Shown: in pieces, positions 1 to 64,000 of the stretch | Position numbering within the stretch: position 1 is the stretch's first letter | Layout: the number at the start of each line of letters is the position of its first letter | NCBI GenBank assembly: GCA_051313645.2 | Contig: JBNRSN020000001.1 | Span: forward strand, 73,346,001 to 73,410,000 | Source of the DNA: Centroscyllium fabricii | Taxonomy: Eukaryota | Direction of reading: 5' to 3' | Length of the DNA stretch: 64,000 bases | Program-made: the position numbers and the translations under genes | Notes under the pieces: model-generated | Database searches by the model: none | Seen by the model: the letters and a program-made list of their open reading frames with translations, nothing else | What the model was told of the DNA's origin: nothing

Positions 1-723
1 CTGCGAGCGCACCAGAGCTTAAACCCGCAGGAAGCAGCCGGAGCGCACGCTTCGTGTTTTCCTGTGCCGCCCAGCGGGGAGGTCGCTGCTTCCTGCGAGG
101 TCCAGCGCAGGAAGCAGCGAACTACGGGATTATCCAGTCTTTCCGATATTTTTTTAAAGTTTTTCTACGGACCAAGAGCAGAAAATTCCACGCTGGAAAA
201 TAGGAGTCGTAAACACCCGTTTTTATCTGGTAAGTGTGTATTTTATTGATTTTAATTGTTGTTTTTTCAGGTTTTTAAATTGTTGATAACTTTAAAGACA
301 GGTAAGTATTTTTTTAGACCTGTTGGAAGTGGAAAACAAATTATGCAAATTTTTATTTTTTCTTTAAAATAGGTTATTTGTGTTAGTTGGGGTAATGTTT
401 AAAAAATGTGGTGTTTGTAAAATTTTATTTTTGTGTTTAGATGTCTTTTGGGAATCTCTCTTTTCAAAACTCGCACAGATTTCTCAGTGGAAGTTTTGAA
501 CGGAGAATTGCTTCCACTGATTGGCTCCCTGCCAATCACGTGGTCTCAAAAGCCACCTCGCACTAATTACGCCCTTCAGATGCCCATCAAACTCGCACGG
601 AGCTCTGACAGGCTGGGCTAATGGGAATTTCTCAGTGCAAAAAAGCAAAACTGAATATGGGCAATTAAAGTGCGTTAAGCAGGTACTGCACCCGCACGAA
701 GGCTCCACTGCAATTTCTGGGCC
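1..723. mobile_element. Probable right part of a Harbinger-like non-autonomous element
   Basis: Ends in GCAATTTCTGGGCC, which resembles the Harbinger-type termini here. The other end is outside the window. Confidence 0.35.
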
Positions 724-1146
724 ATTGAATTCCGTTTCACAGTTTGCCATGGTGGAATTTTAACACTCAACCTCCAGCTGCCAGCCCAGGTTAATAGCCA
801 CTGCAGCACTGTAACATGCATTTTGTGACATACTTGTCTGATGAAAGAATGCTGTGCTTTTTACTTAGCTGAAAGCACAAAATCCAGATCATTTGGTCCA
901 TAAAATTATTGGAAAAGCTTATTTTCCTACAGTATTTCCAGCTCTCAAAATGAAACATACTGAACGATATACTTTATTACACAATTGTCTTACAATTACT
1001 TAGCTCAATTATGTTTCACCTGGTGTGTGGAAAAGGATAGAGGAGTTGAAAGAGTTCAGAAAGTGCAAGCCCCCTTTTAGCATAAATCATTTGCCAAGCG
1101 ACTCTTTGTTTTGGGTTTATTTTTGGAGTGCCTGTTCATGGTAAGA

Positions 1147-1628
1147 CAGGTTGAGCACCGATAATGCATTACCCGAAACGCCGGCAACTTCAGTCTTCCG
1201 GAACAAATTGCCCCGACTGCACTGCGCATGCGCAAAATGGCAGCCGCGAACGAGGCTTCGGCGAATGATCTGCGCCTGCGCCGCCGAACGGCGAGCGCAT
1301 GCGCAGATCATTCAAAACGGCTGCCGGATGAGCCGGGCCTTCCGTGGCGTCAGGGCGCGGCAGCTCGCGCCGCGTTTTGAATGTGCGACTTCCGAGCGCT
1401 CGCCATGGTGAAGCGCGCGGTTCCCCGGAGCAGCCTGCAGGCCGTCATCAGGAGGCACAAACTGCAGCTGGGACTCAGCAAGGATGTTCGGCGGCCATTT
1501 GCAATGTTGTGCGCATGCGCGCGGCCATTTTGAATGGTGCGCGACTGACCGACTTCATTCTGCCGTTTTTTTCACTTTCCCGGCACGGGCCTGGTCCCGC
1601 CCGTGCCGGATTACCGGTGTTCAACCTG
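1147..1628. mobile_element. pogo/Tigger-type MITE
   Basis: TIRs CAGGTTGAGCACCG and CGGTGTTCAACCTG, with TA on the right flank. Confidence 0.75.
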
Positions 1629-1846
1629 TACTGTAGGAGAGTGAGATTTCCTAGCAAATGAGGGAGCCGACACGGAGGATCAATTTAAACGAGGCCTTTT
1701 ACTAACTCCAACACAACACTGAAGAGAAAAGCCCGCGAATCACGTGATGACGTCATTGCGTTGTATCACGCGAGGTCCGTTTTCCCTCGCTCTTAAAGGG
1801 GAGGGGAGACAAACATTAAAGGCAATTATACATAGTGTTTCGATAT

Positions 1847-2156
1847 GGGCGGCACGGTGGCATAGTGGTTTGCACTGTTGCCTTACAGCACTGGAGACCC
1901 GGGTTCAAATCCGGCCTTGGGTACTATCTGTGTGGAGTTTGCACATTCTCCCCGTGTCTGCGTGGGTTTCCTCCGGGCGCTCCGGTTTCCTCCCACAGTC
2001 CAAAGATGTGCGGATTAGGTTGATTAGCCAGGATAAATTGACCCTTAGTGTTTGGGGGGATTGAATATGTGGGTTTACGGGGATAGGGTGGGATATGTGT
2101 CGGTGCAGGCTCGATGGGCCGAAATGGCCTCTATCTGCACTGTAGGGATTCTATGA
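1847..2156 (+). mobile_element. tRNA-derived V-SINE (HE1-like), short-tail type
   Basis: A box TGGCATAGTGG, B box GGTTCAAATCC, conserved central domain. Confidence 0.88.
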
Positions 2157-2728
2157 TATACCAGCATTTACAATATGATGTGGAACTGCCACAATACAAA
2201 CATATCGCAGCCAAGTTGGAAGAATCCTGAAGATTTTTTCCCAAATTGGGGCACTTTCTACAGTCTATCAATTCCTATTGGTTGGGTGGGAAGATCTAAC
2301 TGCTGCCATAAAAGGTGGGTTCAGAATCAGAAAGAGCCCATTCGGCCCTTCACCCGATGCTGGTTGCTAACTATTCAGCTTGAGCGGTCTATTCGAATCC
2401 CATTGCCCTGCCCTTTCTCCGTATCCTTTCAGATACTTATCCAATTCCCCTTTAATCGATAGTGGATTAATCTCCTTTCTCTGTGTTGCTTTGCTGCAAC
2501 AGGGGAAATGGCCTGAACTTTGCTTGTGCTAAGGAATATCAGAAGTCAGAGATTGGGCACTTGTTCACGGAGCACAGAACATAATTCTTCAGATTTTATG
2601 AGGAGGCCTGAATGATTGAGCATTGAATATGATGCTCATGGTGAGACACCTTCACCAAAAGAAACTCACACTGTAATATATTTGCTAGCTATCTGGTCGA
2701 TCAATTCTTTCAGCTCATACTCTCATTT

Positions 2729-3498
2729 CAGATTATTATTAGAACGGCAATGGATTGGGAGATGGGGATGTGCAAAGAGATTTGGGTGTTTTTGTGCACC
2801 AGTCACTGAAGGTGAGCATGCGGGTGCAGCAGGCGGTTAAAAAGGCAAATGGTATGTTGGCCTTTATATCAAGAGGGTTTGAGTATAGGAATAGGGATGT
2901 CTTGCTGCAGCTGTACAGGGCCTTGGTGAGGCCACACCTTGAGTATTGTGTGCAGTTTTGGTCGCCTCATCTGAGGAAGGATGTTCTTGCCATGGAGGGA
3001 GTGCAGCGAAGATTCACCAGGCTGATACCTGGGATGGCAGGAATGACTTATGAGGAGAGATTGTGTAGTCTGGGCTTATACTCACTGGAGTTTAGAAGAT
3101 TAAGAGGGGATCTCATAGAGACTTATAAAATTCTGTCAGGCCTGGACAGGTTAGATGCAGAAAGGATGTTTCCGATGGCCGGGGAGTCGAGAACCAGGGG
3201 GCATAGTCTAAGGATAAGGGGTTAGCCATTTGGGACTGAGATGAGGAGGAAATTCTTCACACAGAGTGGTGAACCTGTGGAATTCTTTGCCACAGAGGGC
3301 GGTGGAGGCCGGTTCATTGAATATATTCAAGAGGGAACTGGATATATTTCTTCAGGCTAAAGGGATTAAGGGATATGGGGAGAAGGCAGGGACGGGGTAC
3401 TGAACTTGTAAGATCAGCCATGATCTCGTAGAATGGCGGAGCAGGCTCGAAGGGCCGAATGGCCTACTCCTGCTCCTATCTTCTATGTTTCTATGTTT
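2729..3498 (+). mobile_element. CR1 3' fragment
   Basis: LYRALVRPHLEYCVQFWSP motif; (TTCTATGT)n tail. Confidence 0.92.
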
Positions 3499-3749
3499 CA
3501 CTAGTGGGCTGCCTTTCCTCTGTAAGCTTGACACACCCTGTCACCTTTAGGAATTCAATGCATCAAGTTAAAAATAAACTAATTAAGTCCTGTGCTTCCG
3601 GTGGACGAACTGTGCTTGAAGGGCTACAGCCCTTCAGAGCATGTTTACCCCCAGCTGCATAGCTTGCTGAATTTACTCTATAATGTTCCATTAAAAGAAC
3701 ACTGTAGCAATCGCAACATGTACCGTGTGCTCATGGCCTCCAAGCTCAC

Positions 3750-3877
3750 CTGTATAATGATGGGTCTTTTTTCAGTGTATCGATACTGACATGTTGTTCC
3801 ATAAGGCTGTACAACAGGATGGGAAGAGAGGTGAAGCTGATGTTGTACAATGTAAGGTAGGCAGTGTCATACAATGG
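3750..3877 (-). CDS. ATP11A: ATP11A internal exon (128 bp), [42 protein letters not shown](R) (TM6 region)
   Basis: Manual translation; ttacag and gtgagc splice sites; YNISFTSLP motif. Confidence 0.95.
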
Positions 3878-4063
3878 CTGTAAAGGAAGACATTTTCAAT
3901 TATTTTGTATATTTCCAAAATATCAATATAAAAGGCTAACCTGCACTCCCAGCAGGGGCGGTGGGCACAGAGAGCACGGGTTGGAGATCGGGACGTAAGT
4001 GTTGTAGCCTTATCTCTGACCCAGCCTCCCTATCAGCATGCCTCATCACCAGGAGGACACAAT

Positions 4064-4640
4064 TCATAGAATGGTTACAGCACAGGAGGCCGCCATTTGG
4101 CCCGTTGAGCCCGTGCCGGCTCTCTGCAAGAGCACTTCAGCGAGTCCCACTCCCCCCGCCCTTTCCCTGTAGCCCTGCAAATTTTTCTCTTTCAGGTACT
4201 TATCCAATTCCCTTTTGAAAGCCGCGATTGAGTCTGCCTCCACCACCCTTTCAGGCAGTGCATTCCAGATCCTAACCACTCGCTGCGTAAAAAGGTTTTT
4301 CCTTACATCACCTTCCGTTCTTTTGCCAATCACCTTAAATCTGTGTCCTCTGGTTCCCAACCCTTCTGCCAATGGAACAGTGTCTCCCTATCTACTCTGC
4401 CCACATCCCTCATGACTTTGAACACATCTATCAAATCTCCTCTCAATTTTCTCTGCTCTAAGGAGAACAACTCCAGCTTCTCCAGTCTCTCCACATAACT
4501 GAATTCCTTCATCCCTGGAATCATTCACGTAAATCTTTTCTCCACCCTCGCAAAGGCCTTCGCATCCTTCCTAAAGTGCGGTGCCCAGAATTGGACACAA
4601 TACTCCAGTTGAGGCTGAACCAGTGATTAATACAGGTTCA
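4064..4640 (-). mobile_element. CR1 3' fragment
   Basis: RGHRFK and FTQRVV C-terminal motifs. Confidence 0.88.
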
Positions 4641-6210
4641 CCGGCGGCAGTGGAGAGGGCAGCCCTGGGTGGAGGCTGAGCACGGAGACCGAGGAGTTAA
4701 AGAGCGGGGAGAGAGTGGCCCGGACTCACCAGCGGCAGCAGAGAGAGCGGCCCTGGGTGGAGGCTGAGCACTGAGACCGAGGAGTTAAAGAGCGGGGAGA
4801 GAGAGAGCGGCCCAGACTCACCGGCGGCAGCAGCGAGAAGTAAAAAGTAATCGAAGTGTGACGTCACCAGAAAGCAAGTAATTGATTGGTTGGTGAGTAT
4901 TTCTCTCTTTCCCACTTATTTCCAAACTCAAATTTTGGGGTTTATAGTTTGTAGGGTCTCTGTTGTGTAGCGGGGAGTGGTTGTAAGCAAGGGCCCTTGA
5001 GTATATCATTTAATTGTAGTGTAATTAGTGGTATTGATTTGTTTTAATTTGAATTAATTAAAGAGTAAGTTGTGGCAACACAGCTCGGCCCTGTGGCATA
5101 CTCCTCCTGCGCTATGTGGGAAATCAGGGACACTTCCTGTGTCCGTGACGACCATGTATGCGGGAAGTGTATCCACCTGCAGCTACTGACAGACCGCATT
5201 GCGGCGCTGGAGCTGCAAATGGATACATACCGGAGCATTTGCAATGCTGAGAACATCGTGGATAGCACGTTTAGGGAGTTGGTCACACCACAGGTAAAGG
5301 CTGTACAGGCAGGAAGGGAATGGGTGACCACCAGGCAGAGTAGTAGGTGCAGGCAGGGAGTGCAGGGGTCCCCTGTGACCATCCCCCTCTCAAATAGATA
5401 TACCACTTTGGATATTGTTGAGGGAGATGGCTTATCGGGGGAAGGCAGCAGCAGCCAACTTCCTGGCACCATGGGTGGTCCTGCTGCACAGGACGGGAGG
5501 AAAAAGAATAGGAGAGCTGCAGTGATAGGGGATTCTATTGTAAGGGGAATAGATAGGCGTTTCTGCGGCCGCAAACGAGACTCCAGGAATGGTATGTTGC
5601 CTCTCTGGTGCAAGGGTCAAGGATGTCTCGGGGTGGCTGCAGGGCATTCTGGAGGGGGAAAGTGAACAGCCAGTTGTCGTGGTGCATTATGTACCAACGA
5701 TATAGGTAAAATACGGGAGTTTATCCTAAAAGCTGAATATAGGGAGTTAGGAGGTAAATTAAAAAATAGGACCTCAAAGGTAGTAATCTCAGGATTGCTA
5801 CCAGTGCCACGTGCTGGACAGAGCAGAAATGGAAGGATAATTCAGATGAATACATGGCTAGAGGAATGGTGCAAGGGGGTGGGATTCAAATTCCTGGGAC
5901 ACTGGAACTGGTTCTGTGGGAGGTGAGACCAGTACAAACTGGACGGTTTGCACCTGGGCAGGGCCGGGACCGATGTTTTAGGGGCAGTGTTTGCTGGTGC
6001 TGTTGGGGAGGGTTTAAACTAAAATGGCAGGGGGTTGGGAACCTGTGCAGGGAGACAGAGGAAAGGGAAGCAAGGATAGAAACAAAAGACAGGAAGGAGA
6101 AAAACAAAGTTGGAAGGCAGAGAAATCAAGGGTGTAAAACAAACAGGGCCACAGTAAATAATAATTCTAAAAGGACTAAGAGTGTTAAAAAATCAAGCCT
6201 AAAGGCTTTG
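4640..6210 (+). mobile_element. CR1 5' UTR (tandem repeat of about 75 bp) plus frameshifted ORF1 (zinc finger and esterase)
   Basis: ORF 5072-5665 with CGKC and VIGDSIVRG; homologous to 52212-53160; cut by the Harbinger. Confidence 0.9.
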
Positions 6211-6570
6211 GGGGAGAAATTCAGTATCGCCCTGTTTGGGACGCCGTTATCGGCCATGCGCAAAGTTTAGTGCCTGGCGCTAATTATCACCTCCGATGGC
6301 AAAATTGGCTTTTATCGCCCCTGGAGGTGATTGGAGCGCTAAATCAGGTGCTGCACACCTCTCTTAAGGCGCTAAGGCCGAGGAGCGAGGCGCTACCTCA
6401 GAGCACGGGCGCAGCGCAAGTGCAATCAGTTACCGATTGAACACAGACACACTGGCGCCGGTCAGTTCTTAAAGGGGAGGGTCGATCTTGCTCTCCAGCC
6501 ACACCCTGCTCAGTGGAGCCTTGAATCTCGACCTGGACAGACCGGTGGCTAAATCCTCCAGCCAAGGACA

Positions 6571-8652
6571 ATGGAGAGGGCCAGAGAGTGAGTACAGCGC
6601 TTCACCGAGTGGGCCTTGGAGGCTCTGGTTGGCGCGGTGGAGCACAGAAGATCTATCCTGTGCCCAGAGAGAGGCAGGAGGCCTTTGCAACGCGAGTACA
6701 GAAGAGTGTGGAGAGAGGTGGCTCAGAGTGTCTCCTCAAGGAGCATGGTGCCCAGGACCCATCAGTAACGCAGAAATAAGTTCAACAGTCATCAGGGTGA
6801 GTGGCGTTTTTTCAAAACCTCTCCATCCCTTCATCTCAACCTCACTCTATGGCCAGACTGTCTTAAAAGCTCCAATGCCCAACACTCAGCCAACACCTAT
6901 GGCCACACTTTGCATACAGTAAGGGCTATTCAACTATGGGAGGCACATCAGGCAAGACCATGGCTGCACATTTACTCAGATGACACCCTTTTTCTTGCAG
7001 GCCAAGCTATTTCATGATAGGAGACAGCAGCAATGGACGGGTGGAGGGCGGCCTCAGCTGCAACCCCTCAGCGATCTTGAGGTGCGCGTCCAGACGATTG
7101 TGGCAAGCCGGGTGATCGGTCCAGTCACCACTGGAGAGGCCGGCCCCATTCTGGACAGCAATGGTAAGGTCATCACCTTTTTGTCCTCTCTCCTTCCACT
7201 TATCCCTCAGAACATCAGCCTTTGACACTTTCAATCCAACTCACGAAATCACCGCACTCATTCCTCCCTTGCTGCCACCCTGTCCTCACGCTAAAGCCAC
7301 TCTTGTACCTCCCTGCTTTCAGATGGTGATTCACCAGCTGAGGAGACGGGCCCTCAAGCTGCCAGTGGGAGTGAAGCTGAAGGCGAGGAGGAAGAGGAAG
7401 CCGGGACATCAGTGCCACCCTCTCCCGAGGAAGCCCATGCCCACACTGAGAACACGCCTTCCCTGGAGGGGAGCGGAGGGGGGGGGGGGCGGGGAAGGGG
7501 CTGATGAAGGTTAAGCTCCAGGACCCAGCGGGCTGCAGCAACGCGATGGGGGTAGGGAGGCTCAGGGACCTTCTCCCCGGAGGGAGAGTAGGCCAGCGAC
7601 TCCTGCTGCACTGGACGCAGAGGAGGAGCGGCTCATCGCTGAAATGAACACCCAGGTGGTGCACAGGCACACTGAGCTCATGGGTGCAGTGGGAAGGGTG
7701 CCCGAATGCATTGAATCACTGGCAAGGAGTGTGGAGCACTTCGCTGCAGCACAGGCGGATGCCACACAAATGCTTAGTGCTGCAATGCAGTCACTGGTTG
7801 CCATGACCCCATCTCAGGGGGCAGCACGGTGGCATAGTGGTTAGCACTGTTGCCTTACAGCACTAGAGACCCGGGTTCAAATCGAGCCTCGGGTACTATC
7901 TGTGTGGAGTTTGCACATTCTCCCCATGTCTGCGTGGGTTTCCTCCGGGTGCTCCGGTTTCCTCCCACAGTCCAAAGATGTGCGGATTAGGTTGATTGGC
8001 CAGGATAAATTGACCCTTAGTGTTAGGGGGATTGAATGTGTGGGGTTACGGGGATAGGGTGGGATATGTGTCAGTGCAGTTTCGATAGGGATCGAGGGAT
8101 ATGGGGACAAGGTAGGGACAGGGTGCTGGGTTTGGATGATCAGCCATGATCTCATTGAATGGCGGAGCAGGCTCGAAGGGCCGAATGGCCTACTCCTGCT
8201 CCTATCTTCTATGTTTCTATGCTCCCATGCAGACTCAGATTGAGGCCACGCGAACACTGACTGCTGCCATCCTTGCTGGTTTGGACACATTTCTTGGGGG
8301 CTCTCACCGTGCCGCAGAAGGCCAGCAATCTGTGCTCGAGCAGATTGCTCCGGATGCTGAAGTGCTGCACCGTGGGAGTACCAGTATGTTGGTTCAGCAG
8401 GGAGGTGCAGTCCTCTCTCAGGATGACAGCATTCCTGCTGCCACCACTGTCACTTCTCCACTGCACTTGCCCCCGCCTGTAGGACAGACTGCTGCCGCCC
8501 ATGCAGAGTTGGTGCAGTCTGCAGCCGGACCCTCCAGGCCCAGAGCTGGTCGAGGCCGTCCTTCAAGGGCATCTGCAGTCTCAGATTGTGACATTCAGCA
8601 GCCTTCCACCAGCCTTGCTGCAGCCACTGGGGCACCATTACGGAGGAGCTGA
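6571..8652 (+). pseudogene. Harbinger Myb/SANT-like DNA-binding protein, three exons, with stops and a SINE insertion
   Basis: Manual translation gives RFTEWALEALVGAVEHRRSIL..VWREVAQSVS..RT..NKFN. GT-AG introns at about 6798-7000 and 7164-7322; exon 2 has the TGGG motif. Confidence 0.7.
7818..8221 (+). mobile_element. HE1-like V-SINE with a CR1-A tail
   Basis: A and B boxes, central domain, (TTCTATGT)n tail. Confidence 0.88.
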
Positions 8653-8934
8653 ATATAGGATGGGGGGGTGGGGGGGGGGAAGTGCGCAAGGGAAGGAGAT
8701 CACCCTCGAAGGGCAAAAAGTAGGAGGTATGACAAAATGTTGTTAATTTTTTAATTAAAGGTCGAGGTTCGTGGTCAAATTTTTTTTAATATACTGTTTT
8801 GGACATTGTCTCCAGGTTGAGAGAGCCAGTTACATTAATGACTCTTTATTTCTATGTTTCTTTCAATTAGTTTGTCATGTGGAAATGACAAACACAGAGT
8901 TTGTAAAATAAAAACGTTGTTGTATTCAAAATGT

Positions 8935-9319
8935 ACATAGAAACATAGAAAATAGGAGGAGTAGGCCATTCGGCCCTTTGAGCCTGCTCCGCCATTCAAT
9001 GAGATCATGGCTGATCATCCAAATCCAGTACCCTGTCCCTGCCTTGTCCCCATATCCCTATCGAGCCTGCACCGACACATATCCCACCCTATCCCCGTAA
9101 CCCCACATATTCAAACCCCCTAACACTAAGGGTCAATGTATCCTGGCCAATCAACCTAACCCGCACATCTTTGGACTGTGGGAGGAAACCGGAGCACCCG
9201 GAGGAAACCCACGCAGACACGGGGAGAATGTGCAAACTCCACACAGATTGTACCCGAGGCTGGATTTGAACCCGGGTCTCCAGTGCTGTGAGGCAACAGT
9301 GCTAACCACTGTGCCACCC
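8935..9319 (-). mobile_element. HE1-like V-SINE
   Basis: Same structure, reverse strand. Confidence 0.88.
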
Positions 9320-9580
9320 ACATAATCAATAACTTCAAAAGACTAGAAGTTGAGGAGTGAACTATAGGCTTTTATTAACTAAGACATGAGCATGCCCATG
9401 CTAGTCGACTGATCCCAGAATGAATGGGGGAGGGAGACAGTCACCTTTATACCTGGGTCCGAGGAGGAGGAGCCGCAGGCGGGGTCAGCACGGGCATGCC
9501 CGGACAAGCTACACATGAAAGGGCTCTGTACAGAACAGCAGACAACACACACAATGCAGATGGTTACATACATATATACA
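9320..9580 (-). mobile_element. Probable partial solo LTR
   Basis: AATAAAAGCC, TATAAA and CATTCATT arranged on the minus strand as in the other LTRs; ends and TSD not resolved. Confidence 0.5.
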
Positions 9581-9683
9581 TGTTTGGTCTTTGCAATCAT
9601 TGTTGCATTGACCGGCTTAAGGGTTGCGGGTTGGTTTCATTCAGGTTGTTCTCAATGGCAGAAGCCATTTCCTCAGAAGGGGC

Positions 9684-11127
9684 CTAGAAGCGGCTTGTTA
9701 TCAGCCGTTGACGGACGGCCCTTGCAGTTTCTACATTGTGGGCCTCCCTCCTGCCTTGGTGCTGCTGATGATCATCATCCTCCTCCTCTTCCTCCTCCTC
9801 CTCTGGTGGTGCTACAAGGCCTGGTGGCATTGGCTGGGTCCTGAGGATTGCCAGGTTATGCAGCATGCAGCACACAACGAAGTGGGAGACTCGCTCAGGC
9901 TACTTGTGGTAACCATATTATGTAATTGTTACCACTGTATTATTGTGCCAATAATGGGCTGTGCAGATGTAAGGCACAGCCCTGTAACCTGTGTAATACT
10001 GTTGGGCATAGCCCTGTAACCTGTGTAATACTGTTGGGAGCCAGGTCAGCCACACCTCTAACTCCTCCCCCAGGTGAGGCCCTTTATAGGTGGAAACTGA
10101 CCGAGGCTCCTCATTCCTGTACAGAAGTTCGTTCCGGAGGGTAGCTCCAAACTTAGCGATTAAAAGCCTTTAGTTACGGTAACTACTCGTCGACTCTTTT
10201 AATCGGAGATATTGACGATACGTCACTACTGCAGGGCTCCTCCAGAATGGTCCAGACAGCGGAACCGTTGCTTGAGCACGCTCAGCGATGTTCCTGGTAG
10301 CTTGACGGTTCTCATTGTACTGCAGCTCAGGAGGGGTGTTGGGCGTACGGAGCGGTGTCATCAGCCAGGTGCACAGAGGATATCCCTTGTCCCCGAGAAG
10401 CCAACCTCCTGGGTGATGCGGTGCCTGGAAAAGTTCTGCCACAGTAGTCTGGCGCAGGATGAAGGCACCATGGCTGCTGCCAGGATAGTGGGCATTGTCA
10501 GCGAGTATCAGCTGTCTGTGGTCACAGACCAACGGAACGTTTAAGGAATGGAAGCCCTTTCGGTTGCAGAAATCCTCGGCATTCTCACGCGGAGCACGCA
10601 AAGCCACATACGTGCAGTCAATAGCGCCCTGCACCATGGGGAAGGCCGCTATCCTCGCAAAGCCCATAGCGCATTCTTGCTGCTTGTCCGGGGTCATGGG
10701 GAAAGAGATGTACTCTCGTCTCCTTTTAAAGAGGGCATTTGTGACCTGACGGATGCAGCAATCCATCGCGAACTGGGAGATATTGGCGATGTCCCCAGTA
10801 GCTGATTGAAATGAGCTGGTGGCATAAAAGTTGAGAGCCACTGTTATCTTCTGCCACCGACAGAGACGTCCTGCTCCTCAGTTGAGGCTGCACATCTGGC
10901 TGCAGCAGGTGGCAGAGCTCAGTGACCACCTCCTTGCTGAAGCGCAGCCTTCGCAGACACTGCTCCTCAGACATATTAATGTAGGAGAATTGTTGGTGAA
11001 ATACCCTGGGAGGGTAAGGTCTCCTGTACAGGGGCCTGTTGGCCCTCCTCCCTCTGGCCACGAATGCCACTCGCTCACTGCATCTCTGTGCCCTCCGAAT
11101 CTGATGGCGCAGGACGACGCCCCCCAT
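9684..11127 (-). pseudogene. Harbinger DDE transposase (HARBI1-like), frameshifted and interrupted by an LTR
   Basis: Motifs VQGAIDCT, NRKGFHSLNV, YPGSSH, WLLGDKGYP and CCMLHN across ORFs 10726-11127, 10170-10841 and 9684-9875. Confidence 0.9.
9905..10225 (+). mobile_element. Solo LTR of the 59967 Gypsy family, inserted into the Harbinger transposase
   Basis: Near-identical to 59967-60256 apart from an internal duplication of about 30 bp; TSD CTACT at 9900-9904 and 10226-10230. Confidence 0.93.
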
Positions 11128-11269
11128 TCACTGCAGCCCCCATTGTATCTTGGCGCGCAAAGTAATGAAGGTCAAAAACCAAAGTACCTGCAATGTTATG
11201 GTCAGAAACCTAAACTACCTCAGACAGTGTTGACTCTCAAAATCTCTCTCTCTCTCTGTGAAATTAAGC

Positions 11270-14200
11270 TGTGAGGAGAACACAGAGTCTGCAAAGCGAT
11301 ATAGACAGGTTAAGTGATTGGGCAAGAAGGTGGCAGATGGAGTATAATGCAAGAACATAAAAAATAGCATCAGGAATCGGCCATTTGGCCCCTCGAGCCT
11401 GCTCCACCATTCAGTAACATTCGCACCACACAAGTGCCAGGCAATGACCATCTCCAACAAGCGAGACTCTAACCATCTCCCCTTGACATTCAATGGCATT
11501 ATCATCGCTGAATCCCCCACTATCAACATCCTGGGGGTTACCATTGATCAGAAACTGAACTGGACCAGCCATATAAATACTGTGGCTACGAGAGCCGGCC
11601 AGAGGCTGGGAATTCTGCAGTGAGTGTCTCACCTCCTGACTCCCCAAAGCCTTTCCACCATCTACAAGGCACAAGTCAGGAGCGTGATGGAACACTCTCC
11701 ACTTGCCTGGATGAGTGCAGCTCCAACAACACTCAAGAAGCTCGATACCATTCAAGATAAAGCAGGCCGCTTGATTGGCACTCCATCCACCACCTCCAAC
11801 ATTCACTCCCTCCACCACCGGCGCACTGTGGCTGCAGTGTGTACCATCTACAAGATGCACTGCAGCAACTCGCCAAAGCTCCTTCAACAGCACCTTCCAA
11901 ACCCGCGACCTCTACCACTTAGAAGGACAAGGGCAGCAGATGCATGGGAACAGCACCACCTACAAGTTCCCCTCCAAGCCACACACCATCCTGACTTGGA
12001 CCTGTATCGCCGCTCCTTCACTGTCGCTGGGCCAAAATCCTGGAACTCCCTTCCTAACAACATTGTGGGTGTACCTACACCATATGGACTGCAGCGGTTC
12101 AAGAAGGCGGCTTACCACCATCTTCTCAAGGGCAATTAGGGATGGGCACTAAATACAGGCCTAGCCAGCCAGCGACGCCCACATCCCATCAATGAATAAA
12201 AAATAAAAAATAAAATAAGTTCATGGCTGATCTTTGGCTCAAAGCCACTTCCCTGCCTGCTCCCCATAACCCTTCACTCCCTTATCTTGCAACAATCTGT
12301 CTATCTCCACCTTAAATGTATTTAATGACCCAGCCTCCACGGCTCTCTGGGGTAGAGAATTCCACAGATTTACGACCCTCTGAGAAGAAATTCCTCCTCA
12401 TCTCAGTTCTAAAAGGGCGACCCTTTATTCTGAGACTGTGCCCCCGAGTTCTAGATTCCCCCACGAGGGGAAACATCCTCTCAGCATCTACCCTGTCGAG
12501 CCCCCTCAGAATCTTATATGTTTCAATAAGATCCCCTCTCATGCTTCTAAACTCCAATGAGTATAGGCCCAACCTGCTCAACCTTTCTCCATAAGTCAAC
12601 CCCCTCATCTCTGGAATTGTGGGGAAATGTGAGGTTATTCACTTTGGTAGGAAGAATAGAAAAAACAGAATATTTTTTAAATGGCGAGAATCAATTAAAT
12701 GTTGGTGTGCAGAGGGATTTGGGTTTCCGTGAAAACAAAACACAGTAAGTTAGCATACAAGTACAACAAACAATTAGGAAGGCAAATGGCCTGTTGGCTT
12801 TTATTGCAAGAGGGTTGGATTACAAGAGTGAGGAAGTCTTGCTACAATTGTACAGGGCCTTGCTGAGACCACACCTGGAGTACTGGGCACAGTTGTGGTC
12901 TCCGGACCTAAAGAAGGATATACTTGCCTTAGAGGCGGTGCAACAAAGGTTCACTGGATTGATTCCCAGGATGAGAGGGCTGTCCTATGAGGAGAGATTG
13001 AGTAGATTGGGCCGATACTCTCTGGAGTTTAGAAGAATGAGAGGTGATCTCATTGAAACATAAGATTCTCAAGGGGATTGACTGGGTAGATGCTGAGAGG
13101 TTGTTTCCCCTGGCTGGATCCAAATTTGGCTTCACGGCAGGAGGCAGAGGGTGATGGTCGAAGGTTGTTTCTCTGGCTGGAATCCTGTGTCCAGTGGTGT
13201 ACTGCAGCGATCGGTGCTGGGTCAATTTGCTGTTTATAGTATACATCAATGATTTAGATATGAATGTAGGAGGTATGATCAGTAAGTTCGCAGATGACAC
13301 GAAAATTGGTGGAGTGGTAAATAGGGAGAAGGGAAGCCTCAGGCTACAGGACGATATAGACGGGATGGTTAGACGGGCAGAACAGTGGCAAATGGAATTT
13401 AACCCTGAAAAGTGTGAGGCGATGCATTTTGGGAGGATAAACAAGGCAAGGGAATACACAATGAATGGTAGGATCCTAGGAAGGACAGAGGATCAGAGGG
13501 ACCTTGGTGTGCATGTACATAGATCCCTGAAGGCAGCAGGACAGGAAGATAAGGCAGTTAAAAAGGCATATGGGATATTTGGAATAAGCGGGTCTTTTTC
13601 CGAGTGGCGGGCAGTGACTAGTGGGGTACTGCAGGGATCGGTGCTGGGACCCCAGCTATTCACAATATATATTAATGATCCAGACGGGGGAACTAGATGT
13701 AATATCTCCAAGTCTGCAGATGACACAAAGCTGGGTGGGAGTGTGTACTGTGAGGAGGATGCAGAGAAACTCCAGGATGATTTGGACAGGTTGGGTGATT
13801 ATACTGCATCTGCCCAATGTGGATAAATGTGAGGTTATCCACTTTGGTGGCAAAAACAGGAAGGCAGATTATTATCTGAACGGCAATAGATTGGGAGAAG
13901 GGGAAGTGCAACGAGACCTGGGTGTCCTTGTGCACCAGTCGCTGAAGGTAAGCATGCAGGTGCAGCAGGCGGTTAAGAAGGCAAATGGTAGGTTGGTCTT
14001 CGTAGCGAGAGGGTTCGAGTACAGGAACAACGATGTCTTGCTGCAGTTGTACAAGGCCTTGGTGAGACCACACCTTCGTATTGTGTGCAGTTTTGGTCAC
14101 CTTATCTGAGGAATAATGTTCTTGCCATGGAGGGAGTGCAGCAAAGATTCACCAGACTGATACCTGGGATGGCAGGAGTGACGTATGAAGAGAGATTGGG

Positions 14201-15550
14201 TCGATTGGGCTTATATTTGCTGGAGTTCAGAAGAATGAGAGGGAATCTCAGTGAAACTTATAAAATTCTAACAGGCTAGATAGACTAGATGCAGGAAGGA
14301 TGTTCCCGATGGCAGGGGAGTCCAGAACCAGGGGTCACATTCTAAAGATAATGGGTAAGCCATTTAGGACAGAGATGAGGAGGAATTTCTTCACCCAGAG
14401 AGTGGTGAACCTGTGGAATTCTCTACCACAGAAGGCAGTTGTGGCCAAGTCATTGAATATATTCAAGAAGGAGTTGGATATATTTCTTAAGGCTAAAGGG
14501 ATCAAGGGACATGGGGAGAAGGCAGGGACAGGGTACTGAGTTTGGATGATCAGCCATGATCTCATTGAATGGCGGAGCAGGCTCGAGGGGCCGAATGGCC
14601 TACTCCTGCTCCTATCTTCTATGTTTCTATGTTTGCCTTCATTAGCCAAGGCATGGAATATAAGAGCAGGGAGGTTATGATGGAGCTGTACAAAATGCTA
14701 GTTAGGCCACAGCTGGAGTACTGTGTGCAGTTCTGGTCGCCACACTATAGGAAGGATATGATTGCTTTGGAGAGGGTGCAGAGGAGATTCACCAGAATGT
14801 TACCTGGGTTGGACCGCTTCAGCTATGAAGAGAGACTGGGACAGGCTGGGGTTGTTTTCCTTAGAGCAGAGAAAACTGAGGGGGACCTGATTGAGGTGTA
14901 CAAAATTATGAGGTGCATAAGGGTAGATAGAAAGGAATGTTTCCCCTTAGTAGAGGGGTCAATAACCAGGAGGCATAGTTTCAAGGTAAGGGGCAGGAGA
15001 TTTAGAGGGGATTTGAGGAAGAACTTTTTCACCCAGAGGGTGGTTGGAATCTGGAACTCACTGCCTGAAAGGGTGGTAGAGGCAGGAATCCTCACAACAT
15101 TCAAGAAGCATTTAGATGAGCACTTGAGCATACAAGGCTACGGACCAAGTGCTGGAAAATGGGATTAGAATAGACTGCGCTTGATGGCCGGAGCGGACAC
15201 AATGGGCCGCTTTCTGTGCTGTATAACTCTAATACTCAATGGCTGTAGAGTCCAGAATGATGGGTGACAGTTTCAGGATAAGGGGTCGGCCATTTAGGAC
15301 TGATGTGGAGAAAGTTCTTCACTCAGAGGGTGGTGAATCTTTGGAATTCTCTACCTCAGAGAGCCGTGGATGCTGAATCTTTGAGTGTATTCAAATCGGA
15401 GATCGATAGATTTTTGGACTCTAAGGAATCAAAGGATATGTGGATCAGGCAGGGAAGTGTTCAGGTCGAAGATCAGCCATGATCTTATTGAATGGCGGAG
15501 CAGGCTCGAGGGGCCGTGTTGTTTAATCCTGCTCCTAATTCTTATGTTCT
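11270..15550. mobile_element. Nested cluster of CR1 fragments, including a minus copy at 11352-12617 and a family A copy at 13580-14632 inside a family B copy at 13123-15230
   Basis: Repeated RT C-terminal motifs, with reading continuity across the insertions. Confidence 0.88.
11413..12217 (+). mobile_element. 3' part of a distinct CR1-group LINE with an A-rich tail
   Basis: ORF with IYKAQVRSVMEHSPLAW. Tail AAGGGCAATTAGGGATGGGC..GATGCCCACATCCC; relatives at 22755-24070, 52093 and 56049. Confidence 0.8.
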
Positions 15551-15604
15551 TAAACTTCCAGTGGGACTCCTGGAATTTCAGGAGCTGGGATCCCGGTCTC
15601 AATA

Positions 15605-15970
15605 GGACAGACACGGTGGCGCAGTGGTTAGCACTGCTGCCTCGCAATAAGGAGCTCTTGGGTTCGAATCCTGCTTGGCCCGGGACACCTCTGCGTGGAG
15701 TTTGCATGTTCTCCCAGTGTTCGTGTGGGTTTCCTCCGGGTACTCCGGTTTCCTCCCATCACCCAAAGACATGCAGGTTAGGTGAATTGGAGATACTAAA
15801 AGAAAAAAGAGTTCTTAGAGTTGGGGGTGTTGCGGGATATGGGGAGAGGGTAGGAGGGGGGTGCTGGGTTTGGATGATCAGCCATGATCTCATCAATAAA
15901 AAAAATGGCGGAACAGGCTCGAAGGGCTGAGTGGCCTACTCCTGCTCCTAACGTCTGTGTTTCTGTGTTT
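15605..15970 (+). mobile_element. Divergent V-SINE subfamily
   Basis: TGGCGCAGTGG and GGTTCGAATCC boxes, central domain, CR1 tail. Confidence 0.8.
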
Positions 15971-16255
15971 CAATATACATCAACGCTGCTCCTGAAGAGA
16001 GAGATGCACCCCGGCGCTTGTCTCTTTTTGACTTGCAATTCGACAGCACCTTACACAACTGCAGGATGCGTAATCACCGATAACGCGCTGTATGGGGGAC
16101 AGCAGCCTGTGCTCAGGGTACAAGAAGTTTATACACCGACGTGAATCATCGCTGTTTTGGTACAAATCTTACATCAGCCTGGGAAAGTGCACCTCACACA
16201 GCTCGAAATACATAAAGCCACTGTCGCACAGGTGCTCATTACTGACAACCCGTTT

Positions 16256-16732
16256 CCTTTTTTGAAAATTTATTGATGGGATGTGGGCGTCGCTGGCTGG
16301 CTAGGCCTGCATTTAGTGCCCATCCCTAATTGCCCTTGAGAAGATGGTGGTGAGCCGCCTTCTTGAACCGCTGCAGTCTTATTGTTTTTCGTAGCGGTTG
16401 TTTACAACTGAGTGGCTTGCTGGGCCATTTCAGAGGGCATTAAGAGTCAACCACATTGCTGTGGATCTGGTGTCACATGTAGGCCAGACCAGGTAAGGAC
16501 GGCAGATTTCCTTCCCTAAAGGACATTAGTGAACCAGATGGGTTTTTGCAACAATCGACAATGGTATCATGGTCGCCATTACCAAGACTAACATTTAATT
16601 CCAGAATTAAATTGAATTGAATTTAAATTCCACCAGCTGCCGTGGTGGGATTTGAACCCATATCCTCAGAGCATTTGGCTGAGCTTCTGGCTTACTAGTC
16701 TAGTGACATAACCACTACGCCACCGCCTCCCC
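16256..16732 (-). mobile_element. Second tRNA-derived SINE family, reverse copy
   Basis: Reverse complement of 26728-27222. Confidence 0.8.
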
Positions 16733-16837
16733 CTGTTCCTGATCAACAAAGTCTGCGACTGTGCTCCTTCCGTGTGATCGGCTTCGCTTCTCAAGCACAG
16801 AATGATGCAATGGTACGGAATGGAGCAGAGTACTAAC

Positions 16838-16897
16838 CTGCTGAGAAAATCCACAAAAGAACTGGTACAAAAACTGAGGAAATATGAAGCAAACATT
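16838..16897 (-). CDS. ATP11A: ATP11A internal exon (60 bp), NVCFIFPQFLYQFFCGFSQQ (TM5 region)
   Basis: Manual translation; ttccag and gttagt splice sites; phase 0 to 0. Confidence 0.94.
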
Positions 16898-17175
16898 CTG
16901 GAAAACAACAGAAATATGTGATGAGATAATTAAAACACCACAAACAATGACACATCAGATATATTTCAAACCTACACTTATTTAAGACTGCATTCACTTT
17001 CAATGCACTCGTGAGACCATCTCCTTTCGCTGATGGGTCAGCCAAGCTGGGAAAATTTACAGTGGATGATTTCAGCTGGAGTACAGAAAGATTGCATGTT
17101 GCTTTTTTCTCACTAAAATTATCAACAGGAAAGTTGGTGTTGACATGAAGCCCTGAAAGGAAACACAGTAAAATA

Positions 17176-17682
17176 TATGAAGGATGTGATAGCTTTGGAG
17201 AGGGTGCAGAGGAGATTCACCAGGATGCTGCCTGGGCTGGAGAGCCTCAGCTATGAAGAGAGACTGGACAGGCTGGGGTTGTTTTCCTTAGAGCAGAGAA
17301 GGCTGAGGGGGGACCTGATTGAGGTGCACAAAATTATGAGGGGCATAGATAAGGTAGATGGCGGGGAACTTTTTCCATTGGTGGAAGGATCAATAACGAG
17401 GGGGCATAGATACAGGGTGAGAGGCAGGAGGTTTTGGGGGGATGTGAGGAAGAACTTTTTCACCCAGAGGGTGGTTGGAGTCTGGAACTCACTGCCTGAA
17501 AGGGTGGTAGAGGCGGGAACAGTCACAACGTTCAAGAAGCATTTGGATGTACACCTGAAAGGTTACAACATACAAGGCTACGGTCCAAATGCAGGAAAGT
17601 GGGATTAGAATAGACTAGGATTGGATGGGCGGCACGGACGTGATGGGCCGAAGGGCCTCTTTCTGTGCTGTATGACTCTATA
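17176..17682 (+). mobile_element. CR1 (family B) 3' fragment
   Basis: ORF 17177-17608. Confidence 0.9.
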
Positions 17683-17935
17683 TGTAGAGGGAGGGTAGGT
17701 GATGTGACTGGAGCAAGATTTTTTAAAAAGAGCTCCTGTCCAAGCAACAGCAGAACCAAAGACTACCTAGCAGGAGGGGAAACAAGCACAAATCAATGAT
17801 ATTCCAGTCAGGAGACAAGCAAACCTACTGAAGGCCAAGTATCTAGATGAATAGAGATACAAGATCAAAGATCAAAGATAGTATTTCACATATTATACAT
17901 GAGACAAGTGGAGTGCTAAGGACCAAGAGACTGGA

Positions 17936-18422
17936 CAAATGTAAGAAGTCACACACCAGGTTATACCTGTAGTGCAACAGTTTTATTTGAAATCGCATTT
18001 GTCCACCTGTGGTATCCATATTACCAGTGTATATAGTAACCGTATTACCAGTGTATATATATGGATGTGCTCACCTTTGACACTGTACATTGTATGCAAG
18101 GCCAGGTCAGCCACACCTCTAACTCCTCCCCTCAGGTGGGAGCATATGGGTGAGGGCTGCCCTGCCCCCGCTCATTCTCGCCTTGAACTCGACAGGAGAC
18201 TAGCTCCACTGTAAGTGAATAAAAGCCTGTAGTTTGGGTAACTACTCGTCTTTCGATTTTGGTTGACGATACGTCACCACCGCAGTCCAACACCGGCACC
18301 TCCACATCAAGACTAGCTCCATTTTAAGTGAATAAAAGCCTGCAGTTTGGGTAACTACTCGTCTTTCGTGTTTGATTGACGATACGTCACCACCCCAGTC
18401 CAACACCGGCACCTCCACATCA
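17936..18422. mobile_element. Minimal Penelope remnant hosting a solo LTR
   Basis: AAGAAGTCACAC end and CCAACACCGGCACCTCCACATC tail; flanking direct repeat AAGAGACTGGA. Confidence 0.7.
18008..18276 (+). mobile_element. Solo LTR of the same lineage, inside a Penelope remnant
   Basis: TGTGGTA..TGACGATACGTCA ends; TSD CCACC; shares GGTCAGCCACACCTCTAACTCCTCCCC with the other LTRs. Confidence 0.9.
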
Positions 18423-18475
18423 AAGAGACTGGAGTTTACCCTCAACAGGAGTTCTGCTTGAAAGTGCAGTCAAAG

Positions 18476-18787
18476 AATCATAGAATCGCTACAGTGCAGA
18501 TCGAAGCCATTTCGGCCCATCGAGACTGCACCGACACATATCCCACCCTATCCCCGTAACCCCACATATTTAATCCCCCTAACGCTAAGGGTCAATTTAT
18601 CGTGGCCAATCAACCTAACCCGCACATCTTTGGACTGTGGGAGGAAACCGGAGCACCCGGAGGAAACCCACACAGACACGGGGAGAATGTGCAAACTCCA
18701 CACAGATAGTCACCCGAGGCTGGATTTGAACCCGGGTCTCCAGTGCTGTGAGGCAACAGTGCTAACCATGCAGCTATGCCACCGTGC
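18476..18787 (-). mobile_element. HE1-like V-SINE, short-tail type
   Basis: Same tail as the 1847 copy. Confidence 0.85.
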
Positions 18788-19479
18788 ATGTGGACATTGA
18801 AAAAGAGTCAGACTGTGATGGGGCGGGGGGAGGAAGAGGGAAAGAGAGCCTGTGACAAGGGGGGAGGGGGATCTGCCCGTCGGGAAATGACGGAGCAAAA
18901 GGAAAGGAAGGCAAAAGGAACATATAGCGCTGGAAGACAGGGGGACACTTTCTGACCAGGCACTAGTCCGGCAGTCTGTATTAGCAATCCTCCAACCGTC
19001 AGTGGGTAAGGGGAGAGAGAGAACCATCAGAGGCAGGTCTAAGTATCTTGGTGAGAACGTTCTCCATGATCTTCTCGCACGCGTTAGAGGTGAGGGTTGT
19101 GGAGGTGGGGAGAGAAGCGAAGAGAAGCTGGGGGGGGGGGTTATCTTTGCATTCCAGGGTGATCCTGGAGTAGTCGGGAAGAGGTGTGGGAGCTGCAGGA
19201 GCCTGATTGGAGTGATTCAAACATGGAGTTGCAGAAAAAATGAGCAGAGATTTGAGAGGTGAAAACACGTTCAAAGACTTAGGAGAGGAAAGGGAGGTTG
19301 GAGATGGGGTGGTCGGGAGTCCAGGGTGGTCGGGGGTCCAGGGTGGGCTTTTTGAAGGGAAGGCAGATGAAGGCAGTTTTGAAAGGGAAGGGGACAGTAC
19401 CTTAGGAAATGGAACTTCTTGCAATGTCAGCTTGGATGGTGGCGATGAAGGAAAGTTGGATGGTCAGCAGTTTAGTGGC

Positions 19480-19995
19480 TGTGATGAACCTTTTGGTGTG
19501 GTTCACACTGTACGGTTATTGTATATAGTTTTGTTTTATGTGTTTGTTATATATCTGTTAATATCTTTACCTTTCTGTAAGGACCTGTACCGGCTGACCC
19601 CGCCTCTGGGTACTAGTATAAAGGAGAATGCTCCGCCCACTTATCTCTCTGTGATGAACCATTTGGTGTGGTTCACACTGTGCTATTATTGTATATAGTT
19701 TGTGTTAATAAATCTGTACCTTTCTGTAAGGACCTGGACCGGCTGACCCCGCCTCTGAGTATGGGTATAAAGGAGAATGCTCCGCCCACCTGACTCTCAT
19801 TCCGGGCGGACTCATCGCAGACTAGGTTCAGTTCTTTGTGAATAAAAGCCTTCAATTACTTTTCACCAACGACTGGCGTGATTGATTTGCGCATCACTCA
19901 TTCCGGGCAGGCTCATCGGGGACACGGTTCAGTTCCTTGTTAATAAAAGCCACTTATTTAAGAACTCGCTGCCGTCTTTGATTTGAGGTATCTCA
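19480..19995 (+). mobile_element. Solo LTR containing a nested related solo LTR (19650-19896)
   Basis: Outer TSD GTGGC at 19475-19479 and 19996-20000. Two U3-like halves are followed by two R/U5-like halves, each with AATAAAAGCC. Confidence 0.85.
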
Positions 19996-20864
19996 GTGGC
20001 AATGTGGTCAAATGATGATGAGGTGTACGTCATGGTGAGATGAACTCGAAGAGGGCATGAGGGGAAATAGGAGAGAAACATGGGAAAGATGCGAGTTTAA
20101 GGCTAGGGTAGGGTGAGGCTTGGGGGTTAGATACTAGAAGAAATGTCAGAGGTTTACAATAGAGGATAGAACAGAGGGTTAAAAAATTGTCAAATTCACT
20201 TCCAGGGTTAGGAAAACAGGAACATTTTTTAGGCCATTCAGCCCCTCAAGCTTGTTCGGGTCCGTGATTAGATCATGGCAGGAACGTACCTCAGCTCCAT
20301 TTACCTGCTTTTACTCCATATCCCTGGATTCCTTTACCCTGGATTCCTTTACCTAACAAAAATCTATTGATCTCAGTCTTGAAAATTTCAATTGACCCCC
20401 AACATCTACAACCTATTGGGGGAGTGAATTCCAGATTGAAACTATCCTTCATCAGATCAAGTGCTTCCTGATATTGTTACTGAACGGCTTAGTTCTAAAT
20501 TTTAAGATTATGGTGGAGGCAGAATAGTTGTCAATATTCAAAATTAGATTGGATAGGTGGCTGAAAGAAAAGGGGCTGAAGAGATATGGGAACAGGATGG
20601 GTAAACGCCATTAGACTGTCTCCTCACGTGGAGAGTAAGCATTGACACACACTCGGGCCGATGACCAGTTTCTGGGTTGTCAGCTCGATGCACTTATTTC
20701 TATGTACAAACCACTTACAATGGGTAAATGTAAAGGGATGCAGCATCTTAAAAAACCATCAGCATTTGAGGATAAAAACGTTGATCGCTTTTAGGCGTTT
20801 GGGCTACTGTTGGCAGTGCGCACTCTACAGTGCATTTTAGCTGCAGGTATCTTTTCAGCAGAGG

Positions 20865-22150
20865 AGATAAATAGCGAGGAGGGAAGCCTCAGTCTGCAGG
20901 ACGATATAGACAGGCTGGTCAGATGGGCGGAACAGTGGCAAATGGAATTTAACCCTGAAAAGTGTGAGGTGATGCATTTGGGAAGGACTAACAAGGCAAG
21001 GGAATACACAATGAATAGTAGGACCCTAGGAAAGACAGAGGATCAGAGGGACCTTGGTGTGTATGTACATAGATCCCTGAAGGCAGCAGGACAGGTAGAT
21101 AAGGTGGTTAAAAAGGCATATGGGCGGCACGGTGGCATAGTGGTTAGCACTGTTGCCTTACAGCACTAGAGACCCGGGTTCAAATCCGGCCTCGGGTACT
21201 ATCTGTGTGGAGTTTGCACATTCTCCCCGTGTCTGCGTGGGTTTCCTCCGGGTGCTCCGGTTTCCTCCCACAGTCCAAAGATGTGCGGGTTAGGTTGATT
21301 GGCCAGGATAAATTGATCCTTAGTGTTAGGGGGATTGAATATGTGGGGTTACGAGGATAGGGTGGGATGTGTATCGGTGCAGGCTCGAGAGGGATAAGGG
21401 GTGAGGGCAGGGGTCGGGTGCTGGGTTTGGATGATCAGCCATGATCTCATTGAATGGCGGAGCAGGCTCGAAGGGCCGAATGGCCTACTCCTGCTCCTAT
21501 CTTCTACGTTTCTATGTTTTTTGCCTTCATTAGCCGAGGCACAACATATATAGAGCAGGGATGTTATGATGGAGCTGTACAAAACGCTAGTTAGGCCACA
21601 GCTGGAGTACTGTGTGCAGTTCTGGTCACCACACTATAGGAAGGATGTGATTGCTTTGGAGAGGGTGCAGAGGAGATTCACCAGGATGTTACCTGGGCTG
21701 GAGCGCTTCAGCTATGAAGAGAGACTGGACAGGCTGGGGTTGTTTTCCTTAGAGCAGAAAAGGCTGAGGGGGGAACCTGATTGAGGTGTACAAAATTATG
21801 AGGGGTATAGATAGGGTAGATAGAAAGGAACTTTTCCCCTTAGTAGAGGGGTCAATAACCAGGGGTCATAGTTTCAAGGTAAGGGGCAGGAGGTCTGGAG
21901 GGGATTTGAGGAAAAAAAAATTCACCCAGAGGGTGGTTGGAATCTGGAACTCACTGCCTGAAAGGGTGGTCGAGGCAGGAACCCTCACAACATTCAAGAA
22001 GCATTTAGATGAGCGCTTGAAATGCCATAGCATACAAGGCTACGGAGCAAGTGCTGGAAAATGGGATTAGAATAGGATGGGCTTGATGTCCTGTGCAGAC
22101 ACGATGGGCCAAAGGGCCTCTTTCTGTGCTGGATAACTCTATGACTCTCT
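20865..22150 (+). mobile_element. CR1 (family B) 3' fragment interrupted by a SINE
   Basis: ORFs starting at 20810, 21566 and 21786. Confidence 0.9.
21122..21519 (+). mobile_element. HE1-like V-SINE inserted in CR1-B
   Basis: A and B boxes, central domain, CR1-A tail. Confidence 0.88.
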
Positions 22151-23007
22151 CTATGGCTGTTTTCTGAATCAGAGTCAATGTAGCCAGTTCCACACAGTAA
22201 TTGCCAGGTATGTGCAGATTGACCTGTGCGAGAGGTGTACACAGTCTGCCTCTGTGCCCGACTTGTCCATTGCTCTGCGTCAAAACTCGGCAGCAGCAGC
22301 AGCAGCAATAACCATCTCCAGCTTGAGAAAACCTAACAATCTCACCTTGGCATTCAATGACATTATCATCCAATCTCCTACCATCACCTCTTAAAAAAAA
22401 ACTTCACGAAAGAGGAATTCACAACGGAAAACCCATTGGCCCAATACGGAGAATGAACCAAAAAATGTACGTGCCAGAACACTTGGCACAACTAAATGGA
22501 AACAGGAAGAGAAACAAAATAAAAGGCTCCAAAATAGCCTTAAAACACTGTACACATCTTACAATAGGGCTGCTTAAATGCACTTCTGTAAAAGGACACC
22601 CTAACAGCCTTGGACAGGCATGTTATAAAGGCGGGTAGATAATGGAGCACGATACCAGGTGAAACACCAGTTCATTAATCCTCAAAGTCACGAAACCCAA
22701 CGCCATCCAGGCCAGAGCAATTTGCTTTGATCAGAAACTATTTAACCCCCCTCAGGATGTGGGTGACAGTGGCTCAGCTACATTCATTACCCATCCAGTG
22801 TTGCCCCAAGGTAGTGGCAGTGAGCCTTCTGCTCAACCACGGCACTCCTTGTGGTGATGGAGTCTCCTACAATGGTGTCAGGCATGGAATTCCAGATTTT
22901 GATCCAGTGCTCAAGGAACAACGTTATGTCCAAGTCAGGATGTGTGAGATTTGGAGGGGAACTTGAAAGTTATGGTGTTCCCATGACATTGCTGCTCTTA
23001 TCTTTCT

Positions 23008-23447
23008 CAGCTGTGAAGAGAGACTGGACAGGCTGGGGTTGTTTTCCTTGGAGCAGAGAAGGCTGAGGGGGGACCTGATTGAGATGTCTAAAATTATGAG
23101 GGGCATAGATAGGGTAGATAGAAAGGAACTTTTTCCTTTAGTAGAGGGGTCAATAACAAGGAGGCATAGTTTCAAGGTAAGTGGCAGAAGGTTTAGAGGG
23201 GATTTGAGGAAGAACATTTTCACCCAGAGGGTGTTTGGAATCTGGAACTCACTGCCTGAAAGGGTGGTAGAGGCAGGAACCCTCACAACATTCAAGAAGC
23301 ATTTAGATGAGCACTTGAAATGCCATAGCACACAAGGCTACGGACCAAGTGCTGGAAAATGGGATTAGAATAGACAGGGCTTGATGGCCGGCGTGGACAC
23401 GATGGGCCGAAGGGCCTCTTTCTGTGCTGTATAACTATGACTCTATG
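23008..23447 (+). mobile_element. CR1 (family B) 3' fragment, part of a local duplication
   Basis: ORF 23039-23368. Confidence 0.88.
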
Positions 23448-24357
23448 GCTGTTTTCTGAATCAGAGTCAATGTAGCCAGTTCCACACAGTAATTGCCAGG
23501 TATGTGTAGATTGACCTATGTGGGAGGTGTACACAGTCTGCCTCTGTGCCCCTGACTTGTCCGGTATCCCTCCATTGCTCTGTGCCAAAACTGGGTATCA
23601 GCAGCAGCAGCAATAACCATCTCCAGCTTGAGAAAACCTAACCATCTCACCTTGGCATTCATAGATACATAGATCAATGACATTATCATCCAATCTCCTA
23701 CCATCACCTCTAAAGAAAAACTTCACGAAAGAGGAATTCACAAAGGAAAACCCATTGGCCCAATACTGAGGATGAACCAAAAAATGTACGTGCCAGAACA
23801 CTCTGTGCTGTATAATTCTATGACAATGGTAGAGATTGAGGGCTGGGAGGGTTTTGTGATTCTTGAAATGTGTTGCAGCTGCATCTGTCCAGTGAGTTGT
23901 GAGTGTCCCATTACACTCGGACGTGAACCTTGTATCTGGTGGAGGGGCTTTGAGAGGCACCAAGCCTCTGTCTTGCTCTTGCATCCACTATGTTGACGTG
24001 GCTGGTCTAGTTAAGCTTTTGGTCAGTGTTGTTTAAGGGACCTGGTGATGGTGATATCATTGAAATTCATGGGAGGTAGTTGGGTGTTTTTATTAAGGTA
24101 ACTAACAATAAATTGGCCACCGTGTCTGGTGCCAGTGAAACCCACCTGAAAATGAGATGGGATGGTAATAGGGCAAAAATTTCACTCAACAGATTGTTGC
24201 CCACTTCTCCAATTGCCAATGTTATGCCTGATTAACATGAATTTAAAAAGAAACTGAGGCAGAATAATTATCAGTACGTAGAGTCCCAAATACTAACCAT
24301 CATAGCACATTTAAACTATCTTCAGCGATTGGGAAAAAATATGATCTGTCTTGCATT

Positions 24358-24577
24358 TGATAAATTGACCCTTAGTGTTAGGGGGATTGAATATGTGGGG
24401 TTATGGGGATAGGGTGGGAATACGTGTCGGTGTAGGCGCAATAGGGATAGAGGGATATGGGGAGGGGGCAGGGGCGGGGTGCTGGGTTTGGATGATCAGC
24501 CATGATCTCATTGAATGGCGGAGCAGGCTTGAAGGGCCGAATGGCCTACTCCTGCTCCTATCTTCTATGTTTCTATG
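24358..24577 (+). mobile_element. 5'-truncated V-SINE
   Basis: 3' half of the family only. Confidence 0.8.
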
Positions 24578-24741
24578 ACCTGAGACACAAGTCCATATTT
24601 CTGAATGTTCTCAGCCATTCCTAGTTATTTGATGAAAGTCTGGTTCTAATATGACTGAAACCTGTGAGGTACTTCCCCAGCTATTCAGTAATGGCACTTC
24701 TAACTTTGCTTCCTCCTACTGAACACACAAATCAATGATAG

Positions 24742-25030
24742 TGTGGTAAACCACCATATTGTATAGTGTCTCCCCCTTGTGTCCCCTCCTTGTAATTACT
24801 GTACTGTATGTGCGATTGTGACTCCTTACCTTCTTGTCTGGGAGGACTCGTCTGGGAGGACCCAGCTCTTTGGCTTCCTCTCCAGGCTCCGCCCACAGGG
24901 TATAAAAGTGCCAGCACACCGGAGTGCTTTCACTTTGGCTCGGAAGATCGCCAGACCTGTGTCCAGTTCTAAGTTAATAAAAGCCTCAGTTGCATCGAAC
25001 CATCGACTGGTAGTAATTGATTGTGCATCA
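24742..25030 (+). mobile_element. Solo LTR
   Basis: TGTGGTAAA..TGCATCA ends; TSD GATAG; TATAAAA and AATAAAAGCC. Confidence 0.9.
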
Positions 25031-25212
25031 GATAGCACACCAGTAAGTGTTCCATTGTTGAAAGTGTAATACCACACAAAACTTCACTGGTGTTTAGTAC
25101 AACACAGATCTGATGGTATTTGGGTCAGTGATTACAGATTTACTTTAAACACAGACTGCAAAGCTTTCCAATCAATTAATTTTCATTAAAAACATTAAAT
25201 TGATGCGCTCAC

Positions 25213-25358
25213 CTTGTAGAAGAAATACTGGACGAGTTGGGCGATTCGAATGTAATAATAATGGCCATGGACAAGTAGCAACTTCTTGAGATGTTTAAAC
25301 TTGGGAATACAATAATCGCTGTTTCGTGCAGCTTGACGACCTTCCTTCCCCAAAATAC
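25213..25358 (-). CDS. ATP11A: ATP11A internal exon (146 bp), [48 protein letters not shown]
   Basis: [14 protein letters not shown] and YFFYK motifs; ctccag and gtgagc splice sites; phase 1 to 0. Confidence 0.96.
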
Positions 25359-25512
25359 CTGGAGAAACAAAACCTAAGGTGGGCAAAGACTCAAAGAATG
25401 ACAGCAGTCACACCGATAAAAGGGGAATTTGAAAAATGTGCTTTTTACTTTGCTCTGTTTATATCAATATATCCCCCTCACTGTCCCTTGGCTCGGTTTA
25501 TATGAGTATATC

Positions 25513-25772
25513 ATAATAATAAAAATAATAATTCAACTTTATTGTCATTATACAATGTACAAGTACATGAACAACGAAATGGGATCTTGCAAGCTCCCAA
25601 GAGTCCAGCAAAGCCGCTGCGTCTGTGCGCGCCGCCATTCCATCTTTCCATCATTCCGACAATCTTCAGCCAACCGCCCCTCCCCGGGGCTCCTTTCGTG
25701 ACCTTCTGCACCTGGTATTCCCTGGTGGTCACCCTTCCAAGTACTAACCAGGCCTGGCTCTGCTTAGCTTCC
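25513..25772 (-). mobile_element. 5S rRNA-derived SINE-like element with a Rex1-like tail
   Basis: 25701-25772 matches the 3' part of 5S rRNA (GAAGCTAAGCAG..GGCCTGGTTAGTACTTGGA..GGGAATACC); the tail resembles 34241-34300. Confidence 0.72.
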
Positions 25773-26614
25773 AAGCCTTGCCAGTGACCCTGTCCCTAGT
25801 CCCAGGAACAGGGCTTTTAGGTAGGTACGCTGGGCTAAGGTCAGAGTCAGAGCAGAACCTCTGTCTGCCCGCGACCTGCGACGCTGACCTTGCTGGAATT
25901 CACAGGGTTACATATATTTAGGCAGCCGAAGAGTGTAAAATGTGAGAAATACTCTGCTAAGAAGTGAGGAAACTTGTTGTTACAGGATTCAAGAGCAAAA
26001 GCTCCCCCAAGGGCCAGCAGATGAGTAATTTATCTTCCAGCATTGGTCAGCATGTTGTATTCTATTGGATATTTACCTTTCTGTTTCTACAAGAAGATAT
26101 TGAGAAGGCGCAGAATTTTCCAGGTGCGAGTGACTTCATGGCAGCCTCTTCAACAAGTGTCAGATGCGCCAGATCATTCTCGGCCACCAAAACAGCTAGC
26201 GCACAGAATTCAGAATTACTCGGACGCTGACCAAAAGGTATTGTGGAGCTGGGTGAGGACACGCAGGGAAAGATCGCTGGATCACACACGGGAAGAAACC
26301 AGTGAAAGGCGGTGTGGGAGGAGGTGCCAATGCCAAGTGAGGAAGTGATGTTTCATCAGCGAGGAACAGAGTCTTGGTTAGACCCCATCTGGAGTACGGT
26401 GTCCAATTCTGGGCACTGCATCTCAGGAAAAATATATTGGTCTTGGAGTGGGTGGTTGGAGATTCAGTATGACACCAGGACTCGAAGGGTTAAATTCGAA
26501 GAACAAGTTGCATTAACTTGGTTTATATTCCGTTGAGTTTGAAGGGTAATCTAATAGAGGTCTTTAAAAAGATGAGGCGATTTGATGGGGTAGAGTCTAT
26601 TTCTTCTGGTTGGG

Positions 26615-26647
<33 letters not shown>

Positions 26648-26727
26648 GTCCAGAACAATGGGGCATGACCTTAAAATTAGAGCCAGGCCGTTCAGGGGTA
26701 ATGTCAGGAAGCACTTCTTCACACAAA

Positions 26728-27222
26728 GGGGGAGGCGGTGGCGTAGTGGTTATGTCACTAGACTAGTAAGCCAGAGGCTCAGTCAAATGCTCTGAGGATA
26801 TGGGTGCAAATCCCACCACGGCAGCTGATGGAATTTAAATTCAATTCAATTTAATTCTGGAATTAAATGTTAGTCTTAGTAATGGCGACCATGATACCAT
26901 TGTCGATTGTTGCAAAAACCCATCTGGTTCACTAATGTCCTTTAGGGAAGGAAATCTGCCGTCCTTACCTGGTCTGGCCTACATGCGACTCCAGACCCAC
27001 AGCAATGTGGTTGACTCTTAATGCCCTCTGAAATGGCCCAGCGAGCCACTCAGTTGTAAAACAACCGCTACGCAACATTGTGGCTGTACCTACACCGCAT
27101 GGACTGCAGCGGTTCAAGAAGGCAGCTCACCACCATCTTCTCAAGGGCAATTAGGGATGGGCACTAAAATGCAGGCCTAGCCAGCCAGCAACTCCCACAT
27201 CCCATCAACGAATAAAAAAAAA
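26728..27222 (+). mobile_element. Second tRNA-derived SINE family, sharing its tail with the 11413 LINE
   Basis: TGGCGTAGTGG A box, B-box-like GGTGCAAATCC, and tail GCAGCGGTTCAAGAAGGC..AAGGGCAATTAGGGATGGGC. Confidence 0.8.
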
Positions 27223-28043
27223 GAAAAAATCTGGAACTCCCTCCCCCAAAAGGCTGTCGGGGGGGGGGGGGGGTCAACTGAAATTTTCAATTCTGAGATC
27301 AATAGATTTCTGTTAGGTAAGGGTATTAAGGGATATGAAGAAAAGGTGGGTTAAATAGAGTTGAGGTACATTTCAGCCATAATGGCCAAAACAGGATTGA
27401 GGGGCTGAATGGCCTCCTCCTGTTCCGATGTCTGCTGGCACCTGGGAAATTCCTTTACCTAATGTGGTTACTCTTGTTCCAGGAGAAAACGGCACACAAC
27501 TCCCAGGAGAGATGGTTGGGAGGGAGAAAAAAAAAAGAGGACTTTTCCATTCCCCACTGGATTTAATTCTCATGGATCCTGATCTGAAAGAAGGATTTTT
27601 GATAAACACCACACGAGGTCCATCTGCCTGAACGTGCAGATGGTAGGCACCATGTGGAGTCCACTGCCCTCATACAAGGTGACACCAGGACAGCATTTTC
27701 CTCATTGCAGAGATCAATGGAGCAGGTGGAAACTTCATTGTAATTTGGGACCAGTGTTCACCATCTCAACCGCAGAAGCACATTGTCGCCCTCAAGGCCT
27801 TGGGCGTAGAGGGAGAGGCCCGCATTCTGCCCCTTCAGCGACCATGGGCCGGGTTACAGAAGACACTCCTGAGGTTCTCAGGACGGCTGGGGCTCTTGCC
27901 GAGGAACAACCACCCTAACCCTGGGCTCAGTACCAGTGCTGCTGCGCTCTCAGGTTAGCAGCACGTACCAGGCCCCCACCCTGAGTCTGGGTCCAGTACC
28001 AGTGACATGGCTGGAGGTGATGAGCAAGATCCAGCAATCTCTC

Positions 28044-31000
28044 TGACGTATCGTCAATAGTCTAATAAAACTAAAGACGCGTAGTTACCTTAACTAAAGG
28101 CTTTTATTAGCTTACAAAGGAGCTACGCTCCGATCGAACATCAGGTACAGAATGAATGGGGGCAGGTCAGGCCCCACCTATAAAGCACTCACCTGAGGGG
28201 ACGAGTTAGAGGTGTGGCTGACCTGACCCCGTGACAGTGTCGCAATACAGAACAGTTGTATCATGCACCCGGGTGCTATACATACACTGTAATATTGATA
28301 ACAATATTAAGGTGGTAATGAGAGTACATATAACGGTTATCACATTCACCCCTTCTTTGAAAATTAAGTCCGGCGGGGTGAATGGACCGAGCAGTTCAGG
28401 ATGAGTTTATCCGGTGGTCGCGTCTGTCTGGAGGACCGCCGGGTCTCTGTTAGCGGTTCTGGTGCCTGCAGTGTCGGCACCGGTGTCGGTGGTGGCGGCG
28501 GCGCTGGTGCCGGTACTGTAGGTGCTGGTGGTGGCGGTGGGGCCGAGCCCTGTGGTTGCTGCTGTGCCTGCGGCTGGTCGTCTGCTTCCTGGTCCTCAGC
28601 TGGCAATGGCGGGGGCTGTGATGCGTATGGTAGTAGTCGAGATGTAGTGGCTGGAGGTGGCCGAAATGCAGTGGCTGGACGTGCTGGGGCCCGACCAAGG
28701 GTTCTGCTGTGGTGCTCCTGGCGGGTGCAAGGTCCCTGATGGAGACGGTGTCCTCGCGCCCGTCCGGGAACTGCACGTACGCGTACTGCGGGTTGGCGTG
28801 CAGCAGCTGCACCTTGTCTACCAGGGGGTCGGTCTTATGGCCGCGGACGTGCTTTCTAAGCAAGACCGGCCCCGGCATCGTGAGCCATGGTGGGAGGGCT
28901 GTCCCCAAAGTCGACTTCCTGGGGAAGGAAAAGAGTAAATCGTGAGGTGTGGCGTTGGTGGCCATACACAACAGAGAGCGGATCGAGTGCAGCGCGTCTG
29001 GGAGGACTGCCTGCCAACGGGACACTGGAAGGCCTCTGGACTTCAGAGCCAGGCTGACCGCCTTCCAGATGATCCTGTTCTCCCTTTCTACCTGGCTGTT
29101 CCCCCGGGGGTTGTAACTGGTCGTTCTGCTCGAGGCAACCCCTTTCTGGAGCAGAAACTGACGCAGTTCGTCGCTCATGAACGACGACCCCCGGTCGCTA
29201 TGGATGTAGCTGGGGAGACCGAAAATGGCGAACAGCATGGTGAAGTGTTTGATCACCGTTGCGCTCATCATATCTGGGCAGAGGAAGGCGAAGGGGAAGC
29301 GGGAGAACTCGTCTACTACCGTGAGGAAGTACGAGTTGCGGTCGGTGGAGGGGAGGGGGCCTTTGAAGTCCACGCTTAAACGTTCAAAGGGGCGGGTGGC
29401 CTTAATGAGGTGCGCCGTGTCTGGCCTGAAAAATTGGGGTTTGCACTCGGCGCAAACAGGGCACTCTCGGGTCATAGCCTTGATCTCTGTGATGGAGTAG
29501 GGGAGGCTACGGGATTTAACGAAGTGGGCAAGTCTGGTGACACCCGGGTGGCAGAGGCGATCGTGGAGGTCCTTCAGCCGGTCTAGCTGGGCACTGGCGC
29601 ACGTTCCCCTGGACAGCACGTCCGGGGGTTCATTGAGTTTGCCTGGTCGGTAAAGAATGTCGTACTCGTAAGTCGAGAGTTCGATCCGCCACCGCAGGAT
29701 ATTATCATTCTTGATTTTACCCTTTTGTTTATTATTAAACATAAACGCGACCGACCGTTGGTCGGTGAGCAGGGTAAAACGCTTACCGGCCAGGTAATGA
29801 CGCCAGTAGCGCACGGCCTCCACGATGGCCTGGGCCTCCTTTTCCACTGCAGAGTGGCGAATTTCGGGTCCCTGTAGGGTGCGGGAGAAAAACGCAACGG
29901 GCCTGCCTGCCTGATTCAGGGTGGCGGCAAGGGCAAAGTCCGAAGCGTCACTCTCCACCTGGAAAGGGATGGACTCATCAACGGCGTGCATGGTCGCCTT
30001 GATAATATCTTCCTTGATCCGGGCGAATGCCGTTTGGGCTTCTACCGAGAGGGGGAAGACGGCAGCCTTAAGGAGCGGTCTGGCCTTATCCACGAACTGG
30101 GGAACCCATTGCGCGTAATAGGAGAAAAATCCCAGACATCTCTTCAGGGCTTTGGGGTTGTGAGGAAGGGGCAGTTCCTGCAAGGGGCGCATACGCTGTG
30201 GGTCTGGGCCGAGGACCCCGTTTTCCACCACGTATCCGAGGATGGTGAGCCGATCTGTACTAAAGACGCACTTATCTTTATTGTATGTGAGATCAAGCCG
30301 TTTCGCCGTGTGGAGAAATTGGCCAGGTTGGCATCGTGGTCCTGCTGGTCATGGCCGCAGATGGTCACGTTGTCCAGGTAGGGGAAGGTGGCCTGCAACC
30401 CGTTCTGGTCAACCATGCGGTCCATCTCCCTCTGGAATACCGACACTCCGTTGGTCACGCCGAAGGGGACCCGGAGGAAGTGGTAGAGCCGACCGTTCGC
30501 CTCGAAGGCGGTGTACGGGCGGTCGGCTTTCCGGATCGGGAGTTGGTGATATGCCGACTTAAGGTCGGTTGTGGAGAACACCTTGTACTGGGCGATCTGG
30601 TTAACCATTTCCGAGCTGCGGGGGAGGGGGTAGGCGTCGAGCCCGGTGTAGCGGTTAATGGTCTGGCTGTAGTCGCTCACCATCTGCTGTTTTTCGCCAG
30701 TCTTAACCACTGCGACCTGGGCCCGCCAGGGGCTGGTGCTGGCTTCAATTATCCCCTCCTTCAGCATACGCCCGACCTCCGACCTGATAAATGTCCGATC
30801 ACCTGCACTGTAACGCCGACTCTTGGTAGCAATGGGCTTGCATTTGGGGTCGAGGTTGGCGAACAGTGAGGGGGGGTCGACTTTCAGGGTGGAAAGGCCG
30901 CAAGTCGGGCTCCGCTTTAGGAAGGGATTGTCCCGGCTACTGACGGTGAGGGGGGACAGGGTCCCGCCGAACTCCATTGTCACGCTCTTAAGGTGGCACT

Positions 31001-33008
31001 GGAAATCCAGTCCCAGTAAGACCGGGGAGCTCAACTGCTTGAGTATGTACAATTTAAAATTACGGTACACGCAGCCCTCAACTGTGAGCGTGACGGAGCA
31101 GTAGCCGGTGACGTCCGCGGTGTGGGACTGTGAAGCAAGGGAGACTTGATAGCGCGTGGGCAGAATCTGCAGTCCGTAGAGCTGTGCTGTATCGGGGTGG
31201 ATGAAGCTCTCTGTGCTTCCTGTGTCGAACAGGCAGTTAGTGGCATGGCCGTTAACTTTAATCCCCATCACGGAATTTGATAGGGTGTGCGGCCTAGCCT
31301 GATCGACTTTCAGGGTGGCAGAGGCCGAAGTGTGTGTCTGGGAGCCCTCCGTTGGCCGGGGCCGTGCACAAGATGGCGGCGCCCGTGGTTCGCACATGGC
31401 TGGCCGCTGAAGACAAGATGGCGGCGCCGGGGGGTCGCACATGGCTGGCCGCTGAAGACAAGATGGCGGCACTGGGGGTCGCACATGGCTGGCCGCTGAA
31501 GACAAGATGGCGGCGCCGGGGAGTCGCACATGGCTGGCCGCTGAAGACAAGATGGTGGCGCCGGGGGGTTGCCCACGGCGGGTCGCTGTGGACGCGGTGG
31601 CGGTGCCCGTGGTTCGCTCGCAGCGAGCCGCGGTGGCTGGGTTGGTGGTGCCCGTGATTCGCACACAGCGAGCCTCGGTGGTTGGGTTGGCGGTGCCCGT
31701 GATTCGCACGCAGCGGGCCGCGCTGGGCTGGATGCCGGCGTTGGGGGTGTCGCTCATAGCCGGTCGTGGCTGAGTTTGGCGTGCCGTGGGCATCAGGGTG
31801 GGGGACGGGGGCGCTTGTACTCTACCCCCGGACCGTCGCTGTATTGCACTGCAGCTGCAGCTTACCTGAGGCCAAGGGCCAGTGTTGGAGCTTTCGCAGC
31901 CCGCGCTGTTGTACCTGGAGCTGGACGCCGGGGCCGATTTGCAGGCCTTGGCGTAGTGTCCCTTTTTCAAGCACCTCTCTCAGGTCGCGGTCCTCACGGG
32001 GCATTTTGCCCGTGGGTGTAGTCCCTGGCCGCAGAAGTAACATCTCTTCCCCGCCGGCGTCTTCGCAGCTGCCGCTGCCGTTGTGGGGGTCTCGACCCGT
32101 TGTGGGGTTGCCCAGGAGTCGAAGGTAGCGTGTGGGTTTGGGCCACCGTACGTCTGTAGCTTGCGGCGTGCGCCCTCCACGGCGTTGGAGACGGAGATCG
32201 CCTCGTCTAGAGTTAAGGTGTCCTTTTCCAGCAGCCGCTGGCGGGCCTCTGCGGACTTGAGTCCGGTTACATAGGCGTCCCGGACGAGGAGGTTTGCCTC
32301 CTCATGTGCCGTCCGTGGTTGGCAGTCACAGGCCCGGACGAGAGCTTGGAGCGCCAGCAGGAACTGTTCGTTAGACTCACTTGATAGTTGTGGTCTGGTC
32401 GCGAGCTCATGTCTGGCGTAGACAGAGTGGACCGGGTGCTCGTAGCATTTCTTCAATTTCTCCACGGCTGCGGTGTACGTCGTAGCGTCGCGGATGAAGG
32501 AGAAAACCCGGCTGGAGATCCTGGACCGGAGAACATGTAGTTTGTTCGCATCAGTTGTAGCCTTGGCGGCGTCCATGTAGGCCTCGACGAGGCCGAACCA
32601 GTGTTCGAAGGTGTTGGCGGCGGCTGGGTCCTGTGGACTAATGTCCAGCTTCTCGGGTTTTACAGCGCCGCTCTCCATTTCAAAATTCTAAGCTAATAAA
32701 ATTGACGTATCGTCAATAGTCTAATAAAACTAAAGACGCGTAGTTACCTTAACTAAAGGCTTTTATTAGCTTACAAAGGAGCTACGCTCCGATCGAACAT
32801 CAGGTACAGAATGAATGGGGGCAGGTCAGGCCCCACCTATAAAGCACTCACCTGAGGGGAGGAGTTAGAGGTGTGGCTGACCTGACCCCGCGACAGTGTC
32901 GCAATACAGAATAGTTGTATCATGCACCCGGCCGCTATACATACACTGTAATATTGGTAACAATATTAAGGTGGTAATAAGAGTTCATATAACGGTCACC
33001 TTACCACA
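28044..33008 (-). mobile_element. Full-length Gypsy (Ty3/Metaviridae) LTR retrotransposon, disabled
   Basis: LTRs 32703-33008 (5') and 28044-28344 (3') with TG..CA ends. TSD CTCTC at 28039-28043 and 33009-33013. PPT AAAGAAGGGGTGAA next to the 3' LTR. Domain order gag-PR-RT-RNaseH-IN. Confidence 0.96.
28364..32678 (-). pseudogene. Gypsy gag-pol: CCHC-type knuckles, protease (LFDTGS), RT (YLDN), RNase H (SDASD), integrase (HHCC and DDE, GPY/F-like tail)
   Basis: ORFs 31980-32678, 30144-31970 and 28450-30231. A TGC-to-TGA stop at 31980-31982 and a frameshift near 30310 are inferred by comparison with the 60281 element. Confidence 0.92.
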
Positions 33009-33092
33009 CTCTCATCCAGGGATTCCAGTTCTAATCTTCTTTGATCAACAAAGTGTGCAAAGCACAGCAAAGATCTACAGTGCGAAGGACCC

Positions 33093-33503
33093 ATAGAAGA
33101 TAGAAACATAGAAACTAGGAGCAGGAGTAGGCCATTCGGCCCTTCGAGCCTGCTCCACCATTCAATGAGATCATGGCTGATCATCTAAACCCAGTACCCT
33201 GTCCCTGCTGTCTCCCCATATCCCTCGATCCCTATCGAGCCTGCACTGACACATATCCCACCCTATCCCCGTAACCCCACATATTCAATCCCCCCCAACA
33301 CTAAGGGTCAATTTATCATGGCCAATCAACCTAACCCGCACATCTTTGGACTGTGGGTGGAAACCGGAGCACCCGGAGGAAACCCACGCAGACACGGGGA
33401 GAATGTGCAAACTCCACACAGATAGTCACCCGAAGCTGGATTTGAACCCGGGCCCCTGGCGCTGTGAGGCAACAGTGCTAACCACTATGCCACCGTGCCG
33501 CCC
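33093..33503 (-). mobile_element. HE1-like V-SINE
   Basis: Full structure, reverse strand. Confidence 0.88.
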
Positions 33504-34240
33504 ACACTAGGGCCCTTCTGGAATTCCCTCCCTAAACCTCTCCACCGCTCTTTCCTCCTTTAAGACGCTCCTTAAAACCTACCTCTTTGACCAAGCTTTT
33601 AGCCATCTGCCCTAATATTTCCTGATGTGGCTCGGTATCAAATTTTGGTTGATAATATTCCTGTGAAATGCCTTGGGGCATTTCACTATGTCAAAAGTGC
33701 TATTTAAATACAAGTTGATGTTGCTCACTACAGAATGATCAGCTATTGAGGATTGTCTTGGTGTAGTCATGAGCCATGGGAACAAAAAGTGCATCGTCAC
33801 CCAGAATCCATCTGGGGCCTGACCGTGTGCTCTGAATAGAGCTAGGATCTATCTGACGCATTGTGACAACTCCCAGAAAATCTGGCATTCCAATGGAACT
33901 ATTGCTGCTCATCATTTGAACATTGAGAGAGTGGAATTCTGTTGTACAGTATCCAGGAAATTGAATGGGTTCACAGCAGAGACCCACAATGCAACCAGAG
34001 TCCCAGAAATTACTCCTGAACTCTGGGGAAACCAGCAACATAATGGAACTAAATATCCCTGTCACACTGCTGCTGTGATGTCATAACTTAATGGGTTTCC
34101 TATAGATGGAATCTGTGACCTTGAGAATGCAGGAACAGACATGCCCCTCACTGCAGCCTGGAATGAGTCAGTGGCATAAAAGTACGAATTTTAATCAACA
34201 CTGGCACTTGATCCCAGCTGCAGGACTGGGTGCAGAACCT

Positions 34241-34590
34241 AATTCAATTCAATTCAAGTTTTATTGTCATTGCAGAGTACTAGTACAATACAACGAGAGG
34301 AAGACTCGACGCTCCCGAGAGTAGTGCAAATAAATTACATGCAAATTGCATACAGTAAAGTACATTTTCAGGTGTGCAGGTACCGGAGTTTATTTTTAGA
34401 GTTCAGGAGGCGGACAGCCCTGGGGAAGAAGCTGTTCTTAAATCTAGACGTGCGGGTGCGAATTGATCTGTAGCGTCTCCCGGAGGGCAGGGGGGTGAAC
34501 AGACTGTGGCTGGGGTGTGTGGGGTCTTTAATAATGTTCAGAGACCTCCGTAGGCAGCGTTTGAGGTAGATGCTTTCCATTGACGGTAGC
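34241..34590 (-). mobile_element. Rex1/Babar LINE 3' end
   Basis: IIKDPTHPSHSLFTPLPSGRRYRSIRTRTSRFKNSFFPRAVRLLN; AATAAA plus (TTGAA)n tail. Confidence 0.82.
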
Positions 34591-34659
34591 TGGACACAAG
34601 CAGGACTTCCGTACTGAATCTAAATCTGCTAAGATACATCTCCAGATATGCTTGTGTAA

Positions 34660-35170
34660 GATAGCAAAATACTGCAAATGCTGGAAATCCGAAATAACAA
34701 CAGAAAATGCTGAAAAAACTCAGCAGGCCAGGCAACATCCGTGGAGAGAAATATAGAGTCGACATTTCGGGTTCGAACCCTGACTAAAGCTGGGGAATGA
34801 AACCGGTGAGAAGGCCGGGGGAGCTGGGAGGGAACAAAATGGAAGAGAAAACAAAAAAAAGAGAGCCAAAGAGAAAAGACATTAAGAGGTTTTCAAAATG
34901 AGCCGAGATGCTGATGGGGCTGTGGACAGGAGACAGCTCCAGATTAGGTGTGAAAAGCACGGGCAGAATGGGAGGCGGCTGCCACCAGAGAGAGAGAAAA
35001 AAAGGCCAAATAAAAGGTGTGGATAAAAAGAGGTAAAAATGTAATGGGGGCCGAAGTAATGATCTGAAATTGTTGAACTCGATATTGAGTCCGGAGGGCT
35101 GTAAAGTGCCTAATCGGAAGATGAGGTGTTGTTCCTCGAGTTTACGTTGAGCTTCCGAGGAACAATGTAA
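34660..35170 (-). mobile_element. 3' end of a second Penelope family
   Basis: Minus-strand translation near 35057-35170 gives LHCSSEAQRKLEEQHLIFRLGTLQPSGLNIEF (GIY-YIG C-terminus). A degenerate hammerhead stem II plus GAAA lies near 34760-34781. Confidence 0.75.
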
Positions 35171-35444
35171 AACAGCGTTCTGATGACCATGGGTTGTAAA
35201 TTGTGTAAGGGGATTAAAGCAAGGATATCTTCACAGGAAAGAAAATAGTAGAATGTGTGAGAGTCATTCAGCCATATCTGTAATGGTCTGGAATCTTTCA
35301 GCTTGGTCACTTGTGTTTAGGGGATGGGAAGAGTTTATGGCAGCAATAAAACAATTAGAATGGTTCAGTGCCTGTTTGTTTAGTTTATGTTATTCTCTTG
35401 GCATTTGTATGTATCTTTGATGTACTAAGGTAGTACACATGGAA

Positions 35445-35793
35445 TGTAAGAAGTCACACAACACCAGGTTATAGTCCAACAGTTTAATTTTAAATCACAA
35501 GCTTTCAGAGCTTCTGCCCCTTCGTCAGGTGAAAGAGAGACTAACTTAAAGAACGCACATATGGGAGGAAGGGGAATGTAGTGATCAAAGGTGAAATTTG
35601 GTACAGTACAAGAAGTGTGAGGGAACAACTCTTCAGCAGCTCACTCTCATACTGAAACCTGTAGTATGGAAAGACCTGAGCTCTCATACTGGTTTTGTGT
35701 ACTGATGCACCTGATGAAGGAGCTGTGCTCCGAAAGCTTGTGATTTCAAATAAAACTGTTGGACTATAACCTGGTGTTGTGTGACTTCTTACA
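35445..35793. mobile_element. Short Penelope pseudo-LTR inverted pair
   Basis: Inverted ends of about 90 bp, each with a hammerhead core. Confidence 0.8.
35708..35742 (+). ncRNA. Minimal hammerhead ribozyme motif (variant mirror copy at 35495-35532, minus strand)
   Basis: CAC-CTGATGA-A-GGAGC-TGT-GCTCC-GAAA-GCTT-GTG. Confidence 0.72.
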
Positions 35794-36006
35794 ATGGTTT
35801 TATGTAGTATGAAAAGACTTGTGCACTCATACTAGTTGCAGATAGTATGAGGTTCCAATAAAGTTGTGATCCTGCATTACTAAAACTGAGTGTATGTGTA
35901 ATCTGACATTTAAAGTAGAGATTAAAAAAAAGAAAGCAGTCCAACAACACACAATTGCGCGCACAAACTCGTATACCAAATTCTTTGATCATGCCTTTGT
36001 CACCCT

Positions 36007-36276
36007 TGATGCACGATCAATTACTGTGGGTCGGAGAAGGAAAGCAATTGAGGCTTTTATTAACAAAGAACTGGAGTACAGGTCTCGTCACTATCAGGTC
36101 CTGGAATGCCACGAGGTCAGCAGGGCTGCAGCCTTTATACGGCCGTCTGTGGGTGGAGCCAGGAGGCGGAGCCGGCTGAGGCATCCCAGGTATATCTCAG
36201 GTGGGCAAGAGGTAACTATGTACAATACAGAGACTATGTACAATACAGCAGTATTAGTGGTAAACGGTTTACCACA
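36007..36276 (-). mobile_element. Solo LTR
   Basis: Minus strand reads TGTGGTAAA..TGCATCA; TSD ACCCT; TATAAA and AATAAAAGCC. Confidence 0.9.
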
Positions 36277-36488
36277 ACCCTCATCTCCAAAGAAAGCAGA
36301 AAGTAATTTCTTTCCTTAGTAGAAATAGCCCTTCTCCTTGGGCGACTTAACAGAGGCAGCTGTGTTCACTTGTGTATGCGTCAAGGCTGCCGTTTCCAGT
36401 CAGGCTGCCAAACATATTCCCCTCCCTTTCTCTGTGGGTGCCTTTTACTGAGCGGCTTTTTGACACTCAATGCCATTTTTGATGTAAT

Positions 36489-37123
36489 GATGTGGAGGTG
36501 CCGGTGTTGGACTGGGGTGGACAATTTCAAGAAGTCACACAACACCAGGTTATAGTCCAACAGTTTTATTTTAAATCACAAGCTTTCGGAGCATTTGCCC
36601 CTTCGTCAGGTGAAAGAGAAGCTGACTTAAAGAACGCACGTATGGGAGGAAGGGAGAAATCCGATCTCTCCCACATCTCACTTAGCAGTGATAGACAGAG
36701 CACACAAAGGTGTATTAACATATTTTAAGAGATTCATTTAAACATAGCATATATAGAGAGAGAGAACAATGTGGTCTCTCCAACTGTTTCACATCACACC
36801 TCAGATGAGGGACATCAAAGCAATAAAAGGTGTGATTGATTGCTTTGATGTCCCTCAGCTGAGGTGTGATGTGAAACAGCTGGAGAGACCACATTGTTCT
36901 CTCTCTCTATATATGCTATGTTTAAATGAATCTGTTAATACGCTTTTGTGTGCTCTGTCTATCTCTGCTAAGGTGAGATGTGGGAGAGATCGGATTTCTC
37001 CCTCCCTCCCATATGTGCGTTCTTTAAGTCAGTCTCTCTTTCACCTGACGAAGGGGCAAAAGCTCCGAAAGCTTGTGATTTTAAATAAAACTGTTGGACT
37101 ATAATCTGGTGTTGTGTGACTTC
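36489..37123. mobile_element. Penelope pseudo-LTR palindrome
   Basis: Inverted arms of about 295 bp homologous to the 38267 element; tail on the left arm only. Confidence 0.88.
37041..37078 (+). ncRNA. Minimal hammerhead ribozyme motif (mirror copy at 36576-36613, minus strand)
   Basis: CTGACGA, stem II, GAAA, flanked by TCAC and GTGA. Confidence 0.72.
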
Positions 37124-37825
37124 GTGCATTTTTGATGTAGGTGCTGAATTCAGTCACAATTGTAGGGCTACAACTAACTCTGGCACTTTCAATCAGGGTG
37201 CACTCCAGTAGATTGCAATTCAAGACAGTCTCAGCTGACCAGCACAAAACAAGTCTAAGCTAGAACTGAAACCAGATAAAAGTGAAAACTGTCAACAAAA
37301 CTTTCCTTCTTAAATTTCAGAGACTGAAAAAGTGTTGGCTGGCAAAAAGAAAGTTAGTTTGTTTCTCGGCTATGGCAGACAACAAATCTAAGATTGCGGC
37401 CAATGGTGGTGGGAAATTACCGAGGGCCACCTCAGAATGAGGAAGTTACAGCCCCAGTGCACACTTTAAGAGTCTGCAGAACAGGTTTGAGGGGCTGAAT
37501 GGCCTACTCCTGTTCCTGTGTCCCTTCTGATCTACCCAATGTGGTGGCAATTTCTATTTGCATTTGCAAGTTGAATACATGACGTAGATTCTGAGCTCCA
37601 GTGGCCTAGTGATGCGGACGAGAGGTTAAATCACAGAGAAGTAGAGATCAGGGACGCCACTCAGCCCGTCTAAGATCAAACTCCAAGAGATTAAATGGTT
37701 CCAGAGCTTTTGCCCTCTCAGAATACTGTGACCCAGAAACCATTCCTGGCATTAATCAAAAAAATAATTTTGCAAATCATTTAAAAAGATCAAAATTTGT
37801 TTCAAAAACAAATGCATCATCTTAC

Positions 37826-37928
37826 CTATTCCAACATGGGCTTCCAGAATCATACTGACATCATTAGCCCCATCACCAATTGCGAGGGTTATGGGATGCT
37901 CTTTTGAAGTTTTGATCAATTTAACTAT
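37826..37928 (-). CDS. ATP11A: ATP11A internal exon (103 bp), [34 protein letters not shown](G)
   Basis: GDGAND hinge motif; ctgcag and gtaaga splice sites; phase 0 to 1. Confidence 0.96.
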
Positions 37929-38314
37929 CTGCAGATAAGGGTTAAAAGAACAACCACAGGTTAAAGGGTTCAATGCAACTTGGAACATCCTTCTACCCCA
38001 TTATATCAGTAAGTGAAGCTAAAATACATTCAGGAGAGTGACTCGGAAATTCTCCTATTCCACATTCCCATTCCCCAATCAGCACCGATATTCATATCCC
38101 ATTCTCCAATCAGCATTGACCCTCACACCCCATTCTCCAATCAGCATTGACCCTCACACCCCATTCTCCAATCAGCATTGACCTTCACACCCCATTCCCC
38201 AATCAGCACCGACCCTCACACCCCATTCCCCAATCAGCATTGACCTTCACACTCCATTCTCCAATCCAAGAAGTCACACAACACCAGATTATAGTCCAAC
38301 GGTTTTATTTTAAA

Positions 38315-38352
38315 TCACAAGCTTTCGGAGCTTCTGCCCCTTCGTCAGGTGA
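38315..38352 (-). ncRNA. Minimal hammerhead ribozyme motif
   Basis: Reverse complement of 39763-39800. Confidence 0.75.
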
Positions 38353-39762
38353 AAGAGAGTCTGACTTAAAGAACGCACATGTTTGATGAAGAGAGAAATC
38401 TGATATCTCCCACATCTCACCTCCGTAGAGCTAGACACATAAAGGCTTATTAACATATTTTAAGTGTTACATTTAAACATAGCATATATAGAGAGAGATA
38501 ACAATGTGGTCTCTCCAGTTGTTTCACATCACACCTCAGCTGAGGGACATCAAAGCAGTCAAAGATTTTCCAACATATCAAAGGTTGCAGTCACAAAGGG
38601 TCAAATGTTAGTCTGCTTTAAATCCCACATCATGATTTTTTTTAAAACCAGGATTTTTCACACTTAAAATCGCAGAACAAGCCGAAGATGGTTCGAGTCT
38701 GGATGACTCTACGTCAGGCGGGGTCACATGTAGCGTGACATAAACCCAATATCACGGTTGAGGCCATGCTCATGGGTGCGGAACTTGGCTATCAGCCTCT
38801 GCTCGACGATTTTGCGTTGTCGTGTATCTCGAAGGCCACCCTGGAGAATGCTCACCTGAAGATCGGAAGCTGAATGTCCTTGACCGCTGAAATGTTCCCC
38901 GACTGGGAGGGAACCCTCCTGCCTGGCGACTGTTGCGCGGTGCCCGTTCATCCGTTGTCGTAGTGTCTGCATGGTCTCGCCGATGTACCATGCCCCGGGG
39001 CATCCTTTCCTGCAACGTATGAGGTAGACAACATTGGTCGAGTTACATGAGTATGTACCATGTAGTATGTAACTCGACCAATGTTGTCTACCTCATACGT
39101 TGCAGGAAAGGATGCCCCGGGGCATGGTACATCAGCGAGACCATGCAGACACTACGACAACGGATGAACGGGCACCGCGCAACAATCGCCAGGCAGGAGT
39201 GTTCCCTCCCAGTCGGGGAACATTTCAGCGGTCAAGGACATTCAGCTTCCGATCTTCGGGTGAGCATTCTCCAGGGTGGCCTTCGAGATACACGACAATG
39301 CAAAATCGTCGAGCAGAGGCTGATAGCCAAGTTCCGCACCCATGAGCACGGCCTCAACCGTGATATTGGGTTTATGTCATGCTACATGTGACCCCGCCTG
39401 ACGTAGAGTCATCCAGACTCGAACCATCTTCGGCTTGTTCTGCGATTTTAAGTAAGAAAAATACTGGTTTAAAAAAAAATCATGATGTGGGATTTAAAGC
39501 AGACTAACATTTGACCCTTTGTGACTGCAACCTTTGATATGTTGGAAAATCTTTGACTGCTTTGATGTCCCTCAGCTGAGGTGTGATGTGAAACAACTGG
39601 AGAGACCACATTGTTATCTCTCTCTATATATGCTATGTTTAAATGTAACACTTAAAATATGTTAATAAGCCTTTATGTGTCTAGCTCTACGGAGGTGAGA
39701 TGTGGGAGATCTCAGATTTCTCTCTTCATCAAACATGTGCATTCTTTAAGTCAGACTCTCTT

Positions 39763-39800
39763 TCACCTGACGAAGGGGCAGAAGCTCCGAAAGCTTGTGA
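39763..39800 (+). ncRNA. Minimal type I hammerhead ribozyme motif (Penelope)
   Basis: TCAC-CTGACGA-A-GGGGC-AGAA-GCTCC-GAAA-GCTT-GTGA. Confidence 0.75.
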
Positions 39801-40455
39801 TTTAAAATAAAACCGTTGGACTATAATCTGGTGTTGTGTGACTTCTTGCATTTGTCCACCTCAGTCCAACACCGGCACCTCCACATTATGGCTACATTCT
39901 CCAATCAGCATTGACCTTCACACCCCATTCCCCAATCAGCATTGACCTTCACACCCCATTCTCCAAATCAGCATTGACCTTCACACTCCATTCTCCAATC
40001 AGCATTGACCTTCACACCCCATTCTCCAATCAGCAATGACTGTCACACCCCATTCCCCAATCAGCAATGACCTTCACACCCCATTCTCCAAATCAGCATT
40101 GACCTTCACACTCCATTCTCCAATCAGCATTGACCTTCACACCCCATTCTCCAATCAGCAATGACCGTCACACCCCATTCTCCAATCAGCACCGACCGTC
40201 ACACCCCATTCTCCAATCAGTGCTGACCTCCAGATCCCAGGGGCATACTCATGCTGTTAAATGTAAGAGGCCATAATAATGCTACTTGAAGTAACAGCCT
40301 CGCTCCAATAAAATCTCTGACATACTGTGAGCAACACCACGGAAGGTGCAGCATGTGTGTAAAATGTAGGCTTAACAGTTTATTTTCAAAGGAACATTCA
40401 GCGTGAGTGCAATTAACATATACAATTAGCAGATAGATGTACATTCAAGGCTAAC

Positions 40456-40633
40456 CTGTGCTTTCTGTAAAGGTGCCATTCTGCAGCATAAGACTCCACT
40501 ACAGTTACGACATATTTCCAGAAACAGATCTTTGTAGTTACTTGAAGCGCCATTTTCGGCAGGTCTCAGGACGAGTGAAAGTGTGGCTCCATCAATGATC
40601 AAACCATAATCGTGTAAATCATTCTGAGAAAAT
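40456..40633 (-). CDS. ATP11A: ATP11A internal exon (178 bp), FSQNDLHDYGLIIDG...VLCCRMAPLQKAQ
   Basis: CCRMAPLQK motif; ttttag and gttagc splice sites; phase 2 to 0. Confidence 0.95.
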
Positions 40634-40813
40634 CTAAAACACAGCAATAAAACAGTCCTGGGCTAATTATCCTAAATACTCATCATCTGGATATGGTAGT
40701 GTACAGGTTATGTTACTGGACTCGTAATTCAGAGAATGCATGTTCAAATGCCACCAGGGCAGTTTGAGAATTTGAGGCAGTTGAAAAAAATATGTAAATA
40801 AAAAGCTGAAACA

Positions 40814-41548
40814 GGCACCCTCGGGACGAGGCCGGTGCCAGACCATTGAAAATTCCGAACCACTGAAGGTGGTTCACTCCGCAATGATACGCAACGTCAT
40901 CAATGGCAACGTAACCGGTCTCTGCGACATCCGATTTCATAGCTTTAAACCCAACCCGGGATTGTGCCGGATGCTCCACGGTGATGTTGACAGCTCGCCA
41001 TTCTTTACTCTTGGAACACTCCCCGGGGCCTGGAGTGCGCGGGTAGAACACTCCCCGGGGCCCGGAGTGCGCATGGCTAGAACACTCCCCGGGGCCCGGA
41101 GCGCGCATGGCTAGAACACTCCCCGGGGCCCGGAGCGCGCATGGCTAGAACACTCCCCGGGGCCCGGAGCGCGCATGGCTAGAACACTCCCCGGGGCCCG
41201 GAGCGCGCATGGCTAGAACACTCCCCGGGGCCCGGAGCGCGCATGGCTAGAACACTCCCCGGGGCCCGGAGCGCGCATGGCTAGAACACTCCCCGGGGCC
41301 CGGAGCGCGCAGGTAGAACACTCCCCGGAGCGCGCAGGTAGAACACTCCCCGGGAGGGAGCACAGGGATAGAACACTGAAAAAAACAGAAGCCCAAATGC
41401 CCGATGATTCGGCGCTCGCCCACCCTTCACGGGAAACGGTGGCGCCGCCGAGCGGCTGCTCCGCAAACTAAAGAGCGCCGGTTTCGATTCGTGCTGAACA
41501 ACTGAAGGTGCCGGACCATCGGGTGCCGGATTACCGGTGCTCAACCTG
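40814..41548. mobile_element. pogo/Tigger-type MITE with a truncated left TIR and expanded internal minisatellite
   Basis: Homologous to 46234-46644; right TIR ends CAACCTG followed by TA. Confidence 0.75.
41012..41375. repeat. 34-bp GC-rich minisatellite AGAACACTCCCCGGGGCCCGGAGCGCGCATGGCT, about 9-10 units
   Basis: Direct inspection; period 34. Confidence 0.92.
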
Positions 41549-41644
41549 TATCAGTAAAAGTGATCACGAAGTTATCGGAATGTTGTAAAACCCCAACTGA
41601 TTTCACTGGAAGGAGACCTGCTGTCCTCACCTGTTCTGACCTAT

Positions 41645-41897
41645 ATAGAAACACAGAAATTAGGAGCAGGAGTCAGCCATTCGGCTCTTCGAGCCTGCTC
41701 CGCCATTCAATGAGATCATGGCTGATCATCCAAACCCAGTATCCCGCCCCTGCCCTCTCCCCATATCCCTCGATCCCTATCGAGCCTGCACCGACACATA
41801 TCCCACCCTATCCCTGTAACTCCACAATATTCAATCCCCCCAACACTAAGGGTCAATTTATCATGGCCAATCAACCTAACCCGCACACTTTGGACTC
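41645..41897 (-). mobile_element. 5'-truncated V-SINE
   Basis: 3' half of the family only. Confidence 0.8.
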
Positions 41898-42583
41898 CAT
41901 GTGACTCCAGTCCCACACCAGCACGATTGACTCTTAACTGCCCTCTGAAGTGGCCGAACAAGACACTCTGTTGCATCAAAAGTGCTACCAGCGGTTCAAG
42001 AACGCTGACTATCACGGTCTCAGGGCAACAAATGCTGGCCTTGCCGGCGATGCCCACATCCCGAGAATGGATTTTTAAAATATGTTCTTAAATTTGAAAG
42101 AATTGGCTAAAGGGACAAAATACGATGACTTTGCTCCAATCTCTTAATTTTAGCCCAATCTGGCGGCATTGATAAGAAACTGATTCAGCGGGAGGAGCGG
42201 AAAGTTGGAATTAAAAAAAAGACATTCTTGAATTGGCGGGTAATGACCGGGGTCAAGTTTGCAGATCACACTAAGCTAGGAAACGGTGATTGTGATGAGA
42301 AGAAAATTGCAATCAATCAGCTTTGATTAAATGAGTAGGTGGAATGACACGCGAGACGTCGGCTTTGGACAAGTAGTACAGTAAATGGGGAATACAGCGT
42401 GAAAGGGAGAGATGAATAAGCAATCAGAAATACCAGGGGGGTGCCGAGTTTCAGCATAACACATATATTTTATATAAAAATTTGAAAACAAGTACAGGGC
42501 ACTGGTCACACCTCATTTGGAATAGTGTGATCTACTTTGGGCGCACCATCTTAGGGAGGATATATTGCCTTGGAGAGAGGCCA

Positions 42584-42795
42584 AATGCAAGAAGTCACAC
42601 AACACCAGATTATAGTCCAACAGTTTTATTTTAAATCACAAGCTTTCGGAGCTTTTGCCCCTTCGTCAGGTGAAAGAGAGAGACTGACTTCAAGAACGCA
42701 CATATGGGATGATGGGAGAAATCCGATATCTCCCACATCTCACCTTAGCAGAGATAGACACACAAAGGAAGAGTTTCATTTAAACATTATATATA

Positions 42796-42832
<37 letters not shown>

Positions 42833-43258
42833 CTCCAGCTGTTTCACATCACACCTCAGCTGAGGGACATCAAAGCAACCAAAGGGTGCAGTCTGCACCC
42901 TTTGATCTCAGGCTGGCTGATATGTTGGAACACCTTTGATTGCTTTGATGTCCCTCAGCTGAGGTGTGATGTGAAACAGCTGGAGAGATCTCTCTCTCTC
43001 TCTCTCTCATTATATATATAATGTTTAAATGAAACTCTTCCTTTGTGTGTCTATCTCTGCTAAGGTGAGATGTGGGAGATATCGGATTTCTCCCTTCGTC
43101 CCATATGTGCGTTCTCGAAGTCAGTCTCTCTCTTTCACCTGACGAAGGGGCAAAAGCTCTGAAAGCTTGTGATTTAAAATAAAACTGTTGGACTATAATC
43201 TGGTGTTGTGTGACTTCTTGCATTTGTCCACCCCAATCCAACACCGGCACCTCCACAT
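42584..43258. mobile_element. Penelope pseudo-LTR palindrome inserted in an old CR1
   Basis: Inverted arms of about 300 bp; TSD CTTGGAGAGAG(G/T)CCA at 42569-42583 and 43259-43273. Confidence 0.9.
42636..42673 (-). ncRNA. Minimal hammerhead ribozyme motif (mirror copy at 43135-43172, plus strand)
   Basis: Same core and stems as the other copies. Confidence 0.72.
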
Positions 43259-43657
43259 CTTGGAGAGAGTCCAGCGATGATTCACCTGGATGGTACCCAT
43301 GATGAAGGGCTTGAGTTATGATGCAAAAATAGGTGGACCCGGGCTGTATTCTCCGGAGATTTCTTTGATCAGCTGATTGACATGCTGAAACCCACCACCG
43401 TGTTTAAGACTCTCTCTCTCTCGAAGAAGTCACTGAAAGGTCCACGCAGCGTTCCTTTGCCGGATATCTGTTGCACACACTTTCCATGTACGATACTCTA
43501 CTGAGCCAATTCCAGACAGTTTATCACAAATTGATAAGGGCCAGAGCCGAGGCATCCTGCAACCAGATACTGCTGCAGTTTAATCAGATATAAGCTGCCT
43601 AAAGCACCATCTCTGAAAATCCTTCCCCAAACCCCTCAGCCGTTCCACTTTTAAAAT

Positions 43658-44112
43658 AAAGACTTGCATTTATATAGCGCCTTTCACAACCACCGGATGC
43701 TCCAAAGCGCTTCACAGCCATGAAGTACTTTTGGAGTGTAGTCACTGTTGTAATGTAGGAAACGTTGCAGCCAATTCGCACACAGCAAGCTCCCACAAAC
43801 AGCAATGTGATAATAACCAGATAATCTGTTTTTGTAGTGATGTTGAGGGTAAATATTGGTCAGGACACCGGGAGAACTCCACTGCTCTTCATCGAAATTG
43901 TGTCATGGGATCTTTTACGTCCGCCTGAGAGCAGGCAGGGCCTCGGTTTAATGTCTCATCCGAAAGACAGCACCTCCGCGGCAGTGCAGCACTCCCTCAG
44001 TACTGCACTGGCGTGTCAGCCTGGATTTTGTGCTCAATTCTCTGGAGAGGGACTTGAACCCACAACCTTCTCACTCAAGAGGCGAGAGGGCGATCCACTG
44101 AATCACGGCCGA
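43658..44112 (-). mobile_element. Probable Deu-domain SINE (SacSINE1-like)
   Basis: B box GGTTCAAGTCC; central GTAAAAGATCCCATG..CCCGGTGTCCTG recalled as Deu-like; L2-type tail. Confidence 0.55.
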
Positions 44113-44261
44113 CAACCTCCTTTAAACCCACGTCTTCCACCAAACTTTTTGCAACCCCTCCTAATATTTCCTTCTTTGGATCAGGGTCCATTTTTGTCTG
44201 GTTATGCCTCTGTGAAACAGTTTGGTATGTTTTTCTATGTTAAAGGTGGTATATAAATGCA

Positions 44262-44838
44262 CTGGTGAGACCACACCTTGAATATTGTGTACAGTTTTGG
44301 TCGCCTCATCTGAGGAAGGATGTTCTTGCCATGGAAGGAGTGCAGCGGCGATTCACCAGGCTGATACCTGGAATGGCAGGAATGACCTACGAGGAGAGAT
44401 TGTGTAGTTTGGGCTTGTACTCGATGGAGTTTAGAAAATTGAGAGGGGATCTCATCGAAACATATAAAATTCTGACAGGCCTGGACAGGTTAGATTCAGA
44501 AAGAATGTTTCCAATGGCGGGGGAGTCCAGAACCAGGGGCCACAGTCTAAGGATAAGGGGTAAACCATTTAGGACAGAGATGAGGAAGAATTTCTTCACC
44601 CAGAGAGTGGTGACCCTGTGGAATTCCTCGCCACAGAGGGCAGTGGAGGCCAGTTCATTAAATATATTTAAGAGGGAATTGGATATATTTCTTTGGGCTA
44701 AGGGGATTAGGGGTTACGGAGAAAGGGCGGGGGCGGGGTACTGGGTTTGGATGATCAGCCATGATCTCATTGAATGGCGGAGCAGGCTCGAGGGGCAGAA
44801 TGCCCGACTCCTGCTCCTATCTTCTATGTTTCTATGTT
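44262..44838 (+). mobile_element. CR1 (family A) 3' fragment
   Basis: ORF 44265-44879; tail repeat. Confidence 0.92.
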
Positions 44839-45834
44839 GTTGTTATCTGGTGAAGAGAGGGAAGAACGTGAGCCTCTGATGACCCCTCCAGGCCCCATTA
44901 ATGAGCCAGATTGGCTTGTCAACAGTCTTGAGGAACTGCAACCTATCTGGTTCAGAGATTGGATCAATTCTGCCATGGAGAGTTGATTTAGTTTCACTCC
45001 CTCACCACCAGAATGCCATCATGGAGCCATCTCGACCTGAAAGAGACTCCACTTCTTACCAACCCCCCCCCCCCCCCCAGCAACCATGGAAGATAATCAC
45101 TACTTAGTCATATCACCTTGGAGACAAAGAGATTAAGAGATAGTCTGATTAAGCTATTAAAAATATTGAAGAGAATTGACAGGGTTGATGGGGAAAGAGG
45201 GAATCTAGATCGAGAGAACAGAATCTTAGAATCAGAATTAACCTGGATCAAAGGGAATCTTGAAAAAATGTCTCCACACAGAGTTGAGAGTTATGGGGAT
45301 ACAATACACCGGAAGAGTATAGATGAAGAATCAATCTGGGAGTTTAAAAAGGAGAGATATACTTGGGAAGGAAGGGTATAAAGGGAAACAGTCAAAGGGC
45401 AAGGAATTGTGACGGATAAAGGAAGAGCTGCCATGACAACAAGGCCTTTGGTAAATTGTGTCACAGGAGGCTTTCTAGACAAATCCAGGTTTATGGTCTA
45501 AGAGATAAATTGACACCCTCGTCATTGACTCCCTAACTTGAGAAAATAGTCCTTCCCTATTCACTCGATCAATATCCTTCCCAATATTGAAAATCTCTGT
45601 TAAATCGCCTCATGGCCTTCTCTGCTCCAGTGGAAATAGTCCCATTATCTCAAGTCTCTCCTTGTAACTATTGTTCCCATCCCTGCATCATCCTGGTGAA
45701 TCTGTACTCTCTCAATGGTTTTTAATGTCCTTTCTGTAATGGGCTGCACACAGTCTCTAACTGTGGTCTGACTGATGTTCTGTACAAATTTATTACCTCG
45801 TTACTCTGGTACTCTGGGCCCCCATTTATAATAC

Positions 45835-46170
45835 TGTGGCGGATCGCCACGCACCGACCGGCGAATCCGCCGGACTCACGGACTCTTTAGGCACCGGCCC
45901 GAGGCGCGCTGCTCCCTCGAGGCCGGTGCCGACGCGCCAACGTCATCGCGCACATGCGTGATGACGTCAAGACGTCCCCGCGCATGCGCACAACGCGCCT
46001 GACGCGCAAAAACGCACCGACGTCATCACGCACATGCGTGATGACTTCACGGGAGCTATATATTCCAGCGCAAGGGCGCGAAACTGTCTATCTGCAATGT
46101 GACTGAATAAAGTAGGTTGTTTGCTGCTACCCGGTCTCAGAAGTTCTTTTGCCCGCCAGCGAACACTACA
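45835..46170 (+). mobile_element. CpG-rich solo LTR of a different family
   Basis: TGT..ACA ends; 4-bp TSD ATAC; TATATA and AATAAA. Confidence 0.75.
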
Positions 46171-46233
46171 ATACCCAAAATAAGCCCCATTTAATGGAAA
46201 GATTTCAAATTACAAACTTAACGTAATTAACTG

Positions 46234-46644
46234 CAGGTTGAGCACTGGTAATCCGGCACCCTCGGGACCAGGCTGGTGCCAGACCACTGAAAATTCAGAA
46301 CCACTGAAGGTTTGGGGGGAGTGCGCGGGTAGAACACTCCCCGGGGCCCGGAGCGCGCGGGTAGAACACTCACCGGGAAGGAGCCCGGGATAGAACACTC
46401 CCCGGGGCCCGGAGCGCGCGGGTAGAACACTCACCGGGAGGGAGCCCTGGGATAGAACACTTACAAAACCTAAAAAAAAACAGAAACCCAAACGCTCTAC
46501 GCCTTCGGCGCTCGCCCACCCTTCACGGGAAATGGTGGCGCCGCCGAGCGGCTGCTCCGCAAAATGAAGAGCGCCGGTTTCGATTCATGCCGGACCACTG
46601 AAGGTGCCGGACCATCGGGTGCCGGATTACCGGTGCTCAACCGG
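46234..46644. mobile_element. pogo/Tigger-type MITE of the same TIR family
   Basis: TIRs CAGGTTGAGCACTGGTAATCCGGCACC and GGTGCCGGATTACCGGTGCTCAACC; internal 34-bp repeat units. Confidence 0.75.
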
Positions 46645-46723
46645 TGTTAGCTTTTCTTGCAATTGAGAAGTTTAACATTTGGTCGCAGTGGCAAAGAATC
46701 GATGGATTAACGGAAATGCCCAC

Positions 46724-46975
46724 CCTGAGTAACTGTCTCTCGGCAAACTCTCACTCTGCCTGAGAATTATTCTGCTCAAATCAAAGAGCACATCATGTAA
46801 ACTCTGCTCTTCTATTCGTTTAGTCGTCAGCTCAAATAGCTGTGTAGTTCTTCTGAAAAGCTTGCATGCATAGCATGTTGCAGCAGCCGTTTCCATCTTG
46901 TCTCCGGTGAGAACCCAGACCTTCATCCCAGCTTTCTGCAAAGCTTCCACAGTCTCGGCAGCCTTGTCTTGCAAT
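46724..46975 (-). CDS. ATP11A: ATP11A internal exon (252 bp), LQDKAAETVEALQKAGMKVWVLTGDKMETAAATCYACKLF...RDSYS(G)
   Basis: VWVLTGDK P-domain motif. TAAATCYACKLF and LTTKRIEEQSLHDVLF match ATP11A as recalled, better than ATP11B/C. ctcag and gtgggc splice sites. Confidence 0.95.
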
Positions 46976-47115
46976 CTGAGAAACAATCACATTGAACAAT
47001 ATCTTACTGGTTGAAAAATCTAATGTGTAGTTCCACTTGCTGCAACTGAAGCAAACAACAACAACTTGTATTTATATAGCACCTTTAACTTAGCAAAACA
47101 TCCCAAGGCGCGTCA

Positions 47116-47518
47116 CATAGAAACATAGAAACTAGGAGCAGGAGTAGGCCATTCTGCCCTTCGAGCCTGCTCCGCCATTCAATGGGATCATGGCTGATCA
47201 TCCAAACCCAGCACCCCGCCCCTGCCCTCTCCCCATATCCCTCGATCCCAATCGAGCCTGCACCGACACATATCCCACCCTATCCCCGTAACCCCACATA
47301 TTCAATCCCCCTAACACACTAAGGGTCAATTTATCCTGGCCAATCAACCTAACCCGCACATCTTTGGACTGTGGGAGGAAACCGGAGCACCCGGAGGAAA
47401 CCCATGCAGACACGGGGAGAATGTGCAAACTCCACACAGATAGTACCCGAGGCTGGATTTGAACCCGGGTCTCTGGTGCTGTGAGACAACAGTGCTAACC
47501 ACTGTGCCACCGTGCCGC
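47116..47518 (-). mobile_element. HE1-like V-SINE inserted in the L2 tail
   Basis: Full structure, reverse strand. Confidence 0.88.
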
Positions 47519-47899
47519 CACAGGAGCAATTATCAAAGTAAATTTGACACTGAGCCACTTAAGGAGACATTAGGACAGGTGACCCAAAGCTTGGTCAAAG
47601 AGGTCGGTTTTAAGGAGTGTCTTAAAAAGGAGGGAGAGATGGAGAGGCGGAGAAATTTAGGGGGGGGGGGGAATTCCAGCGCTTAGGGCCTCGGCAGCTG
47701 AAGGCACGGCCAGCGATGGTGCAGCGATTAAAATAGGCGATGCTTAAGAGGCCAGAATTAGAGGAACGCAGAGATCTCGGAGGGTTGTAGGGCTGGAGGA
47801 GATTACAGAGAGAGGGATGGGCAAGGCGTGGAGGGATTTGAATGCAAGGATGAGAATTTTTAAAATCGAGGTGTTGCTTAACTGGGAGCCAAAGTAGGT

Positions 47900-48390
47900 C
47901 AGTGAGCACAGGGGGTGATGGGTGAACGGGACTGGGTGTGAGTTAGGACACGGGGCAGTGAGCACAGGGGGTGATGGGTGCACGGGACTGAGTGTGAGTT
48001 AGGACATGAGGCAGTGAGCACGGGGGGTGATGAGTGCACGGGACTTGGTGCGACTTAGGACACGGGGCAGTGAGCACAGGGGGTGATGAGTGCACGGGAC
48101 TTGGTGCGACTTAGGACACGGGGCAGTGAGCACAGGGGGTGATGGGTGAACGGGACTGGGTGTGCGTTAGGACACGGGGCAGTGAGCACAGGGGGTGATG
48201 GGTGAACGGGACTGGGTGTGCGTTAGGACACGGGGCAGTGAGCACAGGGGGTGATGGGTGAACGGGACTGGGTGTGAGTTAGGACACGGGGCAGTGAGCA
48301 CAGGGGGTGATGGGTGAACGGGACTGGGTGTGAGTTAGGACACGGGGCAGTGAGCACAGGGGGTGATGGGTGAACAGGACTGGGTGTGAC
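47900..48390. repeat. 56-bp minisatellite, about 9 units
   Basis: Unit GCAGTGAGCACAGGGGGTGATGGGTGAACGGGACTGGGTGTGAGTTAGGACACGGG. Confidence 0.93.
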
Positions 48391-49288
48391 AAGGAGCAGA
48401 GTTTTGGATGACCTCACATTTATGGAGGATAGAACAGGGGAGGCCGGTTAGGAGTGCGTTGGAATAGTCAAGTCCAGAGGAAACATGGATGAGGGTTTCA
48501 GCAGCAGATGAGCTGAGGCAGGGGCGGAGTCGGGTGATGTTGCGGAGGTGGAAATAGGCGTTTTTAAAATTCGTTTATGAGATGTGGGTGTCGCTGGCAA
48601 GGCCAGCATTTATTACCCATTCTTAGTGATGTTGCAGATATGTGGTCGGAAGCTCATTTCGGGGTCAAATACAACACCGAGGTTGCAAAAAGTCTGGCTC
48701 AGCCTCAGACAATTGCCAGGGAGAGGGATGGAGTTGGTGGCTTGGGAATGGAGTTTGTGGTGGGGACTGAAGCCAATGGCTTTAGTCTGCCCAAGATTTT
48801 ATTGGAGCAAATTTCTGCTCATCCAAAAAGAGACAGCGGAGGGGGTCAAGAGAGGTGGTGCTGAGGTACAGCTGGGTGTTGTGGCCAAAATTAAAACATG
48901 CCCCTTTTCGTAGAATGCAAGTGTCTTTATAGATAATACTCAGTCGTGTGATATCCTGGGCTGGTTTTAATCGCCTGAGGGGGTCAGACAGTAATTTTAC
49001 AGAATACTTTTCCCTTATTGGCCCTGGGTTTTTTCTGTTCTTTTGCCTCTGGAAGGAGGTTGCGCAGCGGAGTTGTGAGGCGGGGGTGGAAAGGACCTTG
49101 ATCGGGTGGATGCGGTGAGGATGTTTCCACTGATGGGTGAGACTAGAACTAGGGGGCATCATCTGAGAATAAGGGGCTGCCCTTTCAAAACTGAGATGAG
49201 GAGAAACTTCTTCACTCAGAGGGCAGTAAATCTATGGAATTTGCTACCTCAGAGAGCTGTGGAAGCTGCGACAATACATAAATTTAAA

Positions 49289-51410
49289 ACATAGAAACAT
49301 AAAAACATGGAAGATAGGAGCAGGAGTGGGTCATTCGGCCCCTCGAGCCTGCTCCGCCATTCAATGAGATCATGGCTGATCACCCAAATTCAGTACCCCG
49401 TCCCTGCCTTCTCCCCATATCCCTTGATCCCTCTAGCCTTAAGAAATACATCCAGCTCCTTCTTGAATATATTCAATGAACTAGCCTCCACCGCCCTCTG
49501 TGGCAGAGAATTCCACAGGTTCACCACTCTCTGGGTGAAGAAATTCATCTCTGTCCTAAATGAGTTACCCTTTATCCTTAGACTATGACCCCTGGTTCTC
49601 GACTCTCCGACCATCGGGAACATTCTTCCTGCATCAAGTTTATCGAGATCAGTTAGAATTTTATACGTTTTGATGAGATCCCCTCTCAATCTTCTAAACT
49701 CCAGAGAGTACAAACCCAGTCTACCCAGTCTCTCCTCATAAGTCATTCCTGCCATCCCAGGTATCAGCCTGGTGACTCTTCTCTGCACTCCCTCCATGGC
49801 AAGAACGTCCTTCCTTAGATAAGGAGACCAAAATTGCACACAGTACTCAAGGTGTGGTCTCACCAAGGCCCTGTACAACTGCAGCAAGACCTCCCTGTTC
49901 CTGTACTCGAACCCTTTCGCTATGAAGGCCAACATACCATTTGCCTTCTTGATCGCCTGCTGCACCTGCATGCTCACCTTCAGTGACTGGTGCACAAGGA
50001 CACCCAGGTCCAGTTGTACTTCCCCTTCTCCCAATCTATTGCCATTCAGATAATAGTCGGCATTTCTGTTTTTGCCCCCAAAGTGGATAACCTCGCCTTT
50101 ATCCACATTATACTGCATCTGCCATGTCTCAGCCCACTCGCCCAACCTGTCCAAATCATCCTGGAGCTTCCTGGTATCTTCCTCGCAGCACACACGCCCT
50201 CCCAGCTTTGTGTCATCTGCAAACTTGGAGACATTACATTTAGTTCCCTTTTCTAAATCATTAATGTATATTGTGAATAGCTGGGGTCCCAGGACCGATC
50301 GCTGCGGTACCCCACTAGTCACTGCCTGCCACTCGGAAAGAGACCAATTCTCAATCCAAGTCAATACCTTGCCCCCAATCCCATGTGCCCTAACTTTATA
50401 TGCTAATCTCTTGTGCGGGACCTTGTTGAACGCCTTCTGAAAGTCTAAGTACACCACATCCACTGGTTCTCCCTGATCAATTTTCCCAGTTACATCCTCA
50501 AAAAATTCCAGTAGATTAGTCAAGCACGATTCACCTTTTGTAAATCCATGTTGACTTTGTCCGATCCTGCCACTGATTTTCAAGTGCTCAGCTATTACAT
50601 CCTTTATTATGGACTCCAGCATCTTCCCCACTACTGAGGTCAGGCTTACTGGTCTGTAATTTCCCGCTTTCTCCCTACCACCCTTTTTGAATAGTGGGGT
50701 AACATTAGCCACCCTCCAATCCATGGGTACAATTCCAGATTCCATCGATTGCTGGAAGATAATCAGTAATGCATCCACTATTTCTAGGGCCACTTCCTTA
50801 AGTACCCTAGGATGTAGATTATCAGGCCCCGGGGATTTATCAGCCTTTAATCCCATCAATTTCCCGAACACCATTTCCCTGCAAATACGGATTTCTTTCA
50901 GTTCCTCCCTTTCATCAAACCTTATGCTCCCCAGTATCTCTGGGAGATTACTTGTGTCCTCCTTTGTGAAGACAGAACCAAAATATGCATTTAATTGGTC
51001 TGCCATTTCTTTGTTCCCCGTTATCACTTCCCCTGCTTCTGACTGTAAGGGACCTACACTTGATTTCACTAATCTTTTTCTCTTCACATATCTATAAAAG
51101 CTCACAGTCAGTTTGTATATTCCCTGCAAGCTTGCTTTCATATTCTATTTTCCCCTTCTTAATTAATCCCTTTGTCCTCCTTTGTTGAATCCTAAACTGT
51201 TGCCAATCCTCAGGGTTACCGCTTTTTTTGGCCAGTTTATACGCCCTTTCCTTTGATCTTATGCTATCCCTAATTTCTCTCGGCAGCCACGGTTGCGTTA
51301 CCCTTTTTGTTTTATTCTTGTGCCACACTGTGATGAACAACTTCTGTAGTTCATCCATGCAGCCTTTGAATATTTACCATTGCCTATTTACTGTCAACCC
51401 TTTGAGTGAC
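49289..51410 (-). mobile_element. 5'-truncated CR1 LINE with a 583-aa RT ORF
   Basis: ORF 49390-51141 with RT motifs and a small in-frame deletion; nested within another CR1 3' fragment (49105-51595). Confidence 0.95.
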
Positions 51411-51848
51411 AACCCTTTGAGTAAAACGGAGATAGACAGTTTCCGAGCTGATAAGGGAATAAGGGGTTACGGGGAGCGGGCAGGGAAGTGGACGTGAGTC
51501 TAAGTTCGGATCAGCCATGATCCTATTGAATGGCGGAGCAGGCCCGAGGGGCCGTATGGCCGACTCCTGCTCCAACTTCTTATGTTCTTATGTTCAGCTC
51601 TGACGCTCCAGCCATGGTGATGTGGGGCAGGCTTGAAGGACAAGCTAGTCTTTTCCTGCCTGTCATTTTTCTAAGTTTGTATTACAGTTTTAACGAACAG
51701 GTTTTACAAGTTAGTTTGTCTACTTATTATATGAAACTAAATTAGCTCAGTCTATTATAACTCGGGTTCTAATTGTAACCTATTGCTCATGCTGGTTTTG
51801 ACCACTGAGCGCAGATTTAAAAGTCACTCAAATCTGCCTCTCTCTGAC

Positions 51849-52030
51849 CTGTCTTCCACAGCTGTTGCTCCAAGCAAATCCATGTCCCTTTCAACCACAT
51901 CGTAAGCTTCAGCAAGCTTCCTGTCCCGTTCCTGGAGGGCTAGCTTCGCATTCTGAAGGAGTGTGTGAACATCATGGTATTCTTCACTGCTAAGGACTTT
52001 GTAAGCCACACATAATGTTCGCAGCCCCTC
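51849..52030 (-). CDS. ATP11A: ATP11A internal exon (182 bp), EGLRTLCVAYK...LLGATAVED(R)
   Basis: GLRTL and LLGATAVEDRLQ motifs; ttcag acceptor and gtcaga donor; phase 0 to 2. Confidence 0.95.
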
Positions 52031-52207
52031 CTGAAATTGATAAAACTGTAGTCAACACCAGAATAATTCTGTTGGCAACCATGGTGAGAGGCTTCTTCGA
52101 CCGCACCTCCCAAACCCGCGACCTCTACCACCTGGAAGGGTAAGGGCAGCAGGCGCATGGGAACACCATCACCTCCAAGTCACACACCATCTGATTTAGA
52201 AATCTAT

Positions 52208-55200
52208 CGTCGTGGATATCACGTTTAATCAGTTGGTCACACCGCAGGTAAAGGCTGTACAAGCAGAAAGGGAATGGGTGACCACCAGGCAGAGTAGTAG
52301 GCGCAGCCAGGTAGTGCAGGGATCCCCTGTGGCCATCCCCCTCTCAAACAGACATACCACTTTGGATATTGTTGAGGGAGATGGCTTATCGGGGGAAGGC
52401 AGCAGCAGCCAGCTTCCTGGCACCAGGGGTGGTTCTGCTGCACAGGACGGGAGGAAAAAGAGCGGGAGAGCTATAGTGATAGGGGATTCTATTATAGGGG
52501 GAACAGATGAGCGTTTCTGCAGCCGCAAACAAGACTCCAGGATGGTATGGTGCCTCCCTATTGCAAGTGTTAAAGATGTCTCGCAGCGGCTGCAGGGCAT
52601 TCTGGAGGGGGAGGGTGAACAGCCAGTTGTCGTGGTGCATACAGGTACCAATGATATTGGTAAAATCTGGGATGAGGTCCTAAAAGCTGAATATAGGAAG
52701 TTAGGAGGTAAATTAAAAAATAGGACCTCAAAGGTAGTAATCTCAGGATTGCGACCAGTGCCACGTGCTAGTCAGAGTAGAAATAGAAGGATATTTCAGA
52801 TGAATACGTGGCTCGAGGAATGGTGCATGGGGGAGGGATTCAAATTCCTGGGACATTGGAACCGGTTCTGGGGGAGGTGGGACCAGTACAAACTGGATGG
52901 TTTACACCTGGGCAGGACCAGGACCAATGTCCGAAGGGAAGTGTTTTCTAGTGCTGTTGGGGAGGTTTTAAACTAAAATGGCGAGGGATTGGGAACCTGT
53001 GCAGGGAGACAGAGGAAAGGGAAGCAAGGATAGAAGCAAAAGACAGGAAGGAGAAAAGCAAAAGTGGCAGTCAGAGAAATCAAGGGTTTAAATCAAACAT
53101 GGCCACAGTAAATAATAATTCTAAAACGTCTAAGAGTGTTTAAAAAACAAGCCTGAAGGCTTTGTGTCTTAATGCGAGGAGCATTCTTAATAAGGTGTAT
53201 CAATTAGCTGCGTAAATAGATGTAAACAGATATGATATAATTGGAATTACAGAGACATGGCTACAGGGTGACCAAGGCTGGGAATTCAACATCCAGGGGT
53301 ATTCAATATTCAGGAAAGACAGGCAAAAAGGAAAAGGAGGTAGGGTAGCATTGCTGGCTAAAGAGGAGATTAACACAATAGTAAGGAAGGATATTAGCTC
53401 TGATGGTGTGGAATCTGTATGGGTAGAGCTGAGAAATACCATGGGGCAGAAAATGTTCATGGGATTTGTATACAGACTACCAAACAGTAATGCTGTGGTT
53501 GGGGATGGCATTAAAAGGGTAATTAGAGACGCGTGCAATAAGGGCACAGCAGTTACCATGGGCGACGTTAATCTACATACTAATTTGGTTACCCCAATCT
53601 GTAACAATACTACGGAGGAGGAATCCCTAGAGTGTATACAGGATGGTTTCCTGGACCAATATGTCGAGGAACCAACTAGAGATCAGGCCAGCTTAGACTG
53701 GGTATTATGTAATAAGAAAGGATTAATTAGCAATCTTGTGCGAGGCCTCTTGGGGCGGAGCGATCATAATATGATCGAATTCTTCATTAGGATGGAGAGT
53801 GAAGTATTTGACTCAGAGACTAAAGTCCTGAATTTAAATAAAGGAAACTATATTGGTATGAGGCGCGAGTTGGCTAGGATGGATTGGTGAATGTTACTTA
53901 AAGGGTTGATGGTGGATAGGCAATTGCAAACATTTAAAGATTGCATGGATGAACTACAGAATTTGTTCATCCCAGTTTGGCATAAAAAAACAAAAATGGT
54001 GACCCAACCGTGGCTAACAAGGGAAATTAGGGATAGCATAAGATCCAAAGAGAGGACACATAAATTGGCCAGAAAAAGCAGCAAACCTGAGGATTGGGAG
54101 CAGTTTAAGATTTAGCAAAGGAGGACAAAGGGATTAATTAAGACGGGGGAAATAGATTGAGAGAGTAGGCTTGCAGGGAACATCAAAACTGACTGTAAAA
54201 GCTTCTACAGATATGTGAAGAGAAAAAGATTGGAGAAGTCAAGTGTCGGTCCCTTGCAGACAGAATCAGGGGAATTTATAATGGGGAACAAAGAAATGGC
54301 AGACCAATTAAATGCATACTTTGGTTCTGTCTTCACAAAAGAGGACACAAATAACCTCCCAGAGATGTCAGGGAACATAAGGTCCAATGAGAGGGAGGAA
54401 CTGAATTAAATCAGTATTTGCAGGGAAGTGGTGTTAGGGAAATTGATGGGAAATTGACGGGATTGAAGGCCAATAAATCCCCAGGACCTGATAATCTACA
54501 TCCTAGGGTACTTAAGGAAGTGGCCCTAGAAATAGTAGATGCATTGCTGGTCATCTTCCAAAATTCTATAGACTCTGGAACAGTTCCCATGGATTGGAGG
54601 GTAGCTAATGTTACCCCACTATTCAAAAAAGGTGGTAGAGAGAAAACGGGGAATTATAGACCGGTAAGCCTGACATCGGTAGTGGGGAAAATGCTAGAGT
54701 CCATTATAAAAGATGCAATAGCAGAGCACTTGGAAAGCAGTGACAGGATCGGACAAAGTCAACATGGATTTACAAAAGATTAATCGTGCTGGACTAATCT
54801 ACTGGAATTTTTTGAGGGTGTAACTGGTAGAATAGATTAGGGAGAACCAGTGGATGTGATGTATTTGGACTTTCGGAAGGCTGTCGATAAGGTCCCGCCT
54901 AAGAGATTAGCGTGTAAAGTTAAGACACATGGGATTGGGGATAAGGTACTGACTTGGATAGAGAACTGGTTGGCAGACAGGAAGCAAAGAGTTGGAATAA
55001 ACGGGTCTTTTTCTGAGTGGCAGACAGTGACTAGTGGGGTAACGCAGGGATCGGTGCTAGGACCCCAGGTTTTCACAATATATATTAATGATCTAGACGA
55101 GGGAACTAGATGGAATATCTCCAAGTTTGCAGATGACACAAAGCTGGGTGGGCGTGTGTGCTGTGAGGAGGATGCAGAGAAACTCCAGTATGATTTGGAC

Positions 55201-56048
55201 AGTTTGGCTGATTGGGCAGTGCAGTATAATGTGGATAAATGCGAGTTTATCCACTTCGGTGGCAAAAACAGGAAGGCGGATTATTATCTGATTGCACTTC
55301 CCCTTCTCCCAATTTATTGCCAATGAGACCCGGGTGTCCTTGTGCACCAGTCGCTGAAGGTAAGCATGCAGGTGCAGCAGGCGGTTAAGAAGGCAAATGG
55401 TATGTTGGCCTTCGTAGTGAGAGGGTTCGAGTACAGGAACAAGGATGTCTTGCTGCAGTTGTACAGGGCCTTGGTGAGACCACACCTTGAGTATTGTGCG
55501 CAGTTTTGGTCGCCTTATCTGAGGAAGGATGTTCTTGCCATGGAGGGAGTGCAGCGAAGATTCACCAGGCTGATACCTGGGATGGCAGGAATGACGCATG
55601 AAAAGAGATTGGGTCGACTGGGCTTATATATTCACTGAGTTTAGAAAAATGAGAGGGTATCTCATTGAAACTTATAAAATTCTAACAGGACTGGACAGAC
55701 TAGATGCAGGAAAGATGTTCCCGATGGTGGGGGAGGCCAGAACCAGGGGTCATAGTTTAAGGATAAGGGGTAAGCCATTTAGGACAGAGATGAGGAGGAA
55801 TTTCTTCACCCAGGGAGTGGTGAACCTGTGGAATTTTCTACCACAGAAGGTAGTTGAGGCCAATTCATTAAATATATTCAAGAAGGAGTTGGATATATTT
55901 CTTAAGGCTAAAGGGATCAAGGGTGATGGGGACAAAGCAGGGGCAGGGTAATTAATTTGGATGATCAGCCACGATCTCATTAAATGGTGGAGCAGGCTCG
56001 AGGGGCTGAATGGCCGACTCCTGCTCCTATCTTCGATGTTTTTATGTT
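52208..56048 (+). mobile_element. Long CR1 LINE (HER1-like): partial ORF1 (SGNH esterase) and disrupted ORF2 (APE plus RT)
   Basis: IVIGDS and HTGTND esterase motifs; ITETWL and SDH endonuclease motifs; NYRPVSLTS, QGSVLGP and FADD RT motifs; many stops; CR1 3' tail. Confidence 0.95.
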
Positions 56049-56621
56049 CCTTCATCGTCGCTGGGTCAAACTCCTGGAACTCCCTCCCTAACAGCACTGT
56101 GGGAGCACCTTCACCACACGGACTGCAGCTGTTCAAGAAGGCGACTCAGCAGCACCTTCTCCAGGGATGGGCAATAAATGCTGGCCTTGCCAGCGATGCC
56201 CACATCCCGTGAATGAATGATCGATCCAAGGCCGGTATCCATTATTGATCCGAGGAGGGGCCCACCCACTTTGTCTCAAGATTAAAAACATTCCATTGGA
56301 GATTTTAAAAGTACTCGGGCGGCAAATGGTGAGCCTGTCTCTCCATTCAAATGAGTCTCTGGTAGCGTGGAGATGGAATAAGTGAAGAATTAATATTGTG
56401 ATAGAAGACACAAGGACAGCCAGCAGGACAGAGAGAGTTGGGCCACAGGTTTCCACACCTTGAACTTCTGTTGACAGTCATGCTGCCCGGAGAGGGCTGG
56501 AGCTGATTCCCAATAAGGAGCGAGCTAAAGACGGAATGAGTGTTGTCCAGGTACACTCTTGGGTTCCTCAAGCACCAGTGACCAAAGTCTGGCATCCCCT
56601 TGGTCTGGGAATAAATCCCAG

Positions 56622-57228
56622 GGGGGAAAAATTCAGTGGCTTGCGCCAGCCGTTAGCGCCCTAAGAGGGCTGCTAACGGGGCGCAAGCCTGGGCTGGCGC
56701 CTCCCGCCATATTCAGTGGAGCGCTGGCGTGTGCGGTAGCCGGTAGGGGATGACGTCATCGGAGTGTGCGGCGCCCCGCTCGCGCCCAGGGCGCGAAATT
56801 GAGTCGCGCCTGCTGCCGTACCGCCGGACGTTGCCCACGACCGCTTCAGGCTGGCGTACTTGCAGCAGGGGAGCGCCGCTTAAAAGGGAAGGGTGGCGGG
56901 CGGCCATTTTTCTTGCTGGTCGACTGCCAGCACCGTCCCCCTCCGCCGTCCCCCGGTCTCCCCCGCGGAGTGCTGCCTCTGCTCCGTGAGCCCGGCACTT
57001 CCCTCGCTCCGGCCGGAACCGCGCTAGGCCACACCCCTTTAATCAGGGGAGGAAGGCCTGCAGTACCGCGGCGCAGCACTCTGTGTAGCGTGGCGCTTCA
57101 GCCCACAGCGCCGGATATTCAGTTGTCGCGCCTAAAGAACGAGGTCAGGCAGCCCGCAGCAGCGCCCGACCTCCTACTTCGGGTGCTACAACCGAATATC
57201 CCGAGGAACGGCACCGAATATTTACCCC
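56622..57228. mobile_element. Harbinger-type MITE
   Basis: Imperfect TIRs GGGGGAAAAATTC and GAATATTTACCCC (11/13 match), 3-bp TSD CAG, GC-rich non-coding interior. Confidence 0.7.
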
Positions 57229-57323
57229 CAGGAGCCTAAACAGATACATGGAAAACCAGATTCTGTCAGAGTACAAATGTCTGGACCCTGTGAGGATGTC
57301 ACCATTTCAGTACAACACCATCG

Positions 57324-57718
57324 ATAGAAACATAGAAACTTGGAGCAGGAGTAGGCCATTCGGCCCTTCGAGCCTGCTCCGCCATTCAATGAGATCATGG
57401 CTGATCATCCAAACCCAGCACCCCGCCCCTGCCCTCCCCCCATATCCCTATCGAGCCTGGCACCGACACATATCCCACCCTATCCCCGTAACCCCACATA
57501 TTCAATCCCCCTAACACTAAGGGTCAATTTATCCTGGCCAATCAACCTAACCCGCACATCTTTGGACTGTGGGAGGAAACCGGAGCACCCGGAGGAAACC
57601 CACGCAGACACGGGGAGAATGTGCAAACTCCACACAGATAGCACCCGAGGCTGGATTTGAACCCGGGTCTCCAGTGCTGTGAGACAGCAGTGCTAACCAC
57701 TGTGCCACCGTGCCGCCC
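57324..57718 (-). mobile_element. HE1-like V-SINE
   Basis: Full structure, reverse strand. Confidence 0.88.
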
Positions 57719-57887
57719 CTGATCAACAAATCCTGCAGAGACAGAGTTGCATCAATCACTAATCCTTTCCTTCAATATCCACTATTCAAGTCTATGGAAT
57801 AACTTGAAGGTTTATGGCAGTGTAAACCTGCGGACATTAGGAACCATAAAAGATTCGTCAGAATCATCCAAAACTGCTGTGACGTAC

Positions 57888-57991
57888 CATTGCATTCTGC
57901 TGCACTCGCTGGCGAACCAGCTCCAGCCTCCCCTCCTTCACCCTGGGGAAAATGGATGAATCAGCACCTTTACAGAACAGGATTATATCCC
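57888..57991 (-). CDS. ATP11A: ATP11A internal exon (104 bp), (G)[34 protein letters not shown]
   Basis: KGAD ATP-binding motif, flanked by CAG and GTACGT; phase 1 to 0. Not present in the ORF track. Confidence 0.93.
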
Positions 57992-58214
57992 CTGTTTAAC
58001 AAAGAGAAGGGTGCATGTTATTGAAATATTTGAAGACTATTTTAGAAGCATATGGACATAGCTAATTGACGACAGTCCATGTATGAGCAGCTTGACAGGA
58101 GTGCTGACCCTGCACTGGGAGCACAGCTCAGCAACAGAAATCACTTATGGTTTTCCGCAGAATGGCCCAAACGTTATATCTTTGCCTTTCTGAACTGGTC
58201 ACATGCACCCGCCC

Positions 58215-58930
58215 ACACTGGATCCAAACCCGCTCGTACGTGCCCGCCTACATGTACCGGATCCAATCCCACACGCGCCAGCCCTCACAGGATCCAACCC
58301 TGTTTGCCCACCCTCCCACTGGATCCAATCCCGCTCGTGTGTACACGCACCGGATCCAATCCCGCACGCCCACACCAGATCCAATCCTGCTCACCCGTAC
58401 CGGATCGGATCCAATCACGCCCATGCACGGTTGCCTGCACGTACCGGATCCAATCCTGCCCGCCCACACCGGATCCAATCCCGCCCGTGCATGGTTGCCT
58501 GCACATACCGGATCCAATCACGCTCGTACGCGCCCACCCACCCACACCGGATTCAAACCTGCGCGCCTGCACTGGATTCAATCATGCTCGTGTGCGCCCA
58601 CCCACCCACACCGGATTCAATCCCGCGCGCCGGCACCGGATCAAATCCTGCTCCTGCGCGCCCACACGCACCGGATCCAATGCCACTCGCCCGTACCGGA
58701 TCCAATCCTGCTCGCCCGTACCGGATCAAATCCAATCCCACCCGTGTGTGGCCGCCTACACGTACCAGATCCAATCCCGCTCGCCCACACACACAGATCA
58801 GATCCAATCCCACGCGCGCATGCCCGCCCATACCAGATCCAATCCCGCCTGCCCGCCCAGGTCCTATCCCATGCACCCGCTCGCACCGGATCCAATATCA
58901 CGTTCGCCCGCACTGGATCCAATCGCTCAC
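58215..58930. repeat. Degenerate 20-33 bp minisatellite with core CCGGATCCAATCC
   Basis: More than 20 recurrences of the core; abuts the exon donor. Confidence 0.9.
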
Positions 58931-59004
58931 CTGTATTGGATCTGACAATGACACTCATCCGGCGTCTCACGGAGTCAAAATTCAGTGTCTGGAGTAATTC
59001 ATAC
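58931..59004 (-). CDS. ATP11A: ATP11A internal exon (74 bp), (R)YELLQTLNFDSVRRRMSVIVRSNT(G), N-domain
   Basis: AG acceptor at 59005-59006 and GTGAGC donor at 58929-58930. Contains the P4-ATPase FDSxRRRMSV motif; phase matches the next exon. Confidence 0.93.
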
Positions 59005-59966
59005 CTTTAAAGAACGGAAATATGTAAATTTAACAGCAGTGTGCTTCCCAGTTCCTGACAGAGAATATATCTGCGTTTCCAGTTAATTTTGGAGCTCTAG
59101 ACTTATTTGTAAAAATAGTACTGAAAGCATCAGGATACATTCCGTGAATGGGCCCCTTAGAGCGCTATTACTATAAGGAGCTTCCACTTGTCCCCTTAGC
59201 AGAAAGGATTTGTGAGTGCAGCTGATTAGAAGTGAGGCAGGCAGTTAGTAAAGTGGCTCATTTTTTATAAACATGCTATTTTTGTTGTCAATTTTACAAA
59301 TCAAATTTGCTTTTAAGTACCTGAGTGCAATCATATAACTACCACCCATTGTACCAATACCCATAATATGTGCAATCCTGTCACGACTGTAAATACGCTG
59401 AATTCGTCATTAATACAAAACCCAGTCCATTAATAACAATCCTGCAAAGTTGACGGGAGATTCACTCGGACCATCTCTCTGTCCCCGACCGTCTGTCTCT
59501 CTCTCTGTTCCCGCTCTACCCATCCTTCACTTCCCCGCATTCTCGGCCTCTCCCTCTCAAAACTCAAAGCAGCTGCCAATCAAACAAAATATGAAAAACT
59601 GAACTGACAAGATGCTTGCATTTGAGCTCAATGGCTCGGTCCTTCTCTCAGATCTGTGCAGACTGTGCCATCTCCTCCGAGTGAACTTGGCTTTTAATCT
59701 CAGTCAGCATCACGACACAGTTTGATCACTTCCTGTCCCGAATTCCGGCCCTTTCCTTCTTGCTGCTGTTTTTTCATCCTTCAAACTGCGAAGCCCCAGA
59801 ATGGCAGCACTGTTCAACCAGTGGCCGGAGATGATCGTCCAACATCCCAGCACCCGACATTCCCCCGGCGTCCGTGGCAATCCCACTTCATTGCAACGAG
59901 CTGATTTTGCGTCAGCGAGCAAGGGCAGGACATGGTGACTGTCACCACCTTCATCTTCACCATGAC

Positions 59967-62900
59967 TGTGGTAACCGTATTATGTAATTGATTACCACTG
60001 TATTATTGTAACAATAATGGGCTGTGCAGATGTAAGGCACAGCCCTGTAACCTGTGTAATACTGTTGGGAGCCAGGTCAGCCACACCTCTAACTCCTCCC
60101 CCAGGTGAGGCCCTTTATAGGTGGAAACTGACCGAGGCTCCTCATTCCTGTACAGAAGTTCGTTCCGGAGGGTAGCTCCAAACTTAGCGATTAAAAGCCT
60201 TTAGTTACGGTAACTACTCGTCGACTCATTTAATCGGAGATATTGACGATACGTCAATTTTAATTGCTAAATATTTTAAAATGGAGAGCAGCGCAGTTAA
60301 ACCAGAGAAGCTAGACATCAGTCCCCAGGACCTGGCCGCTGCTACCACGTTCGAACACTGGTTCGGTCTCCTGGAGGCCTACATGGACGCTGCCAAGGCT
60401 ACAATGGACAGGAACAAATTGCAGGTCCTCCGGTCGAGGATCTCCAGCAGGGTATTCTCCCTCATCAGAAACACCTCAACCTACCCAGCGGCTGTGCAGA
60501 AACTAAGAAAATGCTACGAGCGCCCGGTCCATTCGGTCTACGCCCGACATGTGCTTGCGACCAGATCTCAGCTACCGGGTGAGACCAACGAGCAGTTCGA
60601 GCAAGCGCTCCAGGCCCTGGTACGGGTCTGTGGCTGCCAAGCCAGAACAGCTGAAGAGGAGGCGAATCTCCTCGTTCGGGACGCTTACGTTACGGGTCTA
60701 AGGTGTGTAGAAGCCCGCCAGCGGCTACTGGAGAAAGACACTCTGTCCCTCGAAGAGGCGATTACGATAGCCAACTCAGTAGAGGGAGCCCGAAACAAAT
60801 TACAGGCGTACAGCGGCACTAACCCGCACACCTACGACATATGGGCCGCGCCACAATGGGCCCTGGCCTGGGCAGCACCACAACGGGTCGAGACCCCCAC
60901 GATGGCTGCGACAGCCACAAAAGATAAGCGCTGCTACTTCTGCAGCCAGGGATTGCACCCAAGAGCGAGATGCCCAGCCAGGACAGCGACCTGCGAGAGG
61001 TGCGCTAAGAAAGGACACTATGCTAAAGCCAGCAGATCAGCTCCAGCAGCGCCTAACCCAAGGTACAACAGTGCAGCCTGTGAGAGCACCGACAGACACC
61101 AGGTAAGCTGCAATAGCAGCGCGATCCAGCAAATGTCCGGGGGTAGAAAACAAGCGCCCCCATCTCCCACCCCGATGCGGCAAAGGCCGGCCAAGCGCGA
61201 CCCCCCAACGCAGCCGGCTGCGTGCGAATCACGGGCACTGCCAACCCGACCACCGCGGCTCGCTGCGTGCGAATCACGGGCACCGCCAACCCGACCACCG
61301 CGGTCCGCTGCGTGCGAATCACGGGCGCCGCCAGCGCGCGCACAGCGGCCCACCATGTGCGACCCCTCGGCGACGCCATCTTGTATCCAGGGCCCCTCCA
61401 TGTGCGAGCCAGGGGTGCCGCCATTTTGTATCCAGGGCCCCGCCATGTGCGAGCCAGGGGCGCCGCCATTTTGTATCCAGGGCCCCACCATGTGCGAGCC
61501 AGGGGCGCCGCCATCTTGTGTACAACCCCGACCAGCAAGGGCCCCACACACACGAAAACGCACGGCTGCGGCGGCCAGACTCAGAGTGAACCAGGACAGG
61601 CCACATACCCTGTCTAATTCTATCATGCCTATTAAGATTAACGACTACACTGTTAACTGCCTGTTCGACACAGGAAGCACTGAGAGCTTCGTACACCCCG
61701 ATACAGTGCAGCGCTGCGGACTGCAGGTCCGGCCCACTAACTACCAAGTCTCCCTAGCTTCACAGTCCCACACCGCGGACGTCACCGGCTACTGCTCCGT
61801 CACGCTCACAGTCAAGGGGCGCGTGTACCATAATTTTAAATTGTATACCCTCCAGCAGTTGTGTGCCCCAGCCTTACTAGGTTTGGATTTCCAGTGCCAC
61901 CTCAAGAGCGTGACAATGGAGTTCGGCGGGACCTTGCCCCCCCCTCACCGTCAGTAGCCGGGGCAATCCCTTCCCAAAGCGGAGCCCGGCCTGCGGCCTC
62001 TCCACCCTGAAAACCGACCCCCCCTCGCTGTTCGCCAACCTCGATCCCAAGTGCAAACCCATTGCCACTAAGAGTCGGCGGTACAGTGAGGGGGATTGCA
62101 CGTTTATCAGGTCGGAGGGCGGGCGGATGCTGAAGGAGGGGATAATTGAAGCCAGCACCAGCCCCTGGCGTGCCCAAGTTGTAGTGGTGAAGTCTGGCGA
62201 GAAACAACGGCTGGTGATCGATTACAGCCAGACTATCAACCGCTACACCGGGCTCGACGCCTACCCCCTTCCCCGCATCTCGGACATGGTCAATCAGATT
62301 GTAACCTTCAATTACGTTCTCGGAGTCGAGTAGTAGATTAGAACAATCAGGCTTTTATTCACTACAGTTAGATTACACACCAGCAAGCTGACTGTCCCCT
62401 GGAATGGCATGGGGGATGGGGGCAGTCACTTATATACCTCCTCCAGCGGGGGAGGAGTCATGGGCGGAGCCGGGTATATTCCAGGTATCATCTCACAGTG
62501 GAATACAGTACAGGTATAGGTTACATGGTGATACATGGTGATTGGCTACATACAGTGATATACACGTTTATCACACAGATCGCCCAGTACAAGGTGTTCT
62601 CTACGATCGACCTTAAATCGGCGTATCATCAGCTCTCGATCCGGAAAGCCGACCGCCCCTACACCGCCTTCGAGGCGAACGGTCGGCTCTACCACTTCCT
62701 CCGGGTCCCCTTTGGCGTGACCAACGGAGTGTCAGTGTTCCAACGGGAGATGGACCGTATGGTTGACCAAAATGACTTGCAGGCCACCTTCCCCTACCTG
62801 GACAACGTGACCATCTGCGGCCACGACCAGCAGGACCACGATGCCAATCTGGCCAAATTCCTCGACACGGCGGAGAAGCTGGACCTTACGTATAACAAAG

Positions 62901-64000
62901 ACAAATGTGTCTGTAATACAGACCGGCTCGCCATCCTCGGATACATGGTGGAGAACGGGGTCCTCGGCCCCGACCCACAGCGTATGCGACCCCTGCAAGA
63001 ACTGCCCCTACCTCACAACCCCAAAGCCTTGAGATGCCTAGGATTTTTCTCCTATTATGCACAATGGGTCCCACAGTTCGCAGATAAGGCTAGACCACTC
63101 CTCAAGGCTGCCGTTTTCCCCCTTTCTGTAGAAGCCCAAACGGCATTCGCAAGGATAAAGGAAGACATCATCAAGGCGACCATGCTCGCTGTTGATGAAT
63201 CCATCCCTTTCCAGGTGGAGAGTGACGCTTCGGACTTCGCCCATGCTGCCACCCTGAATCAGGCAGGCAGGCCCGTAGCGTTTTTCTCCCGCACCCTACA
63301 GGGACCCGAAACTCGCCACTCCACAGTGGAAAAGGAGGCCCAGGCCATCGTGGAGGCCGTGCGCTACTGGCGTCATTACCTGGCCGGTAAGCGTTTTACC
63401 CTGCTCACCGACCAACGGTCGGTGGCATTTATGTTTAATAATAAACAACGGGGTAAAATCAAGAATGATAAGATCCTGCGGTGGCGGATCGAACTCTCGA
63501 CTTACGAGTACGACATTCTTTACCGACCAGGCAAACTCAATGAACCCCCGGACGCACTGTCCAGGGGAACGTGCGCCAGTGCCCAGCTAGACCGGCTGAA
63601 GGACCTCCATGATCGACTCTGTCACCTGGGTGTCAGCAGACTTGCCCACTTTGTCAAATCCCGTAGCCTCCCCTACTCCATCACGGAGATCAAGGCTATG
63701 ACCCGAGAGTGCCCTGTCTGCGCCGAGTGCAAACCCCACTTTTTCCGGCCAGACACGGCGCACCTCATTAAGGCCACCCGCCCCTTTGAACGTCTCAGCG
63801 TGGACTTCAAAGGCCCCCTCCCCTCCACCGACCGCAACTCATACTTCCTCACGGTCGTGGATGAGTTCTCCTGATTCCCCTTCGCCTTCCCCTGCGCAGA
63901 TATGACGAGCGCAACGGTGATAAAACACTTCACCACGCTGTTCGCCATTTTCGGTCTCCCCAGCTACATCCATAGCGACCGGGGGTCATCGTTCATGAGC
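59967..64000 (+). mobile_element. Second Gypsy element of the same lineage, truncated by the window end
   Basis: 5' LTR 59967-60256, gag-PR ORF 60281-61957, frameshift at a C-run near 61940. RT is interrupted by a solo LTR; RT-RNaseH-IN runs to a premature TGA at 63872-63874. Predicted TSD ATGAC. Confidence 0.95.
62300..62575 (-). mobile_element. Solo LTR inserted into the Gypsy RT
   Basis: TG..CA ends; TSD CAGAT at 62295-62299 and 62576-62580; TATA-like and AATAAAAGCC motifs on the minus strand. Confidence 0.9.

Follow-up and report, generated by a model that had tools for sequence, protein, structure and literature searches.

I propose that the 13 bases beginning one letter past the 5' LTR of a Ty3/Gypsy element in Centroscyllium fabricii are the primer site of an element that primes its own reverse transcription and is not a chromovirus. 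On the sequence evidence set out below I hold this reading to be probable, and self-priming in some form to be very likely. The element, called here element 2, lies in a stretch of 64,000 nucleotides (the window: contig JBNRSN020000001.1, positions 73,346,001 to 73,410,000, forward strand), which also holds another element of the family, element 1, and two solo LTRs (Table 1). A preliminary description had noticed that the LTR pairs with the leader and took the pairing for an RNA switch in which the poly(A) signal has two alternative partners. The pairing is real: it is conserved, it covaries, and it is confined to the 5' end of the RNA. What that description overlooked is that the leader segment stands where a primer-binding site should be, in an element with no site for a tRNA.

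The LTR-leader duplex

Element 2 is 5.1 kb long, with genes in the order gag, protease, RT, RNase H and integrase, and its membership in Ty3/Gypsy follows from that order of pol domains, its TG...CA LTRs, its polypurine tract and a 5-bp target duplication. The 3' LTR, 98% identical to the 5' LTR, falls just past the end of the window (equivalent to about 64796-65082). The closest named relatives of its proteins are those of a stingray (69-74%). The LTR ends at 60256, a single A follows at 60257, the paired leader segment begins at 60258, and only 24 nt in all separate the LTR from the gag ATG at 60281.

Table 1. Features of element 2 and of related copies, in window coordinates
Feature	Position	Strand	Remarks
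5' LTR of Gypsy element 2	59967..60256	+	TG...CA
TATA-like box	60114..60121	+	67-69 nt upstream of paired LTR segment
Initiator-like motif	60142..60147	+	predicted start A 60144, 28 nt downstream of TATA
Small GGAG/CTCC hairpin	60167..60179	+	fold prediction; ends 4-5 nt upstream of paired segment; 87/100 copies
LTR segment, predicted self-primer	60184..60196	+	3' end 60196; contains poly(A) hexamer 60190-60195
Local hairpin, opening at predicted cut site	60197..60212	+	GCC...GGT, G-U closed
U5-internal partial complement	60227..60236	+	optional; one mismatch in element 2
Terminal U5 hairpin, including offset A	60243..60257	+	fold prediction and copy survey
Primer-binding-site position	60258..60270	+	complementary to 60184-60196; without TGG
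gag-protease reading frame	60281..61957	+	two Cys-His knuckles: 60932-60973, 60992-61033
RT-RNase H-integrase start	62372..63874	+	RT motif YLDN at 62795-62806
Element 1, same family as element 2	28044..33008	-	5-bp target duplication
Element 1, paired segment	32761..32773	-	
Element 1, primer site	32689..32701	-	gag ATG 32678; YLDN RT (~30380)
Solo LTR, element 2 subfamily	9905..10225	+	5-bp target duplication
Solo LTR, third subfamily	18008..18277	+	without U5-internal complement

The window contains other repeats as well. The 3' part of the third-subfamily solo LTR, with some of its flank, is partially duplicated in tandem at 18314-18390. Both elements carry 45-nt tandem repeats within the gag-protease frame (31323-31738 in element 1, about 61200-61500 in element 2). 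A 786-nt inverted repeat, near-perfect (98%) and with an 18-nt spacer, occupies 38263-39852 with 31-nt tandem arrays on its flanks, and the minus strand of 49390-51144 encodes an RVT_1 domain in a frame of 584 codons, probably that of a non-LTR element.

Read directly, the two segments of element 2 form 12 Watson-Crick pairs and one G-U pair, and three positions differ from element 1 on each side with pairing preserved, just as first described. The G-U pair is private to this copy, since a Watson-Crick pair stands there in 28 of the 29 sister loci listed. Folding gave z = -2.9 for 60166-60283 and z = -4.6 for the counterpart in element 1.

To go beyond two elements, the genome was searched with a junction pattern in which, of the LTR segment, only the final A is fixed and the leader's paired bases are all left free. 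It has 101,554 exact matches, against 4 for the reversed pattern, and the family is thus a major part of this 7.2-Gb genome. The first 100 matches by position, none excluded, were taken as a sample. In this larger alignment the two segments covary and do not vary independently. The offset base is A in every copy; columns 1 to 13 are Watson-Crick in 94-99% of them, column 14 in 19%. The 13-bp duplex is perfect in 76 copies; with leaders permuted among copies the average is 7.7 and the highest value 17. Mutual information peaks along the diagonal, and five columns (6, 8, 9, 12 and 13) vary and covary, column 8 with all four pair types. A chance origin of the pairing is ruled out by this permutation together with the shuffles given below.

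On a tree of gag sequences, paired columns changed jointly 5, 14, 10, 12 and 7 times, against separate sums of 9, 26, 16, 20 and 10, while unpaired columns 14-16 were nearly additive (27, 19 and 16 joint changes against sums of 31, 21 and 17). With no more than 2-5 independent pairs available per column, no sign test was significant by itself (p 0.06-0.5); among the pairs listed, the opposite direction had a mean of 0.0. A search for rare double changes gave 1,154 genome matches, a test confounded by a sister family, which supplied 28 of the 30 loci fetched; the two from the main family were one complementary and one non-complementary. Sister-family variants included, the loci fetched from this genome display 25 distinct perfectly complementary 13-mers, too many for any one host RNA to match.

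Two details of the duplex bear on what follows. G-U pairs occupy 4 of its 1300 cells, never in a variant seen twice, whereas the hairpin immediately downstream, present in 96 copies, is closed by G-U in 93. An AG 11 nt upstream of the predicted cut site is near-invariant (98-99% of copies); a role as splice acceptor was rejected, since TG stands at that point in sister and outside families. The genome contains two more families of the clade (loci L352-L380 and L184-L213), with other LTRs and the same duplex, and the first of them keeps the terminal hairpin with changed letters.

The layout is found outside this genome too. Scans with an RT alignment yielded 80 metagenome loci and 13 loci from a genome collection, and 42 Gag matches came from outside this genome, of which 39 could be evaluated, the other 3 lying too near a contig end. 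Upstream of gag, 26 of the 39 have a perfect inverted repeat of 13-19 bp in different letters (shuffle maximum 12), though several are copies of the same two families and the 26 cases are hence not independent. Five of the remaining 13 keep the register with a mismatch, and eight are decayed or ambiguous. Among 25 outside representatives, 20 form 13 pairs or more from one base past CA onward and contain no more than one mismatch. In these loci the paired segment ends TAA(A); a hairpin of the pattern RCC...GGY follows it in 15 of 20, and in 19 of 20 a G stands ten bases from the segment's end. Named relatives by protein are found in corals, a sea anemone, flatworms, Trichinella, a crayfish, a spider and a leafhopper. 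Animal retrotransposons of the clade also turn up within contigs labelled as bacterial genomes (L171-L175, L179), likely through host contamination; scans of viral contigs found no relatives.

Probable priming without a tRNA and the likeness to Tf1/sushi

An LTR element requires a primer exactly one step past its 5' LTR, and the 3' end of a tRNA would need TGG there. A half-tRNA primer would fix the sequence of the site. By these signs the family has no tRNA-complementary primer site: TGG occurs in none of the 100 leaders, and the leader takes 25 variant forms. Within the window a search for tRNA genes found none, and Rfam gave no match at 59900-60400. A leader segment at the primer-binding position of an element with no tRNA site makes priming a likelier main role for the duplex than masking of the poly(A) signal.

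There is a well-studied precedent. In Tf1 of fission yeast the first 11 nt of the RNA pair with the primer site and RNase H cuts the duplex (PMC7175516, PMC4600332, PMC5341516). Where PMC7175516 and PMC6317226 treat the matter, Tf1 is the only element for which self-priming is shown, and it is inferred for chromovirus kin and one plant Copia lineage; the elements listed as self-priming are the Tf1/sushi group, Tcn1 and TAR Copia (PMC6317226, PMC6934838, PMC3601003). A search of open papers on self-priming or missing tRNA sites found no report for the present clade.

Elements of the Tf1/sushi type exist in this same genome and serve as a control. Sixteen loci with an SH3_Tf2-1 domain were fetched, and two of three scanned frames hold a chromodomain as well (L343, L347). 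Four of the loci (L336, L337, L339, L350) have an 11-bp complement at a 1-nt offset, a further one has 9 bp, and two have 6 bp. This is the layout described for Tf1 (PMC7175516), and in these sushi-like loci the distance from a TATTTAAG-like box down to the paired segment is about 31 nt. The layout of the family thus matches a self-priming one. With Tf1 and Tf2 of Schizosaccharomyces pombe, Tj1 and the rest of Tf1/sushi it shares the lack of a tRNA site, a primer site complementary to its own R, and the Ty3/Gypsy domain order; the 1-nt offset it shares with the sushi-like elements of this genome. It differs in the length of the duplex, 13 bp in this family and 13-19 in relatives against 11 in that group, and in the predicted position of the segment, which in Tf1 is at the cap and here would be some 39 nt inside R, overlapping the poly(A) signal.

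It differs also in its proteins. Tf1/sushi elements have a chromodomain and SH3_Tf2-1; this family has neither, two Gag knuckles, and commonly an RT with YxDN. Both domains are absent from the two complete pol frames of relatives scanned, and neither is listed for 120 homologues. On a tree of RT-RNase H (FastTree, midpoint root, no named reference, rows with fewer than 230 aligned residues left out), 79 of 93 rows form one clade with support 100 and a stem of 1.0 change per column, apart from the chromodomain control group of 10 rows. Members are 22-29% identical in this region to the sushi-like elements. By these sequence measures the family is not a chromovirus.

The two Cys-His knuckles in Gag are typical of the Mag lineage. 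Short LTRs, a 5-bp target duplication and a compact element are further points of likeness, and Mag elements of mosquitoes have sites for tRNA-Leu, -Ser and -Arg (PMC3286476), which this family does not. CsRn1 and Saci-2 have a CHCC or CCCH Gag motif and a tRNA-Trp site (PMC2582038); membership in that clade was rejected, since the knuckles here are of CCHC type and no tRNA site exists. TAR Copia elements (Houba, Osr-1) and Tcn1 are alike in that self-priming is predicted from LTR complementarity (PMC6317226). They illustrate that the trait recurs, and belong to Copia or chromovirus lineages in plants, with no overlap with this clade shown.

The RT catalytic motif of both elements is YLDN. Among 120 homologues, 84 have xDN, 30 have xDD and 6 gave no match. 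In Ty1 the same change from D to N cuts the polymerase rate 223-fold and blocks transposition (PMC2148107). The motif is not tied to the pairing, for YxDD members (L112, L140) are also paired. A literature search for YLDN or YXDN returned no relevant report, and a search for a motif by which the clade might be named had no match in 4 of 5 supplementary files of PMC6238403 and 11 of 14 of PMC8556966.

A proposed mechanism and its competitors

Where does the primer lie within the RNA? A TATA-like box stands 60-75 nt (mostly 67-69) upstream of the paired segment in 88 of the 100 copies, and an initiator-like TCATTY 38-41 nt upstream in 81. In the two other clade families here the TATA box is about 72 and about 95 nt upstream, and two of the three families have an initiator-like motif about 29 nt downstream of TATA. 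From this spacing a start about 39 nt upstream is predicted, which would place the primer inside R and over the poly(A) signal. Most outside loci have no TATA at a fixed distance from the segment, so the argument for an internal primer comes from this genome. Three sets of contigs aligned to element 1 showed no starts or ends. A segment inside R is outside the geometry demonstrated for Tf1, where the primer is the first 11 nt, and the predicted position counts against the proposal to that degree.

I envisage the following. The R segment would fold onto the primer site. As in Tf1, RNase H of the element would cut the 3' end of the duplex, between AAAA and GCC, beside the conserved hairpin, and the new 3'-OH would be extended into U5. 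Unlike in Tf1, the primer would be internal to R and would carry a 5' tail, transcription being predicted to begin about 39 nt upstream. Plus-strand copying of the primer would then rewrite the primer site, giving strict Watson-Crick covariation without two separate mutations. The covariation may thus come from the primer copied into the primer site and not from paired, selected mutations. The near-absence of G-U in the duplex, next to a hairpin that is closed by G-U, fits templated copying, although wobble pairs might also be selected against if an RNA-RNA duplex has to be cut at a precise point. In Tf1 a copied primer site is present in about half of the cDNA (PMC11042837). Ty1 and Ty3 do not pass their primer on to the primer site (PMC5371799), and templated covariation is therefore not assured.

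The duplex would bring a second benefit by hiding the 5' copy of the poly(A) signal. In HIV-1 base pairing in the poly(A) hairpin hides the 5' AAUAAA; unlike in HIV-1, the partner here is the primer-binding site, outside the LTR, and so exists only at the 5' end. The hexamer in the LTR segment is AATAAA in 60 of the 100 copies and ATTAAA in 38, with none downstream in U5. Folding predicts it closed in the 5' context (unpaired probability at most 0.1 in 86 copies) and mostly open in the LTR alone (at least 0.5 in 68). As a second role of the duplex, such masking is plausible.

Could masking be the main role, with the U5 complement as alternative partner and priming achieved by other means? I think it unlikely. 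The restriction of the hexamer to two forms in 98 copies, its predicted exposure at the 3' end, the start predicted about 45 nt upstream of it and some covariation of the U5 complement all suit the idea. Yet it leaves unexplained the fixed register at LTR end +1, common to the sushi-like control, and the want of any other primer site in a leader of 21-29 nt. A canonical hexamer lies within the paired segment in 12 of 20 outside loci; AATAAA and ATTAAA are absent there in the other 8, 3 of which have a hexamer downstream, outside the duplex.

The U5 partner is itself optional. As first described, the 9905 solo LTR has a perfect 10-bp complement, and the complement does covary to a degree (mean 7.3 nt over the 100 copies, against a permutation mean of 6.1 and maximum of 6.5). 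It is poorly conserved, however: both LTRs of element 2 have a mismatch, only 59 copies reach 8 nt or more, 38 have at most 6 nt, and in one subfamily it failed to track a change in the LTR segment. A partner that is optional does not support the two-partner switch as a trait of the family. What stands of the switch is a conserved, covarying duplex that covers the hexamer at the 5' end. The hairpins said to be retained fared unequally: the terminal one has 5-6 of its 6 pairs in 99 copies, while TAGTTA/TAACTA keeps 5 bp in 58 copies and 4 bp in 21, and is missing from the other 21.

A second possibility is that the 3' copy of R does the priming, the 3' end of the genome pairing with the primer site and being cut past the hexamer, so that the 5' R stays intact. 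This would fit a start 39-66 nt upstream and the overlap with the poly(A) signal, and sequence alone cannot tell which copy of R pairs. I nevertheless consider it improbable. The 5' copy, at a distance of only about 60 nt, is the predicted winner (duplex probability at least 0.8 in 83 of 100 copies), and I know of no example of priming by a 3' R copy. Ty3 offers some support: its initiation complex uses sequence of the 3' U3, and its two active sites are about 13 bp apart (PMC5371799).

Quite improbable, in my judgment, is that the geometry is simply that of Tf1, with a second, TATA-less start at the 5' edge of the duplex and the first 11-13 nt as primer. Tf2 does use alternative starts (PMC5341516), the 13-bp boundary is sharp, most outside loci lack a TATA at a fixed distance, and the near-invariant AG 11 nt before the cut, with G at -10 in 19 of 20 outside loci, might mark such a start. 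It is contradicted by the TATA boxes upstream in three families, two with an initiator-like motif, and by the sister family's T at -11. It is, in any event, a variant of self-priming and not an alternative to it.

Scarcely credible is a leader that binds a host RNA (a half-tRNA, as used by copia-type elements (PMC6317226), or some other), its match to the LTR being incidental or due to chance: the segment is A/T-rich, but the leader tracks its own LTR through 25 variants, permutation breaks the match and Rfam recognizes nothing here. Priming from the junction with the poly(A) tail was also rejected: in every family the run of T in the primer site is as long as the run of A in the genomic sequence (3 or 4), and the segment has no hexamer upstream of it.

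What self-priming would mean

Beyond the self-primed site itself, I put forward a wider view with more hesitation, as something possible but still short of likely: that an unnamed, animal-wide clade of Gypsy elements evolved tRNA-free priming apart from Tf1/sushi, with a primer cut from the poly(A) signal within R, a single duplex that both primes and shuts off 5' polyadenylation, and an RT that is mostly YxDN.

If self-priming is true of this family, then priming without tRNA is a repeated invention and this is a second Gypsy lineage to have made it, one with close relatives in rays, corals, flatworms, nematodes and arthropods. Control by tRNA fragments would then not reach one of the largest repeat families in this 7.2-Gb genome. 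If the primer is internal, the point at which plus-strand copying stops would have to follow a new rule. And the natural YxDN enzyme offers a test of why Ty1 needs its third aspartate; the family has reached some 100,000 copies in one vertebrate genome although a change of this type blocks transposition of Ty1 (PMC2148107).
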